Assembly: GCA_938048735.1 (NCBI GenBank)
Contig: CALIUM010000024.1
Span: 1,478 to 65,477, forward strand
DNA: 64,000 nucleotides
Direction: 5' to 3'
Source: an uncultured archaeon
GTDB taxonomy: Archaea > Thermoproteota > Bathyarchaeia > TCS64
Part shown: one piece after another, positions 1-64,000 of the stretch
Layout of the letters: each line of letters begins with the position of its first letter
Position numbering within the stretch: position 1 is the first letter of the stretch
Position numbers and translations under genes: made by a program
Notes under the pieces: model-generated
What the model was told of the DNA's origin: nothing
The model's input: the letters and a program-made list of their open reading frames with translations, nothing else
Databases searched by the model: none

Positions 1-429
1 TCAAATCTGGAGCTCGTTGTGAAGAAGCTGAGGGAGATTGGGGCGAGCGACTTCACCCCAATGGCCGCGGGCCTCCTCGAGGCTTGGAAGGTGTTGAAGA
101 GGGAGAAGCTGAGGAATCGAGATGCTATTCCCACCCTCATAGTCGTTTCCGACGGGATCGTGAATGTTCCCCTCGATCCACCTATCTCCCCCCTCACTAG
201 GAGGAGGTACACGAGCGAGGCTCAAGCCGACTGCTTCGACGTGGCCCGCCTCCTGGTGAAGGAGGGGTTCAAGGTTCACATCGTCAACACGAAGCACATT
301 GAAGGGGAGCAACCCCCCTCATTGGATGAGAGATGGAGGCTCCGATTAACCCCAACCCAGTTCCTGATCGAGCTGGCCAGGGCCACAAAGGGAGAATATC
401 ATAACATGACGCTAACACCAAGGCCTTGA
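1..429 (+). CDS. C-terminal fragment of a von Willebrand factor A (vWA) domain protein; the frame is open from nt 1, so the start lies upstream of the window
   Basis: Frame 1 is open from the window edge. The translated sequence has a vWA/ChlD-like pattern (IVVSDGIVNV, FKVHIVNT). The first in-frame start offered by the track is GTG at 19. Confidence 0.4.
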   Translation, partial: SNLELVVKKLREIGASDFTPMAAGLLEAWKVLKREKLRNRDAIPTLIVVSDGIVNVPLDPPISPLTRRRYTSEAQADCFDVARLLVKEGFKVHIVNTKHIEGEQPPSLDERWRLRLTPTQFLIELARATKGEYHNMTLTPRP

Positions 430-601
430 TCGGAAAACCCAATAACCGAGACTCCATGATGGTGATGAGGGCTAACAGGATTCATTATATTCCTTTATAT
501 TCATGAAGCCAAGGAAGACGTATTTCACTGGTCTACAGAGCCTTCAAAGATGGCGATCTGAAGGCAAGGTTTAAATCGGAGATTCGCATACGTTAATGGA
601 A

Positions 602-702
602 GGCGCCGGGGGAGCTGGGGAAACCTGGCTGAGAGGACGGCTGGGGGCGCCGTCGACCCCTAGAACCTGATCCGGATAATGCCGGCGGAGGGAGAGCGCG
701 CC
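602..702 (+). promoter_or_regulatory. TPP (thiamine pyrophosphate) riboswitch, THI element, in the 5' leader of thiDN-thiW
   Basis: P1 arms GGCGC (602-606) and GCGCC (698-702). Conserved CUGAGA (630-635) and the pyrophosphate-binding box AACCUGAUCCGGAUAAUGCCGGCGGAGGGA (664-693) match the TPP aptamer consensus ..CUGAGA..AACCUGAUCUGGAUAAUGCCAGCGUAGGGA. An SD-like GGAGAG precedes the ATG at 779. Confidence 0.85.
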
Positions 703-778
703 ACCTACAGGCTCCTAAGGCCTCCACAATGTCTACCTACCTAGTTCTCCCGGAAGCTCATGGAGAATAGAGGAGAGA

Positions 779-2161
779 ATGATAGGTTTGGAGAGGATCA
801 AGGGCTTGGAAAGGGTACCCGTGGCGATCACAATAGCCGGGAGCGACTCGGGAGGGGGAGCAGGTATCCAAGCCGACCTCAAGACCTTCGCAGCTTTAGG
901 AGTCCACGGAACCACTGCTATAACCTCAGTGACTGCTCAGAACACATACTCGGTCAAGGGCGTCCAAGACCTCGACCCGGAGATAGTGAGGCTGCAGATA
1001 AGGGCTGTAGCTGAGGATATGGGCATAGACGCGGGCAAGACGGGGATGCTCCACACGGAGGAGATAATCAAGGCGGTCTCTGATGAGGTCTCTGGGCTGG
1101 GCTTCCCTCTCGTCGTCGATCCGGTGATGGTGGCGAAGTCCGGGGCCCCCTTACTCAAGCCTGAGGCGGTTGAGGCTCTGAAGAGGCATCTCCTCCCAAG
1201 GGCCGCTGTGGTCACACCAAACAGGTTCGAGGCAGAGAGGTTGGCCGAGATGGAGATCAGGAATATTGAGGAGGCAAAGAAGGCTGCCTTAAAGATCTCC
1301 AGCCTCGGACCCGAATCCGTCGTTGTGAAAGGTGGCCACCTCGAGGAGGGGGAGGCCATAGACATCCTCTTCTACAATGGGGAGTTCAGACCCCTAAAAG
1401 CCCCGAGGCATAATGTTAAGACGACCCATGGGACAGGCTGCTGCTTCTCTGCGGCGATAGCTGCGGGCCTAGCGAAAGGGCTGAAGATACCCAATGCTGT
1501 AGAGGAGGCGAAGAGGCTGGTCACCCTAGCTATAAAGCACGGCCTCGATATAGGAAAAGGGCATGGGCCAGTCAATCCCATGGCCCATCTCTACCGGGAA
1601 GCCTCGAGGCATAGGGTCTTATCATGCGTGGATGAGGCTAGAGCCCTACTTGAAGCCTCCCAAGACGTCTCTAAGGTGGTGCCCGAGGTTGGGATGAACG
1701 TGGCCATGGCGATCCCCCATCCCGAGGGCCCTGAGGATGTGGCAGCCTTGCCTGGGAGGATAGTCAGGGTTCTAGATGGGGTTAGGGCGGTCATGCCCCC
1801 GAGGTTCGGTGCATCCTCCCACCTAGCAAGATACATCCTAGAGATCTCGAGATATGATCCCTCAAGGTTGGCAGCCCTCAACATGAGATTCTCAGAGGAG
1901 GTGTTAAGGAGATTAGGGGAGAGGGGTCTAACGGCATCCTCCTATGAGAGGGAGAGAGAGCCCAATGACATCAAGAGGAGGGAGGGGATGACCATACCTT
2001 GGGGTGTTAGGGAGGCGGTTAAGAGGCTGGGAAAAGCACCGGACATCATCTATCACAGGGGGGATGTTGGAAAGGAGCCTATGATAGTCCTCCTTGGTAG
2101 GGATGCCAGAGAGCTAGCCAGAATAGTGATAGAGGTGGCTGGGGAGGTGCCCTCAGGTTGA
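779..2161 (+). CDS. thiDN: Bifunctional ThiD (HMP/HMP-P kinase) plus ThiN (archaeal thiamine-phosphate synthase) fusion
   Basis: 460 aa. The N-terminal half has the ThiD ribokinase-like fold ([29 protein letters not shown]). The C-terminal ~170 aa is a ThiN-type domain. It lies downstream of the TPP riboswitch. Confidence 0.88.
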
Positions 2162-2760
2162 ACTCCAGCTCTTTAAGGCTCAGGAAGATAGGGCTGGTCG
2201 CTGTATTCTCAGCCCTAGGAGTCGTCATAGCTCCATTCCTGTGGTTCCCCTATCTAGGGACAAAGGCCTATCCCGGGCAGCACATGATCAACTCCATACT
2301 TGGGGTACTCCTAGGCCCCCTATGGGCTGCTGCGGCCGCCGTTATAATAGGGCTAATAAGGAACGCCCTGGGAATCGGAACCATCTACGCCTTCCCGGGA
2401 GGCATACCCGGAGGCCTGGTCGTGGGAGCTGTACACTGGGCCCTCAGGAGGCTGAGGAGGGGGAGGCTCCCCCTCATCTCCGCCTTATTCGAGCCCATCG
2501 GGACCGTTTTAATAGGGGCCACCCTCTCACTCTTCTTAGTCGCGCCATGGATAGGAGATCCAAGGCTTCTCTCCCAGCTTGAGAAGGGGCCCTTAACCGC
2601 CCTCATCCTCCTCTGGTCTGGATGGGCCCTGAGTTCGGTATCGGGGAGCCTCATAGGATTCATGATCCTGCTGGCACTAGATAGGATAGGGATAAACAGG
2701 GAGGCCCTATTCAGGGAAACCCTTCCCTCCGAAAAACTAAAAGAAAAGGAACGGGCTTGA
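2158..2760 (+). CDS. thiW: ThiW family ECF-transporter S component (thiazole/HET precursor)
   Basis: 200 aa polytopic membrane protein, Gly-rich, overlapping the thiDN stop (ATGA). ThiW is the usual partner in riboswitch-controlled thi operons. It has no adjacent ecfAAT genes; that module lies at 58.4-60.9 kb. Confidence 0.7.
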   Translation: MNSSSLRLRKIGLVAVFSALGVVIAPFLWFPYLGTKAYPGQHMINSILGVLLGPLWAAAAAVIIGLIRNALGIGTIYAFPGGIPGGLVVGAVHWALRRLRRGRLPLISALFEPIGTVLIGATLSLFLVAPWIGDPRLLSQLEKGPLTALILLWSGWALSSVSGSLIGFMILLALDRIGINREALFRETLPSEKLKEKERA

Positions 2761-2843
2761 AACTAGATAAATCTGAGTAAAAACATTTAGGTAGAGAAAA
2801 ATAAATGGGGAACTCGGTCCTCTTATAAACGGGTATACTAGGG

Positions 2844-3176
2844 CTAAGCCGTCTCTACGGTTATGTCCAGGACATCGCCCTTCTTTATGTTCTCTACAGC
2901 CTTGACCTTCTTCGAGAAGTCACCTATTTTGACGAGAAGCCAGAGGTTTGTCTTCTCACCCTTCTTCTTAGTGGTATCAGCCGTGGCCTCAAGGCTTCCG
3001 AGCTTTGACACCGAGACCTTGAGCTTCGTCTTGTCCCTCTCTACATCGGATTCCAAGGTGAACTCCTTTCTCCTCTCCGTGTATGTGAAGAGGTCGCTGA
3101 GGCTCGCCTCAGCTCCAGCGCTGACATCCTTGTCCGATGTCAAGCTCACCTTTCCGACCACGGGCATCCTGACCAC
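2844..3176 (-). CDS. Hypothetical small K/E/S/T-rich protein in a 0.9 kb AT-rich island
   Basis: 110 aa ORF. TTTATAAA on the coding strand sits about -25 from the ATG, consistent with a leaderless promoter. No family recognised. Confidence 0.35.
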   Translation of the reverse strand: MVRMPVVGKVSLTSDKDVSAGAEASLSDLFTYTERRKEFTLESDVERDKTKLKVSVSKLGSLEATADTTKKKGEKTNLWLLVKIGDFSKKVKAVENIKKGDVLDITVETA

Positions 3177-3676
3177 CAGAGGGTGGCAATAAATCCCAAT
3201 TTATAAACCTTTCGTGAGAAAGCCCATTTTTCTAGGTTAAAAGGCTGACCAGAACCCTATAAAATGGTTTAGAAGGCTAGCAGGGCTATTTCGCCTACTA
3301 TAAAGAGATCTATTCACTTTCATTAGGATTTTTAATTCTATTCATAAGATGTTCGATACTATTGCGAATAAATAGGCCAGCCTAGCCTCCCCACCCATCT
3401 TTAGCTAACCGACCACCTAAAAGAGAACGGTGTCAAAATCAGTACGGCGCTTCACTCAAGAGGGGGAGCATAACTATGCTAGAAAGTTCTGAGCGGAATC
3501 CCAGATCTCAACTAAGGCTTGAATGGCACCCTCTAAAGTCACGGTACCAAGTAAAAGGGAAACTAGGGCTTCAATTCCGGCGGCTAGGCCTTAAAACGTT
3601 CATCTGATCTATTAAGGGATTATTAAGTAGGTATTCGGCAAGTCTCTGAGTAGGACCGATACCATTTATAGCTTCT

Positions 3677-3754
3677 TGGTGCGGCCGCCGGGATTCGAAC
3701 CCGGGACCTTCTGCGTGGCAGGCAGACATCTTAACCAGGCTAGACCACGGCCGC
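3677..3754 (-). tRNA. tRNA-Gly (anticodon GCC) with encoded CCA
   Basis: Reverse complement is GCGGCCGTGGTCTAGCCTGGTTAAGATGTCTGCCTGCCACGCAGAAGGTCCCGGGTTCGAATCCCGGCGGCCGCACCA. It has a 7-bp acceptor stem, GTTCGAATC T-loop, and anticodon stem TCTGC/GCAGA with loop CTGCCAC, giving anticodon GCC. Confidence 0.9.
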
Positions 3755-3880
3755 CCAGCTTTAAATGCCTCTAAGGATGATATTAATTTTGTCCCCTATG
3801 AGATCGGAACTAAATCTCTTTTGATCGGTTGGAGGCTTACCTTATATCACTCCTCTATTCAAGATATTCTTGAGATTGAG

Positions 3881-4081
3881 ATGTGTGAGTTTAAGGTCTT
3901 TCTGGAGGGGGAGAAGGTCATGGAGGATGTGATATTCGCCAGATCTGAGGGGAATAATGTTGTGCTGAGGGACATCGTGGGGGAGACTGCCATGTTTGAA
4001 GATGTGAAGATCTTGGAGGTTGACGTCACCGCTGCAAGGCTTATCCTTAAACGTCTCCAGCAGGGATGCCCAGCTCACTGA
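3881..4081 (+). CDS. CooT-family small nickel-binding protein (real start at internal Met, MCEFKV...)
   Basis: 66-aa core MCEFKVFLEGEKVMEDVIFARSEGNNVVLRDIVGETAMFEDVKILEVDV matches the CooT pattern (MCxAKV ... two beta-hairpins). The track ORF 3821-4081 extends upstream of this Met. Confidence 0.5.
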   Translation: MCEFKVFLEGEKVMEDVIFARSEGNNVVLRDIVGETAMFEDVKILEVDVTAARLILKRLQQGCPAH

Positions 4082-5567
4082 AGCCTATCTCGCCCTTCAG
4101 GTACCTGCATATTAAAGGGGGGAGGGCATCGATCCTCTGCCTGACCTGCCTCCAGCTGTCCCTATCCCGGAGGGTCACGGTCCCATCCTCCAAGGTCTGG
4201 TAGTCCACGGTCAGGGCTAGGGGGGTTCCAGCCTCATCTGAGCGGGCATATCTCCTCCCAATGGAGCCCCTTTCGTCGTACTCGACAACAAGACCAGCGT
4301 CCATTAAGATTCTTTGAACCTCTCTGGCCTTCTCCGGAAGCCCATCCTTAGCTACGAGGGGGAGAACTGAGATGTTTATAGGGGCGATTGAGCGAGGGAA
4401 GGCCAGAATATTCCTTCCCTCCATGGTCCTGAAGGATGTCTCTAAAGCCACATGGACCAGTCGATCTAGGCCGAAGCTGGGCTCAACGACGTGGGGGATA
4501 AACCTCGATCCATCGCTCCTAAGCAAAGTCATATCGACGCCTGAATGCCTCTGGTGGGCGGATAGGTCATAGTCCGTCCTATAGGCGTGTCCGGCCACCT
4601 CAATCCAGCCCCAGTTTTCAAGGTGGATCTCATGGTCGAAGGTCTGGACAGAGTAATGGGCCCTCTCCTCTGGGAGGTGCCCCCTGAAACGTTGCCTCTC
4701 CTCCGGGATTCCCAGCATCGTGATGAACTCTTTTGAGACACCCATGAAGTAAGCCTGCCACTCTGCCTTGATCAGGCCCTTTGAGCTGGCTTCACCTAAG
4801 GTGATCCTAACCGGTTTTCTCTCCCCCCTCTCCTGCATCTCCTCCGTCAGTATCGCTACCTCTTCCTCCTTAACCCTATCGAACCATGGGCATGAGGGGT
4901 TTTGAGGATCAAAGAACAGCTCCACCTCCATTATAGTGAACTCCCTAAGTCTGAATAGCCCTCGACGGGGGGCTATCTCATTCCTGAGAACCTTTCCCAC
5001 CTGGGCTAGGCCTAGGGGGAGGGCTCCCCGCGCCTGCCGTATGCATCGGCGGAAGTTTAGGAACATCCCCTGGGCCGCCTCAGGCCTCGCATATCCCACC
5101 TCTTCCCCTTTGGCTCCTATTTTCGTCTGGAACATTGTTAGGAAGGTCACTGGTGCTTTCAGCTCAGCGTCGCAGTTGGGGCATCTAACCTTCCCCTCCC
5201 CTACAAGCCTCTCGACCTCCCTTCCGTCGATGCTCTGGGCTGGGATCCCAAGCTGCTCCTCGATGAGGTGGTCTGCTCTGACGATCCTTCCACATCTAGC
5301 GCATTCTAAAACATACTCTCTGAAGTGTGTTAGATGGCCCGAGGCCTCAAATACCCTTGAGGGGTTTATTATGGGATCTTCGATCTCATAGAATCCGTGG
5401 CGTCTGACGAAGATCTCTCTCCAGAGCTCCTCTATATTTCTCTTGAGCCTCGTTCCGAGGTTTCCATAGGTGTAGAATCCCCCTATGCCGCCATATATCT
5501 CGAAAGAGGGCCAGAAGAAGCCCCTCCTAGAGGCTATCTCAAGGACCTTCTCGTACGCTTCTCCCAT
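4047..5567 (-). CDS. glyS: Glycyl-tRNA synthetase, archaeal/eukaryotic-type class II
   Basis: 506 aa with class II motifs (FRLREFTIMEVELFFDP, GLDRLVHVALE). TATA CTTTATATC lies about -32 from the ATG. It is next to tRNA-Gly. Confidence 0.93.
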   Translation of the reverse strand: MGEAYEKVLEIASRRGFFWPSFEIYGGIGGFYTYGNLGTRLKRNIEELWREIFVRRHGFYEIEDPIINPSRVFEASGHLTHFREYVLECARCGRIVRADHLIEEQLGIPAQSIDGREVERLVGEGKVRCPNCDAELKAPVTFLTMFQTKIGAKGEEVGYARPEAAQGMFLNFRRCIRQARGALPLGLAQVGKVLRNEIAPRRGLFRLREFTIMEVELFFDPQNPSCPWFDRVKEEEVAILTEEMQERGERKPVRITLGEASSKGLIKAEWQAYFMGVSKEFITMLGIPEERQRFRGHLPEERAHYSVQTFDHEIHLENWGWIEVAGHAYRTDYDLSAHQRHSGVDMTLLRSDGSRFIPHVVEPSFGLDRLVHVALETSFRTMEGRNILAFPRSIAPINISVLPLVAKDGLPEKAREVQRILMDAGLVVEYDERGSIGRRYARSDEAGTPLALTVDYQTLEDGTVTLRDRDSWRQVRQRIDALPPLICRYLKGEIGFSELGIPAGDV

Positions 5568-5708
5568 ACCCCACAGCCTAAATGCTTATCGAGGTTGGAG
5601 ATATAAAGCTGTCAATCCGATGAGCATTGACCGAAAAGATATAGGAAAGTGCGGGGAGGCTATGAATCGATTTTAAATTGGTATCTGTGGGCTGTGATCC
5701 TTTGAATG

Positions 5709-6122
5709 TCAACTCGAATCCTGCTTCGATTCTACCGGGGGCCGGAACTTGTAGCCATACTCTATTATGCCGGATGTTCCATCCTCCCTAATCTTACGGA
5801 ATGTGGCTTCAACCATCATCCCAGCTTTAACCTCTTCAGGCTCTACATCCACGATCTGAGAGAGTATTCTGATCCCATCCTCGAGTTCCACCAGGGCGAC
5901 CACATACGGTGCGAACCTCTCGTAGTCTTTGGGAGGGTTTCTAATCACTGTCCAAGATACTATTCTGCCCCTGTCGCTGAGCTGATGCTCCTCAAGCTCT
6001 TTTGACCCGCATCTTGTGCAGATAGCTCTCCTTGGGTAGTAGAGAGCCCCGCATCTCATACACCTCTTCCCTATGAGCCTGTATCTATACTTGCTCTCCC
6101 TCCAGTACCTCGGCACACTCAA
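5709..6122 (-). CDS. DUF35 OB-fold/zinc-ribbon protein, scaffold of the archaeal thiolase/HMG-CoA synthase complex
   Basis: 137 aa with a CxxC...CxxC zinc ribbon (CMRCG...CTRCG) and OB fold. Last gene of the HMGCS-thiolase-DUF35 operon. Confidence 0.85.
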   Translation of the reverse strand: MSVPRYWRESKYRYRLIGKRCMRCGALYYPRRAICTRCGSKELEEHQLSDRGRIVSWTVIRNPPKDYERFAPYVVALVELEDGIRILSQIVDVEPEEVKAGMMVEATFRKIREDGTSGIIEYGYKFRPPVESKQDSS

Positions 6123-6123
6123 A

Positions 6124-7266
6124 CTAATGCCTCCTCAGGATGGTTATCGCGCAGATCGATCCTAACCCCCCGAGGCTTTGCGCCAGGCCGAACTCAGGTT
6201 TGTCCACTTGGCACCTTCCAGCCTCTCCCTCAAGCTGCATGGCGATCTCCACGATCTGGTAGAGGCCTGTGGCCCCTACCGGGTTACCCCTAGCCTTGAG
6301 CCCCCCGAAGGTATTTACAGAGGGTTTCCCGCTCACGGCCGGCTCCTGACCTGTGAATAGGGTGGCCCCCTTACCCTTCTCGGCGAATCCCATATCCTCT
6401 AGAGATATTATCCCTGTGATCGTGGTCTCATCATGGATCTCCACCACATCCACATCTCTCCTTGAGATGCCCGCCATCCTGAAGGCCTTCTCGGAAGCTC
6501 TCTTGACGGCTTCAAAGGTTACGATGTCGGGCCTTCCGGTTATGTGGATGAGATCCGTGGAGAGGGAGTGGGCCGCTACCTCAACCTCCCCACTAACCCC
6601 CTTGGAGGGTTGGATTATGACGGCTGCCGCTCCGTCCCCCGTACCTGAGCACTCGAGGATGTGGAGGGGGTCAGCCTCCATGGGCGAGGATAATATCCTC
6701 TCAAGGCTCAGCTTGAATGGGTACATGGCGTGGGGGCACCCCTCAGCGTGTTCATGGCACCTGACGGCGAGCATCGCTATATCCTCCTGCCTCACTCCGA
6801 ACCTCTCCATATAGTGGCGGTAGATCAATGCGTTAAGGCCGAAGTTGGTTATGCCCGTGTATGCGGTGTATTCTTGATCCTCAGGCATCGATAGGAAGCG
6901 GGCTATCTCCTCAGGAGAGGCGTCGCTCACCTTCTCCACCCCACCCACCAGGACGATGTCGTATAGTCCTGACGCCACCGCCTTAACCCCCTCATGGAAG
7001 GCCACCGCGCCGCTTGCTGCCCCAGCCTCCACGGTGAAGGCTGGAACCCCAGCCTTCCCCAAGGCGTCGGCCATCATCGCCCCTAAGTTGAGCTGCCCTT
7101 GGATATATGAGGATCCAGAGTTAGCAACATATACCGCCTCAGGCTCTTCCACATCCGCATCTTCGATGGCTTTCACCGCGGCCTCCACGAAGAGGTCGGC
7201 TAAGGATCTCTCCCAGTGCTCCGAGACCTGGGTTAAGCCCACACCAGCTATGGAGACACTCCTCAC
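6124..7266 (-). CDS. Acetyl-CoA C-acetyltransferase (archaeal thiolase)
   Basis: 380 aa thiolase fold, overlapping the upstream HMGCS stop. Canonical mevalonate-pathway operon. Confidence 0.9.
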
Positions 7267-8297
7267 CTGAGGATCTTCCCCCTGTGCTTTATGTAGGTCG
7301 CGTAGTCAATGTACCGCTTCCGGCTTATGAATAGGGAGACTGGTGGGTCTCGGTTAGGGACCTCAGCCCTGTCCTCCACCACGAAGCTGAAAGCGTCGCT
7401 TCCCGCTCCAGAACCATAAGAGACGACAAGGATCCTATCCCCACACCTAGCCTGGTCGAGGGTAGCAGCCAGGCCTATGGGGGTTGAACCAGCATATGTA
7501 TTCCCCACATGTTGGACGACTAGGCCGGGCTTTATGGCATCCATCCCGAAGCCCAGCATCCTAGCAACCCTTATTGGGAATTTTACATTCGGCTGGTGAA
7601 AGACGGCGTACTTGAAGTCGTTAGGCCCGTAGCCAAGCTCGGCCATCAACCCCCTTGCAGCCTCTATAATGTGCTTGAAATATGCTGGCTCCCCCGTAAA
7701 TCTACCACCATGTCTGGGATAAATCTCGTGGGCTCTCCTCCAGAAGTCAGGGGTATCGGTTACATAGGAGTAGGATCCCTCGAGGTAGGCTAAGGTCTTC
7801 TCAGATCGTGGTCCGAATATGAAGGCCGCGCCTCCACATGCAACGGTGTACTCTAATGGGTCTGCAGGTCGGCCTTGAGCTGTGTCCGCCCCTATGGCCA
7901 TGGCATACTTCACCATCCCGCTTGAGACGAGGGCCACACATGTCTGGAAGGCCTCTGTACCGGCCTTACAGGCGAACTCGTAGTCGGCTGCGGCCACTTG
8001 GGGCGATGCCCCTATCGCCTCGGCCACGATAGTTCCGCAGGGCTTCACCGCGTAGGGCTTAGACTCGGTCCCCACATATATGGCTCCCAGCTCCTTCGGT
8101 TGTATGTTCGCCCTCCTCAGTGCGTACCTTGCACATTCCACAGCTATGGTTACGGCATCCTCATCCATAGCTGAGACGGCCTTTTCCTCTATCGGTGGCT
8201 CCCCACCCCAGACGCGGCATATCTCGGACGTTCTGAGCCTCCCCATCGGGATGTAAGCTCCATATCCAACAATGCCCACAGGTCTAGATGGCCTCAT
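7263..8297 (-). CDS. Hydroxymethylglutaryl-CoA synthase
   Basis: 344 aa archaeal HMGCS ([10 protein letters not shown] ... catalytic Cys region). First gene of the operon. Confidence 0.9.
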
Positions 8298-8421
8298 ATA
8301 ATACCCCCATTAGCCAGGATTGTTGCAAACATATCTCTCAAACCCTATTTAAGATATTCGACAAAAGTTAAACTTCAATTCGACAATTGTTGATTTTATT
8401 ACCAAGGAATGCTGGGCTCCC

Positions 8422-9315
8422 TTATGGGAGATATAGTTTTCCTATGGATTTCAGGCATTTTATCGATGCCTTTAGGGTGTAAGGCCTCTCGAACGGCTTT
8501 ATACCCTTCCAATCGTCTCCTAAAACCTCTATCCTCTCCAGGCTCATCTCTCCAACCCCTATCCTATGAGCCCTCACGATATGATTCACCTCGTCGGGGT
8601 TAAAGCCCATCAAACTCGTTATGACGGAGTCAACTTCGACTGGATTCCTCCCAAATACTATTAGGCCGAGGGGTCTTGGGGTTCCTATGACCGGGCCGTT
8701 CCCCTCCATCGCCATCATCCCATCTACCACTATGAGTTTGTGAGGGATCAGTTTAGCTAGGTATGGGAGGATCTCGTCCAAGAGGCCGTGGAGCCTGCTC
8801 TTCTTGGGTGTTGGAAGTACTCCGAAGAGGTTTTTTATGGATAATGTGACTAGGGTTGGGCCGCAGGTCTTTATCTTGGGCATGTTGATGAAGTAGTCGG
8901 CCTCTAAAACTTTCTTGGGTATCTGGATTTCGGTTCCGGCAACCTTGTGAACCTCGAAGTCGTCCTCCCTGGTGAGGTTTACGAATTCCACGTCTAGCTT
9001 CTCCAGCCTCTCCATCAGCCCACAGTCTCTGAGCCTCTTCTCGGCCGGGCCATCTATGTTGTCTGACTCAACGACGGTCACCTCTTTTGCCAGAGGCTTG
9101 AGCCTAGCTATCATCTCCTCTATCAGCCCCGTATCCGTCAGGACCATGCCATATGGATTTTTGGAGTTGCATATGTTGGGCTTTATGACGACCTCTCCAC
9201 CCCTCAGGTCTAGGCCGCCTATGAGCTCTAAGCCCCTATCCAGGGTTTCTCGTAGGTTTCCTCCAAACTTGACCACTGCCACTCTACCCACACCTGACCC
9301 CTCCATTCTATTCAT
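8422..9315 (-). CDS. DUF362 domain protein
   Basis: 297 aa. Pattern similar to DUF362 proteins (KPNICNSKNPY...VVDGMMAMEGNGP). Confidence 0.55.
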   Translation of the reverse strand: MNRMEGSGVGRVAVVKFGGNLRETLDRGLELIGGLDLRGGEVVIKPNICNSKNPYGMVLTDTGLIEEMIARLKPLAKEVTVVESDNIDGPAEKRLRDCGLMERLEKLDVEFVNLTREDDFEVHKVAGTEIQIPKKVLEADYFINMPKIKTCGPTLVTLSIKNLFGVLPTPKKSRLHGLLDEILPYLAKLIPHKLIVVDGMMAMEGNGPVIGTPRPLGLIVFGRNPVEVDSVITSLMGFNPDEVNHIVRAHRIGVGEMSLERIEVLGDDWKGIKPFERPYTLKASIKCLKSIGKLYLP

Positions 9316-9325
9316 GGTGCTGGCA

Positions 9326-10324
9326 CTATAATTTAATCTCTTTGGAAATGTCTTCGATCTTCTTCATGATCTTTATCATCTCTATCTCATCATCAAGATC
9401 TATTCTCGGCTCCTCTTCCCCCATAATCACTTTGTATAGATGGAGGTATTGACCCATAAAGGATGGATGCCTCATCCTGAGAAGATCGAGATATTGGCTT
9501 AATCCCTTTCTCATGCAGATCTTCTTCTTGTTCTTTTCGGATTCCAATATGAGGTTATATGGAGCTCTAAACAATTCTACCTTTATAACTCCTTCAGAGC
9601 CTATGATCCCCACTCTGAACTGGGGTATCGGCCTCGTCCAGCTCATATAGCACTCGACCTCCACCCCCATTTCTGTTCTGAAAAGAAGCCTCATGTTGTC
9701 AACGACACTATAACTTTCTCTCCATCCATCCACCTCCTTGATCTCCTTTACCATTCCGGCGACCTCATGGGTTAGGGGGAGGAGGTGGGGGAGGAGATCC
9801 TCGATTATCCCATACTCCTCCTCGAATCTGAACCTAGTTTTAGGACGATATAATCTCAGATTGTTCTCAAGCCTTAGATGGACCCTCTCAACCTCGCCTA
9901 TTTTTCCATCATGAGACAGGTCTCTAGCCATCTCCCAGCAAGGGGTGAAGGAGTAGTTATGAACTGGGAGGACAACCAGGCTGGTCTCATCCCTAACCAG
10001 TTTTATATTTAAGGCTCCTTCTAGACTCGTCGCCAGGGGCTTCTCGCATAGAACATGTTTTCCGGCTCTTAGAGCATGGATGGTCATCTCCTCATGGTAC
10101 CTTGGAGGGGTGTTGATCACCACAACATCGACCTCAGGGTCTGAGAGGAGATCCATGTAGTCTTCATATCCCCTCCAAGCCCTACAGCTCCTCAAGGCGC
10201 CTTCAAGCCTCTCCCTCTCTTTATCAACTAGGGCCGCTATGGCAAACTCTTTGATCCTCTCTATCGCCTTGAGGTGGAACAGCCTCGTGGCCGTTCCGCA
10301 GCCCACGATCCCTAGCCGGAGCAT
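9326..10324 (-). CDS. Gfo/Idh/MocA family NAD(P)-dependent oxidoreductase
   Basis: N-terminal Rossmann GIVGCGTATRLFHL and EKPLA motif. Confidence 0.75.
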   Translation of the reverse strand: MLRLGIVGCGTATRLFHLKAIERIKEFAIAALVDKERERLEGALRSCRAWRGYEDYMDLLSDPEVDVVVINTPPRYHEEMTIHALRAGKHVLCEKPLATSLEGALNIKLVRDETSLVVLPVHNYSFTPCWEMARDLSHDGKIGEVERVHLRLENNLRLYRPKTRFRFEEEYGIIEDLLPHLLPLTHEVAGMVKEIKEVDGWRESYSVVDNMRLLFRTEMGVEVECYMSWTRPIPQFRVGIIGSEGVIKVELFRAPYNLILESEKNKKKICMRKGLSQYLDLLRMRHPSFMGQYLHLYKVIMGEEEPRIDLDDEIEMIKIMKKIEDISKEIKL

Positions 10325-10394
10325 ACTGAGATAAACTTGTTAAAATTATAGTGCTTTTATTATTTTCTAACCTTCAAGGAGATGTCCTTTTTTA

Positions 10395-10705
10395 ACTTCA
10401 TCGGAAGTCCCCATCCGTAGGGGTAGGTGAAAGCCGTGGGTGGTCTTATTTTCCCCTTTCCGTGATAGTTGCATTTGCATGGCCGGGAGAGCCGGCTGAC
10501 CCATGACATCAGATGGGCCGAAATCAAGACTGCGGAGGTCTCGGCCTCCGTAACCAATCCTCAGGAGAGGCCCGAAGAAAATTCTCCACCGACGGGAGAT
10601 CGCGCCTTGGATATGTGGAGGGTCGAGCGCGGCCGCTGAAGTAGGAAGCAGCCTGTGAAAGCTGGTGGTAGTTCACTTAAAGGGTCATCCTAATTAGCCG
10701 TGCTG
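10395..10705 (+). ncRNA. Candidate structured ncRNA in a 365-nt gene-free interval; carries both SRP-RNA helix-8-like and RNase-P CR-I-like motifs
   Basis: GUAGGAAGCAGCC (10643-10655) resembles the conserved SRP helix-8 GGAAGCAGCC. GGAAGUCCCCAUCCGUAGGGGUAGGUGAAAG (10403-10433) resembles RNase P CR-I GGAAAGUCCGGGCUCCAUAGGGCAGGGUG. Several GC-rich hairpins are present. Strand and identity are not resolved. Confidence 0.3.
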
Positions 10706-11760
10706 TTGGGAAGATAATCTCTCAGGGCCTCTCTATATCCATAGTGGAAGCTGAAGACTGAGGAGAGTAGGAGTTCGAGCCAGTAGGTGACCAGCCTTGT
10801 CAGGAGAGATATTGCTGAGGCTACTTGTAGGGGGGCTCCTATCAGAAGGAGGGCCCCTGTAAGGCCTGCGTCTATTACGCCCACCCCTCCGGGTATGATG
10901 ATGTTTAGCTGCTGGATGAATTCGACGACCGCGTAGACGAGGAAGATCTCCGCCACATCCAGCCTCTGTCCTAGGGAGAGGGCGACTAGGTATGTGGCGA
11001 CGGAGCCCGAACTCCAGTGGAGGGCTACTAGGATTAGAGCCAATATGCTGGGGATGGTTCTGGACTTCAGACAGTTCACCGCCCCCCCCATCTCTTCTAC
11101 GAACCTTTGGATGTGATCCCTTACATCACCGATTCTCTTAGGGCCCATGGGGATGAGCCTTATCAACCTATATGGCATATGAGCTTGAAGCCATCTGAGA
11201 AATCTGGAGGAGAGAAGGGCCAGGAATATGAGGCTTGAGGCTGCGGCATAGACCACGACGAACAGGATGAGTAGGCTGTTCACGGGTATCTCCCTCCCAC
11301 GGGTCAATACCAGTATGGCCGAGGAGGCTATTAAGACCCCGAAGGATATATTGTACATAGATTTATGGACGACTACGGAGGTCACAGCCCTTCCGACCCC
11401 AGGGTTACCCCTCTTGCTGATCAGGTAGGCCCTTATGATCTCCGAGCCCATGGGGAGGGGGATCAGCCAGACGATGAAGAAGCTAACAAAGGTTACCCTT
11501 ATAGCCTCCCATGGGCCCGGATCAGTTTCCATGCCCCTCAGGATGATGTACCAGGAGAGGGCGAAGAGCAGTAGGCCTATGTTATTCACCGCCACGGCTA
11601 TAAGGAATAATTCTGGGCGGAATCTGCCAGCCTTTAAAAGGATGCTGAAGGGGTTGGAAAGCGCTAGGTAGAAGGCGAAGAGGATCAACCCTGCGGTGAG
11701 GAAAATTAGGCGTGGCCTCCTACCCAACAATCCCAACCACTGCCAAAAATAGCAGCTCAA
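10690..11760 (-). CDS. UPF0104 / flippase-like (lysylphosphatidylglycerol-synthase TM region-like) integral membrane protein
   Basis: 356 aa with about 8 TM helices and the family-typical GGVGVIDAG motif. Confidence 0.65.
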   Translation of the reverse strand: MSCYFWQWLGLLGRRPRLIFLTAGLILFAFYLALSNPFSILLKAGRFRPELFLIAVAVNNIGLLLFALSWYIILRGMETDPGPWEAIRVTFVSFFIVWLIPLPMGSEIIRAYLISKRGNPGVGRAVTSVVVHKSMYNISFGVLIASSAILVLTRGREIPVNSLLILFVVVYAAASSLIFLALLSSRFLRWLQAHMPYRLIRLIPMGPKRIGDVRDHIQRFVEEMGGAVNCLKSRTIPSILALILVALHWSSGSVATYLVALSLGQRLDVAEIFLVYAVVEFIQQLNIIIPGGVGVIDAGLTGALLLIGAPLQVASAISLLTRLVTYWLELLLSSVFSFHYGYREALRDYLPNSTAN

Positions 11761-11910
11761 TTAGATAAAAACCCTGATCCCCCATCAAAAGTCATATTAT
11801 TGAAAAAAAATCGCGAATCCGGAGCCCCCGTCTACAGCATAAACCTAACCCCTCCGAAGTAGTAGCCCCGATGCCATGGGAGCCCATTTTATTTACATGG
11901 ATATTTCTGA

Positions 11911-11933
11911 ACTCATATATTATTCATATGAGT
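11911..11933. promoter_or_regulatory. Inverted repeat ACTCATAT-N7-ATATGAGT in a divergent promoter region
   Basis: Perfect 8-bp arms in the 309-nt intergenic region between the flippase-like gene and rimI. A CCCCTTCAGGGGGG hairpin lies nearby (11962-11975). Confidence 0.3.
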
Positions 11934-12069
11934 AACCCTCATCTTCTAAGAACATCCTGAAATCCCCTTCAGGGGGGATCTTATCCTAAAAACTTGGCCT
12001 AGGCTGGATATAAGCGAGGCTCCTAGAATATTTTAAAGAGGTGATGAGCATCCTTATCTATGAGTAAAC

Positions 12070-12537
12070 TTGAAGGTGAAGATCAGATCTTTCAGGGAGG
12101 AGGACCTTGAAGGTATCATTCGGATTGAGAGGCTTTCATTCAAGGATCCCTGGCCACAAACCTTCTTCAGTTATATTTCCAGAAAGGCTCCAGACCTCTT
12201 CCTAGTGGCTGAGGAAGAGGGGGTTATTCTTGGATATGTGATAGGCGAGGTGAGGGAGGTCATGCTCAGCGGTCTACCCCATAGGCTGAAGATGGGCCAT
12301 ATCGTGAATATAGCCGTTGCGCCTGAGAGGAGGAGGAGTGGGATAGGCTCCATGCTCATGTCGGAGGTTGAGAGAAGGTTTATGGAGAGGAAGGCGACTA
12401 GGTCGACCCTCGAGGTTAGGGAATCCAACAGCACGGCACGCTCGTTCTACAAGAACTTGGGATATGAGGAGACGGGGAGGGTTAGGGCCTACTACCTAGA
12501 CGAGGACGCTATCATCATGACAAAGAGCCTTGCTTAA
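12070..12537 (+). CDS. rimI: GNAT N-acetyltransferase, RimI-like (ribosomal protein N-acetyltransferase)
   Basis: 155 aa with acetyl-CoA binding motif RRRSGIGSMLM. Confidence 0.75.
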   Translation: MKVKIRSFREEDLEGIIRIERLSFKDPWPQTFFSYISRKAPDLFLVAEEEGVILGYVIGEVREVMLSGLPHRLKMGHIVNIAVAPERRRSGIGSMLMSEVERRFMERKATRSTLEVRESNSTARSFYKNLGYEETGRVRAYYLDEDAIIMTKSLA

Positions 12538-12646
12538 CCTTTATACTCAGGGCTGGCTAGAGGGTTTCGAATCGAGAGGTAATGGTTGGGTTTATATCCT
12601 CCCTCTCTGAACTCGGAGTTATTGGAGCGCTCCTGGGAGGGGTATC

Positions 12647-13702
12647 TTGATAAGGATAGCTTTAGCTGGGGTTGGGAACTGCTGCTCAGCTCTAATCCAG
12701 GGTTTGCACCATTACAGGATGACAGAGAACCCCTTAGGCCTTATCCATGAGGTCTTGGGGGGCTACAGGGCCTCTGATATCGAGGTCGTAGCGGCCTTCG
12801 ACATAGACCGAAGAAAGGTTGGGAGAGACCTCTCCGAAGCCGTCTTCGCAGGCCCTAACACCGTACCCCGCATGGTTGATCTCCCGCACCTAGGAGTGAC
12901 CGTGTTGAGGGGGCCCGTCCTAGACGGCCTCGGTCCTCTCACTAAGAACCTAATAGAGGTCGAGGGGCTTGAGGGTTTTTCAAACATAGCTGAGGAGCTT
13001 GAGAGGCGTGAGGTGGACCTTCTCATAAACCTTATCTCCGGGGGCGCCGAGCAGGCCTCTGAGTATTATGCGGGGGCTGCGTTGGAGGCTGGATGTGCCT
13101 TCATAAACGCAACCCCTGCGGAGATAGCCTGCGATACCTCCTGGGCCCAGAGGTTTGAGGAGGCCGGGCTTCCGCTAATAGGTGACGACCTCCTAGATCA
13201 GGTTGGAGCAACCGCAGTCCATATGGGGATATTGGAGTTCCTGAATAGAAGGGGCGTCCATATAGATGAGAGCTACCAGCTTGATGTGGGTGGGGGAATG
13301 GAGTCCCTCGACACGCTCGGAAGAACCAAAGAGTTCAAGAGGAGGGTGAAGACAGGGGCTGTATCTTCATCAATTCCCTACAATTTTCCGCTTGTTTCCG
13401 GTTCAACCGACTATGTGGACTTCTTGGAGGATAAGAGGGAGAGCTTCCTTTGGGTGAAGGGGAGATACTTCTCAGGAGCTGAGTTCACCATGGATATCAA
13501 GATGACCACAAGGGATGCCCCAAACGCCGGTGCGGTGCTCATAGACGTGATTCGGGCGACGAAACTAGCCATGGAGAGAGGGATCGGGGGGGTTATCACG
13601 CCTATAGCCGCCTATGGATTCAAGAGGAGCCCGAAGAGATATCCGCTAACGGAGGCCCAGGGGCTCTTCGAGAGATTCGTAGAAGAGCTGGGTGGGGGCT
13701 AG
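12647..13702 (+). CDS. myo-Inositol-1-phosphate synthase (archaeal MIPS)
   Basis: 351 aa with N-terminal Rossmann IALAGVGNC and the MIPS catalytic domain pattern. Confidence 0.8.
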   Translation: MIRIALAGVGNCCSALIQGLHHYRMTENPLGLIHEVLGGYRASDIEVVAAFDIDRRKVGRDLSEAVFAGPNTVPRMVDLPHLGVTVLRGPVLDGLGPLTKNLIEVEGLEGFSNIAEELERREVDLLINLISGGAEQASEYYAGAALEAGCAFINATPAEIACDTSWAQRFEEAGLPLIGDDLLDQVGATAVHMGILEFLNRRGVHIDESYQLDVGGGMESLDTLGRTKEFKRRVKTGAVSSSIPYNFPLVSGSTDYVDFLEDKRESFLWVKGRYFSGAEFTMDIKMTTRDAPNAGAVLIDVIRATKLAMERGIGGVITPIAAYGFKRSPKRYPLTEAQGLFERFVEELGGG

Positions 13703-14464
13703 TTGAACTTAATATTCATTCTTGGAACTGCGGGCTCTGGGAAGTCTGAACTCACGGGCTCCTTCACGAGCTGGCTTGAACAGCAGGGGGAGGATGTCAT
13801 CTCGGTTAACCTAGACCCGGGTGCCATCACCCTACCCTACTCGCCGAGCGTCAGCGTCAGGGACTACGTTAAAGTGGAGGAGGTGATGGAGGAGTACTGC
13901 TTAGGACCTAACGGTGGATTAATGCTTGCCTGCGACATGATCATAGACGTTATCGATGAGATATACAGGGAGATCCAGGAGTTCGTACCAGAGGTCGTCC
14001 TCATAGATACCCCTGGCCAGTTGGAGCTCTTCGCCTTCAGGGATACCGGCGCGAGGATAGCTGAGAAGCTCGCAGAGGAATCCAAGGCCATCATATACCT
14101 CTTCGACTCGGTGTTCTGCCGAGACCCCCTGAACTATGTGATGAACATGTTCATAGCCTCGGCGATCAACACCCGCTTCCTCCTACCCCAAGTCTCAGCC
14201 TTATCAAAAGTGGACCTTCTCTCCGAGGAGGAGATCGAGGGGATAATAGGGTGGGGGGAAGACCCCCTGCTCCTAGAGGCTGCTATAGACTCGAGGCTGG
14301 AAGGGGTCGACAGGATCCTGAGCCAGGATACGATGGATATAATCAACAGGCTTGGCCTCGAGTTCAATCCTATTCCAATATCATCAAGAACCTATGAGGG
14401 GTTCAGCTGGTTATACTCTGAACTCGCAAGGATTCTAACCCGAGGAGAGAAGTTCACCCAGTGA
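13703..14464 (+). CDS. GPN-loop GTPase
   Basis: P-loop GTAGSGKS, the GPN motif LGPNGG, and the GTP-specificity motif SKVD. Confidence 0.85.
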   Translation: MNLIFILGTAGSGKSELTGSFTSWLEQQGEDVISVNLDPGAITLPYSPSVSVRDYVKVEEVMEEYCLGPNGGLMLACDMIIDVIDEIYREIQEFVPEVVLIDTPGQLELFAFRDTGARIAEKLAEESKAIIYLFDSVFCRDPLNYVMNMFIASAINTRFLLPQVSALSKVDLLSEEEIEGIIGWGEDPLLLEAAIDSRLEGVDRILSQDTMDIINRLGLEFNPIPISSRTYEGFSWLYSELARILTRGEKFTQ

Positions 14465-14630
14465 AGCTATGAAGCTAAAATGACCAAGGATAGTCCAGAA
14501 ATCCCCGAGGGTTCTTTAGGAGGTAGGCCTTTAAGGGCCTAGGTTTTGAAGCTTGTTAAAGGGTTTCTGACCCTTAATAGAGGATGATTCAACAATGTTT
14601 TAAGCTTCTTGAACATCTATAATTGGGGAT

Positions 14631-15614
14631 GTGAATATGACCTTATATCTCACCTTGGAAGAGGTCAGATCCCTCCTCGATATGAAAGGGGCGATCGACG
14701 CTGTGGAGTCCAGCTTCAAGGAGATGGGACTTGGAAACATAGAGATGCCTCCGAGAGTATACCTCCACTTCGAGAAGTACAACGGCGTCATGATAGCTAT
14801 GCCAGCCTACATAAAGACCCTCGACGCAGCTGGCTTGAAGGTGGTCACGGTCCACCCCGAGAACCCCACAAAGCATAAACTGCCAGCCGTTATAGCCAGG
14901 ATAATTCTTAATGATCCCTCTAAAGGCGAGCCACTGGCCATAATGGATGGAACCTATATAACCGCCATGAGGACCGGGGCCGCCGGGGCTGTTGGGATAA
15001 AGTATCTCGCTAGGAGAGACGCTAAGACCGCTGGGATAATAGGGCTGGGGGTTCAAGGTCGATCCCAGCTCCTCGGCCTGAAGGAGGTTAGAGATATAGA
15101 GCTGGTGAAGGTTTATGATATCATCCCAGCAGCTAAGAAGGCATTTGTGGACTCGATGTCTAGGGAGGTGGGCGTCGATATCCAGCCCGTTAACTCGGTT
15201 CAAGAGGCCGCGGAGGGCTCCGATATCGTCATAACCTGCACTCCCTCAACTAAGCCCTTCCTCACCGGGGAGATGATCATGGAGGGGGTTCACATCTCAG
15301 CGATAGGCGCAGACACGTCGGCTAAGAGGGAACTCGACACAAGCGTCTTGAAGAAGGCCGATAAAATAGTTGTGGACTTTAGGGACCAGGCCTTCGTCGT
15401 GGGAGACTTCGCGGAGCCCCTTAGAGAGGGAGCCATCAGGAGGGAGGATGTATACGCGGAGCTAGGAGAGATCGTGATTGGAAAGAAGCCGGGGAGAACC
15501 AGTGAAGACGAGATCACCCTATTCAAGGCCACCGGCCTGGCCATACAGGATGTCGGAACAGCCTTCAGGGTATACAAGCTAGCAAAGGAGAGAGGGATCG
15601 GAAGGGAGATCTAG
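14631..15614 (+). CDS. Ornithine cyclodeaminase / mu-crystallin family protein (archaeal alanine dehydrogenase-like)
   Basis: 327 aa with Rossmann GIIGLGVQG and OCD family pattern. Confidence 0.8.
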   Translation: MNMTLYLTLEEVRSLLDMKGAIDAVESSFKEMGLGNIEMPPRVYLHFEKYNGVMIAMPAYIKTLDAAGLKVVTVHPENPTKHKLPAVIARIILNDPSKGEPLAIMDGTYITAMRTGAAGAVGIKYLARRDAKTAGIIGLGVQGRSQLLGLKEVRDIELVKVYDIIPAAKKAFVDSMSREVGVDIQPVNSVQEAAEGSDIVITCTPSTKPFLTGEMIMEGVHISAIGADTSAKRELDTSVLKKADKIVVDFRDQAFVVGDFAEPLREGAIRREDVYAELGEIVIGKKPGRTSEDEITLFKATGLAIQDVGTAFRVYKLAKERGIGREI

Positions 15615-15636
15615 AACCAGAGGATTTTACCTTTTT

Positions 15637-17166
15637 TCACATCGGCATATTCCCATGCTTCTTACCTGGATAGCGTCTAACCCTCTTACCGCTGAGGGCG
15701 GAGAGGCTGGCGATAAGCCTCTCCCTGATCTCGTCCGGCTCTATGACATCGTCGATGAATCCAAGTCTAGCCGCCTGGTAGGGATTCAAGAACTCCCTCC
15801 TATACCGGTCTACAAGCTCCCCCCTCCTACTTGGGTCTTCCGCAAGCTCACGCCTATAGAGGATCTCGACAGCAGCCTCAGCCCCTAAAACCGCTATCTC
15901 GGCGCTGGGCAGGGCGTAAACAATATCCGCGCCCAGATGTTTGCTCCCCAGCGCTATATATGCCCCGCCATAGGATTTCCTAAGGATTATGGTTATCTTA
16001 GGAACAGTCGCCTCCGCGTAGGCATATATGACCTTCGCCCCGTGCCGGATTATTCCACCCCTCTCCTGGTCAAGCCCAGGGAGGTATCCGGGCACATCCT
16101 GGAAGGTTATTATCGGTATGTTGAAGGCGTCGCAGGTTGCCACGAACCTAGCCACCTTATCCGATGAGTCTATGCTCATGCATCCAGCCATAACCCTAGG
16201 CTGAGAGGCGACCACACCCACACTCCTCCCCATGAGCCTTGCGAACCCGACGACCACATTCTCAGCGTATGCGGGCTGGATCTCGAAGAAGCTGCCCCTA
16301 TCGAAGACCCCAGAAATTAAGGCCCTCACATCGTAGGACCTCCTCGGATCCTCTGGGATGATGCCCTCAAGGCTTGGAACCTCAGGCTCCACGGCCTCGT
16401 AGATGGGTGGATCCCCCAGGTTATTCTGGGGTAAATATCCCAGGAGGCGGCGTACTGCGGTAAAGCAGGCCTCCTCAGAGTCCAAGACGAGGGAGGCGAC
16501 CCCGCTAAGGGTGGAGTGGACGTCAGCCCCACCGAGAGCCTGCTCGTCGACCTCCTCTCCCGTGACCTCCTTGACAACCCTTGGGCCGGTTACGAACATC
16601 GTGCTTATCCCTCTGACCATTATTATGAAGTCCATCAGGGCGGGGGAGTACGTGGCGCCTCCGGCTGTGGGCCCAGCTATCACAGCTATTTGAGGGATGA
16701 CGCCGGAAGCTGCAACATTCCTCCTGAATATCTCCCCATACCCCGCGAGGGAGGCAACACCCTCCTGGATCCTCGCTCCACCGGAGTCGTGGAAACCTAT
16801 CACCGGGGCTCCAACCTCAAGGGCAAGGTCGAGGACCTGGCAGATCCTCTTCGCATGCATCTCACCAAGGGAGCCACCCATGAAGCTGAAGTCCTGGGAG
16901 TAGACGAAGACCCTCCTTCCGTCGATGAAGCCGAAGCCCGTGACAACACCATCCCCACTCCTCCTCCTGCCCTCCATGCCGAAGGATGTAACCCTATGCT
17001 CAATGAATCTATCCAGCTCGACGAAGCTCCCTGGATCAAGAAGCCTCTCCACACGCTCCCACGCGGATAGTTTGCCCCTCCTGTGCTGGCTCTCCGAAGC
17101 CTCTAAAGCGATCCTCCTCAGCTCCCCCCTCCTACGTCTCAGCTCATCGAGAGTCTCATCGGCCAA
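15637..17166 (-). CDS. Acyl-CoA carboxylase carboxyltransferase subunit (PccB/AccD family)
   Basis: Tandem carboxyltransferase domains. The track ORF runs to 17304 but has no in-frame ATG upstream of the conserved N-terminus. A TTG at 17164-17166 gives MADETLDELRRRRGEL..., with TATA (AGTTATAT) at about -25. Confidence 0.85.
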   Translation of the reverse strand: MADETLDELRRRRGELRRIALEASESQHRRGKLSAWERVERLLDPGSFVELDRFIEHRVTSFGMEGRRRSGDGVVTGFGFIDGRRVFVYSQDFSFMGGSLGEMHAKRICQVLDLALEVGAPVIGFHDSGGARIQEGVASLAGYGEIFRRNVAASGVIPQIAVIAGPTAGGATYSPALMDFIIMVRGISTMFVTGPRVVKEVTGEEVDEQALGGADVHSTLSGVASLVLDSEEACFTAVRRLLGYLPQNNLGDPPIYEAVEPEVPSLEGIIPEDPRRSYDVRALISGVFDRGSFFEIQPAYAENVVVGFARLMGRSVGVVASQPRVMAGCMSIDSSDKVARFVATCDAFNIPIITFQDVPGYLPGLDQERGGIIRHGAKVIYAYAEATVPKITIILRKSYGGAYIALGSKHLGADIVYALPSAEIAVLGAEAAVEILYRRELAEDPSRRGELVDRYRREFLNPYQAARLGFIDDVIEPDEIRERLIASLSALSGKRVRRYPGKKHGNMPM

Positions 17167-17446
17167 AGTAGACCCCTTAATACCAATATAACTATTATCA
17201 AATATTAAATTTAGATCCCTCTTAATTGTAAGCCTTGGATAGCTTTTAGCATAAAATTTTTGTTTATGATTTGTGGAAATCATTAAGATTAAGCTTTTTC
17301 TCAACTAAAAGCCTCATAATTTTTATTCTTCAATAAAAGTTAGCTCAGTCCTCTATGCCCTATCAGCCAGCTGCCTGGCCTGAAGCCATTTCCAAATCTT
17401 AGAACCCAGGCGATCATGATGAAGATATATAACCTTTGAGGCGAAG

Positions 17447-18625
17447 ATGTTTTTAGATTCTATGGCGACCTTGAGAGAGCTGGCATTTTCGGAGATAAGG
17501 GAGCTCATCCACCCCCATAGAACCGTCTTCTCCTCTAAGGATCCGGCTTCCAAGGTTCTCGGGGAGTTGAAGGAGACGGGAAGATACGAGGCAGTAGTCA
17601 GGTCGAATGGAAAGATTGGGCTCGTGACTGTGAGGGATCTCCTCGGAGTCGACCAGCCTGAGCAGACCAAGATAGACAGGATATGGAGGATCACGGGTTC
17701 GGTCTCACCCACCATCACCTTGGCGGAGTTTGCCAGGTTGTTGATAAGGAACAATGTAAGAGCTATGCCGGTTTCCGAGAATGGGGAGATTCTCGGATGT
17801 GTCTCCCAGGTAGATGTGATGGGCGCCCTTACAAACGCGGAGGAGCTTGAAGGACTCCCGGTGAAGGGGTTGATGAGGAGGCCTGTCGACTCGCTGGATG
17901 TGAACGAGAGGATCTCCCTAGCAAGGAGAATAATGCTTGAACGGGGATTCAGCCATATACCCGTAGTCGAGTATGGTAGGTTGGTGGGCATCGTCACGGC
18001 CGAGATCATAGTGCACCACTTCATAACCCCAATCCAAAGGCCCACAAGGGGAGAGAGGATAGGGGAGAGGGTTGGTAGGTTCCCAGGAGTGGTTGGTGGG
18101 ATAATGGATATACATCCTCTAACAGCAGAGCCCGAATCCTCAGTTCTCGAAGTCGTCCGGGGCCTTACAGGCCAGGGAAAGAGCGCCTGCATCATCGTCG
18201 ACAAGGAGAGAGCCATCTTGGGGATTGTGACCCCGAGGGAGCTTTTGACGCCCCTAGCCGGAATCATAGAGGAGAAAGGCCCACCAGTATACATAATGGG
18301 GATCTCGGAGGAGGACTTTTTCGAGAAAGGAGTTGTGGAGGAGAAGGTTAGGAGGGCTTTGAAGAGGGGCATGAAGATGCATCCTCACATAAACGAGATC
18401 TCGATAAGGGTGAAGAGCTTCAAGGAGGAGGGTAGCAGGAAGAGATATGAGTTAAGAGCTAGGATTCTTAGCCCCACAGAGCAATTCACGGCTGAGGCCG
18501 CTGACTGGGAGCTCATGACAGCCTTCGACAAACTATGTGACAGGATCGATAGAGTCCTCTCCGACCTGAAACATGAACCTCAGAGGACCAGGGCGAGGAG
18601 AACCAACCCAAGTTTAAGGGGTTAA
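17447..18625 (+). CDS. Four-CBS-domain protein fused to a C-terminal HPF/RaiA-like (ribosome hibernation factor-like) domain
   Basis: CBS pairs span residues ~60-290. The last ~100 aa (ISEEDFFEKGVVEEKVRRAL ... ISIRVKSF ... YELRARI ... FTAEAADWELMTAFDKLCDRIDRVLSDLK) follow the HPF/YfiA beta-alpha-beta-beta-beta-alpha pattern (compare ...HASAEGQDMYAAIDGLIDKLARQL). Confidence 0.65.
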   Translation: MFLDSMATLRELAFSEIRELIHPHRTVFSSKDPASKVLGELKETGRYEAVVRSNGKIGLVTVRDLLGVDQPEQTKIDRIWRITGSVSPTITLAEFARLLIRNNVRAMPVSENGEILGCVSQVDVMGALTNAEELEGLPVKGLMRRPVDSLDVNERISLARRIMLERGFSHIPVVEYGRLVGIVTAEIIVHHFITPIQRPTRGERIGERVGRFPGVVGGIMDIHPLTAEPESSVLEVVRGLTGQGKSACIIVDKERAILGIVTPRELLTPLAGIIEEKGPPVYIMGISEEDFFEKGVVEEKVRRALKRGMKMHPHINEISIRVKSFKEEGSRKRYELRARILSPTEQFTAEAADWELMTAFDKLCDRIDRVLSDLKHEPQRTRARRTNPSLRG

Positions 18626-18669
18626 GCCTTTCATAAATTCATTTAAGAAAATCATTCATCAGGGAGCAA

Positions 18670-19641
18670 TTGGGTCAGGTGAAAACCTTGAAGTTCACCG
18701 TCTTGGTGACGGAGCCTATCCATCCCGACGGGATCAGGTTGATGGAGGAGAAAGGCCTAAACGTGATATCCCTCCAACCCGGCTCCGAGGAGAAGGACCT
18801 ATTGAGGGAGGTGATTGAGGCGGACGCCCTGGTGACTAGGGGAGGGTTAAGGGTAACTAGGGAGGCCATGACGGCCTCGAGGAGGTTGAGGGCCATAGGG
18901 GTGCACGGCGTGGGAGTCGACCATATAGATCTCCAGGCTGCGAGAGAGCTGGGTATAGTGATATTCAACACCCCAACAGCGCTAACCGAGACTGTCGCGG
19001 AGATGACCATAACCCTTATGCTGAGTTTGATGAGGAGGATCGTCCAAGCTGATAAAGCGGTACGCTGTGGACAGTGGAACCGCAAGTATACCGACCTTAT
19101 TGGAACGGAGCTCATGGGTAAGACGGTCGGGATAATCGGCCTCGGAAGAATAGGGTCAGCTGTAGCTCGAAGGCTAAGCTCCTTCGGGGTGAGGATGCTA
19201 TACTACGACCTCCAAGATAGGAGGGATCTAGAATCCGAGCTAGGGATCCGGAAGGTCAGCCTTAATGAGCTCCTTAAGGGAAGTGATATAATATCAATCC
19301 ATCTCCCATTAACCTCGGAAACCAGGGGCCTCATCTCAAAGAGCGAGTTCGACCTCATGAAGGAGGGCGTATACATTGTAAACACAGCGAGAGGCGGGAT
19401 CCTCGTAGAGAAAGACCTAATAGAGGCCCTGAGATCCGGAAGGATCTCCGGAGCAGCTCTTGATGTCTTCGAGGCGGAGCCCTTGGGGTTGGAAAGCCCC
19501 CTCACCCAGATGGATAATGTTATCCTCACCCCCCATCTAGCGGCCAGCAGCACTGAGGCCATGAGGAGAATGGCCCTCGAGGTTGCAGAAGGCATCATAA
19601 AGGTCTCAAGGGGGGAGAAACCCCCCAACATGGTTACATAA
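18670..19641 (+). CDS. D-isomer-specific 2-hydroxyacid dehydrogenase (glyoxylate/hydroxypyruvate reductase or PGDH family)
   Basis: NAD-binding GIIGLGRIGSAVA and catalytic R/E/H triad region. Confidence 0.85.
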   Translation: MGQVKTLKFTVLVTEPIHPDGIRLMEEKGLNVISLQPGSEEKDLLREVIEADALVTRGGLRVTREAMTASRRLRAIGVHGVGVDHIDLQAARELGIVIFNTPTALTETVAEMTITLMLSLMRRIVQADKAVRCGQWNRKYTDLIGTELMGKTVGIIGLGRIGSAVARRLSSFGVRMLYYDLQDRRDLESELGIRKVSLNELLKGSDIISIHLPLTSETRGLISKSEFDLMKEGVYIVNTARGGILVEKDLIEALRSGRISGAALDVFEAEPLGLESPLTQMDNVILTPHLAASSTEAMRRMALEVAEGIIKVSRGEKPPNMVT

Positions 19642-19749
19642 AAATTAAAATTGAAGTCAAGGACATAGGGCTTGTCCAAGATGAGCCCACATTATTTGAA
19701 ACCCTTGAAACCTTAGTTTTTTAAGCTTGAATAATTAAAAAGAGGGATC

Positions 19750-20274
19750 ATGTCCATCGATTATGAAAGGGTGAGGGAGATCAGGCGTAGAGCCCACGAG
19801 AATGACCGCTACAGCGGGTGCTCCCAGAGCGTCCTCCTAGCCCTTCAGGAGGGCCTAGGAATAGGAGGCCTCGAGTCCTTCAAGGCGGCCACCGCCCTCT
19901 CCGGAGGCGTTGCGAGAAGGGGGGAGACCTGCGGGGCCCTCATCGGGGGCCTGATGGCTTTAGGACTAGTCTGCGGAAGGGAGAGGATGGAGGAGACGGA
20001 GAAGTATGTGAGGGCTATGGAGCTGGCTGATAGGATATGTGGGGAGTTCCAGCTAAGGCTTGAGAGGGAGTTCAGCTTCAAAGACCCCTTGAGGTCAACC
20101 CTCTGCAGCGAGATACAGAGAAAGATCTACGGGAGATCCTTCGACCTGAGGAAAAAGGCGGAGAGGGACGCCTTCTTAGAGGCGGGGGGACATGGGGATA
20201 TGGGCTGTCTAAGGGTGTGTGGCATCGCGGCCGAGGTCGCCGCAGAGGCCCTCCTGAGGCTCATAGAACAATAA
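19750..20274 (+). CDS. C_GCAxxG_C_C family protein (putative redox-active)
   Basis: Signature ...C...GCAxxG (ETCGALIGG) with flanking Cys residues. Confidence 0.65.
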   Translation: MSIDYERVREIRRRAHENDRYSGCSQSVLLALQEGLGIGGLESFKAATALSGGVARRGETCGALIGGLMALGLVCGRERMEETEKYVRAMELADRICGEFQLRLEREFSFKDPLRSTLCSEIQRKIYGRSFDLRKKAERDAFLEAGGHGDMGCLRVCGIAAEVAAEALLRLIEQ

Positions 20275-20378
20275 ATCTCACTTTAATTCTTAATTTCAAG
20301 GCCAGGAATAGATCCTCCTCATTGAAGATTGAGATTAAGAGATTACAACCATACACACTCATGACATAATGAATAAAA

Positions 20379-20392
20379 CCTTTTTTTATTAT
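20379..20392. terminator. Oligo-T tract (T7), candidate archaeal terminator between convergent genes
   Basis: CCTTTTTTTATT in the 223-nt AT-rich convergent intergenic region. Confidence 0.3.
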
Positions 20393-20497
20393 AAAATAAT
20401 GGATGAAGGACTCTCAAAAATAAAGGAATAAATTAAAGGCTGGATGAGGGGAGGTGGAGGAGAAGATGCGGAAGGATTTGGAGGATTTTCACCTCGG

Positions 20498-23375
<2,878 letters not shown>

Positions 23376-23396
23376 TCCTTGAGGCCTCCCCTATCT

Positions 23397-23528
23397 TCAT
23401 CCTCCTGTGGCCCTGTTATATCCGACGCAGCACATGCAACCCGCGGACTCTCCACAGTATGGACACACACATCTACAGTCATCTATAGGACAGAGGCACC
23501 TTTCACAAAGAGGTATCTCAGGCATCAT
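23397..23528 (-). CDS. Cysteine-rich micro-protein (43 aa, 10 Cys) immediately upstream of korA
   Basis: Hand translation gives MMPEIPLCERCLCPIDDCRCVCPYCGESAGCMCCVGYNRATGG, with ATG at 23526-23528 and TGA at 23397-23399. It ends 21 nt before the korA GTG, with GGAGG in between. GATATAA lies about -33 upstream. It is below the 60-aa cutoff of the ORF track. Confidence 0.4.
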   Translation of the reverse strand: MMPEIPLCERCLCPIDDCRCVCPYCGESAGCMCCVGYNRATGG

Positions 23529-23661
23529 CGAAGTAATGAAAATCCCATTGGGCAAGTTATATCTTTCGATGATTTTGGGTATATATTTATTGTAAATTGA
23601 AAAGGTTTAAGTGTGAGGAAATAAAGTTTAGCTGACCTATCAGGGGTGCTTGAGGTTGCCG

Positions 23662-23859
23662 ATGGTGACCGTGGACCTTGATAAGTGCCAAGGATGTGGC
23701 ACCTGCGTGGATGTCTGTCCAATGGGTGTGTATGAGCTTATAGAGATGCCTGAGTATGGTGGGGAGAAGAAGGCAAAGCCGACAAGGATGGAAGACTGCA
23801 TCATGTGCCTATCATGTGTTAATTCATGTCCGAACCAAGCGATAACTGTAGAAGAATAG
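23662..23859 (+). CDS. 2x[4Fe-4S] ferredoxin
   Basis: MVTVDLDKCQGCGTCVDVCP ... CIMCLSCVNSCP. The real start is probably the internal ATG at 23662. Divergent from the Cys-rich-korAB operon. Confidence 0.85.
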   Translation: MVTVDLDKCQGCGTCVDVCPMGVYELIEMPEYGGEKKAKPTRMEDCIMCLSCVNSCPNQAITVEE

Positions 23860-23893
23860 GCCCTAATCTTTTTCTAATAAAATGAGAACTTTA

Positions 23894-24565
23894 CTACTTA
23901 ACTCGTACGGCTATGGCTCTAACGATATCGGCGGTATTCTCGCACCAATCTGCAATGGTTTCGAGGGCGTCGAAGAACATGTTGAGAAGGATGAGGGAGC
24001 CAGTCGTAAAACCTTCAAACTCCAGAGTAGCTATGTGGCTCCTAGCCACCCTATAGAGCTCATCTATCTCCTCCTCGAGGACCTCGACCTCATTGGCTAG
24101 GTTTAGAGCCTCCTTGGAGTTCTTCATCAGGGTGTTCACACAGCGGGAGAGGATCGATACGCAGTCGTTAGCCGCCCTACACATGTTCTGGGCGTCAACT
24201 TTCAAATCCCTAGGCGCCCTTGAGAAGGGTATAACGCTGAGGATCCTACCCGCCTCCCTAGACCAGTCCGCCACCCAGTCCACCGCTCTCACCAGCTCCA
24301 TCAGGTCCTGCCTCTCCTCTGGAAACATCTCGCTCCTGCTCAGCTCCTCGACCATGTCCCTCCTGAGGGTATCCGCCTTCATCTCCATCTGGGATAGGCT
24401 ATCGTAGAAAGCCTTGGCATCCTCGGTTCTTCCCTGCGCCGCGTTCTCAACCATGTTGTAGAGGTCGCTTACAGCTCTCTTGGTGAGCTCCAGATGCTCC
24501 TCAACCATCGAAAGGACCTTCTCACCCCTCCTAGGGGCGAACCACCCAAAAAGCCTTCTAGACAT
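23894..24565 (-). CDS. DUF47 (PhoU-like, phosphate-transport-regulator-related) protein
   Basis: 223 aa helical protein. DUF47 typically accompanies PiT or Na/Pi transporters. Confidence 0.7.
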   Translation of the reverse strand: MSRRLFGWFAPRRGEKVLSMVEEHLELTKRAVSDLYNMVENAAQGRTEDAKAFYDSLSQMEMKADTLRRDMVEELSRSEMFPEERQDLMELVRAVDWVADWSREAGRILSVIPFSRAPRDLKVDAQNMCRAANDCVSILSRCVNTLMKNSKEALNLANEVEVLEEEIDELYRVARSHIATLEFEGFTTGSLILLNMFFDALETIADWCENTADIVRAIAVRVK

Positions 24566-24745
24566 ATCCGCCTGCTCGATTATGGTATCAGGCTTAAATT
24601 TAATGCTTTATCACCCTTAAGAAATTTCCTGCCATAAAGATCATCTTCGAAGTAACAAGCTCTCGGTAAATGTTCTTCGTCCCAGGACACAGGGGGATAT
24701 CCAAGCCTAATCGATGAGGTGTTTAGCCTGAGTGAGAGGCTCCTA

Positions 24746-25669
24746 TCATCTTCGAAGAAGATAATAGGAGATTATAAGGATGGGGATAAGGTGGTAGGTG
24801 CCTATAAATAGAAGGGACCTCCAGGGCGAGGACGAGACCTCATTCGAGACCCGTCTCACCAGTCCACTGAAATGCTTCATAAGTGGGAGAAAGATAAGGG
24901 CTCCCACCAAGTTATTCGAGAGGTGGACGAGCCAGACGCCAAGGGCGGCTGGATCCCCCGTGGCAAAGGCCGCTATCATAACATCGAAAACAGTTCCTAT
25001 GTTTGCTCCTAGAACGTAGGGTAGGATATAATGCTCTGGCCCGATGACGCCGCTGGCCGCCAATGGCACGAGGAGGGATACCATCACCGTGGTGCTTGGA
25101 ACCAGTATCGTGAAGATGAACCCTGCGATGAAGGCCCTCAGAGGCTTCATAAAGGTCGCCCTGATGAGGTTCCATGATCTCGGCATGTTGAAGGTTGCGG
25201 TCATATAGTGCTCGAAGGCCCACAGGGATGCTAGTAGAATAAAGCATCCAAAGATGATCCCCAGCCATCCGGGAATAAAACCCATTAAGAGGTCGACCCA
25301 GGGCGTGATCAATTCTAGAATATCTGGTATGAGGCTGAGCCAGGAGGCTTTAACAAATATCCCCTTTCCAGCCTCAGCTATCCTTGTGAAAACTCCGAGG
25401 GAGAGTTCCAAGAAGTAGAATAAAATGAGGGTCAGTAGGTTATAGAGGAAATGGGTCATGGAGACGTTAAAGCTGGCGGATAGCTGGCTCCTCCTCCTTA
25501 TGTAGCCCAGTATAGATATGGTTAAGGGTGTAACCGTGGTTCCAACCTCAGCCCCTAGTATCGTTGCCACAGCCAATCTAAGGGGGATCACCCCTGCGGA
25601 TACGAAGGCCACTATTATGGAGTCAAAGGCCCCACTGCTATGTAATAGAGCTGTTGACAACCAGCCCAC
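24746..25669 (-). CDS. Na+/Pi-cotransporter II-related membrane protein (short, no PhoU tail)
   Basis: Two copies of the family motif GAxxGTT (ILGAEVGTTVT and VLGANIGTVFD). About 8 TM helices. Confidence 0.6.
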   Translation of the reverse strand: MGWLSTALLHSSGAFDSIIVAFVSAGVIPLRLAVATILGAEVGTTVTPLTISILGYIRRRSQLSASFNVSMTHFLYNLLTLILFYFLELSLGVFTRIAEAGKGIFVKASWLSLIPDILELITPWVDLLMGFIPGWLGIIFGCFILLASLWAFEHYMTATFNMPRSWNLIRATFMKPLRAFIAGFIFTILVPSTTVMVSLLVPLAASGVIGPEHYILPYVLGANIGTVFDVMIAAFATGDPAALGVWLVHLSNNLVGALIFLPLMKHFSGLVRRVSNEVSSSPWRSLLFIGTYHLIPILIISYYLLRR

Positions 25670-26055
25670 GAAGACCCCGCTTGTTGTGTCCCTTACGAGG
25701 AAGAGGAGGGCCTCCGCAAGGGATCTGCCTAAACCTACGGCTGAGGACTTTATGAGAACTATTTGAGGAGACGAAAAAATATGCCGATAAGATGACGAAT
25801 ATTGATGTTTTATATCTCGCCTCCAAAGTTTTTCAACTTACATTGATGGAAGGATATTTAAATCTTTTTATAGAATATATATAATTTATGTTTCTCTATA
25901 TAGATTTTTGAGAACAAATAAAATCGAGAAGGCTAAAACTTAAAATGAACCTTAGGTAAGGCAACTTTAAAGATGTCGATATTAAGGTAAATGTCAAGCA
26001 TCTCATAAACCAGCACAGTTAAATCTAAAAACAGGTTTGTTCATCGGGATAAGGG

Positions 26056-26637
26056 TTGAGGCCTCTACGGGAAGGAGTGGTTTACTATGATGGGATACTC
26101 TCCCCCATAGGGGAGATCTGGATCGCCGGCTCCGAGAAGGGCCTATTAAAGATAGATCTCCTCGTATCAGAGGAGCAATTCCTCGCTGATTTGAGGAAGA
26201 TCACCTCATCCAAGCCTATTAGGGATGCCAGGAGGTTCACCAAGATAGAAGGGATGCTTGATGAGTATTTTAGAGGGAATAAGGTAATCTTCGACATCCC
26301 ACTGGATCTCAATGGGACAGAATTTCAAAAGGATGTGTGGAGGGCCATCTATAAGGTCCCCTTTGGGAGGCTCTCATCATACGGTAGGATAGCCGAGGAG
26401 ATCGGAAGGCCTAAAGCGGTAAGGGCTGTTGGAGACGCGGTTGGAGCCAACCCATTACCCATAGTGATACCATGCCATAGGATAATCAGAGCTGATGGAG
26501 GGCTGGGGGGCTATGGAGGAGGAATTGATCTTAAACTCTATCTGCTGTCCATCGAAGGAATCATTGAGATGGGACATGGGTGGTCAAAGAGAAGGGCAAA
26601 GAGTATTCTAAAAATGTCGGATAATCCATCGTTCTAA
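26056..26637 (+). CDS. ogt: Methylated-DNA--protein-cysteine methyltransferase
   Basis: Active site PCHRII and C-terminal HTH. Confidence 0.85.
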   Translation: MRPLREGVVYYDGILSPIGEIWIAGSEKGLLKIDLLVSEEQFLADLRKITSSKPIRDARRFTKIEGMLDEYFRGNKVIFDIPLDLNGTEFQKDVWRAIYKVPFGRLSSYGRIAEEIGRPKAVRAVGDAVGANPLPIVIPCHRIIRADGGLGGYGGGIDLKLYLLSIEGIIEMGHGWSKRRAKSILKMSDNPSF

Positions 26638-26718
26638 TCATAGAGCTTAAAATCATTTGCAAATTCTGACTATAATTGTTCATGATGGATTATTATAGTA
26701 ATTCGTTTTGAGGGCGCG

Positions 26719-27888
26719 ATGGTTTTAATAAAACCACAATCTCTTAAGGAGAATGAAATGAAGCCCTTGGAGGGAATTAGGGTTCTAGATCTCACCCACG
26801 CACATGCGGGGCCCATATGCACCCTGTACCTAGCGGCGATGGGGGCCGAGGTCTTGAAGATAGAGCCCCCTTGGGGTGAGATGACGAGGGCCTTCCCACC
26901 CCTTGTTAAGGATATAAGCCCCTACTTCTCCTTCCTCAACAGGAACAAGAAGGGGATAACCCTGAACCTGAAGACACCAAGGGGTTTGGAGATCTTCAAG
27001 GAGTTGGTAAGGAAGGCCGATGTCGTCGTCGAGAACTTCTCCCCGGGAACGATGGAGGAGCTTGGACTTGGATGGGAGACCCTTAAAACCCTCAACCCCG
27101 GAATAATATATGCCTCCATCTCCGGCTTCGGCCATACGGGGCCTTGGTCAAAGAGGCGTAGCTTCGATGCGATAGCGCAGGCTGCGAGTGGCTATATGTG
27201 GCTGATGAGGGAGAGCGTAAACCCAGATGGCCCCCCTCTCCTGGCCCCGGAGGCGATCGCCGACACCATTCCAGGCCTAACAGCACTGGCCGGGATACTC
27301 TCCGCCCTCATAAAACGCTCAAAGACTGGGTATGGGGACAGGGTAGATGTGGCCCAGATGGACTCGATGATAGCGGTGCTTCAGAGCATAGGGTTCTGGA
27401 CGATGGCTGGAACAACCTTCAAGAAGGCCTTATCCATGTATGACATTCAGGTCTCCGGCTGTCATAGAACCAGAGATGGATATGTGATGATAAGCATACC
27501 GCCTGGTAGGATGGAGGAGAAGCTCAAGGAGGCCATTGGGCTTGATGAGTTGACATGGGAGGGCGTCGCGGGATGGATGGCTGAGAGGAGCAGGGATGAG
27601 GTAGTGGAGCTCCTCTCGAGGGCTGGGATACCGGTGGCGCCAGTCCTCAACCTCGAGGAAGTTTTAACAAATGAACAAGCCCTAGCTAGGGAGATGATTG
27701 TGAAGCTTTATAGCCCGAACCTTGGAGATTTAACCCTGCCGGGATTCCCCATAAAATTCCTCGAGGCCGAGGGAGATCTGAGAAAACCCGCACCAGCACT
27801 AGGCGAGCATAACAAAGAGGTTTACTGCGAGTTCCTCGGAATCTCCGAAGCCGAACTCGAGGAGCTTAGGAGGGAGGGCATCATCTAG
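26719..27888 (+). CDS. CoA-transferase family III (CaiB/BaiF) protein
   Basis: LEGIRVLDLTHAHAGP N-terminus and catalytic Asp region. Likely start at MKPLEG (26758). Confidence 0.85.
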   Translation: MVLIKPQSLKENEMKPLEGIRVLDLTHAHAGPICTLYLAAMGAEVLKIEPPWGEMTRAFPPLVKDISPYFSFLNRNKKGITLNLKTPRGLEIFKELVRKADVVVENFSPGTMEELGLGWETLKTLNPGIIYASISGFGHTGPWSKRRSFDAIAQAASGYMWLMRESVNPDGPPLLAPEAIADTIPGLTALAGILSALIKRSKTGYGDRVDVAQMDSMIAVLQSIGFWTMAGTTFKKALSMYDIQVSGCHRTRDGYVMISIPPGRMEEKLKEAIGLDELTWEGVAGWMAERSRDEVVELLSRAGIPVAPVLNLEEVLTNEQALAREMIVKLYSPNLGDLTLPGFPIKFLEAEGDLRKPAPALGEHNKEVYCEFLGISEAELEELRREGII

Positions 27889-27953
27889 CGACTCCCAACT
27901 TTATCCGCCAGAATTTCATGGAATTATTAAAAGAGCTAAATTAGATATGATGG

Positions 27954-28484
27954 ATGAGGAACTTGGATAAGAGGAAGTACCTCCTTACGGGCCCCCCTGG
28001 ATCTGGTAAGTCTACGGTCATTATGAGATGTGTAGGTCTTTTACGTATGGAGGGGTTGAGGATTGGAGGGATATCCACCCCTGAGCTCCGCGAGAAGGGG
28101 AGGAGGATCGGATTCAAGATAGTCGACCTCGCCTCAGGTAGAGAGGCCATCATGGCAGGGGTTGATATCCCCTCCATCCATAGGGTTGGAAGGTATGGGG
28201 TGGATGTCACTGCCTTCGAGTCGGTAGCACTGCCAGCCCTGGATGGCGCAGAGAAGAGGTTCGACGTAGTCTTTATCGACGAGATAGGTAGGATGGAGCT
28301 CTATTCAAACCTTTTTAGTAGGAGGATCATCGAACTCCTCACAGGTCCAGTGACCCTAATAGCGGTTGTCCACAGAGACTATGCAGATCTCTACGGGAAA
28401 TACGGGGCCCTCTTCTGGGTCTCCCAAGAGAATAGGGATGCGCTTCCCTTGAGCTTGGCCTCGCAGGTATTGCGATTCCCCTGA
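27954..28484 (+). CDS. Nucleoside-triphosphatase THEP1 family (MJ1559-like NTPase)
   Basis: P-loop LTGPPGSGKST and Walker B VVFIDEIG. Confidence 0.8.
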   Translation: MRNLDKRKYLLTGPPGSGKSTVIMRCVGLLRMEGLRIGGISTPELREKGRRIGFKIVDLASGREAIMAGVDIPSIHRVGRYGVDVTAFESVALPALDGAEKRFDVVFIDEIGRMELYSNLFSRRIIELLTGPVTLIAVVHRDYADLYGKYGALFWVSQENRDALPLSLASQVLRFP

Positions 28485-28496
28485 GGTGGAGGAGTA

Positions 28497-29156
28497 TTGA
28501 GAACCCTTATAGCGGGGGTGGATGAGGCGGGCAGAGGCTGTGTGATAGGCCCCCTTATAGTGGCTGGGGTTATGATGGAGGAGGATAGAATCGAGAGTCT
28601 CAAGCTGCTGGGCGTGAGGGACTCGAAGCTCCTCTCTCCGAAGAAGCGTGAACGCCTGAGGTGGGAGATCGAGGCCATAGCCTCGAGTTGCGCATATTTC
28701 GAGATACCTCCCCACGCCATTGACAGGATTGTGGAGGGAGGAGTGAAGCTGCGCAGGCTTAACTATCTTGAGGCTTTGGCGATGGCAAGGGTGATAGACG
28801 AGCTTAGACCGGATCTGGTCTATGTCGACTCTTCAGACGTGGATACCTCAAGGCTAGCCCACCAGATCCTCAGGGTCATGAGATGGAAGCCCCAGATATT
28901 CTGTGAGCATAATGCCGACAAGGTTCACCCCATCGTCTCGGCTGCCTCTATCCTCGCGAAGGTTAGAAGGGATAGAATTATAGAGGAGCTTAGGAGAAGC
29001 CATGGAGACTTCGGCTCTGGATACCCAAGCGACAAAAAGACTATAGAGTTTCTTAAGAAAACCCTGTTGGAGGGTGCAGAACTACCTCACTTTATTAGGA
29101 GATCTTGGAAGACGGTCAAGAGGCTCTCGATGCATCCTAGCCTAGCTATGGAATGA
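28497..29156 (+). CDS. rnhB: Ribonuclease HII
   Basis: IAGVDEAGRGCVIGPLV N-terminus and DSK catalytic residues. Confidence 0.9.
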   Translation: MRTLIAGVDEAGRGCVIGPLIVAGVMMEEDRIESLKLLGVRDSKLLSPKKRERLRWEIEAIASSCAYFEIPPHAIDRIVEGGVKLRRLNYLEALAMARVIDELRPDLVYVDSSDVDTSRLAHQILRVMRWKPQIFCEHNADKVHPIVSAASILAKVRRDRIIEELRRSHGDFGSGYPSDKKTIEFLKKTLLEGAELPHFIRRSWKTVKRLSMHPSLAME

Positions 29157-29831
29157 GGCCACAACCATGGCGTGATCCTTTTCATAGGGATCTAATTCAA
29201 CGACCTCCAATACTTCGAATCCTCTACTCTCAATCTCCTCTATCTCCGCTTTATATACCTCTTCCGGGGGCCTAGTGACATCTATGCTCCTAGATTTGAT
29301 GGCTAATAATGCCCACCCGCTTGGTTTGAGGTAGAACTCCGCATTCCTATGGAGGATTCTCGACTGGTCTGGCTGAGCCACATCAGCGTAGATCAGGTCG
29401 ACGATGGGCACCAGAGGTGAGTAGGCCTCTGGGTTCCTTGCATCTCCTAGGATAGGTGAGATATTCCTCCTATAGGATGCTAGTTTCTCTATGAGGTCTC
29501 TCAGAGGCCGGGGTGCGAAGTCTACCCCCCAGATGTGGCCTCCATCTCCGACGATGTCTGAGATGTGGGAGCAGGTTGTTCCGGATGCCACACCCAGATA
29601 GAGGATCTTCATCCCCCTGGAGATGGGCATGTTCTTCAATCCCCTCAAAATGGCGGCGGCGAGCTTACTCCTGAAGGGACTCCAAGCCCTGTACTCAACA
29701 TCTCCAACCCTTATGAGCTGCTCTCCATAAACATCGATCCCAGGGGTTAGATTGATAGTCGCCAGGAGCCTCCTATCCTCCATGAGAATCTCAAATACAC
29801 CTTGAAATAGTTCGTGTATCTCTATTCCCAT
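29142..29831 (-). CDS. flpA: Fibrillarin, rRNA/tRNA 2'-O-methyltransferase
   Basis: KILYLGVASGTTCSHISD SAM motif. Nop5 lies upstream. Confidence 0.95.
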   Translation of the reverse strand: MGIEIHELFQGVFEILMEDRRLLATINLTPGIDVYGEQLIRVGDVEYRAWSPFRSKLAAAILRGLKNMPISRGMKILYLGVASGTTCSHISDIVGDGGHIWGVDFAPRPLRDLIEKLASYRRNISPILGDARNPEAYSPLVPIVDLIYADVAQPDQSRILHRNAEFYLKPSGWALLAIKSRSIDVTRPPEEVYKAEIEEIESRGFEVLEVVELDPYEKDHAMVVASFHS

Positions 29832-29861
29832 CCTCTTCCTCCGTGGTTTGGCCCTCTAGGC

Positions 29862-30110
29862 TCACCGAACCTCAACATCGGATTCCATGAGCCTCTCCTG
29901 CTCCACTGCCAGCTTCTGGAGCCAGGTCATGGGCCTCCTCAGCTCCCCCACCATCTTAGCGAAGTACTGGCAGTTGACGTACCCCGGTGTATTACAGATC
30001 CTCGTGAAATAGTCCCTTGTAACCTGGTTCTCACAGCTGTAGAGATAGGGGCAATCTGACCTCCTGAACATCTCATGCGAAGCCTCGGGATATGCCGTCA
30101 CACCGCTCAC
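29862..30110 (-). CDS. Hypothetical 82-aa protein with 4 Cys, inserted between nop5 and flpA
   Basis: SDCPYLYSCENQ ... ICNTPGYVNCQYF. About 200 nt of AT-rich sequence separate it from the nop5 stop, and 30 nt from the flpA start. No family recognised. Confidence 0.35.
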   Translation of the reverse strand: MSGVTAYPEASHEMFRRSDCPYLYSCENQVTRDYFTRICNTPGYVNCQYFAKMVGELRRPMTWLQKLAVEQERLMESDVEVR

Positions 30111-30310
30111 CTCGAGGTTTATCGTTTATAGGATGGACTACCTAGTATGTAAACCTTTCAGTCCCCCACCCAACAGAGAGAATCAGCGTTGAATAAACGG
30201 CTTTTATAATATCCATATCACCGACCAATTCTCAAAAAAATTGCAATAATGAACACGACCCACGGAATAATATTTCACTTCTGGTTTAAATAGATCTCCA
30301 TCTTAAAATC

Positions 30311-31507
30311 TCAAAATACATCCACCTTTGATAATCCTCGCTTTTTACGATGGATTTTTAACCCCTCTAATCTCGCCTCCAGCTTTCTCTTAAGCTCTTC
30401 TCCGATATACTTTCCAGTGAGGGCGTCCGCTCTAGCGGCGACTGCAAGTTGGGATGCCAGAATCCTCGCCAAGCTTCCCCTCATCTTCCTTGGGGAGTTG
30501 TGCACGATTGGATGTTGAAATATGAGGCCGTGCTTAGGGGGCTTCGACCTGGTCTTCAAGGCACGGAACATTGCCTTCTCAGCTCCCAGAAGCTGGATCG
30601 TGCCGGAGGGCATCATCGAAAGCCTCTTAAGCCCCCCGGCCTTCTTTATCAGCCTCGCTGCGAGGATGGGCCCTGCAAGCTCTGAAAGGTTAGGGGCCAC
30701 CTCCAATGTCGTCTTCATTACGTACTTCTCAAGCTCCTTCCTATACCCGTAAAGGCCTTTGAGGTGTAAGGCCAGCCTTCTCACGGGCTCAACATCCTCC
30801 TCCGACATATGCGCCCCGATCGAGGCTGAGGAAGCTTTAGAGATCTCAATCCTAACCCTCTCATCAAGATTTATACTCTCTGGGATTTCCATCATCAGTG
30901 TTCTATCGCCTAATTCTCCGAGGATTGTGGAGTAGGTTTCATGATCCTCGATGATCCTGCCAAGCTCGGGGAAGTGGAGGCCATACCACTCCCTCAGCTT
31001 CCCAGAGAGGATGTTTAAGGCCCTGTCAAGCCCCTCCAATGTCTGGATTGCCTTGATTATGATGGCCTCCCTATCAGATAAGGCCTTACCAACATCCCTC
31101 CTAGCCAGGATAAGCGAGATCTCCCTGTTCATCTCATAGAGCTGGGAAGCTTCTCTCACGAGGCCACTCTCCAGTGCTATCCTCTCTAGATTCAGGCGGA
31201 GATATCTGCAGGCCTTAGAGTTCTCGAGGAACTCCGCCTCCACCCCCCCCTTCCCCCTCGCGCCCTCCGCCAAGGCCCTGTTTGAGAAGATGAACCTCGT
31301 ATACCCTTTTTCTAAAAGCCTTCTAATCATCTCGATGGCCTCCTCCGTCAGCTCCCCCTTCCTCTGCCGGTCTATGGTTTCTGCGATCTCCTCAAGACTC
31401 CCCTTGTAAAGGATCCTCTCTATGATCCCATTATTCTCATCTATCCCGAATAGTCCGATGATGGATTCAACTATATAGATCCGGCGGGCTGAGCCTTCCT
31501 TCCTCAT
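30311..31507 (-). CDS. nop5: C/D box sRNP protein Nop5 (Nop56/58)
   Basis: NOP domain (GAEKAMFRALKT ... HGLIFQHP) and coiled-coil region. Confidence 0.9.
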   Translation of the reverse strand: MRKEGSARRIYIVESIIGLFGIDENNGIIERILYKGSLEEIAETIDRQRKGELTEEAIEMIRRLLEKGYTRFIFSNRALAEGARGKGGVEAEFLENSKACRYLRLNLERIALESGLVREASQLYEMNREISLILARRDVGKALSDREAIIIKAIQTLEGLDRALNILSGKLREWYGLHFPELGRIIEDHETYSTILGELGDRTLMMEIPESINLDERVRIEISKASSASIGAHMSEEDVEPVRRLALHLKGLYGYRKELEKYVMKTTLEVAPNLSELAGPILAARLIKKAGGLKRLSMMPSGTIQLLGAEKAMFRALKTRSKPPKHGLIFQHPIVHNSPRKMRGSLARILASQLAVAARADALTGKYIGEELKRKLEARLEGLKIHRKKRGLSKVDVF

Positions 31508-31550
31508 ATCACATATCCCTGAAGGTTTATCCAGAGCCCTCTCCCAATAT

Positions 31551-32477
31551 TTGAGAACGATGTCTCAATTAAACTTAGCAGTGGAGATAGGGGGACTTAA
31601 GTTAAGGAATCCTCTAATGAACGCCGCCGGGATCCTTGGCCTATCAGCAAACCTATTAAAGAGGGTCTATGAGGGTGGAGCGGGGGGGGTCGTCACAAAG
31701 AGCATCGGGCTCCATCCCAGGAGGGGCCACTCAAACCCAACCTTGGTGGTCGTCGAGGGGGGAGTCCTGAACTCTATGGGCCTGCCAAACCCGGGCGCCA
31801 CATACTTCGCTAACGAGGTGAAGAAGCTCAAGGGGATGGGGATACCGGTTATAGCAAGCATATTCGGCTCGTCTCGGGAGGAGTTCGTAGAGGTCGCGAG
31901 GATCCTAGCCGAAGGTGGGGCGGATGCCCTGGAACTAAACTATAGCTGTCCCACTGTTGGGGGGGAGAGGTGCCTCCTAGACGCCGACCCAGAAAACATA
32001 GAGAGAGTCACCTCAGCCGTCAAGGACGCCGTCGATCTACCAATCTTCGTGAAGCTATCTCCAAACGTTGGGGATATATTGGAGTGCGCATGGGCATCTG
32101 AGAGGGGGGGAGCGGATGCGATAACGGCCGTAAACACCTTAAAGGGTTTGGCAATAGATGTGGAGCTGAGGAGGCCGATCCTATCGAACATAGTTGGAGG
32201 CTTATCTGGACCCGCTCTAAAGCCAGTCGCCCTGAGATGTGTCTGGGAGATCACCGAGGAGGTTGAAATTCCCGTGATAGGATGCGGAGGCATCTCGACC
32301 TGGAGGGACGCCGTAGAGTTTCTCCTATGCGGCGCCAATGCCGTACAGATAGGCACAGCGATAATGTATAGGGGGCTCGAGGTCTTTGGGGAGATCCTGG
32401 AAGGAGTGAAGGGATACCTCGAAGGTAATGGCTTTAGGGATGTGAACGAGATTGTCGGACTTGCCCATAAGGCCTGA
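31551..32477 (+). CDS. pyrD: Dihydroorotate dehydrogenase catalytic subunit (class 1B)
   Basis: NAAGILG ... NxSCPN pattern. Confidence 0.9.
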   Translation: MRTMSQLNLAVEIGGLKLRNPLMNAAGILGLSANLLKRVYEGGAGGVVTKSIGLHPRRGHSNPTLVVVEGGVLNSMGLPNPGATYFANEVKKLKGMGIPVIASIFGSSREEFVEVARILAEGGADALELNYSCPTVGGERCLLDADPENIERVTSAVKDAVDLPIFVKLSPNVGDILECAWASERGGADAITAVNTLKGLAIDVELRRPILSNIVGGLSGPALKPVALRCVWEITEEVEIPVIGCGGISTWRDAVEFLLCGANAVQIGTAIMYRGLEVFGEILEGVKGYLEGNGFRDVNEIVGLAHKA

Positions 32478-33273
32478 ACTCCTAAGGATAACCACCATAA
32501 CGAGGGTGGAGGAGGAGTCGAGGGATGTCAAGACCATATACCTAAGCGACAGGTTATGCTCGGAGGCCAAGCCGGGCCAGTTTCTCATGATCTGGGCACC
32601 CGGGGTGGATGAGGTTCCAATGTCCCTCTCCACCATAAGCCGTGAGAGGATCTCCGTGACGGTCAGGGCTGTGGGAGAGGGGACAAGAGCCCTCCACAAA
32701 ATGAGGGTGGGAGATAGAATAGGTATAAGAGGCCCCTTTGGAAACGGCTTCACGATCTCAGGCTCCAGACCCCTTCTCGTCGGAGGGGGGACCGGAGTAG
32801 CGGCCCTAAAGCCTCTTCTAGAAGCCATGATCGCTGATGGTTTGGAGCCCACATTTATCCTAGGGGCAAGGAGCGCTGACGAACTACTATTTAGAAATCC
32901 TCTGGAGAGGCTTCTGGGTAGGAGGCTCCTCCTCACCACGGATGATGGCTCCCTTGGCTTCAAGGGATACGCGTCGGATCTGGCGATGAGGCTGATGGTG
33001 GAGGAAGATTTCGACAGCGTATACGTATGCGGCCCCGAGCCTATGATATGTAAGGTCTTCGAGGAGGCTGAGAGGAGAGGGCTTCCCATACAGGCGAGCC
33101 TTGAACGATATATAAAGTGCGCTGTGGGCCTCTGCGGAAGCTGCGCATTAGGCCCCTTCAGGGTCTGCAGGGATGGCCCTGTCTTCAACTCCCAGCAGCT
33201 CAGGCTGGTAGGCGATGAGCTAGGTAGGGCCAAAATGGATCCTTCGGGGATAATGATCCCCATAGAGCCATAA
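32452..33273 (+). CDS. pyrK: Dihydroorotate dehydrogenase electron-transfer subunit (FAD, [2Fe-2S])
   Basis: C-terminal CAVGLCGSCALGPFRVC cluster. Overlaps pyrD. Confidence 0.9.
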   Translation: MSDLPIRPELLRITTITRVEEESRDVKTIYLSDRLCSEAKPGQFLMIWAPGVDEVPMSLSTISRERISVTVRAVGEGTRALHKMRVGDRIGIRGPFGNGFTISGSRPLLVGGGTGVAALKPLLEAMIADGLEPTFILGARSADELLFRNPLERLLGRRLLLTTDDGSLGFKGYASDLAMRLMVEEDFDSVYVCGPEPMICKVFEEAERRGLPIQASLERYIKCAVGLCGSCALGPFRVCRDGPVFNSQQLRLVGDELGRAKMDPSGIMIPIEP

Positions 33274-33322
33274 ACTCTGATAAGAGTTATCCACGCTCAA
33301 ACACAGATCTACTTGAGCTGCC

Positions 33323-34039
33323 TTGGCAGAGGTCGAGATCCTGTTCCACTGTTTCTATATCCAGATGGGCCTCATGAAGGGCCATCCAGTGCTAAGCATA
33401 AGGTGGCCTTTGACGCCCATGCCGGAGAGGGAGGTCGGTGATGCCTATGGAGGGAGGGTGTTCAACCTCGGATCCACGAACACCCTTCTCATAAGGGATG
33501 GAGATGTCAATATAGTCGTGGACCCCGGCATCATACAGCTTGGAAGATACGGGGCCTTCCAGTTGCGCCTCGCGGAGTTCGGTCTCAAGCCTGAGGATAT
33601 CGATATAGTTGTGAATACCCACTGCCACTACGATCACGTTGAGTGCAACTACCTCTTCAGGGGTAGAAGGCTCATCGTCCATGAGAGGGAAACCGAGTAC
33701 TGCAGGAGGCTTTACTGGCCCGAATATTATGAGGCCTATATGGGGATAATGGATGTAGAGGAGATATCAGGCCCTTACAAGATAAGCGAGAATGTCAGGA
33801 TCTTGGAGACCCCTGGACACACGCCGGGGAGTATATCGGTATTGGCCGAGACTAGGAATGGATTAGTGGCATGTGTGGGGGACGCCGTAATAGTCAAGGA
33901 GGACCTACAACTGATGAGGCCTCCTCAGGTCGTCACACTAAATGTCTCACCGGAGATGGCTGTAGAGAGCGTGAAGAAGATAATTTCTCTGAAGCCATCT
34001 ACTGTCATCCCAGGTCACGACGCCCCCTTCCAACCCTAA
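33323..34039 (+). CDS. MBL-fold metallo-hydrolase
   Basis: HCHYDH motif with downstream His/Asp ligands. Confidence 0.75.
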   Translation: MAEVEILFHCFYIQMGLMKGHPVLSIRWPLTPMPEREVGDAYGGRVFNLGSTNTLLIRDGDVNIVVDPGIIQLGRYGAFQLRLAEFGLKPEDIDIVVNTHCHYDHVECNYLFRGRRLIVHERETEYCRRLYWPEYYEAYMGIMDVEEISGPYKISENVRILETPGHTPGSISVLAETRNGLVACVGDAVIVKEDLQLMRPPQVVTLNVSPEMAVESVKKIISLKPSTVIPGHDAPFQP

Positions 34040-34089
34040 CTAGAAAGGTTTATACACACAGCCCTATTTAGAGTAGATCTGTGAAATAG

Positions 34090-34266
34090 ATGCCGACACA
34101 TGGTTCCCTGACAAAGGCTGGGAAGGTTAGGTCTCAAACCCCAAAGATAGAGGCTAGGCCGAGGAGGCAGCCCATCCCTAGAAGGAGGAACTGGGTCAAC
34201 TTCCAGAAGAGGATCATTTACGCCCCGGAGGAATCCAAGGGGCTAGGGAGAGGCAGCTTCCTCTAA
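34090..34266 (+). CDS. rps30e: Ribosomal protein eS30 (S30e)
   Basis: 58 aa MPTHGSLTKAGKVRSQTPKIEARPRRQPIPRRRNWVNFQKRI..., matching the eS30 consensus HGSLARAGKVRxQTPKV. Below the track's 60-aa cutoff. Confidence 0.8.
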   Translation: MPTHGSLTKAGKVRSQTPKIEARPRRQPIPRRRNWVNFQKRIIYAPEESKGLGRGSFL

Positions 34267-34294
34267 GGAGAAGCCCGATAAGATGATCTGAGGA

Positions 34295-35866
34295 TTGGAA
34301 GCCGCAATTAGGGATATAGTTGAAACGATTTTACTTCGGCAACCTAAGAGTTTAGAAGAGATCAACAGGATCAAGTTAGAGGTTTGTAGGAAGCATTGTC
34401 TAGCCAGGATCCCTGGGAATGCGGATATAATTGCCTCACTGCCCGAGGGGGAGGCGGGGAAGCTCATCCCGATTCTCAAAAGGAAGAGGGCCAGGGCTGC
34501 GAGCGGGGTCATAGTCGTGGCCGTCATGACCGAGCCGAGGGGATGTCCTCATGGTAGGTGCGCCTACTGTCCAGGAGGGCCTGAGGAGGGGTTCCCCCAA
34601 AGCTACACCGGGCATGAGCCGGCTGCAATGAGGGGGATCCAAAACCAATATGACCCCTACCGCCAGGTGGTGAGCAGGATAACTCAGCTAAGAAGAATAG
34701 GGCATGAGGTGGATAAGGTTGACCTCATCATCATGGGGGGCACTTTTCCAGCATCTCCCGTGGAATACCAGGAATGGTTCGTGAAGAGATGCATAGACGC
34801 TATAACAGGGGTGGATTCAGAAGACCTAATTCAAGCCAAGAGACTGGCTGAGAATTCGAGGATAAGGAATGTGGGGATAACGGTCGAGACCAGACCTGAC
34901 ACGATAACCGAGAGGAGCGTCGACCTAATTTTGGAGTTAGGCGTCACCAGGGTGGAGCTTGGGGTTCAAAATATCTATGATGACATATACCAGCTGGTTG
35001 GCAGGGGGCACACCGTGAAGGATGTTATCAAAGCCACTGGCCTTCTCAAGGATTCGGGCCTCAAGGTCTGCTACCACATGATGCCTGGCCTACCTGGCTC
35101 AAGCTGGGATAGGGACATCGAGGCCTTCAGAACAATCTTCACCGATCCGAGATTCAAGCCCGATATGCTGAAGATCTATCCAACCCTCGTCCTGAAGGGG
35201 ACTAAGCTCTATGATTTGTGGGCCTCGGGAGATTATAATCCCCTCTCTACTGAGGAGGCTGTTGAGCTGATCGCCAAGGTCAAACAGATGGTGCCACCCT
35301 GGATTAGGATAATGAGGATTCAGAGGGATATACCATCAAACCTGGTTGAGGCGGGGGTCAAGAGGAGCAATCTCAGGCAGCTGGTTGAAGAGAGGCTGAG
35401 GAAGCTGGGGGGGCATTGCAGGTGTATAAGATGCAGGGAGGTCGGCCACAAGAGCCTCAACGGGGAGAGAAGAGACGGAAAGGTAAATTTACACTGCATC
35501 TCTTATGAGGCCTCAGGAGGCATAGAGAACTTCATCTCCGTAGAGGATGATGAGGAGGATGCCCTTATAGGATTCATCAGGCTAAGGATACCATCGGAGA
35601 ATGCTCATAGGCCCGAGATAAGAGGCTCCGCCGTCGTTAGGGAGCTCCACGTCTATGGAAGGATGACCCCTGTTGGGAAAAGGATTGAAGACGCCTGGCA
35701 GCATAGGGGGTGGGGGAGAACCTTGCTTTCAGAGGCCGAGAGGATCTCCAGGGAGAGGTACGACATGAAGAAGCTGGTCGTACTGAGCGCCCTAGGGACT
35801 AAGGAGTACTATAAGAAACTCGGATACTACCCAGATGGGGTCTATATGTCCAAGAGGCTTGGGTAA
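34295..35866 (+). CDS. elp3: Archaeal Elp3 (tRNA uridine-34 acetyltransferase, radical-SAM plus GNAT)
   Basis: CPHGRCAYCPGG radical-SAM cluster and C-terminal GNAT (GWGRTLLSEAE). Confidence 0.9.
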   Translation: MEAAIRDIVETILLRQPKSLEEINRIKLEVCRKHCLARIPGNADIIASLPEGEAGKLIPILKRKRARAASGVIVVAVMTEPRGCPHGRCAYCPGGPEEGFPQSYTGHEPAAMRGIQNQYDPYRQVVSRITQLRRIGHEVDKVDLIIMGGTFPASPVEYQEWFVKRCIDAITGVDSEDLIQAKRLAENSRIRNVGITVETRPDTITERSVDLILELGVTRVELGVQNIYDDIYQLVGRGHTVKDVIKATGLLKDSGLKVCYHMMPGLPGSSWDRDIEAFRTIFTDPRFKPDMLKIYPTLVLKGTKLYDLWASGDYNPLSTEEAVELIAKVKQMVPPWIRIMRIQRDIPSNLVEAGVKRSNLRQLVEERLRKLGGHCRCIRCREVGHKSLNGERRDGKVNLHCISYEASGGIENFISVEDDEEDALIGFIRLRIPSENAHRPEIRGSAVVRELHVYGRMTPVGKRIEDAWQHRGWGRTLLSEAERISRERYDMKKLVVLSALGTKEYYKKLGYYPDGVYMSKRLG

Positions 35867-35908
35867 CAGTTTTATTCTCCCCAATCAGGCTTAACTAGTG
35901 GCCGGGCA

Positions 35909-36214
35909 TTGTTCATAGTGGTCTATAACCTGAAGATCCCTCCTGAGAGGGCTGCGAGGTATATACAGATAGGTAAGGAGATGGTTGGGATCTATAATGA
36001 ACATGGCTGTCTGGGCGTTGAGATATACAGGGATGCGGTTGACCCCCAGAACTGGATGGAGGTCTACAGGTTCAGGGATAAAGAGCACTATGAGGAGGTT
36101 GTACGCTCTGTCGGAAGAGATCCCAGAATAGAGGGCTTGACAAAGGCCTTCACCTCCCTTTTGGATGGGGAGGAGAATAGGCCTAAGAAAGGAGTATACT
36201 ACAGGATGATATAG
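35909..36214 (+). CDS. Small ferredoxin-like-fold protein (ABM/Dabb-like), hypothetical
   Basis: 101 aa. Weak pattern similarity only. Confidence 0.3.
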   Translation: MFIVVYNLKIPPERAARYIQIGKEMVGIYNEHGCLGVEIYRDAVDPQNWMEVYRFRDKEHYEEVVRSVGRDPRIEGLTKAFTSLLDGEENRPKKGVYYRMI

Positions 36215-36241
36215 TGGCTTATCGAGTCGATACCTGAGTAA

Positions 36242-37579
36242 GTGGTTGGCATGGATGAAGCTCTTCAGGGTTATAGGGGGCGCGTTAGGGAGGCCCTAGA
36301 GAACGCCGGGGTTAAGGTAGGGGACCTGGTGAGGATCCATGGAGGGAGCGAAACCTATGAGGGCATATTGATGCCGAGGATAGAGACGGCCGACGATACA
36401 TACATTGTGCTGAAGCTCCGCAGCGGCTACAACATCGGAATAGCCCTAGAGGATTCCATGAGCATAGAACGCTTGAGAAGAGCTGAGAGGCCTCAATTCA
36501 GGCCCCCACCCATCCCCGAGACCAAGCCTAACCTGCCAAGGGTGAGCATAATTAGCACAGGGGGAACAATAGCGAGCAGGGTAGACTACACTACTGGAGG
36601 AGTGAGAGCAGCCATAAGCTCAAGGGACCTCCTAAGCATAATACCCGAACTCTCGGATATCGCTGTTATAGACGCCGACATACTCTTCTCGATATTCAGC
36701 GAGAACATGGAGCCAAGCCACTGGTCTGAGATGGCCAGGAGGGCAGCCCAGAAGATAAGGGATGGGGCGGAGGGTGTTATCATAACCCATGGCACCGATA
36801 CAATGGGCTACTCATCAGCAGCCCTGAGCTTCGCCCTCCAGGGCCTCCCGGTTCCCGTCATCTTTGTTGGGTCCCAGAGGAGCTCTGATAGGCCTAGCTC
36901 CGATGCCGCGACAAACCTCATAGGCTCGGTGAAAGCAGCTATCGAGGCCCCCTTCGCGGAGGTGGTCCTAGCCATGCACGAATCCACCTCCGACGACAGC
37001 GTAGCCTTCCACAGGGGGACGAAGGTGAGAAAGTGCCATACGAGCAGTAGGTACGCCTTCAGATCGATAAACTCCCAGCCCTTAGCCAGGCTCAAAGACG
37101 GCCGATTAGAGATGCTCACAGACGATTATAGGAGGAGGGGTGTGGACGAGCTTGTCATAAGGGACAGGTTCGAGCAGAGGGTTGCCCTAATCAAGTTCTA
37201 TCCCGGATTCGACCCTGGAATTCTAGAATGGCTCGCCGACCGGGGGTACAAGGGGGTCGTGTTAGAGGGGACAGGGCTCGGTCATGTGGGCTCCAAGTGT
37301 TACCCACCCATAAAGAGGCTGATCGATGAGGGGGCTGTGGTCTGCATGACCTCCCAGTGCCTCTGGGGGAGGGTTAACATGAGGGTGTACTCCACGGGGA
37401 GGGAGCTGCTAAGGATGGGGGTAGAGCCCTTAGGAGATATGCTTCCGGAGACGGCCATGGTGAAGCTCATGTGGGCTCTAGGGCAGGGGGAAGGAAGGGG
37501 GGAGGCGCTGAGGCTGATGAGGATGAACATAGCTGGGGAATACTCAGAGCGGACCCTATATGAGAAGGGTGAAACCTAA
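36242..37579 (+). CDS. gatD: Glu-tRNA(Gln) amidotransferase subunit D
   Basis: Asparaginase-like ISTGGTIAS and HGTDTM motifs. Confidence 0.9.
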   Translation: MVGMDEALQGYRGRVREALENAGVKVGDLVRIHGGSETYEGILMPRIETADDTYIVLKLRSGYNIGIALEDSMSIERLRRAERPQFRPPPIPETKPNLPRVSIISTGGTIASRVDYTTGGVRAAISSRDLLSIIPELSDIAVIDADILFSIFSENMEPSHWSEMARRAAQKIRDGAEGVIITHGTDTMGYSSAALSFALQGLPVPVIFVGSQRSSDRPSSDAATNLIGSVKAAIEAPFAEVVLAMHESTSDDSVAFHRGTKVRKCHTSSRYAFRSINSQPLARLKDGRLEMLTDDYRRRGVDELVIRDRFEQRVALIKFYPGFDPGILEWLADRGYKGVVLEGTGLGHVGSKCYPPIKRLIDEGAVVCMTSQCLWGRVNMRVYSTGRELLRMGVEPLGDMLPETAMVKLMWALGQGEGRGEALRLMRMNIAGEYSERTLYEKGET

Positions 37580-39474
37580 TGGACTATAGAAGCCTAGGCC
37601 TCAAGATCGGCCTAGAGATCCACCAGGAACTGGAGACCAAGCATAAGCTGTTCTGCAGGTGCCCGCCGAGGCTCTTCAAGGGAGACCCCGAATACACCTT
37701 CAAAAGAAGGCTAAGGCCGAGCCAAAGTGAATTGGGAGAGGTGGACCCGGCAGCCCTCTTCGAGTTCATCCATGGGAAGACCATCGTATATGAGGCTAAC
37801 AGGGAGACCTCGTGCCTCGTCGAGATGGATGAGGAACCTCCAGGCCCCCTCGATGAGGAGGCCCTAGATACCTGTCTCATCTTCGCCCTGATGACTGGGT
37901 CAAGGCCCGTCGATGAGATCCAGGTGATGAGGAAGATTGTCGTAGACGGATCTAACACGACGGGATTCCAGAGGACCTGTGTGGTCTCCATCGGGGGCTC
38001 AATAGAGGCAGGGGGCAGGACCTACGGCCTTGAGCAGATCTGCCTAGAGGAGGATGCAGCAAGGAAGGTCGATGAGGATGATGAAACGATAAGATACAGG
38101 ATAGACAGACTTGGGATACCCTTGATAGAGGTCTCAACAACTCCTGAACTCCACTCACCTAAGGAGGCTGAGGAGGTGGCCCTAGCCATTGGTCGCCTCC
38201 TAAGGGCCACTGGAAGGGTTCGGAGAGGTCTTGGAACTATAAGGCAGGACCTTAACATCTCCATCGAAGGCGGCGCCCAGATAGAGATAAAGGGGCTCCA
38301 GGAACTCGAACTCATCTCCAAGGTCGTGGAGTATGAGGCACAGAGGCAACTGAGCCTTCTCTCCATAGCATCAGAGCTGAGGAACAGGGGGCTCAGCCCA
38401 TCGGATTTGAAGGAGGAGTTCTTCGATCTTACCGACCTATTCGCCTCCATGAACAGTCCAACGATAAGGGAGGCTTTGACTGGAGGCCGTCGGGTTATGG
38501 CCCTCCGCCTCCCAGGGTTTGGAGGACTGCTCACTAGGGAACTCTGCCCAAATCTCACGCTGGGAAAGGAGATGGCCGATAGGGCGAGGGCTTGGGGTGA
38601 AGCCAAAATGATCCTCCATATCGAGGAGTTCTCAAGAGGGGATTTGAGCGATGAAGAGCTCTCATCGATCCTTTCAAAGACCATGACGACGGATAGGGAT
38701 GCACTCTTCATCGTAATCGATGAGGAGGAGAGGTGCAGGAGAAGCCTCCAGGCTCTTCTAGTCAGAGCGAGAGAGGCGATATTGGGAGTGCCGAGTGAGA
38801 CCAGGGCGCCAAACCCGGATGGGACGACGAGATACACGAGGCCTAGGCCTGGGGCTGCTAGGATGTACCCCGAGACGGATATTTTCCCCATACCCATCAC
38901 ACCTGAGAGGATTGAGAGGCTTAAGGCGGCCTTACCCGAGACCCCGCAAGCGAAGCTTAGAAGGTTAATGGAGGACTATCATCTAAACGAGAAGCTCGCA
39001 AGGCAGGTCATCGACTCGGTCTACTCCGAGTTCTTCGAGGAGTTGGCTAAAGAGACCAGGGCATCCCCAACCGTTATAGCTGTTATCCTCACGGAGACCA
39101 TGAAGAGCCTCGAGAGGGAGGGGGTCAGGGTGGGAGGGGTCAAAGAAGAGGCGTTGAGGAGCCTTTTCAAGCTTCTAGGAGAGGGGGAGTTGACTAAGGA
39201 GGCCATACCTGAGATTCTGAGATGGATCTCGGCTAACCCTGAGGCTTCTCCCGAGCAGGCTTTGGAGGCCCTTGGGCTTAAACCCATATCCGGAGATGAG
39301 CTGAGGCTGCTCGTCAAGAAACAGGTTGAGGAGAACATGGAGATGGTGGCCAGGATGGGTGAGAGGGCTTTTGGCCCCCTCATGGGTATTGTGATGTCAA
39401 GGGTTAGAGGAAGAGCCAAGCCCGAGGATGTGCAACTCCTCCTCAAGGAGACCTTAAAGTCTCTCTCATCTTGA
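37579..39474 (+). CDS. gatE: Glu-tRNA(Gln) amidotransferase subunit E
   Basis: GLEIHQEL...KLFCRCP N-terminus and GatB/YqeY tail. Confidence 0.9.
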   Translation: MDYRSLGLKIGLEIHQELETKHKLFCRCPPRLFKGDPEYTFKRRLRPSQSELGEVDPAALFEFIHGKTIVYEANRETSCLVEMDEEPPGPLDEEALDTCLIFALMTGSRPVDEIQVMRKIVVDGSNTTGFQRTCVVSIGGSIEAGGRTYGLEQICLEEDAARKVDEDDETIRYRIDRLGIPLIEVSTTPELHSPKEAEEVALAIGRLLRATGRVRRGLGTIRQDLNISIEGGAQIEIKGLQELELISKVVEYEAQRQLSLLSIASELRNRGLSPSDLKEEFFDLTDLFASMNSPTIREALTGGRRVMALRLPGFGGLLTRELCPNLTLGKEMADRARAWGEAKMILHIEEFSRGDLSDEELSSILSKTMTTDRDALFIVIDEEERCRRSLQALLVRAREAILGVPSETRAPNPDGTTRYTRPRPGAARMYPETDIFPIPITPERIERLKAALPETPQAKLRRLMEDYHLNEKLARQVIDSVYSEFFEELAKETRASPTVIAVILTETMKSLEREGVRVGGVKEEALRSLFKLLGEGELTKEAIPEILRWISANPEASPEQALEALGLKPISGDELRLLVKKQVEENMEMVARMGERAFGPLMGIVMSRVRGRAKPEDVQLLLKETLKSLSS

Positions 39475-39601
39475 TAGCTCTCTAATTTGTTTTCAATAAA
39501 GGCTCATTCCATAGGCTAAATTTCAGAATATTTTACATTTATATTAAAAAATATATCCTGTTCAAAAAGAATATCGTCCAAAAAAGTTTAATTATGATTC
39601 C

Positions 39602-40072
39602 TTGCAACCCTCTCTTAGTAAGCCCTTTGTGATAAACATGAGCCGCCCCCCTTTCCGGATAAGGGTCAGAATAGGACAGGTTGAGGTTGAGATAGGGGGG
39701 GACAGGGAGGAGGTGATATCCACCCTTGACGAGTTAGGTGGCATCGTAGGGAAGGTTCAAGATGCCTTTAAGCTGGAGGGGGGGACAAACCTCAGCCTTA
39801 AACCTAGGGCCGTCATGGAGGATTTTCCCAAGATCCCAGTGACAAACCAGTGTAGCGAGGCCGTGATCTCGCTCCTCTCGACGGACTGGGGTAAAACACC
39901 TCGAACCCTCTCCGAGATCCGGGAGGCGATGGAGGCTAATGCGATATTCTTCCCGAAGACAACTCTGTCAGGGGTTCTGGTATGGCTGGTCAAGAAGAAC
40001 AAGATCAGGAGATGGAAGGATAAGAGGAGGGGGTATGTTTATACTATTCATGAGGTAGGAGATGATGGTTAG
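39602..40072 (+). CDS. wHTH DNA-binding protein, tandem paralog 1 (unknown N-domain plus C-terminal winged helix); probable start MSRPPF at 39638
   Basis: The N-terminal domain (FRIRVRIGQVEVEIGGDREEVISTLDEL) is paralogous to the next gene. The C-terminal domain is wHTH-like (RTLSEIREAMEANAIFFPKTTLSGVLVWLVKKNKI). Confidence 0.5.
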   Translation: MQPSLSKPFVINMSRPPFRIRVRIGQVEVEIGGDREEVISTLDELGGIVGKVQDAFKLEGGTNLSLKPRAVMEDFPKIPVTNQCSEAVISLLSTDWGKTPRTLSEIREAMEANAIFFPKTTLSGVLVWLVKKNKIRRWKDKRRGYVYTIHEVGDDG

Positions 40073-40529
40073 ATTTAAGTTGAGTATAAAGACTCAATTC
40101 TGCGAGCTTGAGATAGAAGGCGACTCAACATCAGAGATTCTAGAAGCCCTGAGGGGTTTAGATAAAGGATTTTTAGAAGAGGCAAAAGGGATCGTGTCAT
40201 CAATTATGGAGACCTCAATAGATGATGATCTCAAGAGTATAGTGGAGACGAGACATGATGGCCCCTTGATCGTAACCAAGAAAGATCTATCTCATTATGA
40301 AGCTATAGGAATTGTTCTATACTGTTCTAAGAACCATCAAGCCACCTCTAGGCAGATTAAGGATAGGCTCACAGCGAGTGGGAAGAAGGTTACTGTCCCT
40401 GCTAGGCTGAACGAGATGGTTAGGAAGGGCCTCGTCTTCAAGCCGGAGGAGAGGGGGGCTTTTTACAAGCTGTCCACGAAGGGGTTGAAATGGATGGAGG
40501 AGGAGGTCATACCTAGGCTTCGGAGGTAG
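40062..40529 (+). CDS. wHTH DNA-binding protein, tandem paralog 2
   Basis: The N-terminal domain (VRFKLSIKTQFCELEIEGDSTSEILEAL) parallels the previous gene. C-terminal wHTH (ATSRQIKDRLTASGKKVTVPARLNEMVRKGLV). The local sequence is visibly less GC-rich than the surrounding genes. Confidence 0.5.
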   Translation: MMVRFKLSIKTQFCELEIEGDSTSEILEALRGLDKGFLEEAKGIVSSIMETSIDDDLKSIVETRHDGPLIVTKKDLSHYEAIGIVLYCSKNHQATSRQIKDRLTASGKKVTVPARLNEMVRKGLVFKPEERGAFYKLSTKGLKWMEEEVIPRLRR

Positions 40530-40842
40530 TCTCCATCCTGCTTAGTTTTTCATAAATCTCGGATGTAGCGAGGAGAAGTGAGAGGAGGATTAGATTACTG
40601 TCACAGGCGTATCCACCATCCCTAAAGGGTGTTCTCTGGATGAGGCCTTTCTCCAAGAGCTTCGCCATGGCCCTCTCGGCGGCCTTAGGGGTTAGGTTCA
40701 GCTCAGCCGAGAGCTCCTTTATCGTCATCGCCTTCCTGGTACTCAGCAGGTGAGATAGGATGGCGAACTGGCTGGGTGCCTTCTGTATCGTTAGGAGGGC
40801 ATTCATCTTTTCCCTTAGATCCTTCATAGCCCCCTGGGTCAA
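40513..40842 (-). CDS. Small wHTH transcription regulator (member 1 of a five-gene tandem array)
   Basis: 109 aa with helix-turn-helix MTIKELSAELNLTPKAAERAMAKLLEKGLI. Confidence 0.55.
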   Translation of the reverse strand: MTQGAMKDLREKMNALLTIQKAPSQFAILSHLLSTRKAMTIKELSAELNLTPKAAERAMAKLLEKGLIQRTPFRDGGYACDSNLILLSLLLATSEIYEKLSRMETTSEA

Positions 40843-41118
40843 CTAGCCTTTCAACTCCTCCTTAATCTCTCTATACAGCTTCATAAGCATATCATATGGT
40901 GTTAGGTTTGAGATATAGCCTTCAGGGGTGGCGGAGATCAGACCCGCATCCTTAAGCTCGGTCAGCCTCGCCCTCACGGTTGAGGCCTTCTCCCATACCT
41001 TCTCCGCTATCTCGGAGGGCTTCATAGCCCTATCCTTGAATGAGAGATAGCATAAAACCTTGAAGGCGGATGTCTCAAGGCCCAGATCATCCAAAGCCTT
41101 CAACCTATCTTGGGACAA
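40843..41118 (-). CDS. Small wHTH transcription regulator (array member 2)
   Basis: 91 aa. LGLETSAFKVLCYLSFKDRAMKPSEIAEK is paralogous to member 4. It abuts member 1 with no gap. Confidence 0.55.
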   Translation of the reverse strand: MSQDRLKALDDLGLETSAFKVLCYLSFKDRAMKPSEIAEKVWEKASTVRARLTELKDAGLISATPEGYISNLTPYDMLMKLYREIKEELKG

Positions 41119-41123
41119 TCCTC

Positions 41124-41381
41124 CTACCTCTCGAAGTAGTCTTTAAGTAGCATCACCAATATGGGCCCAAGCTTATACTTGTAGACCCCCCTCGAAACCC
41201 TGTCCACTAGCCCCTTGTTGTGGAGGTTGAAGAGGGCTATGTTGACAGCATTCAGGGAGAGGGAGAGCTCTTTCGAAAGCTCTTTGGAGGACATCTGCTC
41301 CCCCTTCTCCACAAGCCTTAAGAGGACCAGACGCTGTGTATCCGCCCTCTTCAGCCCCTCCAACTCCTCGGAACCCGTCAA
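41124..41381 (-). CDS. Small wHTH transcription regulator (array member 3)
   Basis: 85 aa with QMSSKELSKELSLSLNAVNIALFNLHNKGLV. Confidence 0.55.
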   Translation of the reverse strand: MTGSEELEGLKRADTQRLVLLRLVEKGEQMSSKELSKELSLSLNAVNIALFNLHNKGLVDRVSRGVYKYKLGPILVMLLKDYFER

Positions 41382-41396
41382 GGGGTCTCCCTCCGG

Positions 41397-41669
41397 CTAC
41401 TGCTTCTTCGCTGTACATCTCAAATACAGATCGGATATTATATCAGTGAAGGCGACCTTAGACCTATAGGCCCCGTCATCCTGCTGTATCACGAACCCCT
41501 TCTCGAGCAGGGATCTCAGGGCGGGGCGCACGGTGCCAGGGGGGATCCCGGTTTCCTCGGCTATCTGCGAGGGGAGGCTTGCCCCCCTGAAAGAGAGATA
41601 TGTCAGAATTTTAAACGGACTTGTATCAAAGGATAACTCCCTTGCAACCCTATCTAAGAGCTCTTCCAT
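41397..41669 (-). CDS. Small wHTH transcription regulator (array member 4)
   Basis: 90 aa. LSFDTSPFKILTYLSFRGASLPSQIAEE is paralogous to member 2. Confidence 0.55.
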   Translation of the reverse strand: MEELLDRVARELSFDTSPFKILTYLSFRGASLPSQIAEETGIPPGTVRPALRSLLEKGFVIQQDDGAYRSKVAFTDIISDLYLRCTAKKQ

Positions 41670-41681
41670 TTCAATCCGCCT

Positions 41682-42002
41682 CTAAACAACGCCCTTCTCC
41701 AATGCCCTTATCCTATCCAGAAGGTGTAGAAGGATCCTAGGAACATTTGGCGTGTAGTTTCCTCTGCCCTCTCTAACCAACAATCCCTCACCGCAGAGCT
41801 GTGAGAAAACAGCCTTAACGGAGTTGTAGTTGGCGTTAAGTTTAGCGGCGACCTCACTGGGCCCCAGTTTTGGATCCTCGAGGAAGGCCCTGAAAACCGA
41901 TTCCTTCAGGGTTGACTCCTCATTCATATCACATAAATGAAGCTCAGCCTCCTTATATAACTTTATATTTCTCTGAAAGACCTGTAAGGCCGAGGTCCTC
42001 AA
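41682..42002 (-). CDS. Small wHTH transcription regulator (array member 5, promoter-proximal)
   Basis: 106 aa with LGPSEVAAKLNANYNSVKAVFSQLCGEGLL. Its ATG lies about 32 nt from the TATA embedded in the palindrome at 42021-42048. Confidence 0.55.
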   Translation of the reverse strand: MRTSALQVFQRNIKLYKEAELHLCDMNEESTLKESVFRAFLEDPKLGPSEVAAKLNANYNSVKAVFSQLCGEGLLVREGRGNYTPNVPRILLHLLDRIRALEKGVV

Positions 42003-42020
42003 ATTTATCGAGCGTTAAAA

Positions 42021-42048
42021 TTTTGAGATATATAAATAAATCTCAAAA
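42021..42048. promoter_or_regulatory. TATA box embedded in a 9-bp inverted repeat (TTTTGAGAT-ATATAAATAA-ATCTCAAAA) between the wHTH array and the nuclease/ATPase genes
   Basis: Perfect arms at 42021-42029 and 42040-42048 with an AT-rich TATA spacer. Positioned about -30 for the leaderless wHTH member 5. A second TATA (TTTAAATA, 42086-42093) lies about -30 from the NurA-like ATG. Confidence 0.4.
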
Positions 42049-42120
42049 ATTCCGAAATGACGCTCTATTTTCCGCAGAGTTTAAATATCCAAGAAAGGAA
42101 TCGTTGTAAATGGGGTTTGG

Positions 42121-43185
42121 ATGAGGGGTGGGAGACGGCAGGTTGAGAGCGACTTCCCCCACAACCCACCTATGACCATGAACCTTAGGCTCTGCCTAGA
42201 GGTGAGAAACCTGGTCTTCAAAGAACTCACGAGCAGCGTCAGGGATGAGGGGCCAAGGGTGAGGGAACTCGCTTCCAGGGTCAGGCGTGAATTGGAGATC
42301 TTTAAGACGAGGAAGCTTGAGCCATACAAAGAGGTCTCAGGGGCGGACGCGGGCAGCCAAATTCTACCTCTAGCATCGAGGAGGTACGCCGTCGTCAGCG
42401 CCCTGGTATACACCCTACCCCATGGAGAGAGGTATTTTAGGGCTCCTGAGCTACTGGTCCTACCATACACGGTCCCAAATGATAGGTTTGAGGGCACCCT
42501 GAGCCTGAGGAGAGAATCCAAACTCTTCGAGACCGCCTGCAGCTTCATAGATGATGGTTGGAGGCCCCAGCTCCTACTCGTCGACGGCCCCCTAGCATTC
42601 AGCGACCTCCTTAGCAGGTTTGGAGGGGAGAGAGACAGATCAAGGCTGGTCGTGGCAGTAAACGGCCTCCTAGAAAGATGCGGGGAGAATGGAATAATCC
42701 TAGCAGGGGTTGTTAAACGCCCCTCTTCTCGACATATAATCCACCATCTTGGACTTCAGGAAGAGACCGACTTATCTGATTCCTTCCTATTGCTACATGC
42801 CCTGAGGCCAGGGGAGAGGACGGGCCTCTTCTCCACAAGGGCCGATAGACTGCGACCCATGGGCTCCACACCCGAAGCGATTAGGCACCCGATATACTCC
42901 TTTTATGGGAGGTTCTCGGAGGACTGGTCCATCCCACCATTGAGGCTGGATCTCCCCGACTTCTCCCTAAGCCACCTAGAGAATGTGGCCGGCTACTGCT
43001 ACAGCTCAAGCTTCTGGAATGGCGTACCACTCCCGATCCTCAAGGCCGATGAGGAGGTCCGCATCTCTAAGCGGTTTATGAGTGAGATCTACGCTGAGGC
43101 CGTCGCTCGGATTGGGCGTCTAACAGGTGAGGTCTCCCTCCTGGCTCCTTTCTGGGGTGAGGGTAGATGGATGGGGATATGCTGA
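42121..43185 (+). CDS. NurA-like 5'-3' nuclease family protein (stand-alone, HerA-associated)
   Basis: GADAGS (the catalytic DGS-type motif of NurA), LLLVDGPLA second acidic motif, GVVKRPSS. If translation starts at Met18 (MTMNL...), the catalytic Asp falls at position 59. The 3' end overlaps the HerA-like gene by 19 nt. Confidence 0.55.
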   Translation: MRGGRRQVESDFPHNPPMTMNLRLCLEVRNLVFKELTSSVRDEGPRVRELASRVRRELEIFKTRKLEPYKEVSGADAGSQILPLASRRYAVVSALVYTLPHGERYFRAPELLVLPYTVPNDRFEGTLSLRRESKLFETACSFIDDGWRPQLLLVDGPLAFSDLLSRFGGERDRSRLVVAVNGLLERCGENGIILAGVVKRPSSRHIIHHLGLQEETDLSDSFLLLHALRPGERTGLFSTRADRLRPMGSTPEAIRHPIYSFYGRFSEDWSIPPLRLDLPDFSLSHLENVAGYCYSSSFWNGVPLPILKADEEVRISKRFMSEIYAEAVARIGRLTGEVSLLAPFWGEGRWMGIC

Positions 43186-44732
43186 TAGGATACACCTACA
43201 GCCTCACAGGGGAGTACCCTGTGGAAGAGTTAAACATCATACTTTTCAGGGATTCGGGGCTGGCTAAGGGCGACCTAGTATATGTTAAACACCCAAAGAA
43301 CGGCTCTCCAGTAGTCTATCAGGTGACGGAGGTCTACCCTAGAAAGAGGGTGAGGGAGTATGAGGCTGCGATGTTGACTGAGGGGAGATTGGTCGACGAC
43401 CCCGACTGGTTCCTACACGCCACGGCCTACCAGTGGGGCTGGATGGATGAGAATGGTGACTTAAGACCCCTGAGACACCATATACCCCCTCAGACCCCCG
43501 TCTACCTTGCGGGGAGGAATGTGATAGAGAGGTTTGTGAGGCCTGAAGGGAATTGGAAGCTCCTCCTCGGAGTGGACCCATCAAGCGACCTAGATGTTGA
43601 ACTTGATATGTATCACTTGATCAGACAATCATGCCTTATCTGCGGCTCCGTAGGCAGCGGAAAAACAACAACAGCCATCTCCCTAATCTACAGGGCTTCA
43701 CTACTCAATCCGCCGGTGAGGTTCTTCATAGTAGATAAGGATGGAGAATACAGCTGCCTAGTGGAGAGGCTGCCCCCTCAAACAGTCGTCAAGGTGCCTT
43801 GGAGGAGCTTCTTTCAGCCCTCGGAGATTCCCTGGGAGGACTACCTCTCCGAGTTCGGATGGCAGAAGACTTGGTGGAACTCGAAGATCCTATTCAGGGC
43901 CCTGAGGAACCTTTACTCAACTAGAAGCCCCGTAACAAAGGCCAATCTCCGAAGAACCCTAAAGGGTGTTACCCCAGAATCAATAGGCTTCGGGAAGAAG
44001 GAGACCGAGTTCGAGAACTACATGCAGCAGGTGATGAACTCCATCAACAGCTCGAGTCTAATCCCAGAGACCGAGACAAACCCCATAGACCCAGTCGAGC
44101 TGCTGAGGAACCATAGGGTCGTGATCATGGACCTTTCACAAGGAAGGGACACATGGTCCCAGAAGCAGGTCGTCATAGCCCAAGTTTTGAGGAGGATCTT
44201 CAACGAAGCCCTGGAGAATAAGCTCTTCGGATGCGTGATCGTCCTAGAGGAGGCGATGTATTACGCCCCCCAGCGGGGGATCTTCGAGATAGGAACTAAA
44301 GAGAGCAGATCCAGGCTCCTAAGCATCCTAAAAGAGATAGCGACCAATGGAGGGAGAAACGGGATCGGTCTCTGGATAGTGACCCAGAGATTAGCCACTG
44401 TAGACAAGACCGTGGTCACCCAGTGCGCAAACAACATAATATGCCACTCCCTCGAGGACCTAGATAAACAGAGGCTGGCTGAGATCGTTGGAGGGGAGTT
44501 CGTAAACCTCTTGGGAGACCTCCCGAGGGGAGAGGCCATCGTGAAGGGAACCGCCCTTAAATGCAGATTTCCAGTATGGGTGAAGGTTCTCCCGGAGGTG
44601 TTCCCAGGCTCCTCAACCTCCAGCCCATTGTCGAGATTTCAGAACATGGAGGCCCTAAACCAGGACCTGGAGATCTCACCTATCAGAGCCACCCTCCACC
44701 CGTTAAATGAGATCCAAGAACACAGAGCCTAA
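43167..44732 (+). CDS. HerA/FtsK-superfamily (DUF87) hexameric ATPase, HerA-like
   Basis: N-terminal HAS-barrel-like region (MLIGYTYSLTGE...). Walker A CGSVGSGKTT, Walker B VIVLEEAMYYAP, sensor/Arg-finger WIVTQRLATVDKTVVTQCANNIICH. No mre11 or rad50 nearby. Confidence 0.7.
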   Translation: MDGDMLIGYTYSLTGEYPVEELNIILFRDSGLAKGDLVYVKHPKNGSPVVYQVTEVYPRKRVREYEAAMLTEGRLVDDPDWFLHATAYQWGWMDENGDLRPLRHHIPPQTPVYLAGRNVIERFVRPEGNWKLLLGVDPSSDLDVELDMYHLIRQSCLICGSVGSGKTTTAISLIYRASLLNPPVRFFIVDKDGEYSCLVERLPPQTVVKVPWRSFFQPSEIPWEDYLSEFGWQKTWWNSKILFRALRNLYSTRSPVTKANLRRTLKGVTPESIGFGKKETEFENYMQQVMNSINSSSLIPETETNPIDPVELLRNHRVVIMDLSQGRDTWSQKQVVIAQVLRRIFNEALENKLFGCVIVLEEAMYYAPQRGIFEIGTKESRSRLLSILKEIATNGGRNGIGLWIVTQRLATVDKTVVTQCANNIICHSLEDLDKQRLAEIVGGEFVNLLGDLPRGEAIVKGTALKCRFPVWVKVLPEVFPGSSTSSPLSRFQNMEALNQDLEISPIRATLHPLNEIQEHRA

Positions 44733-45011
44733 GCTAGTTAATAGTTAAACTCCCCTTAACTGAGAGCCACTCCTAATTAAGAAAATTTTGGGGATCCACA
44801 GATCAGCCCATTAGAAATATTAATTCTGGTAGGATTTGTCCGAAAATTGGAGAGTTATTTTTCTTCTCAGCTCCCTCCCCTTAGTTTCAGAAATGAGTTA
44901 AGCTTTCGTTGAATTACTAACTCCCATCTAGCTTCTCAAAAAACTTATAGTTCGTCGGGCTTGCTTGAAGATGAACCTTTGGCCAAAGCTTTTAATAATT
45001 TCTCATGCTGA

Positions 45012-45956
<945 letters not shown>

Positions 45957-46030
45957 AAGTCCCTTGGAAATGCCTCCCACTTGGACTAGATTGTCTTTTT
46001 AAGGGGACTATTCCAATAGGTGGACTTGAA

Positions 46031-46693
46031 CTAACTCCTAATGGTGCCTCGGAAGGTATCTCTTATCCTGCCCCAGCGGCCCGCCTCGGGTTCTCTGGGC
46101 CCCTTCCTTTCTTCCAATCTGAAGGATTCTGGGACTCTGTATAGGTATATTCTGTGAGAGCCTATGTCGTTGTGAAAGGCCTCATCTATTCTCATGCTCA
46201 TCCACCCATTTATCGGGAAGTCGTGGCTCACGATCCTTGTTCCATCCCTGAGTTCCTTCTCAAACTTGGGTTTCAGCTTCGCGTTTCCGGATGTGGTTAG
46301 ATATAGTGTGATGAGGGTTGCTGAGGAGAGATCGGCTAGGAAGAAGTTCCCCCTTATCACCTCTATCCTATCCTCTAAACCCTTATTCTTGACCTTCCTC
46401 ATCACTGCCTCGCACATTGATGCGTTGAGTTCATAGCCCACCGCCTTCTTCACATTGAACTCCTCTATCGCTGTGAATAGGATCCTCCCATCACCGCATC
46501 CTAGGTCATACACCACGTCGTCTGGCCCCGCTCCCCCCACCTCCAGCATCTTCTTCACGATGTTTATTGGGGTCGGAACATAAGGGGCGACACTGGCTGG
46601 AGCCTCCCATTCGAAGGGGTAGCCCCTCTCAGTGGATCTCAGACGGTCGGTGAGGTGGGATATGAACCTTCTCGAATCCGAGGACATCTTCAC
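46031..46693 (-). CDS. Class I SAM-dependent methyltransferase
   Basis: Motif I VYDLGCGDGRIL. Confidence 0.75.
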   Translation of the reverse strand: MKMSSDSRRFISHLTDRLRSTERGYPFEWEAPASVAPYVPTPINIVKKMLEVGGAGPDDVVYDLGCGDGRILFTAIEEFNVKKAVGYELNASMCEAVMRKVKNKGLEDRIEVIRGNFFLADLSSATLITLYLTTSGNAKLKPKFEKELRDGTRIVSHDFPINGWMSMRIDEAFHNDIGSHRIYLYRVPESFRLEERKGPREPEAGRWGRIRDTFRGTIRS

Positions 46694-46845
46694 AAAGATA
46701 GCAGTCTAATCCCTAAATAACTTTAATCCCCGATGGGATACGCCACCGAGAGTTCCAATCCTTTAAATTTGCATTTGGATTTGTTCAAAATTATAATAAA
46801 ATAGAGTGAAGATTGTTGATATTTAAATCCTTTTATTTAAGGAAT

Positions 46846-47340
46846 TCATAGTTTATATCCTATTTTTCTCAAAAATCTCTTCCTCTCCTCTATATCCGCC
46901 TCGTCCTCGACCCCTCTAGCTCTATATCCATCAACAACCCCCACTATCCCCCTACCTTGTTCTGTCTCTACCAATATCACCTGGACAGGGTTTGCCGTTG
47001 CGCAGTAGATCCCGCAGACCTCCGGGACATGCTTTAGTGAGTTCAGCACATTTATCGGATAGGCCTCCCTGATAAAAAGCAAGAAGCAGTGGCCGGCCCC
47101 TATCTCAAGAGCCTTCTCATAGGCCAACCTCCTGAGTTCTTCGTCGTTTCCCTCATGCCTGACTAGGCAGGGGCCTGAGGACTCGCAGAAGGCTAGGCCG
47201 AACCTGATCCTCGGATTGCTATTCACCAAGGCCTCATAGATGTCCTCCACGGTCTTTATGAAGTGGGATTGGCCGAGGATCAGGTTACACCCCTCCGGGG
47301 CCTTCACTTCGACGATCTGGAACCTCAATTTGGTATTCAT
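46846..47340 (-). CDS. Adenosine-specific kinase family (DUF355/PAE2307-like) protein, tentative
   Basis: 164 aa. Recalled similarity to the hyperthermophile adenosine-specific kinase family only. Confidence 0.35.
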
Positions 47341-47514
47341 CCCTAGGAGATCGTGGCGCCTCGATAATTGAAGATTTCGCCTCGAACTCCCGATCCGATG
47401 AGAAGGCGGTTAAAACCTGAGTTCCTCATGGTATTCGGCTGACGGCTGGGCTGAATAACGACCCTCGTAGATGCTTTTGAAATGGTCTCTTCGGGATCCT
47501 TCGACTAAAAATTT

Positions 47515-48195
47515 CTATTTGATCATTAATTTATCAACTGGAATTAATCTCCTCTCATGAAGAATCTTTTTTAGTTCATCCGGTATTTTATCTATCATAA
47601 GCTCTCCACTTATCTCAACAACCTTTCCCATTTTTATGTATCTATCTAATACCGGTTTAGTCTCTTTATAATAAATCATTATTCTATGCCTTATGATCTC
47701 CTCTCTGTCGTCATTTCTCTGTATCAGCCTTGATCCACACTCGTCGCATATCTCATCATTGAGGGGGGGCTTATCCTTGAGGTGGTAGATCGCGCCGCAG
47801 TGGGGGCAGGATCTCCTGAGGGATAATCTTTCAACGATGACGTCATCCCTGACCACGACATTTAGGACGAGATCGATGTCTGCCCCCTCATCTCTTAATA
47901 TGTGATCTAGGGCTTCAGCCTGTTTGAGGTTCCTTGGGAAGCCGTCCAGGACAAAGCCTCTTTTCAAATTCAGTCTCCTCAGCTTCTCCTCCAATAGGCC
48001 GATTACCAAGTCGTCTGGAACCAGCTCCCCTCGCTCCATGTATCCTTTAGCCCTCTTGCCCTCCTCACTACCTTCGGAGACGGCATCTCTCAAGATGTCC
48101 CCCATCACTATGAGGGGGATCTGGCACATCTGGCCGATTAATCTGGCCCTCGTTCCCTTTCCAGATCCTGGCGGGCCTAGGACAACAATTATCAT
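47515..48195 (-). CDS. adk: Adenylate kinase (long type with zinc-ribbon LID)
   Basis: P-loop GPPGSGKGT, LID CPHCG...CDECG. Confidence 0.9.
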   Translation of the reverse strand: MIIVVLGPPGSGKGTRARLIGQMCQIPLIVMGDILRDAVSEGSEEGKRAKGYMERGELVPDDLVIGLLEEKLRRLNLKRGFVLDGFPRNLKQAEALDHILRDEGADIDLVLNVVVRDDVIVERLSLRRSCPHCGAIYHLKDKPPLNDEICDECGSRLIQRNDDREEIIRHRIMIYYKETKPVLDRYIKMGKVVEISGELMIDKIPDELKKILHERRLIPVDKLMIK

Positions 48196-48355
48196 ACTCC
48201 ATAGCTCCTCGAAGGAGATTTCTATGATGATTACTCGGTACCATTTAAAACATTAGGATGGATGCCTTTAGTTTGTTGAGATTTAACAGGCTTAACCGTG
48301 ATGGACTAGACAGAAATTGTTTTAATTATCTTAAACTAAACATGCATTTGGTGAT

Positions 48356-49741
48356 GTGTTGAGTATCGATTTCGAAGGTCTTGAAGGTTTCATATTCTCG
48401 AAGATGTCCGAGACCAGGCTTCCAGGTCTATCAATCTCAGCCATTAAGGATGGTGAGGTGGTCTACAGCAGAGGATTCGGTTTTCGGGATCTCACCACGG
48501 GGAGCCCAGCGACACCTGAGACCCTCTACTGCATAGGCAGTGTGACGAAGTCATTCACCTGTATATCCATAATGCAGCTTCAGGAGAAGGGTCTACTAGA
48601 CGTGGAGGATCCGGTGGAGAAGCACCTGCCAATTAGTTTAAGGAGTCATGGGGAGCCTGTCAGGATCTGGCACCTAATGAGCCATACCAGCGGGATCCCA
48701 GCCCTCGCATATGCAGAGGCCGTCATAAGGCATACCATGAAGGCCCATGATAGGTGGCTTCCTATCTCGGGTTACAGGGATATGTTCACCTTCATGGATG
48801 GGGCCGAGGGATGGGCGCACACGAAGCCGGGTGAGAGGTGGTTCTACCTCAATGAAGGATACATTCTGCTTGGATATATTATAGAGAAGGTCTCGGGCGA
48901 AGGATATGTCGACTACGTGAGGAGGCACATCTTAGAGCCTCTGGGCATGAGGAGGAGCTACTTCTACAAGGATGAGGTGGATAGAGATCCCGACGCTGCG
49001 ACCCCATACATAGTCACGAAGGATGGAGAGAGGATCCCGAGCACATATCCATATGGAGGTATACTGAGCGATGGTGGCCTCATCAGTAATGCCATGGACA
49101 TGGCTGAATATGTAAAGATGTATCTGAACTATGGTGAATATAAAGGATGTAGAATTTTAAGCGAAGAATCGATTAGGGAGATGATGAAGCCAAGGGTGAA
49201 GACTCCAGATGAGCCATTCATAAGTAGGTATGTCAGGTATTATGGATATGGCCTTGGAATAAGTAGAGACTTCTATGGATACGACCTCATAAGCCACGGC
49301 GGAAGCGTCTCGGTCGCAACGGCCTACATGGGATTCATACCCGAAAGGAAGATCGGGGTTATGATCCTGGCAAACGGCAGCGGATACCCATTAAGCTATA
49401 TCGGGGAGTACGCCTTGGCCCTCCTCCTTGGCAGGGATCCGAGGGACAATCCAGTATTCGGGTATGAGAGGCTCCAGGAGGAGCTTGAAGGGGTCTACGA
49501 AACCTACAAGGCCACCATGAGGGTGAAAGTGGCCAGGAGGGGTAGCCTCCTAACCCTAGATATGGGGGACCGGTACAGGGAGCTCGTGGTTCCCCTCGTC
49601 CCCTCGGGGTTAGTGGGTGAAAGTCTCCACTTCCACGGGATATCTATGGATAGGAAGATCCCCGTGGAGTTCGTAAAGGAAGGAGGTGAGACATACCTCC
49701 TTTACGAGAGGTATAAGATGAAGAGGGTTGGGAAGCTCTGA
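48356..49741 (+). CDS. Beta-lactamase-family serine hydrolase
   Basis: SVTKSF (S-x-x-K), YxN and HxG-like motifs. Confidence 0.8.
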   Translation: MLSIDFEGLEGFIFSKMSETRLPGLSISAIKDGEVVYSRGFGFRDLTTGSPATPETLYCIGSVTKSFTCISIMQLQEKGLLDVEDPVEKHLPISLRSHGEPVRIWHLMSHTSGIPALAYAEAVIRHTMKAHDRWLPISGYRDMFTFMDGAEGWAHTKPGERWFYLNEGYILLGYIIEKVSGEGYVDYVRRHILEPLGMRRSYFYKDEVDRDPDAATPYIVTKDGERIPSTYPYGGILSDGGLISNAMDMAEYVKMYLNYGEYKGCRILSEESIREMMKPRVKTPDEPFISRYVRYYGYGLGISRDFYGYDLISHGGSVSVATAYMGFIPERKIGVMILANGSGYPLSYIGEYALALLLGRDPRDNPVFGYERLQEELEGVYETYKATMRVKVARRGSLLTLDMGDRYRELVVPLVPSGLVGESLHFHGISMDRKIPVEFVKEGGETYLLYERYKMKRVGKL

Positions 49742-49782
49742 CCCCATGCAATCGGAGGACACTAGAGGTTTAACATTTGTAG

Positions 49783-50061
49783 CTATCCGCCGCCGACGAC
49801 TATGGAGAGGACCAGGGTGTCTCCATCTCTAATCTTCTCATCTAGTCTCCGCGCCACCTTCCCATTAATTCCGATGATCACGCCATTTTTCAATTCCATT
49901 TTTTCCGTGTCTAATATAAGTTCATAGAAATTATCACCATATCTTTTTCCAAGAATTCTGACAAGCTCAAACAGATCCATTTCTCCCTCTATCTCAATAA
50001 TCTCACTGTTAGTTCTCGTCAGATCTCTTATATAGGTTAAATATTTAACCTCAATTTGCAT
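49783..50061 (-). CDS. MoaD/ThiS/SAMP-like ubiquitin-fold protein ending in Gly-Gly
   Basis: 92 aa ending ...VVGGG*. Immediately downstream of, and overlapping, the AOR gene. Confidence 0.65.
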   Translation of the reverse strand: MQIEVKYLTYIRDLTRTNSEIIEIEGEMDLFELVRILGKRYGDNFYELILDTEKMELKNGVIIGINGKVARRLDEKIRDGDTLVLSIVVGGG

Positions 50062-51937
50062 TTATTATTGCCCATCCCAGATCCAGTTCTTGAAGCTTCT
50101 CCTCGGTGGGGCACCCCCTCTCATCCCATCCAGCCATTTTGTAATAGATCTCCCTTGCCCTCAGGAACTCGCCCCTCGGGATCTTCTGGCCCTTCCTACT
50201 CCCGAACTCGAGCTCTTGGAAGAACCTCTCTGGGAGGGTATCCATATCGGGTTTATGCCCCTCCCTGATGTTGTATAGCCTCGCTAGGTTGATGGCCCTC
50301 TCACTCGCCTTCATCAACTCCCAGAGGCTTGTGCTCCATCCAGTCACCGCGTTCACTATCTCAACAAGGTGGTTGGGCGTATAGACCCCGGCTGGGTGAG
50401 GGGTGAAGGTGAACTTACAGGCGCATAGAGAATCTAGGAGGCCCCACCAGAGGGTTGAGTAGTAGAAGACCTTGACCTTCTCGGCTCCTAAGTCTAACCT
50501 TCCTACAGGCTTGTTGATCCCCAGGGTTTTAAGGTGCTCAGCTTCCCTCTCGTATACCGGGTCGTGGGCGCACTGCATGTGGTCGGCCCCTGATGGTGAT
50601 AGGGCGTATTGCAGCCCTACCCCAACCTTCCCTCGAGGCTCATGCATGGGTATCTCCTTCCCCTTCACATGCATAGCATACTTAATCGATTCCTCGCCTA
50701 TCTTTTCGGATGAGGTTTTAACCCCCTCCGCTAGTATATCTCCAAATTCCTCCCTTTTAACTATCTTTTCCAAAATTTTCAACATTGATGAGGTATTACC
50801 AAAGTTTAATGAAATGTTTCCAGTCTCTTTTTCTCCTATCAATCCACTCTCGAAGCATTCCATTGCGAAGGATATGACGTTTCCGGCGCTTATGGTGTCA
50901 ACCCCATATGCATTACATATCTGGTTGGCGTAGGAGATTGCGCTAAGGTCGCTGATGCCGCATAGGGATCCGAAGGATGCTACGGTCTCGTACTCCGGCC
51001 CCCCATAGGAGGGGTCGGTGATGTAGGGAGGCTTGCCCTCCACCACCCTCTTACAGTTTATCGGACAGGCGTAGCAGCCCTCCCTCCCTATCAGTATAGT
51101 CTCGTTCATCGCCTCCCCACTTATCTTCTCTAACCCCTCGAGGGAGCCCCCTCTGAAGTTTAGGGTTGGGAGGACCCCATCCATGTTGAGGCCCCTGATG
51201 CCGTCGAGGGTTCCATAGATATGCCGCGCGTTCGCCCCTGGGTATCTTCTCCAATTCTCAGCAAACCACTTGGCGAGCGAGCTTACCTTCTCGGGGTCGT
51301 GGAGTTCCACCCTTCCACGCCCCCTTACCGCCACCGCCTTGAGCCTCTTATAGCCCATTACCGCCCCTAGGCCGCTCCTTCCGGCGGCATATCTCTGGTC
51401 TACTATTATGTTGGCGAACCTGACGAGCCTCTCACCCGCCGGGCCTATGCATGCAACCCTTATGAGGGGGTTTCCGAGCCTCCTCCTGATCTCCTCCACC
51501 GTCTCCTTGGTCTGCATACCCCAGAGCTCGCCGGCTTCGAGGAGTTCTGCCCTTCCATCCTCCACGTGTAAGTACACGGGGCTCTCCGCCCTCCCCTCCA
51601 CAATTATGGCTTCCAGGCCCGCCCTCCTGAGCTCTGGGCCGAAGAACCCGCCAGCCTCAGCCTCCCCAAACCCGTATGTCAGGGGGGATTTTGAGACTAT
51701 GCTTATCCTGTTTATTCCAGGGACTGGGGCCCCTCCTATTATGCTTGAGGCGAAGATGAGCCTGTTATGCGGTGAGAAGGGTTCTACGCCAGCTGGGTTC
51801 TCCTTATAGAGGAATAGGATGCCGAAGCCCCTCCCACCCAGATAGGCCCTTCGGGTTCCCAAATCCAGCTCCTCGGACCTCACCTCCCTTGAGGTTAGGT
51901 TAACCCTGAGAAGCCTGGCTGTATCTGAGCTTGGCAT
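50051..51937 (-). CDS. aor: Tungsten-containing aldehyde:ferredoxin oxidoreductase family
   Basis: 628 aa with AOR N-terminal domain and CxxxC...C [4Fe-4S]/pterin ligand regions. Confidence 0.9.
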   Translation of the reverse strand: MPSSDTARLLRVNLTSREVRSEELDLGTRRAYLGGRGFGILFLYKENPAGVEPFSPHNRLIFASSIIGGAPVPGINRISIVSKSPLTYGFGEAEAGGFFGPELRRAGLEAIIVEGRAESPVYLHVEDGRAELLEAGELWGMQTKETVEEIRRRLGNPLIRVACIGPAGERLVRFANIIVDQRYAAGRSGLGAVMGYKRLKAVAVRGRGRVELHDPEKVSSLAKWFAENWRRYPGANARHIYGTLDGIRGLNMDGVLPTLNFRGGSLEGLEKISGEAMNETILIGREGCYACPINCKRVVEGKPPYITDPSYGGPEYETVASFGSLCGISDLSAISYANQICNAYGVDTISAGNVISFAMECFESGLIGEKETGNISLNFGNTSSMLKILEKIVKREEFGDILAEGVKTSSEKIGEESIKYAMHVKGKEIPMHEPRGKVGVGLQYALSPSGADHMQCAHDPVYEREAEHLKTLGINKPVGRLDLGAEKVKVFYYSTLWWGLLDSLCACKFTFTPHPAGVYTPNHLVEIVNAVTGWSTSLWELMKASERAINLARLYNIREGHKPDMDTLPERFFQELEFGSRKGQKIPRGEFLRAREIYYKMAGWDERGCPTEEKLQELDLGWAIINAN

Positions 51938-52007
51938 ATAAATCGATCGTCATTTTGACGGATTTGAAATAAATTTTTATGGTTCTAAGAGTTCTGGATC
52001 CTAGGAA

Positions 52008-52238
52008 ATGGATACCTATAGGCCACTCACCCTACTGGGGCTTATCTTCATAGTGAGCGGCATCATCCTCGTGGCTCTCCCATTCATCCTTAGGCACCTG
52101 CCAAGCGTGGAGAGGCTCCCATGGATCTTAGTATTTATATATAGGAAAAACGGTTTCTACTTCGCTACATCTCCTCTACTAATAATGATCTCCATAGCCT
52201 CTTTGATCATATATTTAAGTAGTAGGTTTAGGGGTTAG
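52008..52238 (+). CDS. Small two-TM membrane protein, hypothetical
   Basis: 76 aa with hydrophobic N- and C-terminal segments. Confidence 0.3.
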   Translation: MDTYRPLTLLGLIFIVSGIILVALPFILRHLPSVERLPWILVFIYRKNGFYFATSPLLIMISIASLIIYLSSRFRG

Positions 52239-52375
52239 ACTAGAGCTGGATGTTTTTAAGAAGAGGATCCTCCACCGACATGTCGGATATTAGCATCATC
52301 TATCTATTAATCTAAGGCGGTAGGCTCCCTACCAGATGAAGGAGAAGGGATAAAAAGCTCTCAGCCCCCAAGAAA

Positions 52376-52639
52376 GTGATAACCGAGATGAGATTCGCCG
52401 CCAGAGTTCATGTCACCCTTAAGAGGGGCTACTCTGATCCAGAGGGAGAGACAACGGCGAGGGCCTTAAAGGGCTTGGGATACTGTGTTCTAGATGTGAG
52501 GGTTGGGAAGGTTTATGATCTCTCCTTAGAGGCTGGAGATGAGGAGGAGGCGAGGAGGGTCATTGAGGAGATCTGCCTGAGGCTCCTGGCTAATCCCACC
52601 AAGGACGACTACTCCTTCGAGTTGAGGGGTGTGGCTTGA
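52376..52639 (+). CDS. purS: FGAM synthase PurS subunit
   Basis: VTLKRGYSDPEGE ... pattern. Likely start at MRFAARV (52388). Confidence 0.85.
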   Translation: MITEMRFAARVHVTLKRGYSDPEGETTARALKGLGYCVLDVRVGKVYDLSLEAGDEEEARRVIEEICLRLLANPTKDDYSFELRGVA

Positions 52640-55008
52640 GGAGGGTTAGGAGGACCCCCCTCCCCTTCCCATATCATCTCATAGATTTGAGGGGGGCGGA
52701 AGACGGGGAGCTGATCGAGATCGCTGCCCTTCTAGGCCTAGGATTGAGCCTTGAGGAGTTGAGGTCCATCAGAGACCATTACAATAGCCTTGGGAGGGAG
52801 GCCTCGGATGTGGAACTCCAGACATACGACCAGACATGGAGCGAGCACTGCTTTCATAAGACCTTCAAGGGCTTGATAGAGACCCCTGAAGGGTTGGTGG
52901 ACGGCCTCCTCAAGACCTACATAAAGAGGGTTGTGGAGGAGCTGAGGCCCGACTGGTGCCTGAGCGTGTTCGAGGATAACGCTGGAGTCATTGAGTTCGA
53001 TGAAGACCACGCGATAGCGGTGAAGGTTGAGACCCACAACCACCCATCCGCCATAGAGCCCTTCGGGGGGGCCGCAACTGGGATCGGGGGGGTAATAAGG
53101 GACATCCTAGGGGTCTGGGCCGACCCTATAGCCTGCACAGATGTCCTATGCTTCGGCCCCTTAGACTACAAGTACGAGCTTCTACCCCAAGGGATTAAGC
53201 ATCCATCATATCTCTTCAGGGGAGTCGTAAGTGGGATTGGATCCTACGGAAACAGCGTCGGCATCCCAACGGTCAATGGGGCGGTCTACTTCGATGAGGG
53301 ATATGTCGGGAATGTCGTGGTATACGCCGGTTGCCTAGGGCTCCTAAGGAAGGACCGCTATGCGAGGTGTGTGAGGGCCGGGGATTGGATAGTGGTGGCA
53401 GGGGGCAGGACGGGCCTAGACGGGATCCACGGGGTCACCTTCGCCTCGTCTGAGCTGACCTGGGAGTCTGAGATGGTCTCGAGGCCAGCGGTCCAGATAG
53501 GGAACCCCTTAGAGGAGGAGAAGCTAAAAAGGGCTATAAAGCTCATCGGGGAGGATGGGCTAGGGTCAGGGATCACAGATCTAGGCGGGGGAGGCCTGAG
53601 CTGCGCAGTATGCGAGACCGCATATAGATATGGATTGGGGGCTGAGGTCTGGCTTGATAGGGTGCCCCTTAAATATCCGAGCATGGCCCCATGGGAGATC
53701 TGGATCTCGGAGTCCCAGGAGAGGATGTGCCTAGCCATATCACCCCAGAACCTAGAGAAGGCATTAAGGATTTTCGAGGAGGAACAGGTGGAGGCAACAC
53801 CCATCGGCAGGTACAGTGAGGAGGGCTTGGTAAGGGTTTACTATGGAGGCCTCAAAGTAGCGGAGCTTGACCTCCGCCACCTCTTCAGCCCCCCCAGGAT
53901 TAGGCGCTCAACCTCATGGAGGCCCCCGAGCCTTGAGGATCCGATCTTCCCTGAGCCTCAGAACCTCGAGGCCATCCTGAAGAGGCTGCTCGCCTCCCCA
54001 AATATAGCCAGCAAGGAGGAGGTGATAAGGAGTTATGACCACGAGGTTAAAGGATGCACGGTGGTAAAGCCCCTTCATGGATGGAACGCGGGCCCGAGCG
54101 ATGCGGCGGTTCTGAAACCCCTTGGGGCATCCTGGAGGGGGATATCCATCTCCTCAGGGTTGAAACCCAGATATGGGAGGATAGACCCATACTGGATGGC
54201 GGCATCCTCCATAGATGAGGCTGTTAGGAACAACATCGCCGTCGGAGGGAGGAGAATAGCTCTATTGGATAACTTCACCTGGGGGAACCCTGAGAAGGAG
54301 GACCGCTTGGGCTCGCTTGTCCAAGCTTGCAGAGCCTGCTACGATGTCGCGAAGGCTTATGGAACACCCTTCGTCTCTGGTAAGGACAGCTTATATAACG
54401 AGTCCCCACTCGGTCCAGTCACCCCCACCCTCCTAGTTACCGCCGTGGGAATAGTTCCGGACATCAGAAGGGTTGTGACCATGGAGCTGAAGGAGGAAGG
54501 AGACCTGATCTACCTCCTAGGTCTGACTAGAAAGGAGGTGGGAGGCTCCGAGTACCTTAGGCTCATGGGCTACATAGGGGGCTCCGTCCCCAAGCTCAAC
54601 GCCAGCAGGACAGCTGAACTCTATAGGCGTGTGATATCCGCGATGGATCTCGGCCTTGTTAGATCCTGCCACGACCTCTCGGAGGGGGGTTTAGGCATAG
54701 CCGCGGCGGAAATGGCCTTCACAGGAGGCTTGGGACTAACGCTCAACCTAGAGGGGGTGCTCGTTGATGAGGAGATGCGGGATGACTTCAAGCTCTTCTC
54801 GGAGTCAAACGGCCGGTTGCTGGTCGAGGTTAAACCCGAGCATAGATCATCATTCGAGAAGCTGATGGAGGGCGTCGAGCTCTCCCTCGTGGGGATGGTC
54901 ACAGCCGAGGATAGATTCAGGGTTCTCGGGAGGAGGGGAACCATCCTAGACCTCTCACTCGGGGAGCTAATGGACGCGTGGAAGACACCATTAGGAGGGT
55001 CGAATTGA
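52636..55008 (+). CDS. purL: FGAM synthase II (PurL)
   Basis: 790 aa with tandem AIR-synthase-like domains. Start is TTG overlapping the purS stop. Confidence 0.9.
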   Translation: MRRVRRTPLPFPYHLIDLRGAEDGELIEIAALLGLGLSLEELRSIRDHYNSLGREASDVELQTYDQTWSEHCFHKTFKGLIETPEGLVDGLLKTYIKRVVEELRPDWCLSVFEDNAGVIEFDEDHAIAVKVETHNHPSAIEPFGGAATGIGGVIRDILGVWADPIACTDVLCFGPLDYKYELLPQGIKHPSYLFRGVVSGIGSYGNSVGIPTVNGAVYFDEGYVGNVVVYAGCLGLLRKDRYARCVRAGDWIVVAGGRTGLDGIHGVTFASSELTWESEMVSRPAVQIGNPLEEEKLKRAIKLIGEDGLGSGITDLGGGGLSCAVCETAYRYGLGAEVWLDRVPLKYPSMAPWEIWISESQERMCLAISPQNLEKALRIFEEEQVEATPIGRYSEEGLVRVYYGGLKVAELDLRHLFSPPRIRRSTSWRPPSLEDPIFPEPQNLEAILKRLLASPNIASKEEVIRSYDHEVKGCTVVKPLHGWNAGPSDAAVLKPLGASWRGISISSGLKPRYGRIDPYWMAASSIDEAVRNNIAVGGRRIALLDNFTWGNPEKEDRLGSLVQACRACYDVAKAYGTPFVSGKDSLYNESPLGPVTPTLLVTAVGIVPDIRRVVTMELKEEGDLIYLLGLTRKEVGGSEYLRLMGYIGGSVPKLNASRTAELYRRVISAMDLGLVRSCHDLSEGGLGIAAAEMAFTGGLGLTLNLEGVLVDEEMRDDFKLFSESNGRLLVEVKPEHRSSFEKLMEGVELSLVGMVTAEDRFRVLGRRGTILDLSLGELMDAWKTPLGGSN

Positions 55009-55820
55009 ACCGATCGGAGATCAGGGTCCTGATCCCGAGGGCTCCAGGAACGAACTGCGACTCCGAGACGGCGATGGCCTTCCTTGACCTCGGGGTGAAG
55101 GTCGAGGTTGTCCACACCCAGAGGCTCTTCAGGGAGAGGAACCTAATGGACTATGACATCATAGTCTTCCCAGGGGGCTTCAGCTACGGCGACTATGTGA
55201 GGAGCGGGGCCATCTGGGCCAAGGAGTGTGAGTATAGGATAGGTCGGGAGCTGGAGGAGTTCATCCGAGAGGGGCGCCCCGTCCTTGGGATCTGCAACGG
55301 CTTCCAGCTCCTGGTAGAGGCGGGATTCCTCCCAGGGTTCGAGGGTAGATCTATCTATCCCCAAGCCGCACTAGCAAACAATCCGAATGGCTTCCAGTGC
55401 AGGTGGGTGAGGATCAAACATGTGAACAGTGGGAACTGCCCCCTAACTAGGGAGATCCCACCAGATGCTGTCCTTGAGATGCCCGTAGCCCACGGAGAAG
55501 GCAGATTCCTATTCCCGAGAGATAGGGAGGATGAGTACCTGAGGAGGCTCTACGAACAGGATCAACTCGTCTTCAGGTATGCAAAGCCTGATGGAACCTT
55601 CGCCGATGGGGAGGATCCCTATAACCCGGATGGAGCCCTCCACGATATAGCTGGAATATGCAACCCTGAAGGCAACGTCCTAGGTCTTATGCCCCACCCA
55701 GAGAGGGCCTACTACGGCTGGCAGCTCCCCGGATGGACCAAGAGGGGAACTCCACCGGAATATGGAGATGGCAGACTCCTCCTAGAGTCGATAGTCAGGT
55801 ATGTGGAGAGGAGGCTCTAG
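54978..55820 (+). CDS. purQ: FGAM synthase I glutaminase (PurQ)
   Basis: [13 protein letters not shown], catalytic Cys (GICNGFQ) and HPE. The start may be TTG at 55005. Confidence 0.9.
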
Positions 55821-56253
55821 AGCCACCCGCCAATCTACGCTCCTCAAGCCTCTCTTTGAGCCCCTCATACTTTAGGGCTAGGATCTCCACGGCCAAGATG
55901 GCCGCATTCCTCGCGGAGTCTATACCCACACAGGCCACGGGAACACCGGTGGGCATCTGCACGATGGAGAGGAGGGAGTCCAGGCCTCCGAGCTTTACCT
56001 CCCTAGGAACCCCGATAACAGGTTTAATGGTTCTAGATGCTATGAAGCCCGGAAGGGCCGCTGAGAGTCCGGCGATCGCGATGTAAACATCACAGCCGCA
56101 TCTCTCAATATACTCCTCGAGGTCTTTTGGATTCCTATGAGCCGATAGGACCTTTAACTCGCACTCGACCCCGAACTCCCTGAGAACACCCTCAGCCTGT
56201 TCACCCAACGCCCTATCAGACTCGCTCCCCATAATTATCGAGACTTGGACCAT
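55795..56253 (-). CDS. purE: N5-CAIR mutase
   Basis: [10 protein letters not shown]...SAHR motif. Confidence 0.9.
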
Positions 56254-56429
56254 GAGGATCTAACCGAAAAATGGAATAAAAATATAAAGATATATAAAAA
56301 CATCCCCCTTTACGTAATTTTGCGAGAAAGCCTAGATTTTAACTATGGTTTAAATCAATTAATAGGATCTAGACTAGAACTGGGTGATCGCGGGGTGATC
56401 GCGGACCCCGAGGGTTGACCCAAACCCCC

Positions 56430-57029
56430 TCATTCAACTGTTGCGTGCTTTTTCCTAAGATCCAGCTCGCTCACGCCAAGCCTTCTCATCAGCTCGGCTA
56501 TCACACAGTCAAGGAAGACCATTGCAGAGAGCTCGAACATCGTTCCCAGGGGTGTGGGGTCATATTTTCCGATGATCTGCCTCCTCTCATAGTCCGGCTC
56601 GACATCTATCTTACTTCTACCCTTAACAATGACAAGGCTATCGGCGACCTTGGCCAGGGGGGAGTCAGCATGGGAGGTTATGGCGATGACCTTTGCGCCT
56701 ATCTCCTTCGCTACCTCGGCCTGAGTGACGACCGTCCTCGTGACACCAGATCCAGATATTGCTATGACGAGGTCTTCGGGGCTCAGGGCCGGAGTGATGG
56801 TCTCGCCGCTCACATAGATGTTGAATCCTAGGTGCATCAACCTCAGGGCGAAGGCCTTCCCAACAAATCCGCTCCTACCCGACCCCAAGAGGAGGATCTT
56901 CCTGTCCCTCGACTCTATGATCCTTTGGACCATCTCTTCTATTTCCCTCTCATCGATCTGGTCAATGATCTCCTTGATGCTGGATAGGACAACGCCGGAG
57001 ATCTCCTTCACATACCCCAAATCTCTCAT
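56430..57029 (-). CDS. SIS-domain 6-phospho-3-hexuloisomerase-like protein
   Basis: SIS fold GSGRSG and ISGSGVT. Confidence 0.7.
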   Translation of the reverse strand: MRDLGYVKEISGVVLSSIKEIIDQIDEREIEEMVQRIIESRDRKILLLGSGRSGFVGKAFALRLMHLGFNIYVSGETITPALSPEDLVIAISGSGVTRTVVTQAEVAKEIGAKVIAITSHADSPLAKVADSLVIVKGRSKIDVEPDYERRQIIGKYDPTPLGTMFELSAMVFLDCVIAELMRRLGVSELDLRKKHATVE

Positions 57030-57214
57030 GAATGTTTGATCGTAGACCCTTTATCTCCCTTTCTGATCGCCCTCCGGAATCGGAGGGCCTCATAAATATG
57101 GTATATATTTTTATAACAAAATCTATATAAACCCCTTGAAGGAAAAGATCAACTCGAATTTCTCCCTTCGAAAAGTGTGGCGGAAAGACTCTTGAGGAAT
57201 TTATTTAATTGCAC

Positions 57215-58255
57215 CTATGAGGCGGCTCTGCAGATATCCGTCTCCCCCTTTAGGATGTTATCAATAGCTATCTCGGCGACTGCGGCGCTATGCTCGGCTA
57301 TAATCCTCAGCTCCCAGAGTATCGAGCTGAAGAAGACTGCGGCCTCGGTATCCAGCTTTCCCTGAAACTCCTTAAGAAGGCTCCTCTCCTCCCTCTCCAT
57401 GATCTCCTTCAGGTCTATCGCGTCGCTCGCTATCTTCAGATTTCCATTGAATAAGCTGTTAACCGCCTTATCGAACATCGTAAACGTCATCAATCCAAGC
57501 TGGGAGAGCCTATCAAGCAGCTCGTTGTCTCTTCCCTCTCTCAGGGGATAGAAGTTTATTATGTTGTTTGCAATGTTCTGGATTCTATCCCCGATCATCT
57601 CCAGGAACCAGGCTATCAAGTTTGTGTATATTATCTGCATTGGATCCTTTATGCCTAGATCCTCTGCAACAACGGCGGACTGCTGGGCTGAGGCTAGAAG
57701 CCTTGCTAGGAGCCAGTAGATCATGTCGGCCTCATGCTCTCTGGTTATCGCATCCTTGGAGAGCTCCACATCACCATCTGCTAGGCTGTCCACAACCTCC
57801 TTGAACATGGTGGAGGTTAGGACGTAGAGCCTCCTGAGAACCGTCTGTGGTGAGAAGTCCTTAGGGTCTATGGAACTCTGGAGGAGCAGATGCTGATCGC
57901 TCTCCTCGATTATACCTATCCCGAGTAGTCGTTGGGTCACCTCCCTTATGCTCTCTATCTGCTCCCTCATCAATCGCTTGGATGACTGGACCCTGATCAT
58001 GCCCCTCCCGAGGATGTAGTTTGCTACAATGACCCTGGCCAGGATCTTTGAGTTCTCACATGCGTCTACATCCACTACATAGAGTCCTCCTTCTCCCCCC
58101 TTCGAAGGCTTGACGGTCAGCCTTAGGGTCCCGTTCTTCTCCTCAGAGAGGAAGACTATATCCCCCTTCTTGATGCCCATCCTTTTCGCCCAGTTCATGG
58201 GGAGGGATACCGAGAGAGTTGAGTATCCCACCTTCTGGACCTTACGCGGCTCCAA
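57215..58255 (-). CDS. PhoU-domain phosphate-uptake-regulator-like protein with N-terminal AbrB/SpoVT-type DNA-binding domain
   Basis: N-terminus KVGYSTLSVSLPMNWAKRMGIKKGDIV (swapped-hairpin) plus two PhoU repeats. Confidence 0.7.
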   Translation of the reverse strand: MEPRKVQKVGYSTLSVSLPMNWAKRMGIKKGDIVFLSEEKNGTLRLTVKPSKGGEGGLYVVDVDACENSKILARVIVANYILGRGMIRVQSSKRLMREQIESIREVTQRLLGIGIIEESDQHLLLQSSIDPKDFSPQTVLRRLYVLTSTMFKEVVDSLADGDVELSKDAITREHEADMIYWLLARLLASAQQSAVVAEDLGIKDPMQIIYTNLIAWFLEMIGDRIQNIANNIINFYPLREGRDNELLDRLSQLGLMTFTMFDKAVNSLFNGNLKIASDAIDLKEIMEREERSLLKEFQGKLDTEAAVFFSSILWELRIIAEHSAAVAEIAIDNILKGETDICRAAS

Positions 58256-58379
58256 GCCTCTTCACCATTATTATATATATTTTATCCTGAAAGATAAAAT
58301 CATAATTATATAAACTTTACTCTCGGGGTCTCGGTTCGGCCCGGTTGCTTAGGGCTTGTGACCGATAAGATCGGTTTCC

Positions 58380-59174
58380 CTATAAAATCCTTGTGGGGGG
58401 AAGAACCGTCCCGGTTGAGAATCCTGAGAGCTTAAGGTACATCGATGCGCAGAGGAGGATGGCGGAGATGATGAGGACGATGTAGTCTCCCCCCTTCATC
58501 CTAAGCTCGTAGAGGTTTGTCCTCCTCTTCGATGCCCCGAAGCCCCTTGACTCCATCGCCTCGGCGAGCTCCAGGCTTCTCCTTATGGAGTTCACGATGA
58601 GGGGGAGGAGGACCGGGATGTAGTTCCTCAATCTGGCCAGGAAGCTCCCCCTCTCGACCTCCAGCCCTCTGGCCCTCTGTGCGTCGAGGATGGACTGGGC
58701 CTCCTCGGCTAGCACCGGGACGAACCTTATGGCTGTGATGAATGCGAAGTTGAACTCGTATGGAACTCGGGCCTTCTCTAGGGCTAGGCTGAGCTCGTCT
58801 GGAGAGGTTGTTAGGAAGAAGATGGAGAAGGAGGTCATGAGGGAGAGGAAGCGCAGGGATAGGGATAGGGACAACTCGATCATCTCGGTGGTCAAAATGT
58901 GTCCTTGGAAGAAGTAGAAGGAGATTAGGTTCGAGGCGAATATTATTAAGGCCAGCAAGGCTCCCCCCCTCAAAGTTCTAATCCACTCCCTCGCCACCCT
59001 TCCCAAGAGGAGGATGGGGACCTGCAATAGGAATATGGCCATGAGGGGGGGCAGCTCATAGAAGAGTATAGAGGCGGAGAATAGGGTCATAACCATTATG
59101 AACTTCGCCCTTGGGTCGATCCTATGGATGGGTGAGGCCCCCATCCTGAACCTGAGCCCATCTAATAGGCTCAT
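58380..59174 (-). CDS. ecfT: ECF transporter transmembrane T component
   Basis: CbiQ/EcfT family with the conserved ARG coupling motif region (LDAQRARG). Confidence 0.8.
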   Translation of the reverse strand: MSLLDGLRFRMGASPIHRIDPRAKFIMVMTLFSASILFYELPPLMAIFLLQVPILLLGRVAREWIRTLRGGALLALIIFASNLISFYFFQGHILTTEMIELSLSLSLRFLSLMTSFSIFFLTTSPDELSLALEKARVPYEFNFAFITAIRFVPVLAEEAQSILDAQRARGLEVERGSFLARLRNYIPVLLPLIVNSIRRSLELAEAMESRGFGASKRRTNLYELRMKGGDYIVLIISAILLCASMYLKLSGFSTGTVLPPTRIL

Positions 59175-60904
59175 TCTCCTGCCCCCTTTAGGAAGATGGT
59201 GAGGATCTCCGCTGCCTCCTCCACGTCGAACACATCGGGAGGAAGCCCGTAATCTGAGAGGCCTCTGAAGGCCTTCGCCACCTCTGGGGGGGTGATGGAC
59301 GCCCTTCTCAGGGTTTCGGCATCGGCCATTATCCTCTCCATGGGCCCGTCGGCTATGATCCTTCCCCCGGCCATCAGTATCACCCTAGGGCGGTTCTCGG
59401 CCACGAACTCTACGTCGTGGGTAACCGTTATTATGGTCTTCCCCCTGGTCCTCAGCTGCATCAGGAAGTGTCTGAGCCTCTCCTTCTGGGCGTAGTCCTG
59501 CCCTATGGTCGGCTCGTCGAGGACTACAACCTCCGGATCCCATGCCAGGACGGAGGCGAGGGCCACCCTCTTCCTCTCCCCGCCGCTCAGGGTGAAGGGG
59601 CTGGATTTCCTGTACCTCTCTATGTCTAGAAGGTTGAGGGCCCACTCCACGCGCTTCTCTATGACCTCATCCTCGAACCCGAAGTTCCTAAGCCCGAACT
59701 TTATCTCCTCCTCGACGCTCTCGGCGAAGAGCTGGTCGTCCGGGTTTTGGAATACCAACCCGACCTTTCTGGCTAGGGCTGCTACGCTTGTCTTCGAGGT
59801 GTCCAATCCATCAACTAGTACCCTCCCCCTCTGCGGCTTCAGGAGCCCGTTGAAGTGCTTGACCAGAGTCGTCTTCCCAGCCCCGTTCTCTCCCATGATG
59901 GCTATGAACTCCCCCCTGTTTATTGTGAGGGATACTCCATCTATCGCATGCATTCCGTTAGGGTAGGTATAGTGGATCTCCTCCACCTCAATTATTGGTG
60001 TGCCGCTTACAAATTCCGGCTCCCTTCTCCTCAGCCTCCTGATCTCTGGGGGCCCTTGGAGGGTCGAGAGGGTTTTTCCGATTCTGGATACGAATTCCTC
60101 GGCGCTAACGGGAAGGCCGCCTATCTTCAGCCCCCTTCTTGCTAGCCTCTTGCTCAGCTCTATAATCCTCGGCGTTCCGACCCCAGCTAGTCTTGATTCC
60201 TCCGCTCCGAATACCTCCTCCGGAGGGCCGTTGGCTATCACTCTGCCGTCGTCGAAGACGATGATCCTATCTGCGTATCTGACGGCGAGGTCGACCCTGT
60301 GCTCTATAAGGATGATGGTTATCTCGAACTCCCTCCTGAGCCTCTCCAGGACCTCGAATATCCTCTCAGCACCTAAGGGATCCAGGAATGATGTGGGCTC
60401 GTCTAGGACGATTATATCGGGCCTCATCGCGAGGACGGATGCGATGGCGAGCCTCTGCTTCTGCCCCCCTGAGAGTTCGTTGGTCCCCTTATATCTCAGC
60501 TCGGTTATCCCGGTAACCTTTAGGGCCCATTCAACCGCTTCTATTATCTCCTCCCTCCCCAGGCCTAGGTTCTCGGGGCCGAAGGCCACCTCCTTCTCCA
60601 CTGTTAGGGCGAATATCTGGTTATCGGGGTTCTGGAAGACAAGCCCCACGTGCCTGGCGAGCTCGGCTATCGGGTGCTCCTTCGTGGAGAGGCCCGAGAC
60701 CTTTACATCCCCCCTCATCTCCCCATCATAGAAGTGGGGTATCAAACCGTTTAGGCATCTGCAGAATGTCGTCTTTCCACAGCCGCTCGGCCCTGTGAGG
60801 AGGACGAACTCCCCTCGCTCTATCCCGATGTTCAGGCCTTTGAGGGATGGAGTGCTGGCGTTTGGATAGATATACCAGAGATCCCTGACCTCTATGATTC
60901 CCAA
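59171..60904 (-). CDS. ecfA: ECF transporter fused duplicated ATPase (EcfA1-EcfA2)
   Basis: 577 aa with two Walker A (GPSGCGKTT, GENGAGKTT), two signature LSGGQ/LSGGE and two Walker B motifs. Confidence 0.85.
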   Translation of the reverse strand: MGIIEVRDLWYIYPNASTPSLKGLNIGIERGEFVLLTGPSGCGKTTFCRCLNGLIPHFYDGEMRGDVKVSGLSTKEHPIAELARHVGLVFQNPDNQIFALTVEKEVAFGPENLGLGREEIIEAVEWALKVTGITELRYKGTNELSGGQKQRLAIASVLAMRPDIIVLDEPTSFLDPLGAERIFEVLERLRREFEITIILIEHRVDLAVRYADRIIVFDDGRVIANGPPEEVFGAEESRLAGVGTPRIIELSKRLARRGLKIGGLPVSAEEFVSRIGKTLSTLQGPPEIRRLRRREPEFVSGTPIIEVEEIHYTYPNGMHAIDGVSLTINRGEFIAIMGENGAGKTTLVKHFNGLLKPQRGRVLVDGLDTSKTSVAALARKVGLVFQNPDDQLFAESVEEEIKFGLRNFGFEDEVIEKRVEWALNLLDIERYRKSSPFTLSGGERKRVALASVLAWDPEVVVLDEPTIGQDYAQKERLRHFLMQLRTRGKTIITVTHDVEFVAENRPRVILMAGGRIIADGPMERIMADAETLRRASITPPEVAKAFRGLSDYGLPPDVFDVEEAAEILTIFLKGAGE

Positions 60905-60986
60905 GGGCCCTCCCTCAATAAGAATAGATCAGATTAAAAAGGGTTCTAGAGGAAGAGTTGAGCAGCTTCTACGTTGAGCCTTGATC

Positions 60987-61979
60987 TTAAATGCCCACTA
61001 TCCTGGTCGAGATGAGTTCGAGGGCCCTCTTCAAGATTTCCTCGGCCTCCCCCTTAGATTTGACCCCGGCGGAGGTTGGGTGGCCTCCCCCGACCCCGCC
61101 GAACTCCTCCCCCAGGGGGATCGCCACATCCCTTCCCAGGTGGATCATGGTCTCCCTATTGAACCTCTTGGTTGAGCGTAGGCTCATCTTCATGTCCCCC
61201 CTTTTCCCCCCCGCGACCATGGCGATATCGGCTCCCAGCTCAATGAGGGCTCTAGATGCGGATGCGTGGAAGGAGCCGACTTGGGAGGTGACTATTATCC
61301 AGCCCCCAACCTTGTGGAGTTCCATCCTCATCGCGGCTTTGAGGCGGGCTATCCTCTCCGAGCGGTTCATCTCGTAGGCCAGTAATGCCGTGACATCAGG
61401 CAGGGCATCCTCTATCTCCAAGAGCTCTGAGACGGCTCTGAAGGTCCTCGAGTTCCCGATGAGGAAGTGCCTGGAGTCGTAGGCTATTCCTATCAGGAGT
61501 GCCCTGGCAACCTTTGTTGAGGGCGTTATCCCTAGACCCCTATATATCCAGTAGACTATCTCGCACGTCGAGGTCGAACTCTCATCTATGATGGAGATAG
61601 ATGCAAGCCTCATGGTCTCCGGCCTTGGTGTGTGATGGTCTATAATAACCGTGGGCTTGCCTGAGGAAGCTATCTTCTCACCCCACTCCTCAAGCTGTAA
61701 TGGGGAGGAGGTATCCAGAACTATTAGGGCCTCAGCCTCATCTATGGAGGCCTTATCGACCGTCTGGATCCCTAGAGCCTTGATGACCTGCTTCGAGATC
61801 CCGCTAGCCCCCCCGGTCAGGATGATGGAGGCTTCAACCGAGCCTAGGGCCTCAGCGAGGCTCTTCACAGCATAAGCGGAGCATACCGCATCGGGATCTG
61901 CGCTGTGGTGGCAGAAGATCATGACCCTCTTCATTAGAAGTTCCCTGAGCACCTCAAGCTCTATTGCCATAAGCCCCAT
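60987..61979 (-). CDS. DHH-family phosphoesterase (NrnA-like)
   Basis: CHHSADPDAV, DTS...DHH motifs. Confidence 0.75.
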   Translation of the reverse strand: MGLMAIELEVLRELLMKRVMIFCHHSADPDAVCSAYAVKSLAEALGSVEASIILTGGASGISKQVIKALGIQTVDKASIDEAEALIVLDTSSPLQLEEWGEKIASSGKPTVIIDHHTPRPETMRLASISIIDESSTSTCEIVYWIYRGLGITPSTKVARALLIGIAYDSRHFLIGNSRTFRAVSELLEIEDALPDVTALLAYEMNRSERIARLKAAMRMELHKVGGWIIVTSQVGSFHASASRALIELGADIAMVAGGKRGDMKMSLRSTKRFNRETMIHLGRDVAIPLGEEFGGVGGGHPTSAGVKSKGEAEEILKRALELISTRIVGI

Positions 61980-62042
61980 TTTGGGGGAGGGATGGTCGGA
62001 TAAAAGGAAAGCTATTTTTAGGCATCTCTTGATAGTATATTC

Positions 62043-62783
62043 ATGCCCAAAGAGATGATTGATGACGTAGAGGTCGTTGAAACCCTACCCTTTGAGAAGG
62101 GAAAATACACGGTTTTCCTTGGATTCGCCGGATTCGGCATGATCGGCAGCACAGCGGCGATGTACATCGTCAGGAGCAGGGGGTTTCTCGAGAGGGGTTA
62201 TGTCAGGTCTAGGCTGATCTCCCCGATGATGATCCTCATAGATGGTCGTCCTAGGCCCCCCTTCAGGATCTATGGGGGGGATGAGGGGCTTATCTTCATC
62301 GTTAGCGAGGCCCTCTTTACGACTGAGAGCTCGTGGCCCCTCGGCTTCGGGGTGATGGAGTGGCTCTCAAAGAAGGGATTGAAGGAGATCATATCCATGG
62401 AGGGGGTTCTCTCGGGGGCGAGGGAGAGGGTCATAATGGGCTTCAGCACTGGGGACCTCTCCCGACTGGATGTCAGGCCAGCTCAGGAGGGTATGATCTC
62501 GGGCATCAACGCCTGTTTCCTAGATGAGGCCCTGAGGAGGGGTATCCCATGGACAACCCTCTTCGTCCCAACCCAATTTATGTCATCGGTCGATTATGGC
62601 GCGGTGGCCGACCTCATAGAGGTGCTGAACGGGGTCTTCAACCTGAGGGTGGATGTGGCCCCCCTAAGGAGGAGGGACGAGGAGCTGAGGAGGATGGCGG
62701 AGAGGATGACCAAGGAGAGGGGTAGGATTCCCTCGATCTTCAGTTGGAGGCGTTCCCCTCCAAGCCAGGCTGAGGGGGCTTGA
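62043..62783 (+). CDS. PAC2-family (proteasome assembly chaperone-like) protein, tentative
   Basis: 246 aa. Recalled resemblance to archaeal PbaA/PbaB-type proteins only. Confidence 0.35.
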   Translation: MPKEMIDDVEVVETLPFEKGKYTVFLGFAGFGMIGSTAAMYIVRSRGFLERGYVRSRLISPMMILIDGRPRPPFRIYGGDEGLIFIVSEALFTTESSWPLGFGVMEWLSKKGLKEIISMEGVLSGARERVIMGFSTGDLSRLDVRPAQEGMISGINACFLDEALRRGIPWTTLFVPTQFMSSVDYGAVADLIEVLNGVFNLRVDVAPLRRRDEELRRMAERMTKERGRIPSIFSWRRSPPSQAEGA

Positions 62784-63141
62784 GGCCCAGATCCCTCTGG
62801 AGGGCCTCTTGGAGGCTGGCAAGCCTCTCCCTCGCCTTGTTCTCCTGCTTCTCCAAGGCCTTAGACCTTATCTCTAGGAGCTCCTTCCTCTCTGTCAGAT
62901 CCCTAACCACCTCATCCTTAGGCATCTCGACTAGGATAGAGCCGACGGACTTGAAGATCCTGGAACCCTCGAGAACCTTCTCGAGGGTCTTGAGAGCCCT
63001 CTCCGTCTCATTTAGCTCTATGTCGACCCTCTGCCTCTGGAGCACAAGGGACTGGAGCATGCTCTGAAGTTGCTGGAGGCGGGCTATCCTCTCCTGAACC
63101 TCGGGCGGAAGCTGCTCCATCTCAGCCATATCCATTCCCAC
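62740..63141 (-). CDS. pfdB: Prefoldin beta subunit
   Basis: Coiled-coil / beta-hairpin / coiled-coil (KSVGSILVEMPKDE). Last gene of the exosome-superoperon tail. Confidence 0.8.
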   Translation of the reverse strand: MGMDMAEMEQLPPEVQERIARLQQLQSMLQSLVLQRQRVDIELNETERALKTLEKVLEGSRIFKSVGSILVEMPKDEVVRDLTERKELLEIRSKALEKQENKARERLASLQEALQRDLGLKPPQPGLEGNASN

Positions 63142-63412
63142 CTATAAGGGCTCCCCCACATTTAAACCTCTTTTCCCTTGATGCGCTCTCCTACTCAGCC
63201 TCTTGACGATTTCCATGATCCCCTCTATCCAGTGGAGGTAGCTGTTCGTCGCAGCCCTTAGGGCAGCCGTGTCTGAGGCTTCGACCTCGACGAGTAGCCC
63301 CCCGGTTAATGGTTTTAGGTTGACCCTGGAGCGGTTCGAGGAGGGGGTCTCGGCCTCCGGTGTTAGAGCTCCTATTATGATCTTCGTTAGATCCGGGGGG
63401 ATCTCAATCCAT
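63142..63412 (-). CDS. pcc1: KEOPS subunit Pcc1 homolog with an anomalous start (ATG-GAT-TGA, then ~85 in-frame codons with no canonical start)
   Basis: Hand translation gives ...KIIIGALTPEAETPSSNRSRVNLKPLTGGLLVEVEASDTAALRAATNSYLHWIEGIMEIVKRLSRRAHQGKRGLNVGEPL*. The SDTAALRAxxNSYLxWI segment is the conserved Pcc1 helix. Its stop abuts the pfdB start. Missed by the ORF track. Confidence 0.5.
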
Positions 63413-63465
63413 ATCCTAGCTGAGGCTCCCTCGATGCTCTCCCCTCCAAGCCTCTATTTTGTAGG

Positions 63466-63741
63466 TCAGATTATTGTTGATTGTTGGGTCTTCGAGCTTG
63501 CAACTCTCTGGGAGGCGAGGCCTGTCTTTGTGGTGGGCTGGTAGGCTCCTCCAGCGAGCTTCGATCCGCAGTTCCCACAACTCCAGATCCCTACGCTCAT
63601 CCTCTTCAGGGAGGGCCATCCGCATGTCGGGCACTTATGAGGCCTCTTCAGCTCCATAATCGTCTGGGTCCACCTCTTCCTCACGGAGAGGCCGCCTCGG
63701 GTTCTCAGCCTTGGGCCTAGGCTCCTCCTCTTCAATCTCAA
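63466..63741 (-). CDS. rpl37ae: Ribosomal protein eL43 (L37ae)
   Basis: Zinc ribbon CPTCG...CGNCG...AGGAY. TTG start overlaps the stop of the upstream gene. Confidence 0.85.
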   Translation of the reverse strand: MRLKRRSLGPRLRTRGGLSVRKRWTQTIMELKRPHKCPTCGWPSLKRMSVGIWSCGNCGSKLAGGAYQPTTKTGLASQRVASSKTQQSTII

Positions 63742-64000
63742 GTCCCCCCTATTATCTTGCTTCTGATCTCGGGGGCCTTCGACGCGGCGATACTTATAGC
63801 TTTCCTAACCTCTTCCGGGGTGAGGGCCTCTGGGCCGCTCTTCTGTATGGCGCATACATTTCCCTTCTCGTCTAGGGTGATAGTCAGCCTCGTCTCCATG
63901 GCATCCTCCTCCTCCGATGTTGGATCTACTATGAGGGCCCCTCCGATCTTTGAGAGGGTTACGGAGACCGGTGTGCTCTTTATCTCTAGGGGCTCCTTCC
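63738..64000 (-). CDS. C-terminal part of an RNase-PH-fold exosome subunit (Rrp42-like); the start lies beyond the window
   Basis: Hand translation gives ...LTITLDEKGNVCAIQKSGPEALTPEEVRKAISIAASKAPEIRSKIIGGT*. Synteny rrp42-rpl37ae-pcc1-pfdB. Confidence 0.45.
   Translation of the reverse strand, partial: KEPLEIKSTPVSVTLSKIGGALIVDPTSEEEDAMETRLTITLDEKGNVCAIQKSGPEALTPEEVRKAISIAASKAPEIRSKIIGGT

Follow-up and report, generated by a model that had tools for sequence, protein, structure and literature searches.

The nurA and herA genes of this bathyarchaeal genome form, together with seven genes encoding winged-helix (wH) proteins, a nine-gene chromosomal block that we are modestly inclined to read as a lineage-specific, wH-regulated variant of the NurA-HerA end-processing machinery, found across Bathyarchaeia and vertically inherited. 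The block lies in the 64-kb stretch of DNA that was analyzed (here called the window), where its neighbors are all housekeeping genes; in the main clade it sits between gatDE and pyrB, in the same order in most representatives. All nine open reading frames (ORFs) of the original prediction were present at the coordinates and strands it gave, including the two small wH genes described as nearly abutting, wH1 and wH2, which have no gap between them. The overlapping start and stop of nurA and herA, 19 nt here, are kept in relatives. Gene calls in L001, a 90% relative, point to probable true starts for Nd1 at ATG 39638 (144 aa) and for wH5 at ATG 41927 (81 aa).

Table 1. Genes and predicted control features of the nurA-herA/wH block (positions in the window)
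Feature	Coordinates	Strand	Description
Nd1	39602..40072	+	Unrecognized N-domain and C-terminal winged helix
Nd2	40062..40529	+	Nd1 paralog; 11-nt overlap with Nd1, operon
wH1	40513..40842	-	Small winged-helix protein; final gene of the five-gene operon
wH2	40843..41118	-	Small winged-helix protein, abutting wH1
wH3	41124..41381	-	Small winged-helix protein, best conserved of the small ones
wH4	41397..41669	-	Small winged-helix protein
wH5	41682..42002	-	Opens the wH operon
BRE/TATA-like block	41952..41971	-	About 30 nt upstream of the wH5 ATG; predicted promoter
Bipartite element, fixed 56 bp	42010..42065		Proposed operator for wH proteins
Perfect 9-nt palindrome	42021..42048		Around ATATAAATAA, inside the 56-bp element
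TTTAAATA box and GAAA..GTTGTA block	42080..42108	+	41 nt before the nurA ATG; likely core promoter
nurA	42121..43185	+	NurA-family nuclease
herA	43167..44732	+	HerA/FtsK-superfamily ATPase; 19-nt overlap with nurA

The proposed identities of the two enzymes were confirmed by sequence profiles and, for NurA, by a structure model. The product of 42121-43185 matched Pfam NurA (PF09376; E = 6e-13, 49 bits against a cutoff of 21), and that of 43167-44732 matched HerA/DUF87 (PF01935; E = 2e-12, 48 bits against a cutoff of 23). The NurA model (pLDDT 87.6) had S. solfataricus NurA as its top Foldseek match (2ygk; E = 5e-14, TM 0.58/0.64), followed by the T. kodakarensis and P. furiosus NurA proteins; TdpB of the TdpAB complex was also matched (E = 4e-8). 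Invariant residues include the NurA acidic positions D76, E132/E137, D155, and D310 and the HerA Walker A (G160..GKTT) and Walker B (LEEA 360-363) motifs. Among the PDB alignments of HerA, the longest, over profile positions 115-474, was with S. solfataricus HerA (4d2i).

In thermophilic archaea such as S. solfataricus, P. furiosus, and T. kodakarensis, the canonical genes form a herA-mre11-rad50-nurA operon. The bathyarchaeal pair shares with this set the NurA fold, the acidic active site, the HerA-type Walker ATPase, and the side-by-side placement of the two genes, but it scores far below the thresholds of the canonical repair equivalogs (44 versus 800 bits; 44-51 bits where the NCBIfam cutoffs are 800-970), a distance that we counted against our preferred reading. 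It also differs in gene order, with nurA preceding and overlapping herA, and by its seven wH genes and the 56-bp control element, features that the canonical operon is not reported to have. Crenarchaeal pairs, including those of Desulfurococcales such as Ignisphaera, are the nearest outgroups here, and canonical herA and nurA are carried by thermophilic archaea (PMC4641729). Hence, the subfamily might be a paralog that serves another role.

The original prediction held that mre11 and rad50 are not at this locus and treated the pair as stand-alone. The first part stands: neither gene, nor a second herA, was found in the window, and no mre11 or rad50 lies within 10 kb of the pair in the main clade, a further difference from the canonical operon. 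The second part, taken as a lack of any tie to these genes, is not supported, since the same pair adjoins mre11 and rad50 in basal Bathyarchaeia, as the canonical pair does. In L065, mre11 directly follows herA, with rad50 2.6 kb beyond; in L067 and L064, mre11-rad50 lies upstream of the pair in divergent orientation. In L068, a second, more canonical rad50-nurA-herA-mre11 set sits beside the pair, and this too was counted against the preferred reading.

There are precedents for nurA-herA pairs that stand alone or are paralogous (PMC9960219, PMC12977600, PMC3396285). The nurA-herA of Deinococcus-Thermus, which has a role in repair (PMC9960219, PMC12977600), is likewise a chromosomal two-gene operon, nurA then herA, with no adjacent mre11 or rad50; unlike the pair here, it is bacterial, presumably came from archaea, and has no described wH battery, and we saw no close sequence relationship between the two. 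Thermoproteales carry noncanonical, vertically inherited paralogous pairs, among them a CRISPR-associated nurA-csm6-herA cluster, alongside the canonical set in TACK archaea (PMC3396285). L068 shows the same coexistence, and the crenarchaeal outgroups are a further likeness, but the block here is without csm6, a CRISPR array, or a cas gene, and its wH companions are specific to Bathyarchaeia. Of the wH association, we found no description in the searchable literature.

The seven predicted wH genes resolved into a homologous five-gene set and two N-domain/wH fusions. The small proteins wH1 to wH5 are ancient paralogs, homologous to one another by hhalign (93-99.6%), from 93-95% for wH5 against wH1-4 to 99.6% for wH2 against wH4. 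Four of the five exceed a wHTH-family Pfam cutoff: among them, wH1 matches MarR/HTH_24 above the cutoff (and an Lrs14-like family at 31 bits), wH2 matches HrcA_DNA-bdg marginally over it, and wH4 matches HTH_IclR/TrmB above it; wH5 gives weak matches only. The best family matches overall were to Lrs14, Sta1, MarR, TrmB, and IclR-type HTH proteins, and the closest PDB relatives were the TFE wH and S. tokodaii ST1889 (2d1h). With 85-109 aa and a single wH followed by a C-terminal helix, the proteins resemble Lrs14/Sta1/MarR-like regulators such as ST1889, but the Lrs14 and Sta1 scores (31-32 bits) fall below the cutoffs of 90 and 80 bits. Unlike small archaeal wH regulators, they form a single operon of five paralogs tied to a nuclease and an ATPase, with two further members bearing a novel N-domain. 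Each has its own positional 1:1 ortholog, with median identities of 56-67%, like those of the enzymes; wH3 stands at 67%, and its putative recognition helix, VNAVNIALFNL, is near-invariant. The shared unrecognized N-domain proposed for the divergent pair was borne out by homology of the Nd1 and Nd2 families across nearly their full length (hhalign 95.6%). For Nd1, Pfam gave no more than weak wH matches, and the Nd2 profile matched MarR-type wH only, via its C-terminal half. The ORF that immediately precedes nurA in the basal L003 shares 33% identity with Nd2 (E = 1e-18), and Nd2 matches the basal-clade L3b/c family at 99% by hhalign.

The proposal that the wH genes serve the nuclease/ATPase pair specifically is borne out by a survey of 53 species-representative loci of Bathyarchaeia, in which the association holds in 52. 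All seven wH genes are present in 43 of the 53 and all five small ones in 46 (as is each of the wH1, wH2, and wH4 orthologs); Nd1 has positional orthologs in 47 (median identity, 60%), and a co-directional Nd-wH variant occurs in 6. The remaining genome, CP070640.1 (L017), keeps nurA-herA with no wH gene nearby, and we counted it against the preferred reading. For a reciprocal test, we used wH3 as the anchor in metagenomes and scored its neighbors. NurA was found at 43/43 loci, HerA at 38/38, wH4/5 at 70/70, wH1/2 at 55/55, and Nd1/2 at 38/38; the array was never found away from nurA-herA. Across 80 Bathyarchaeia representatives, the nurA-herA family itself occurs once per species.

The least probable of the readings that we considered is that this adjacency is functionally meaningless, the wH proteins being general chromatin or transcription factors kept by inherited synteny. 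In most genomes the flanking gatDE and pyrB likewise keep their synteny with no functional link, Lrs14-like small wH proteins are frequently global regulators, and CP070640.1 retains the enzymes without the array. Synteny alone, however, fits poorly with the mobility of the flanks: insertions bring the distance to pyrB to between 0.3 and 8 kb while Nd-wH stays beside nurA, and gatDE switches sides in basal genomes (gatE is on the opposite side in L003 and L070) with the Nd-wH linkage intact. The wH3-anchored result argues against it as well, as do the lack of further copies of these wH families in the window and in the rest of the loci and the restriction of the 56-bp element to the divergent spacer.

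This divergent control region, of about 190 bp, contains the 56-bp element between two flanking TATA-type predicted promoters; three TATA-like boxes are present at the locus. The BRE/TATA-like block is conserved across orthologous spacers, with TCTTATTAACTTTACTTTTGG in other species, and the TTTAAATA box is conserved across species as GGTTTAAATATCnAAGAAAAAAAGTGTTGTA and probably marks the core promoter of nurA-herA. The original prediction had placed a control site at a TATA-containing palindrome. The palindrome is real, with arms TTTTGAGAT (42021-42029) and ATCTCAAAA (42040-42048) flanking ATATAAATAA, but it is only mildly unusual, since 65 of 2,000 dinucleotide shuffles of the 193-nt spacer (about 3%) gave an equally good repeat, and it is species-specific, being found only in the window and L004. 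What is conserved is the 56-bp element enclosing it, which consists of GAGCg-N-AATTTC, a TATATAAATAAAA center, and gAAATTAcGCTC, and its strict co-occurrence with the small-wH array gives partial support to the idea of a regulatory site. The element is exactly 56 bp long in 61/61 loci with the array, holds about 76 bits of information, and is single copy per locus, with no other copy in the window; neither the basal clade nor the array-less genome has it, and a strict pattern matches 40 of the 43 wH3-anchored metagenome loci. From the end of the element to the nurA TATA box downstream there are 14 nt, and in most relatives 16-17 nt. Its variable positions do not keep pairing, which suggests that it acts at the DNA level and not as an RNA stem.

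In the regulatory reading that we prefer, a deeply divergent NurA nuclease and a HerA hexameric translocase, translationally coupled, would form an enzymatic core that, by analogy with characterized NurA-HerA complexes, most likely processes DNA ends and carries out resection. Around this core, the lineage appears to have fixed a set of wH proteins predicted to bind DNA. The older layer would be the Nd-wH family, which occurs in every clade; in the basal clade, nurA-herA is immediately preceded, in the same orientation, by three or four Nd-wH genes. The younger layer would be the operon of five small Lrs14/MarR-like paralogs, divergent from nurA-herA. The 56-bp site may be bound by at least one small wH protein that co-regulates nurA-herA and the small-wH operon itself, positively or negatively, for example by holding the nuclease and motor in check until DNA damage. 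The Nd-wH proteins could be sensor-regulators or DNA-targeting accessory factors.

Alternatively, the wH proteins might serve mainly not as transcription factors but as stoichiometric subunits that bind or target DNA within a larger NurA-HerA machine, for instance in end binding, loading, or substrate selection; the 56-bp element would then be ordinary promoter architecture or the site of some other factor. We consider this unlikely. In its favor, the basal Nd-wH genes overlap each other and precede nurA by 92-100 nt on its strand, as operon partners would, the linkage of wH genes and nurA-herA is obligate in both directions, and the five paralogs are kept 1:1 at identities matching those of the enzymes. 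Seven regulators for two genes would be unusual. Against a subunit role, the small wH proteins resemble generic small archaeal regulators (Lrs14/Sta1/MarR/TrmB type; TFE wH, ST1889), their genes are transcribed divergently from the enzymes and not with them, and the 56-bp element comes and goes with the array in the pattern of a factor and its site. Also counted against the regulatory reading were the number of DNA-binding proteins, since seven exceed the needs of simple two-gene regulation, the apparent cotranscription of the basal Nd-wH genes with the enzymes, which would fit subunits as well as regulators, and the presence of three TATA-like boxes.

A mobile island was rejected, because the block recurs gene for gene in 43 of the 53 representatives and its divergence follows that of its housekeeping neighbors (rho, 0.47-0.75 for HerA/NurA identity against gatE/gatD/pyrB identity; 0.60 for gatE-pyrB). 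The related proposal of an antivirus or antiplasmid defense module, in which a repressor-silenced HerA motor works with a nuclease effector in the style of TdpAB, Sir2-HerA, or DUF4297-HerA, seems to us very unlikely. HerA-type ATPases with effectors are established defense modules (PMC11291478, PMC11472057), archaeal "dark matter" islands are enriched in HerA-like genes (PMC4158269), and the Thermoproteales precedent is CRISPR-associated (PMC3396285). The block shares with HerA antiphage systems (PMC11472057, PMC11291478, PMC12914056) a HerA-superfamily motor with a nuclease, the structural match to TdpB, and partial matches to PADLOC HerA models (1e-22). However, NurA gave no PADLOC match, the NCBIfam antiphage HerA score was 50 against a cutoff of 800, and Pfam and PADLOC models found no Sir2, DUF4297, csm6, or TdpC-like modification partner. 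Instead of being patchy, the distribution matches that of a core gene: the pair is near-universal, single copy, and at a fixed chromosomal position in most species, and basal relatives place it beside mre11/rad50. No flanking repeats, CRISPR array, cas gene, or integrase were found at the locus, and no relatives of the block on viral contigs. The low-GC patches noted in the original prediction are real in Nd2 (45.3%) and in the spacer before pyrB (37.5%), but the background is 52.5% across the window and not about 57%, and the block as a whole, at 51.7%, has normal GC.

ORF calling in the window recovered all nine genes of the original prediction as described, including the 19-nt overlap between nurA and herA; relatives keep overlapping start and stop codons at this junction. 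The block is flanked by gatD, gatE, and pyrB. The nuclease and the ATPase have their nearest homologs (98% and 90-97%, respectively) in Candidatus Bathyarchaeota/Bathyarchaeia MAGs, which identifies a bathyarchaeon as the source of the DNA. Pfam matches well above cutoff supported the assignments of NurA and HerA/DUF87 made in the original prediction (table below). The predicted structure of NurA (pLDDT 87.6) agreed with its expected RNase H-like fold, as the top Foldseek matches were the solved NurA structures 2ygk (E=5e-14, TM 0.58/0.64), 9x1m_G, and 3tal. D76, E132/E137, D155, and D310 of NurA are invariant among 36 homologs, and their motif context, rather than a superposition, suggests that these acidic residues are catalytic and lie in the active site. 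In HerA, the Walker A (GxxGxGKTT) and Walker B (LEEA) motifs are invariant in the family, and the longest PDB alignment, to Sulfolobus solfataricus HerA (4d2i), covered profile positions 115-474. Residues 1-114, where an N-terminal HAS-barrel domain would be expected, are conserved in the family and had no PDB or Pfam match by sequence.

Features of the nurA-herA block and its surroundings, in window coordinates
Feature	Position	Strand	Description
TPP riboswitch	598-711		Rfam RF00059, 65.8 bits; just 5' of the fused gene in the next row
Fused thiamine gene	779-2161		phosphomethylpyrimidine kinase / ThiN thiamine-phosphate synthase
Nd1	39602-40072	plus	N-domain fused to a winged helix
Nd2	40062-40529	plus	N-domain fused to a winged helix
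TATA-type block	41952-41971	minus	~30 nt upstream of the probable wH5 start; conserved
56-bp element	42010-42065		GAGCg-N-AATTTC, then TATATAAATAAAA, then gAAATTAcGCTC
Palindrome arms	42021-42029 / 42040-42048		perfect, 9 nt
TATA-type box	42080-42087		TTTAAATA; 41 nt before the nurA ATG; conserved, likely nurA promoter
nurA	42121-43185	plus	NurA PF09376, 49.3 bits vs cutoff 21, model positions 4-254 of 254
herA	43167-44732	plus	HerA PF01935 (DUF87 central domain), 48.1 bits vs cutoff 23.2
herA-pyrB spacer	44733-45020		288 nt

The remaining seven proteins all carry a winged helix (wH). Four of the five small minus-strand proteins, wH1 to wH5, exceeded the Pfam cutoff of a winged-helix family, and the families whose cutoffs were exceeded (MarR, HTH_24, IclR, and TrmB) place them in the general wH fold class. 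None reached the NCBIfam cutoffs for Lrs14 (90 bits; 31.4 for wH1 and 32.5 for wH3) or Sta1 (80 bits; 29 and 28). Profile-profile comparison of ortholog alignments revealed that wH1 to wH5 are mutual paralogs (hhalign 93-99.6%), that Nd1 and Nd2 form one family over nearly their full length (hhalign 95.6%), and that the C-terminal wH of the Nd family is related to the small wH proteins. The N-terminal half of the Nd proteins had no match in per-member scans of Pfam or in a profile search of PDB sequences, in which the wH half alone was matched; a structure prediction from an alignment of the window sequences only was unusable (pLDDT 41).

If the block were a mobile or defense island, as the original prediction leaned toward, its distribution would be patchy. 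We searched species-representative genomes and kept the best 80 of 105 relatives as loci. Among these, there was one relative per genome, essentially all in Bathyarchaeia. Gene content was counted where the locus extended 4.5 kb or more upstream of herA, which left 53 loci. Nd1, Nd2, wH1 to wH5, and nurA occur in the exact order and spacing of the window in 43 of the 53; six distant-clade loci have a different arrangement, and a bare nurA-herA pair is found once. All five small wH genes are present in 46/53 loci, each as a separate positional ortholog (median identity 56-67%), indicating that the array is ancient and did not arise by recent tandem duplication. An earlier view of the array as a narrow-lineage trait, drawn from two loci (L002 and L003) alone, was overturned by this 80-genome survey. 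The original prediction had also considered that the array might occur without the nuclease and ATPase. In a reciprocal analysis, metagenome contigs were anchored on wH3 and counted where they had enough flank; nurA was present in 43/43 and herA in 38/38, which rules this out, and the other genes were equally constant (wH4 and wH5, 70/70; wH1 and wH2, 55/55; Nd1 and Nd2, 38/38). These distribution data make it scarcely credible that the synteny is meaningless.

The single bare pair lies near pyrB on a complete Bathyarchaeia chromosome (CP070640.1, 1281729-1303267), and its HerA is 69% identical to that of the window. No Nd-wH gene, small wH gene, or 56-bp element is found near this pair, which has peptidase genes upstream instead, making the chromosome a natural array-less comparison case. 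The complete block with gatDE and pyrB also appears on contigs labeled Patescibacteria, Candidatus Desulfaltia, and Krumholzibacteriaceae (L015, L030, and L037), which are most likely archaeal and were mis-binned into bacterial MAGs. The spacer between herA and pyrB is an insertion hotspot: in a 90% relative (L001:11549-19652) it holds ~8 kb of extra genes, including peptidase M20, nitroreductase, and amidohydrolases, and in other species it ranges from ~0.3 to 6 kb.

The block is a conserved core-genome module and not an island. The identities of HerA and NurA to the window correlate with those of gatE, gatD, and pyrB at rho 0.47-0.75, as well as gatE does with pyrB (0.60), showing that the block co-diverges with its housekeeping neighbors. 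Rather than being patchy and mobile, it is single copy and syntenic. The proposed low GC content held for Nd2 (45%) and the AT-rich spacers and for nothing else, as the block has 51.7% GC versus 52.5% for the window. The window contains no tandem, CRISPR, or flanking direct repeats, its large ORFs are all housekeeping genes, and a viral-contig scan found no relatives of the HerA family. The single-copy synteny, co-divergence, normal GC, and lack of repeats and viral relatives argue against the mobile-element lean. The locus illustrates that a HerA-nuclease pair is by itself no evidence of defense. Neither Sir2, DUF4297, nor TdpC with PT modification was found among the nine proteins or their neighbors, and PADLOC comparison with Csa3/CARF models gave similarity at the wH level only. 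The CRISPR-associated nurA-csm6-herA arrangement has csm6 inside the pair and a CRISPR array nearby, whereas the window genes overlap directly. Given its distribution, we consider it very improbable that the block is a defense system.

The pairing of nurA with herA is itself known biology; several vertically inherited paralog pairs exist in Thermoproteales (PMC3396285) and stand-alone operons in Deinococcus (PMC9960219, PMC12977600). As judged by sequence models, a long distance separates the window pair from the canonical repair equivalogs. HerA scored 40-51 bits overall against NCBIfam HerA models with cutoffs of 800-970, including 43.8 bits (cutoff 800) and 40.3 bits (cutoff 970) for the canonical double-strand-break repair equivalogs compared (NF040937, NF040819, and NF041033). 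NurA had zero NCBIfam matches, and relatives likewise fell below the equivalog cutoffs. In an exhaustive search of representatives, the Bathyarchaeia family formed one 50%-identity cluster, beyond which identity fell abruptly to 27-37% in a handful of full-length relatives, among them pairs of Ignisphaera aggregans, other Desulfurococcales, Geothermarchaeales, and one Asgard MAG. The locus documents a deeply divergent NurA-HerA subfamily that Bathyarchaeia have in common with Desulfurococcales and one Asgard genome. In three outgroup contexts (Ignisphaera, locus L085, and the Asgard MAG) nurA directly precedes herA, and HMM searches and hhalign found no significant Nd-wH or wH relative beside these pairs; L085 has a weakly wH-like 141-aa ORF by the pair, nothing more. 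In I. aggregans (CP002098.1; L084:6364-6825) a 153-aa ORF precedes nurA-herA and combines a ribbon-helix-helix region with a phage-integrase SAM-like N-terminal domain, with no catalytic domain. This is a hint that the crenarchaeal relatives may lie in or near integrated elements.

The original prediction of a stand-alone pair held within the window, which has no mre11, rad50, or second pair within its 64 kb; none lies within 10 kb in the other main-clade loci. It did not extend to the distant, basal clade of Bathyarchaeia, whose HerA proteins are 56-59% identical to that of the window. There, three or four Nd-wH paralogs lie directly upstream of nurA-herA on the same strand, and mre11 and rad50 adjoin. 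L065 has three Nd-wH genes, nurA, herA, and mre11, with rad50 ~2.6 kb beyond; the mre11(-rad50) unit of L067 and L064 is divergent and upstream. The Mre11 proteins of these three loci are mutually orthologous (48-72% identity), and the adjacency of mre11 and rad50 indicates that the pair is physically tied to Mre11/Rad50-type repair in these genomes. On the contig of basal locus L068, a second set consisting of rad50 (truncated at the locus edge to its C-terminal part), nurA, herA, and mre11 (L068:54-4657) lies ~2.3 kb upstream of the Nd-wH-nurA-herA cluster. Its HerA, with a threefold score against canonical HerA models, is 24% identical to the Nd-wH-linked HerA, and none closer than 35% identity to this "type A" HerA was found among the proteins compared. 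The pair can therefore co-exist with a more canonical set, a finding that bears on the number of functionally distinct archaeal NurA-HerA machines. Two basal loci carry an extra Nd2-like gene downstream of herA on the opposite strand (L003:12203-12676 and L068:13000-13479, both minus); it is 39-42% identical to Nd2 of the window, closer than the upstream paralogs. L068 also contains a DpnII/MboI-type restriction endonuclease gene (13613-14230).

The co-directional basal arrangement, the number of wH proteins, and their 1:1 orthology all fit the main rival to a regulatory role, namely, that the NurA-HerA machine includes the wH proteins as stoichiometric subunits; we regard this as unlikely overall. 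In such a multi-subunit machine, itself a doubtful proposal, seven distinct wH subunits, two of them with a new N-terminal domain, would form a hetero-oligomer that loads a paralogous NurA-HerA motor-nuclease onto particular DNA structures or sites or aims it at them. The machine would differ in role from canonical end resection coupled to Mre11-Rad50, since a separate, canonical set is retained in some genomes (L068). It would resemble the wH "kite" or ORC/Cdc6-type wH modules that position ring ATPases.

In the region between wH5 and nurA, the perfect 9-nt palindrome that had been proposed as a control site is present, but one occurs in ~3% of shuffles, and apart from the window only its 97% relative has it. 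It sits inside a far stronger signal, an element that spans exactly 56 bp in 61/61 loci with the wH5/nurA arrangement. With ~76 bits of information, it gives the locus a defined cis-element of fixed geometry. It occurs once per locus, with no further copy in the window, and is absent from the distant clade and the array-less genome. Its boxes are invariant and its variable positions break complementarity on either strand, indicating that the constraint acts on the DNA sequence and not on an RNA stem. An RNA-structure reading of the inverted repeat was rejected, with no Rfam match and 15-25 non-pairs of 59, including A·C and C·C combinations. Two conserved TATA-type blocks flank the element, and the distance from its end to the likely nurA promoter downstream is 14 nt in the window and 16-17 nt in most relatives. 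Such spacing is typical of an archaeal activator or repressor site. The strict co-occurrence of the element with the small-wH array and the near-invariant putative recognition helix of wH3, as indirect evidence, lead us to propose that the small wH proteins bind the element. Nd1 lacks the 56-bp element and has a distinct conserved promoter-like motif of its own.

Two further layouts were seen in the basal clade. A TTTAAAT box lies between two TACGTAG boxes ~25 nt apart, 5' of the first Nd-wH gene (L066, the same locus as L003, at 7130-7330, L064:2366-2566, and L068:6733-6933); this layout, from three related genomes only, is operator-like and analogous to the 56-bp element, with a different sequence. 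The spacer that separates the last Nd-wH gene from nurA contains a conserved, GC-rich segment of ~70 nt (…GCGGCGGGTCGCTAGGTCGG…GCGACAAACCGCTC…GGGGGTG..ATG) with nested inverted repeats (L066:8842-8933, L067:5172-5262, and L068:8834-8933); this segment may be an intercistronic RNA structure or attenuator.

We think it somewhat probable that the block encodes a lineage-wide NurA-HerA DNA-end-processing machine under dedicated control. The five small Lrs14/MarR-like wH proteins would regulate NurA-HerA from the divergent promoter region, acting through its 56-bp site, and the older Nd-wH proteins would act as sensor-regulators or targeting factors. By analogy, NurA is predicted to have 5'-3' exo/endonuclease activity stimulated by HerA. 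The searchable literature held no description of the new N-domain family, the 56-bp element, or the obligate set of seven wH companions, nor of Bathyarchaeota with NurA/HerA/Mre11/Rad50 or of wHTH neighbors of HerA/NurA. Control of end resection in homologous recombination is poorly understood in archaea. To our knowledge, archaea lack LexA/SOS, and known damage regulators are limited to a few model lineages. In Bathyarchaeia, which rank with the most abundant uncultured archaea of sediments, the locus offers seven candidate trans-factors with an obligate link to a nuclease/motor pair, and a new family of N-terminal domains joined to a winged helix. Elsewhere in the window, a fused thiamine biosynthesis gene is preceded by a TPP riboswitch, a class uncommon in archaea.
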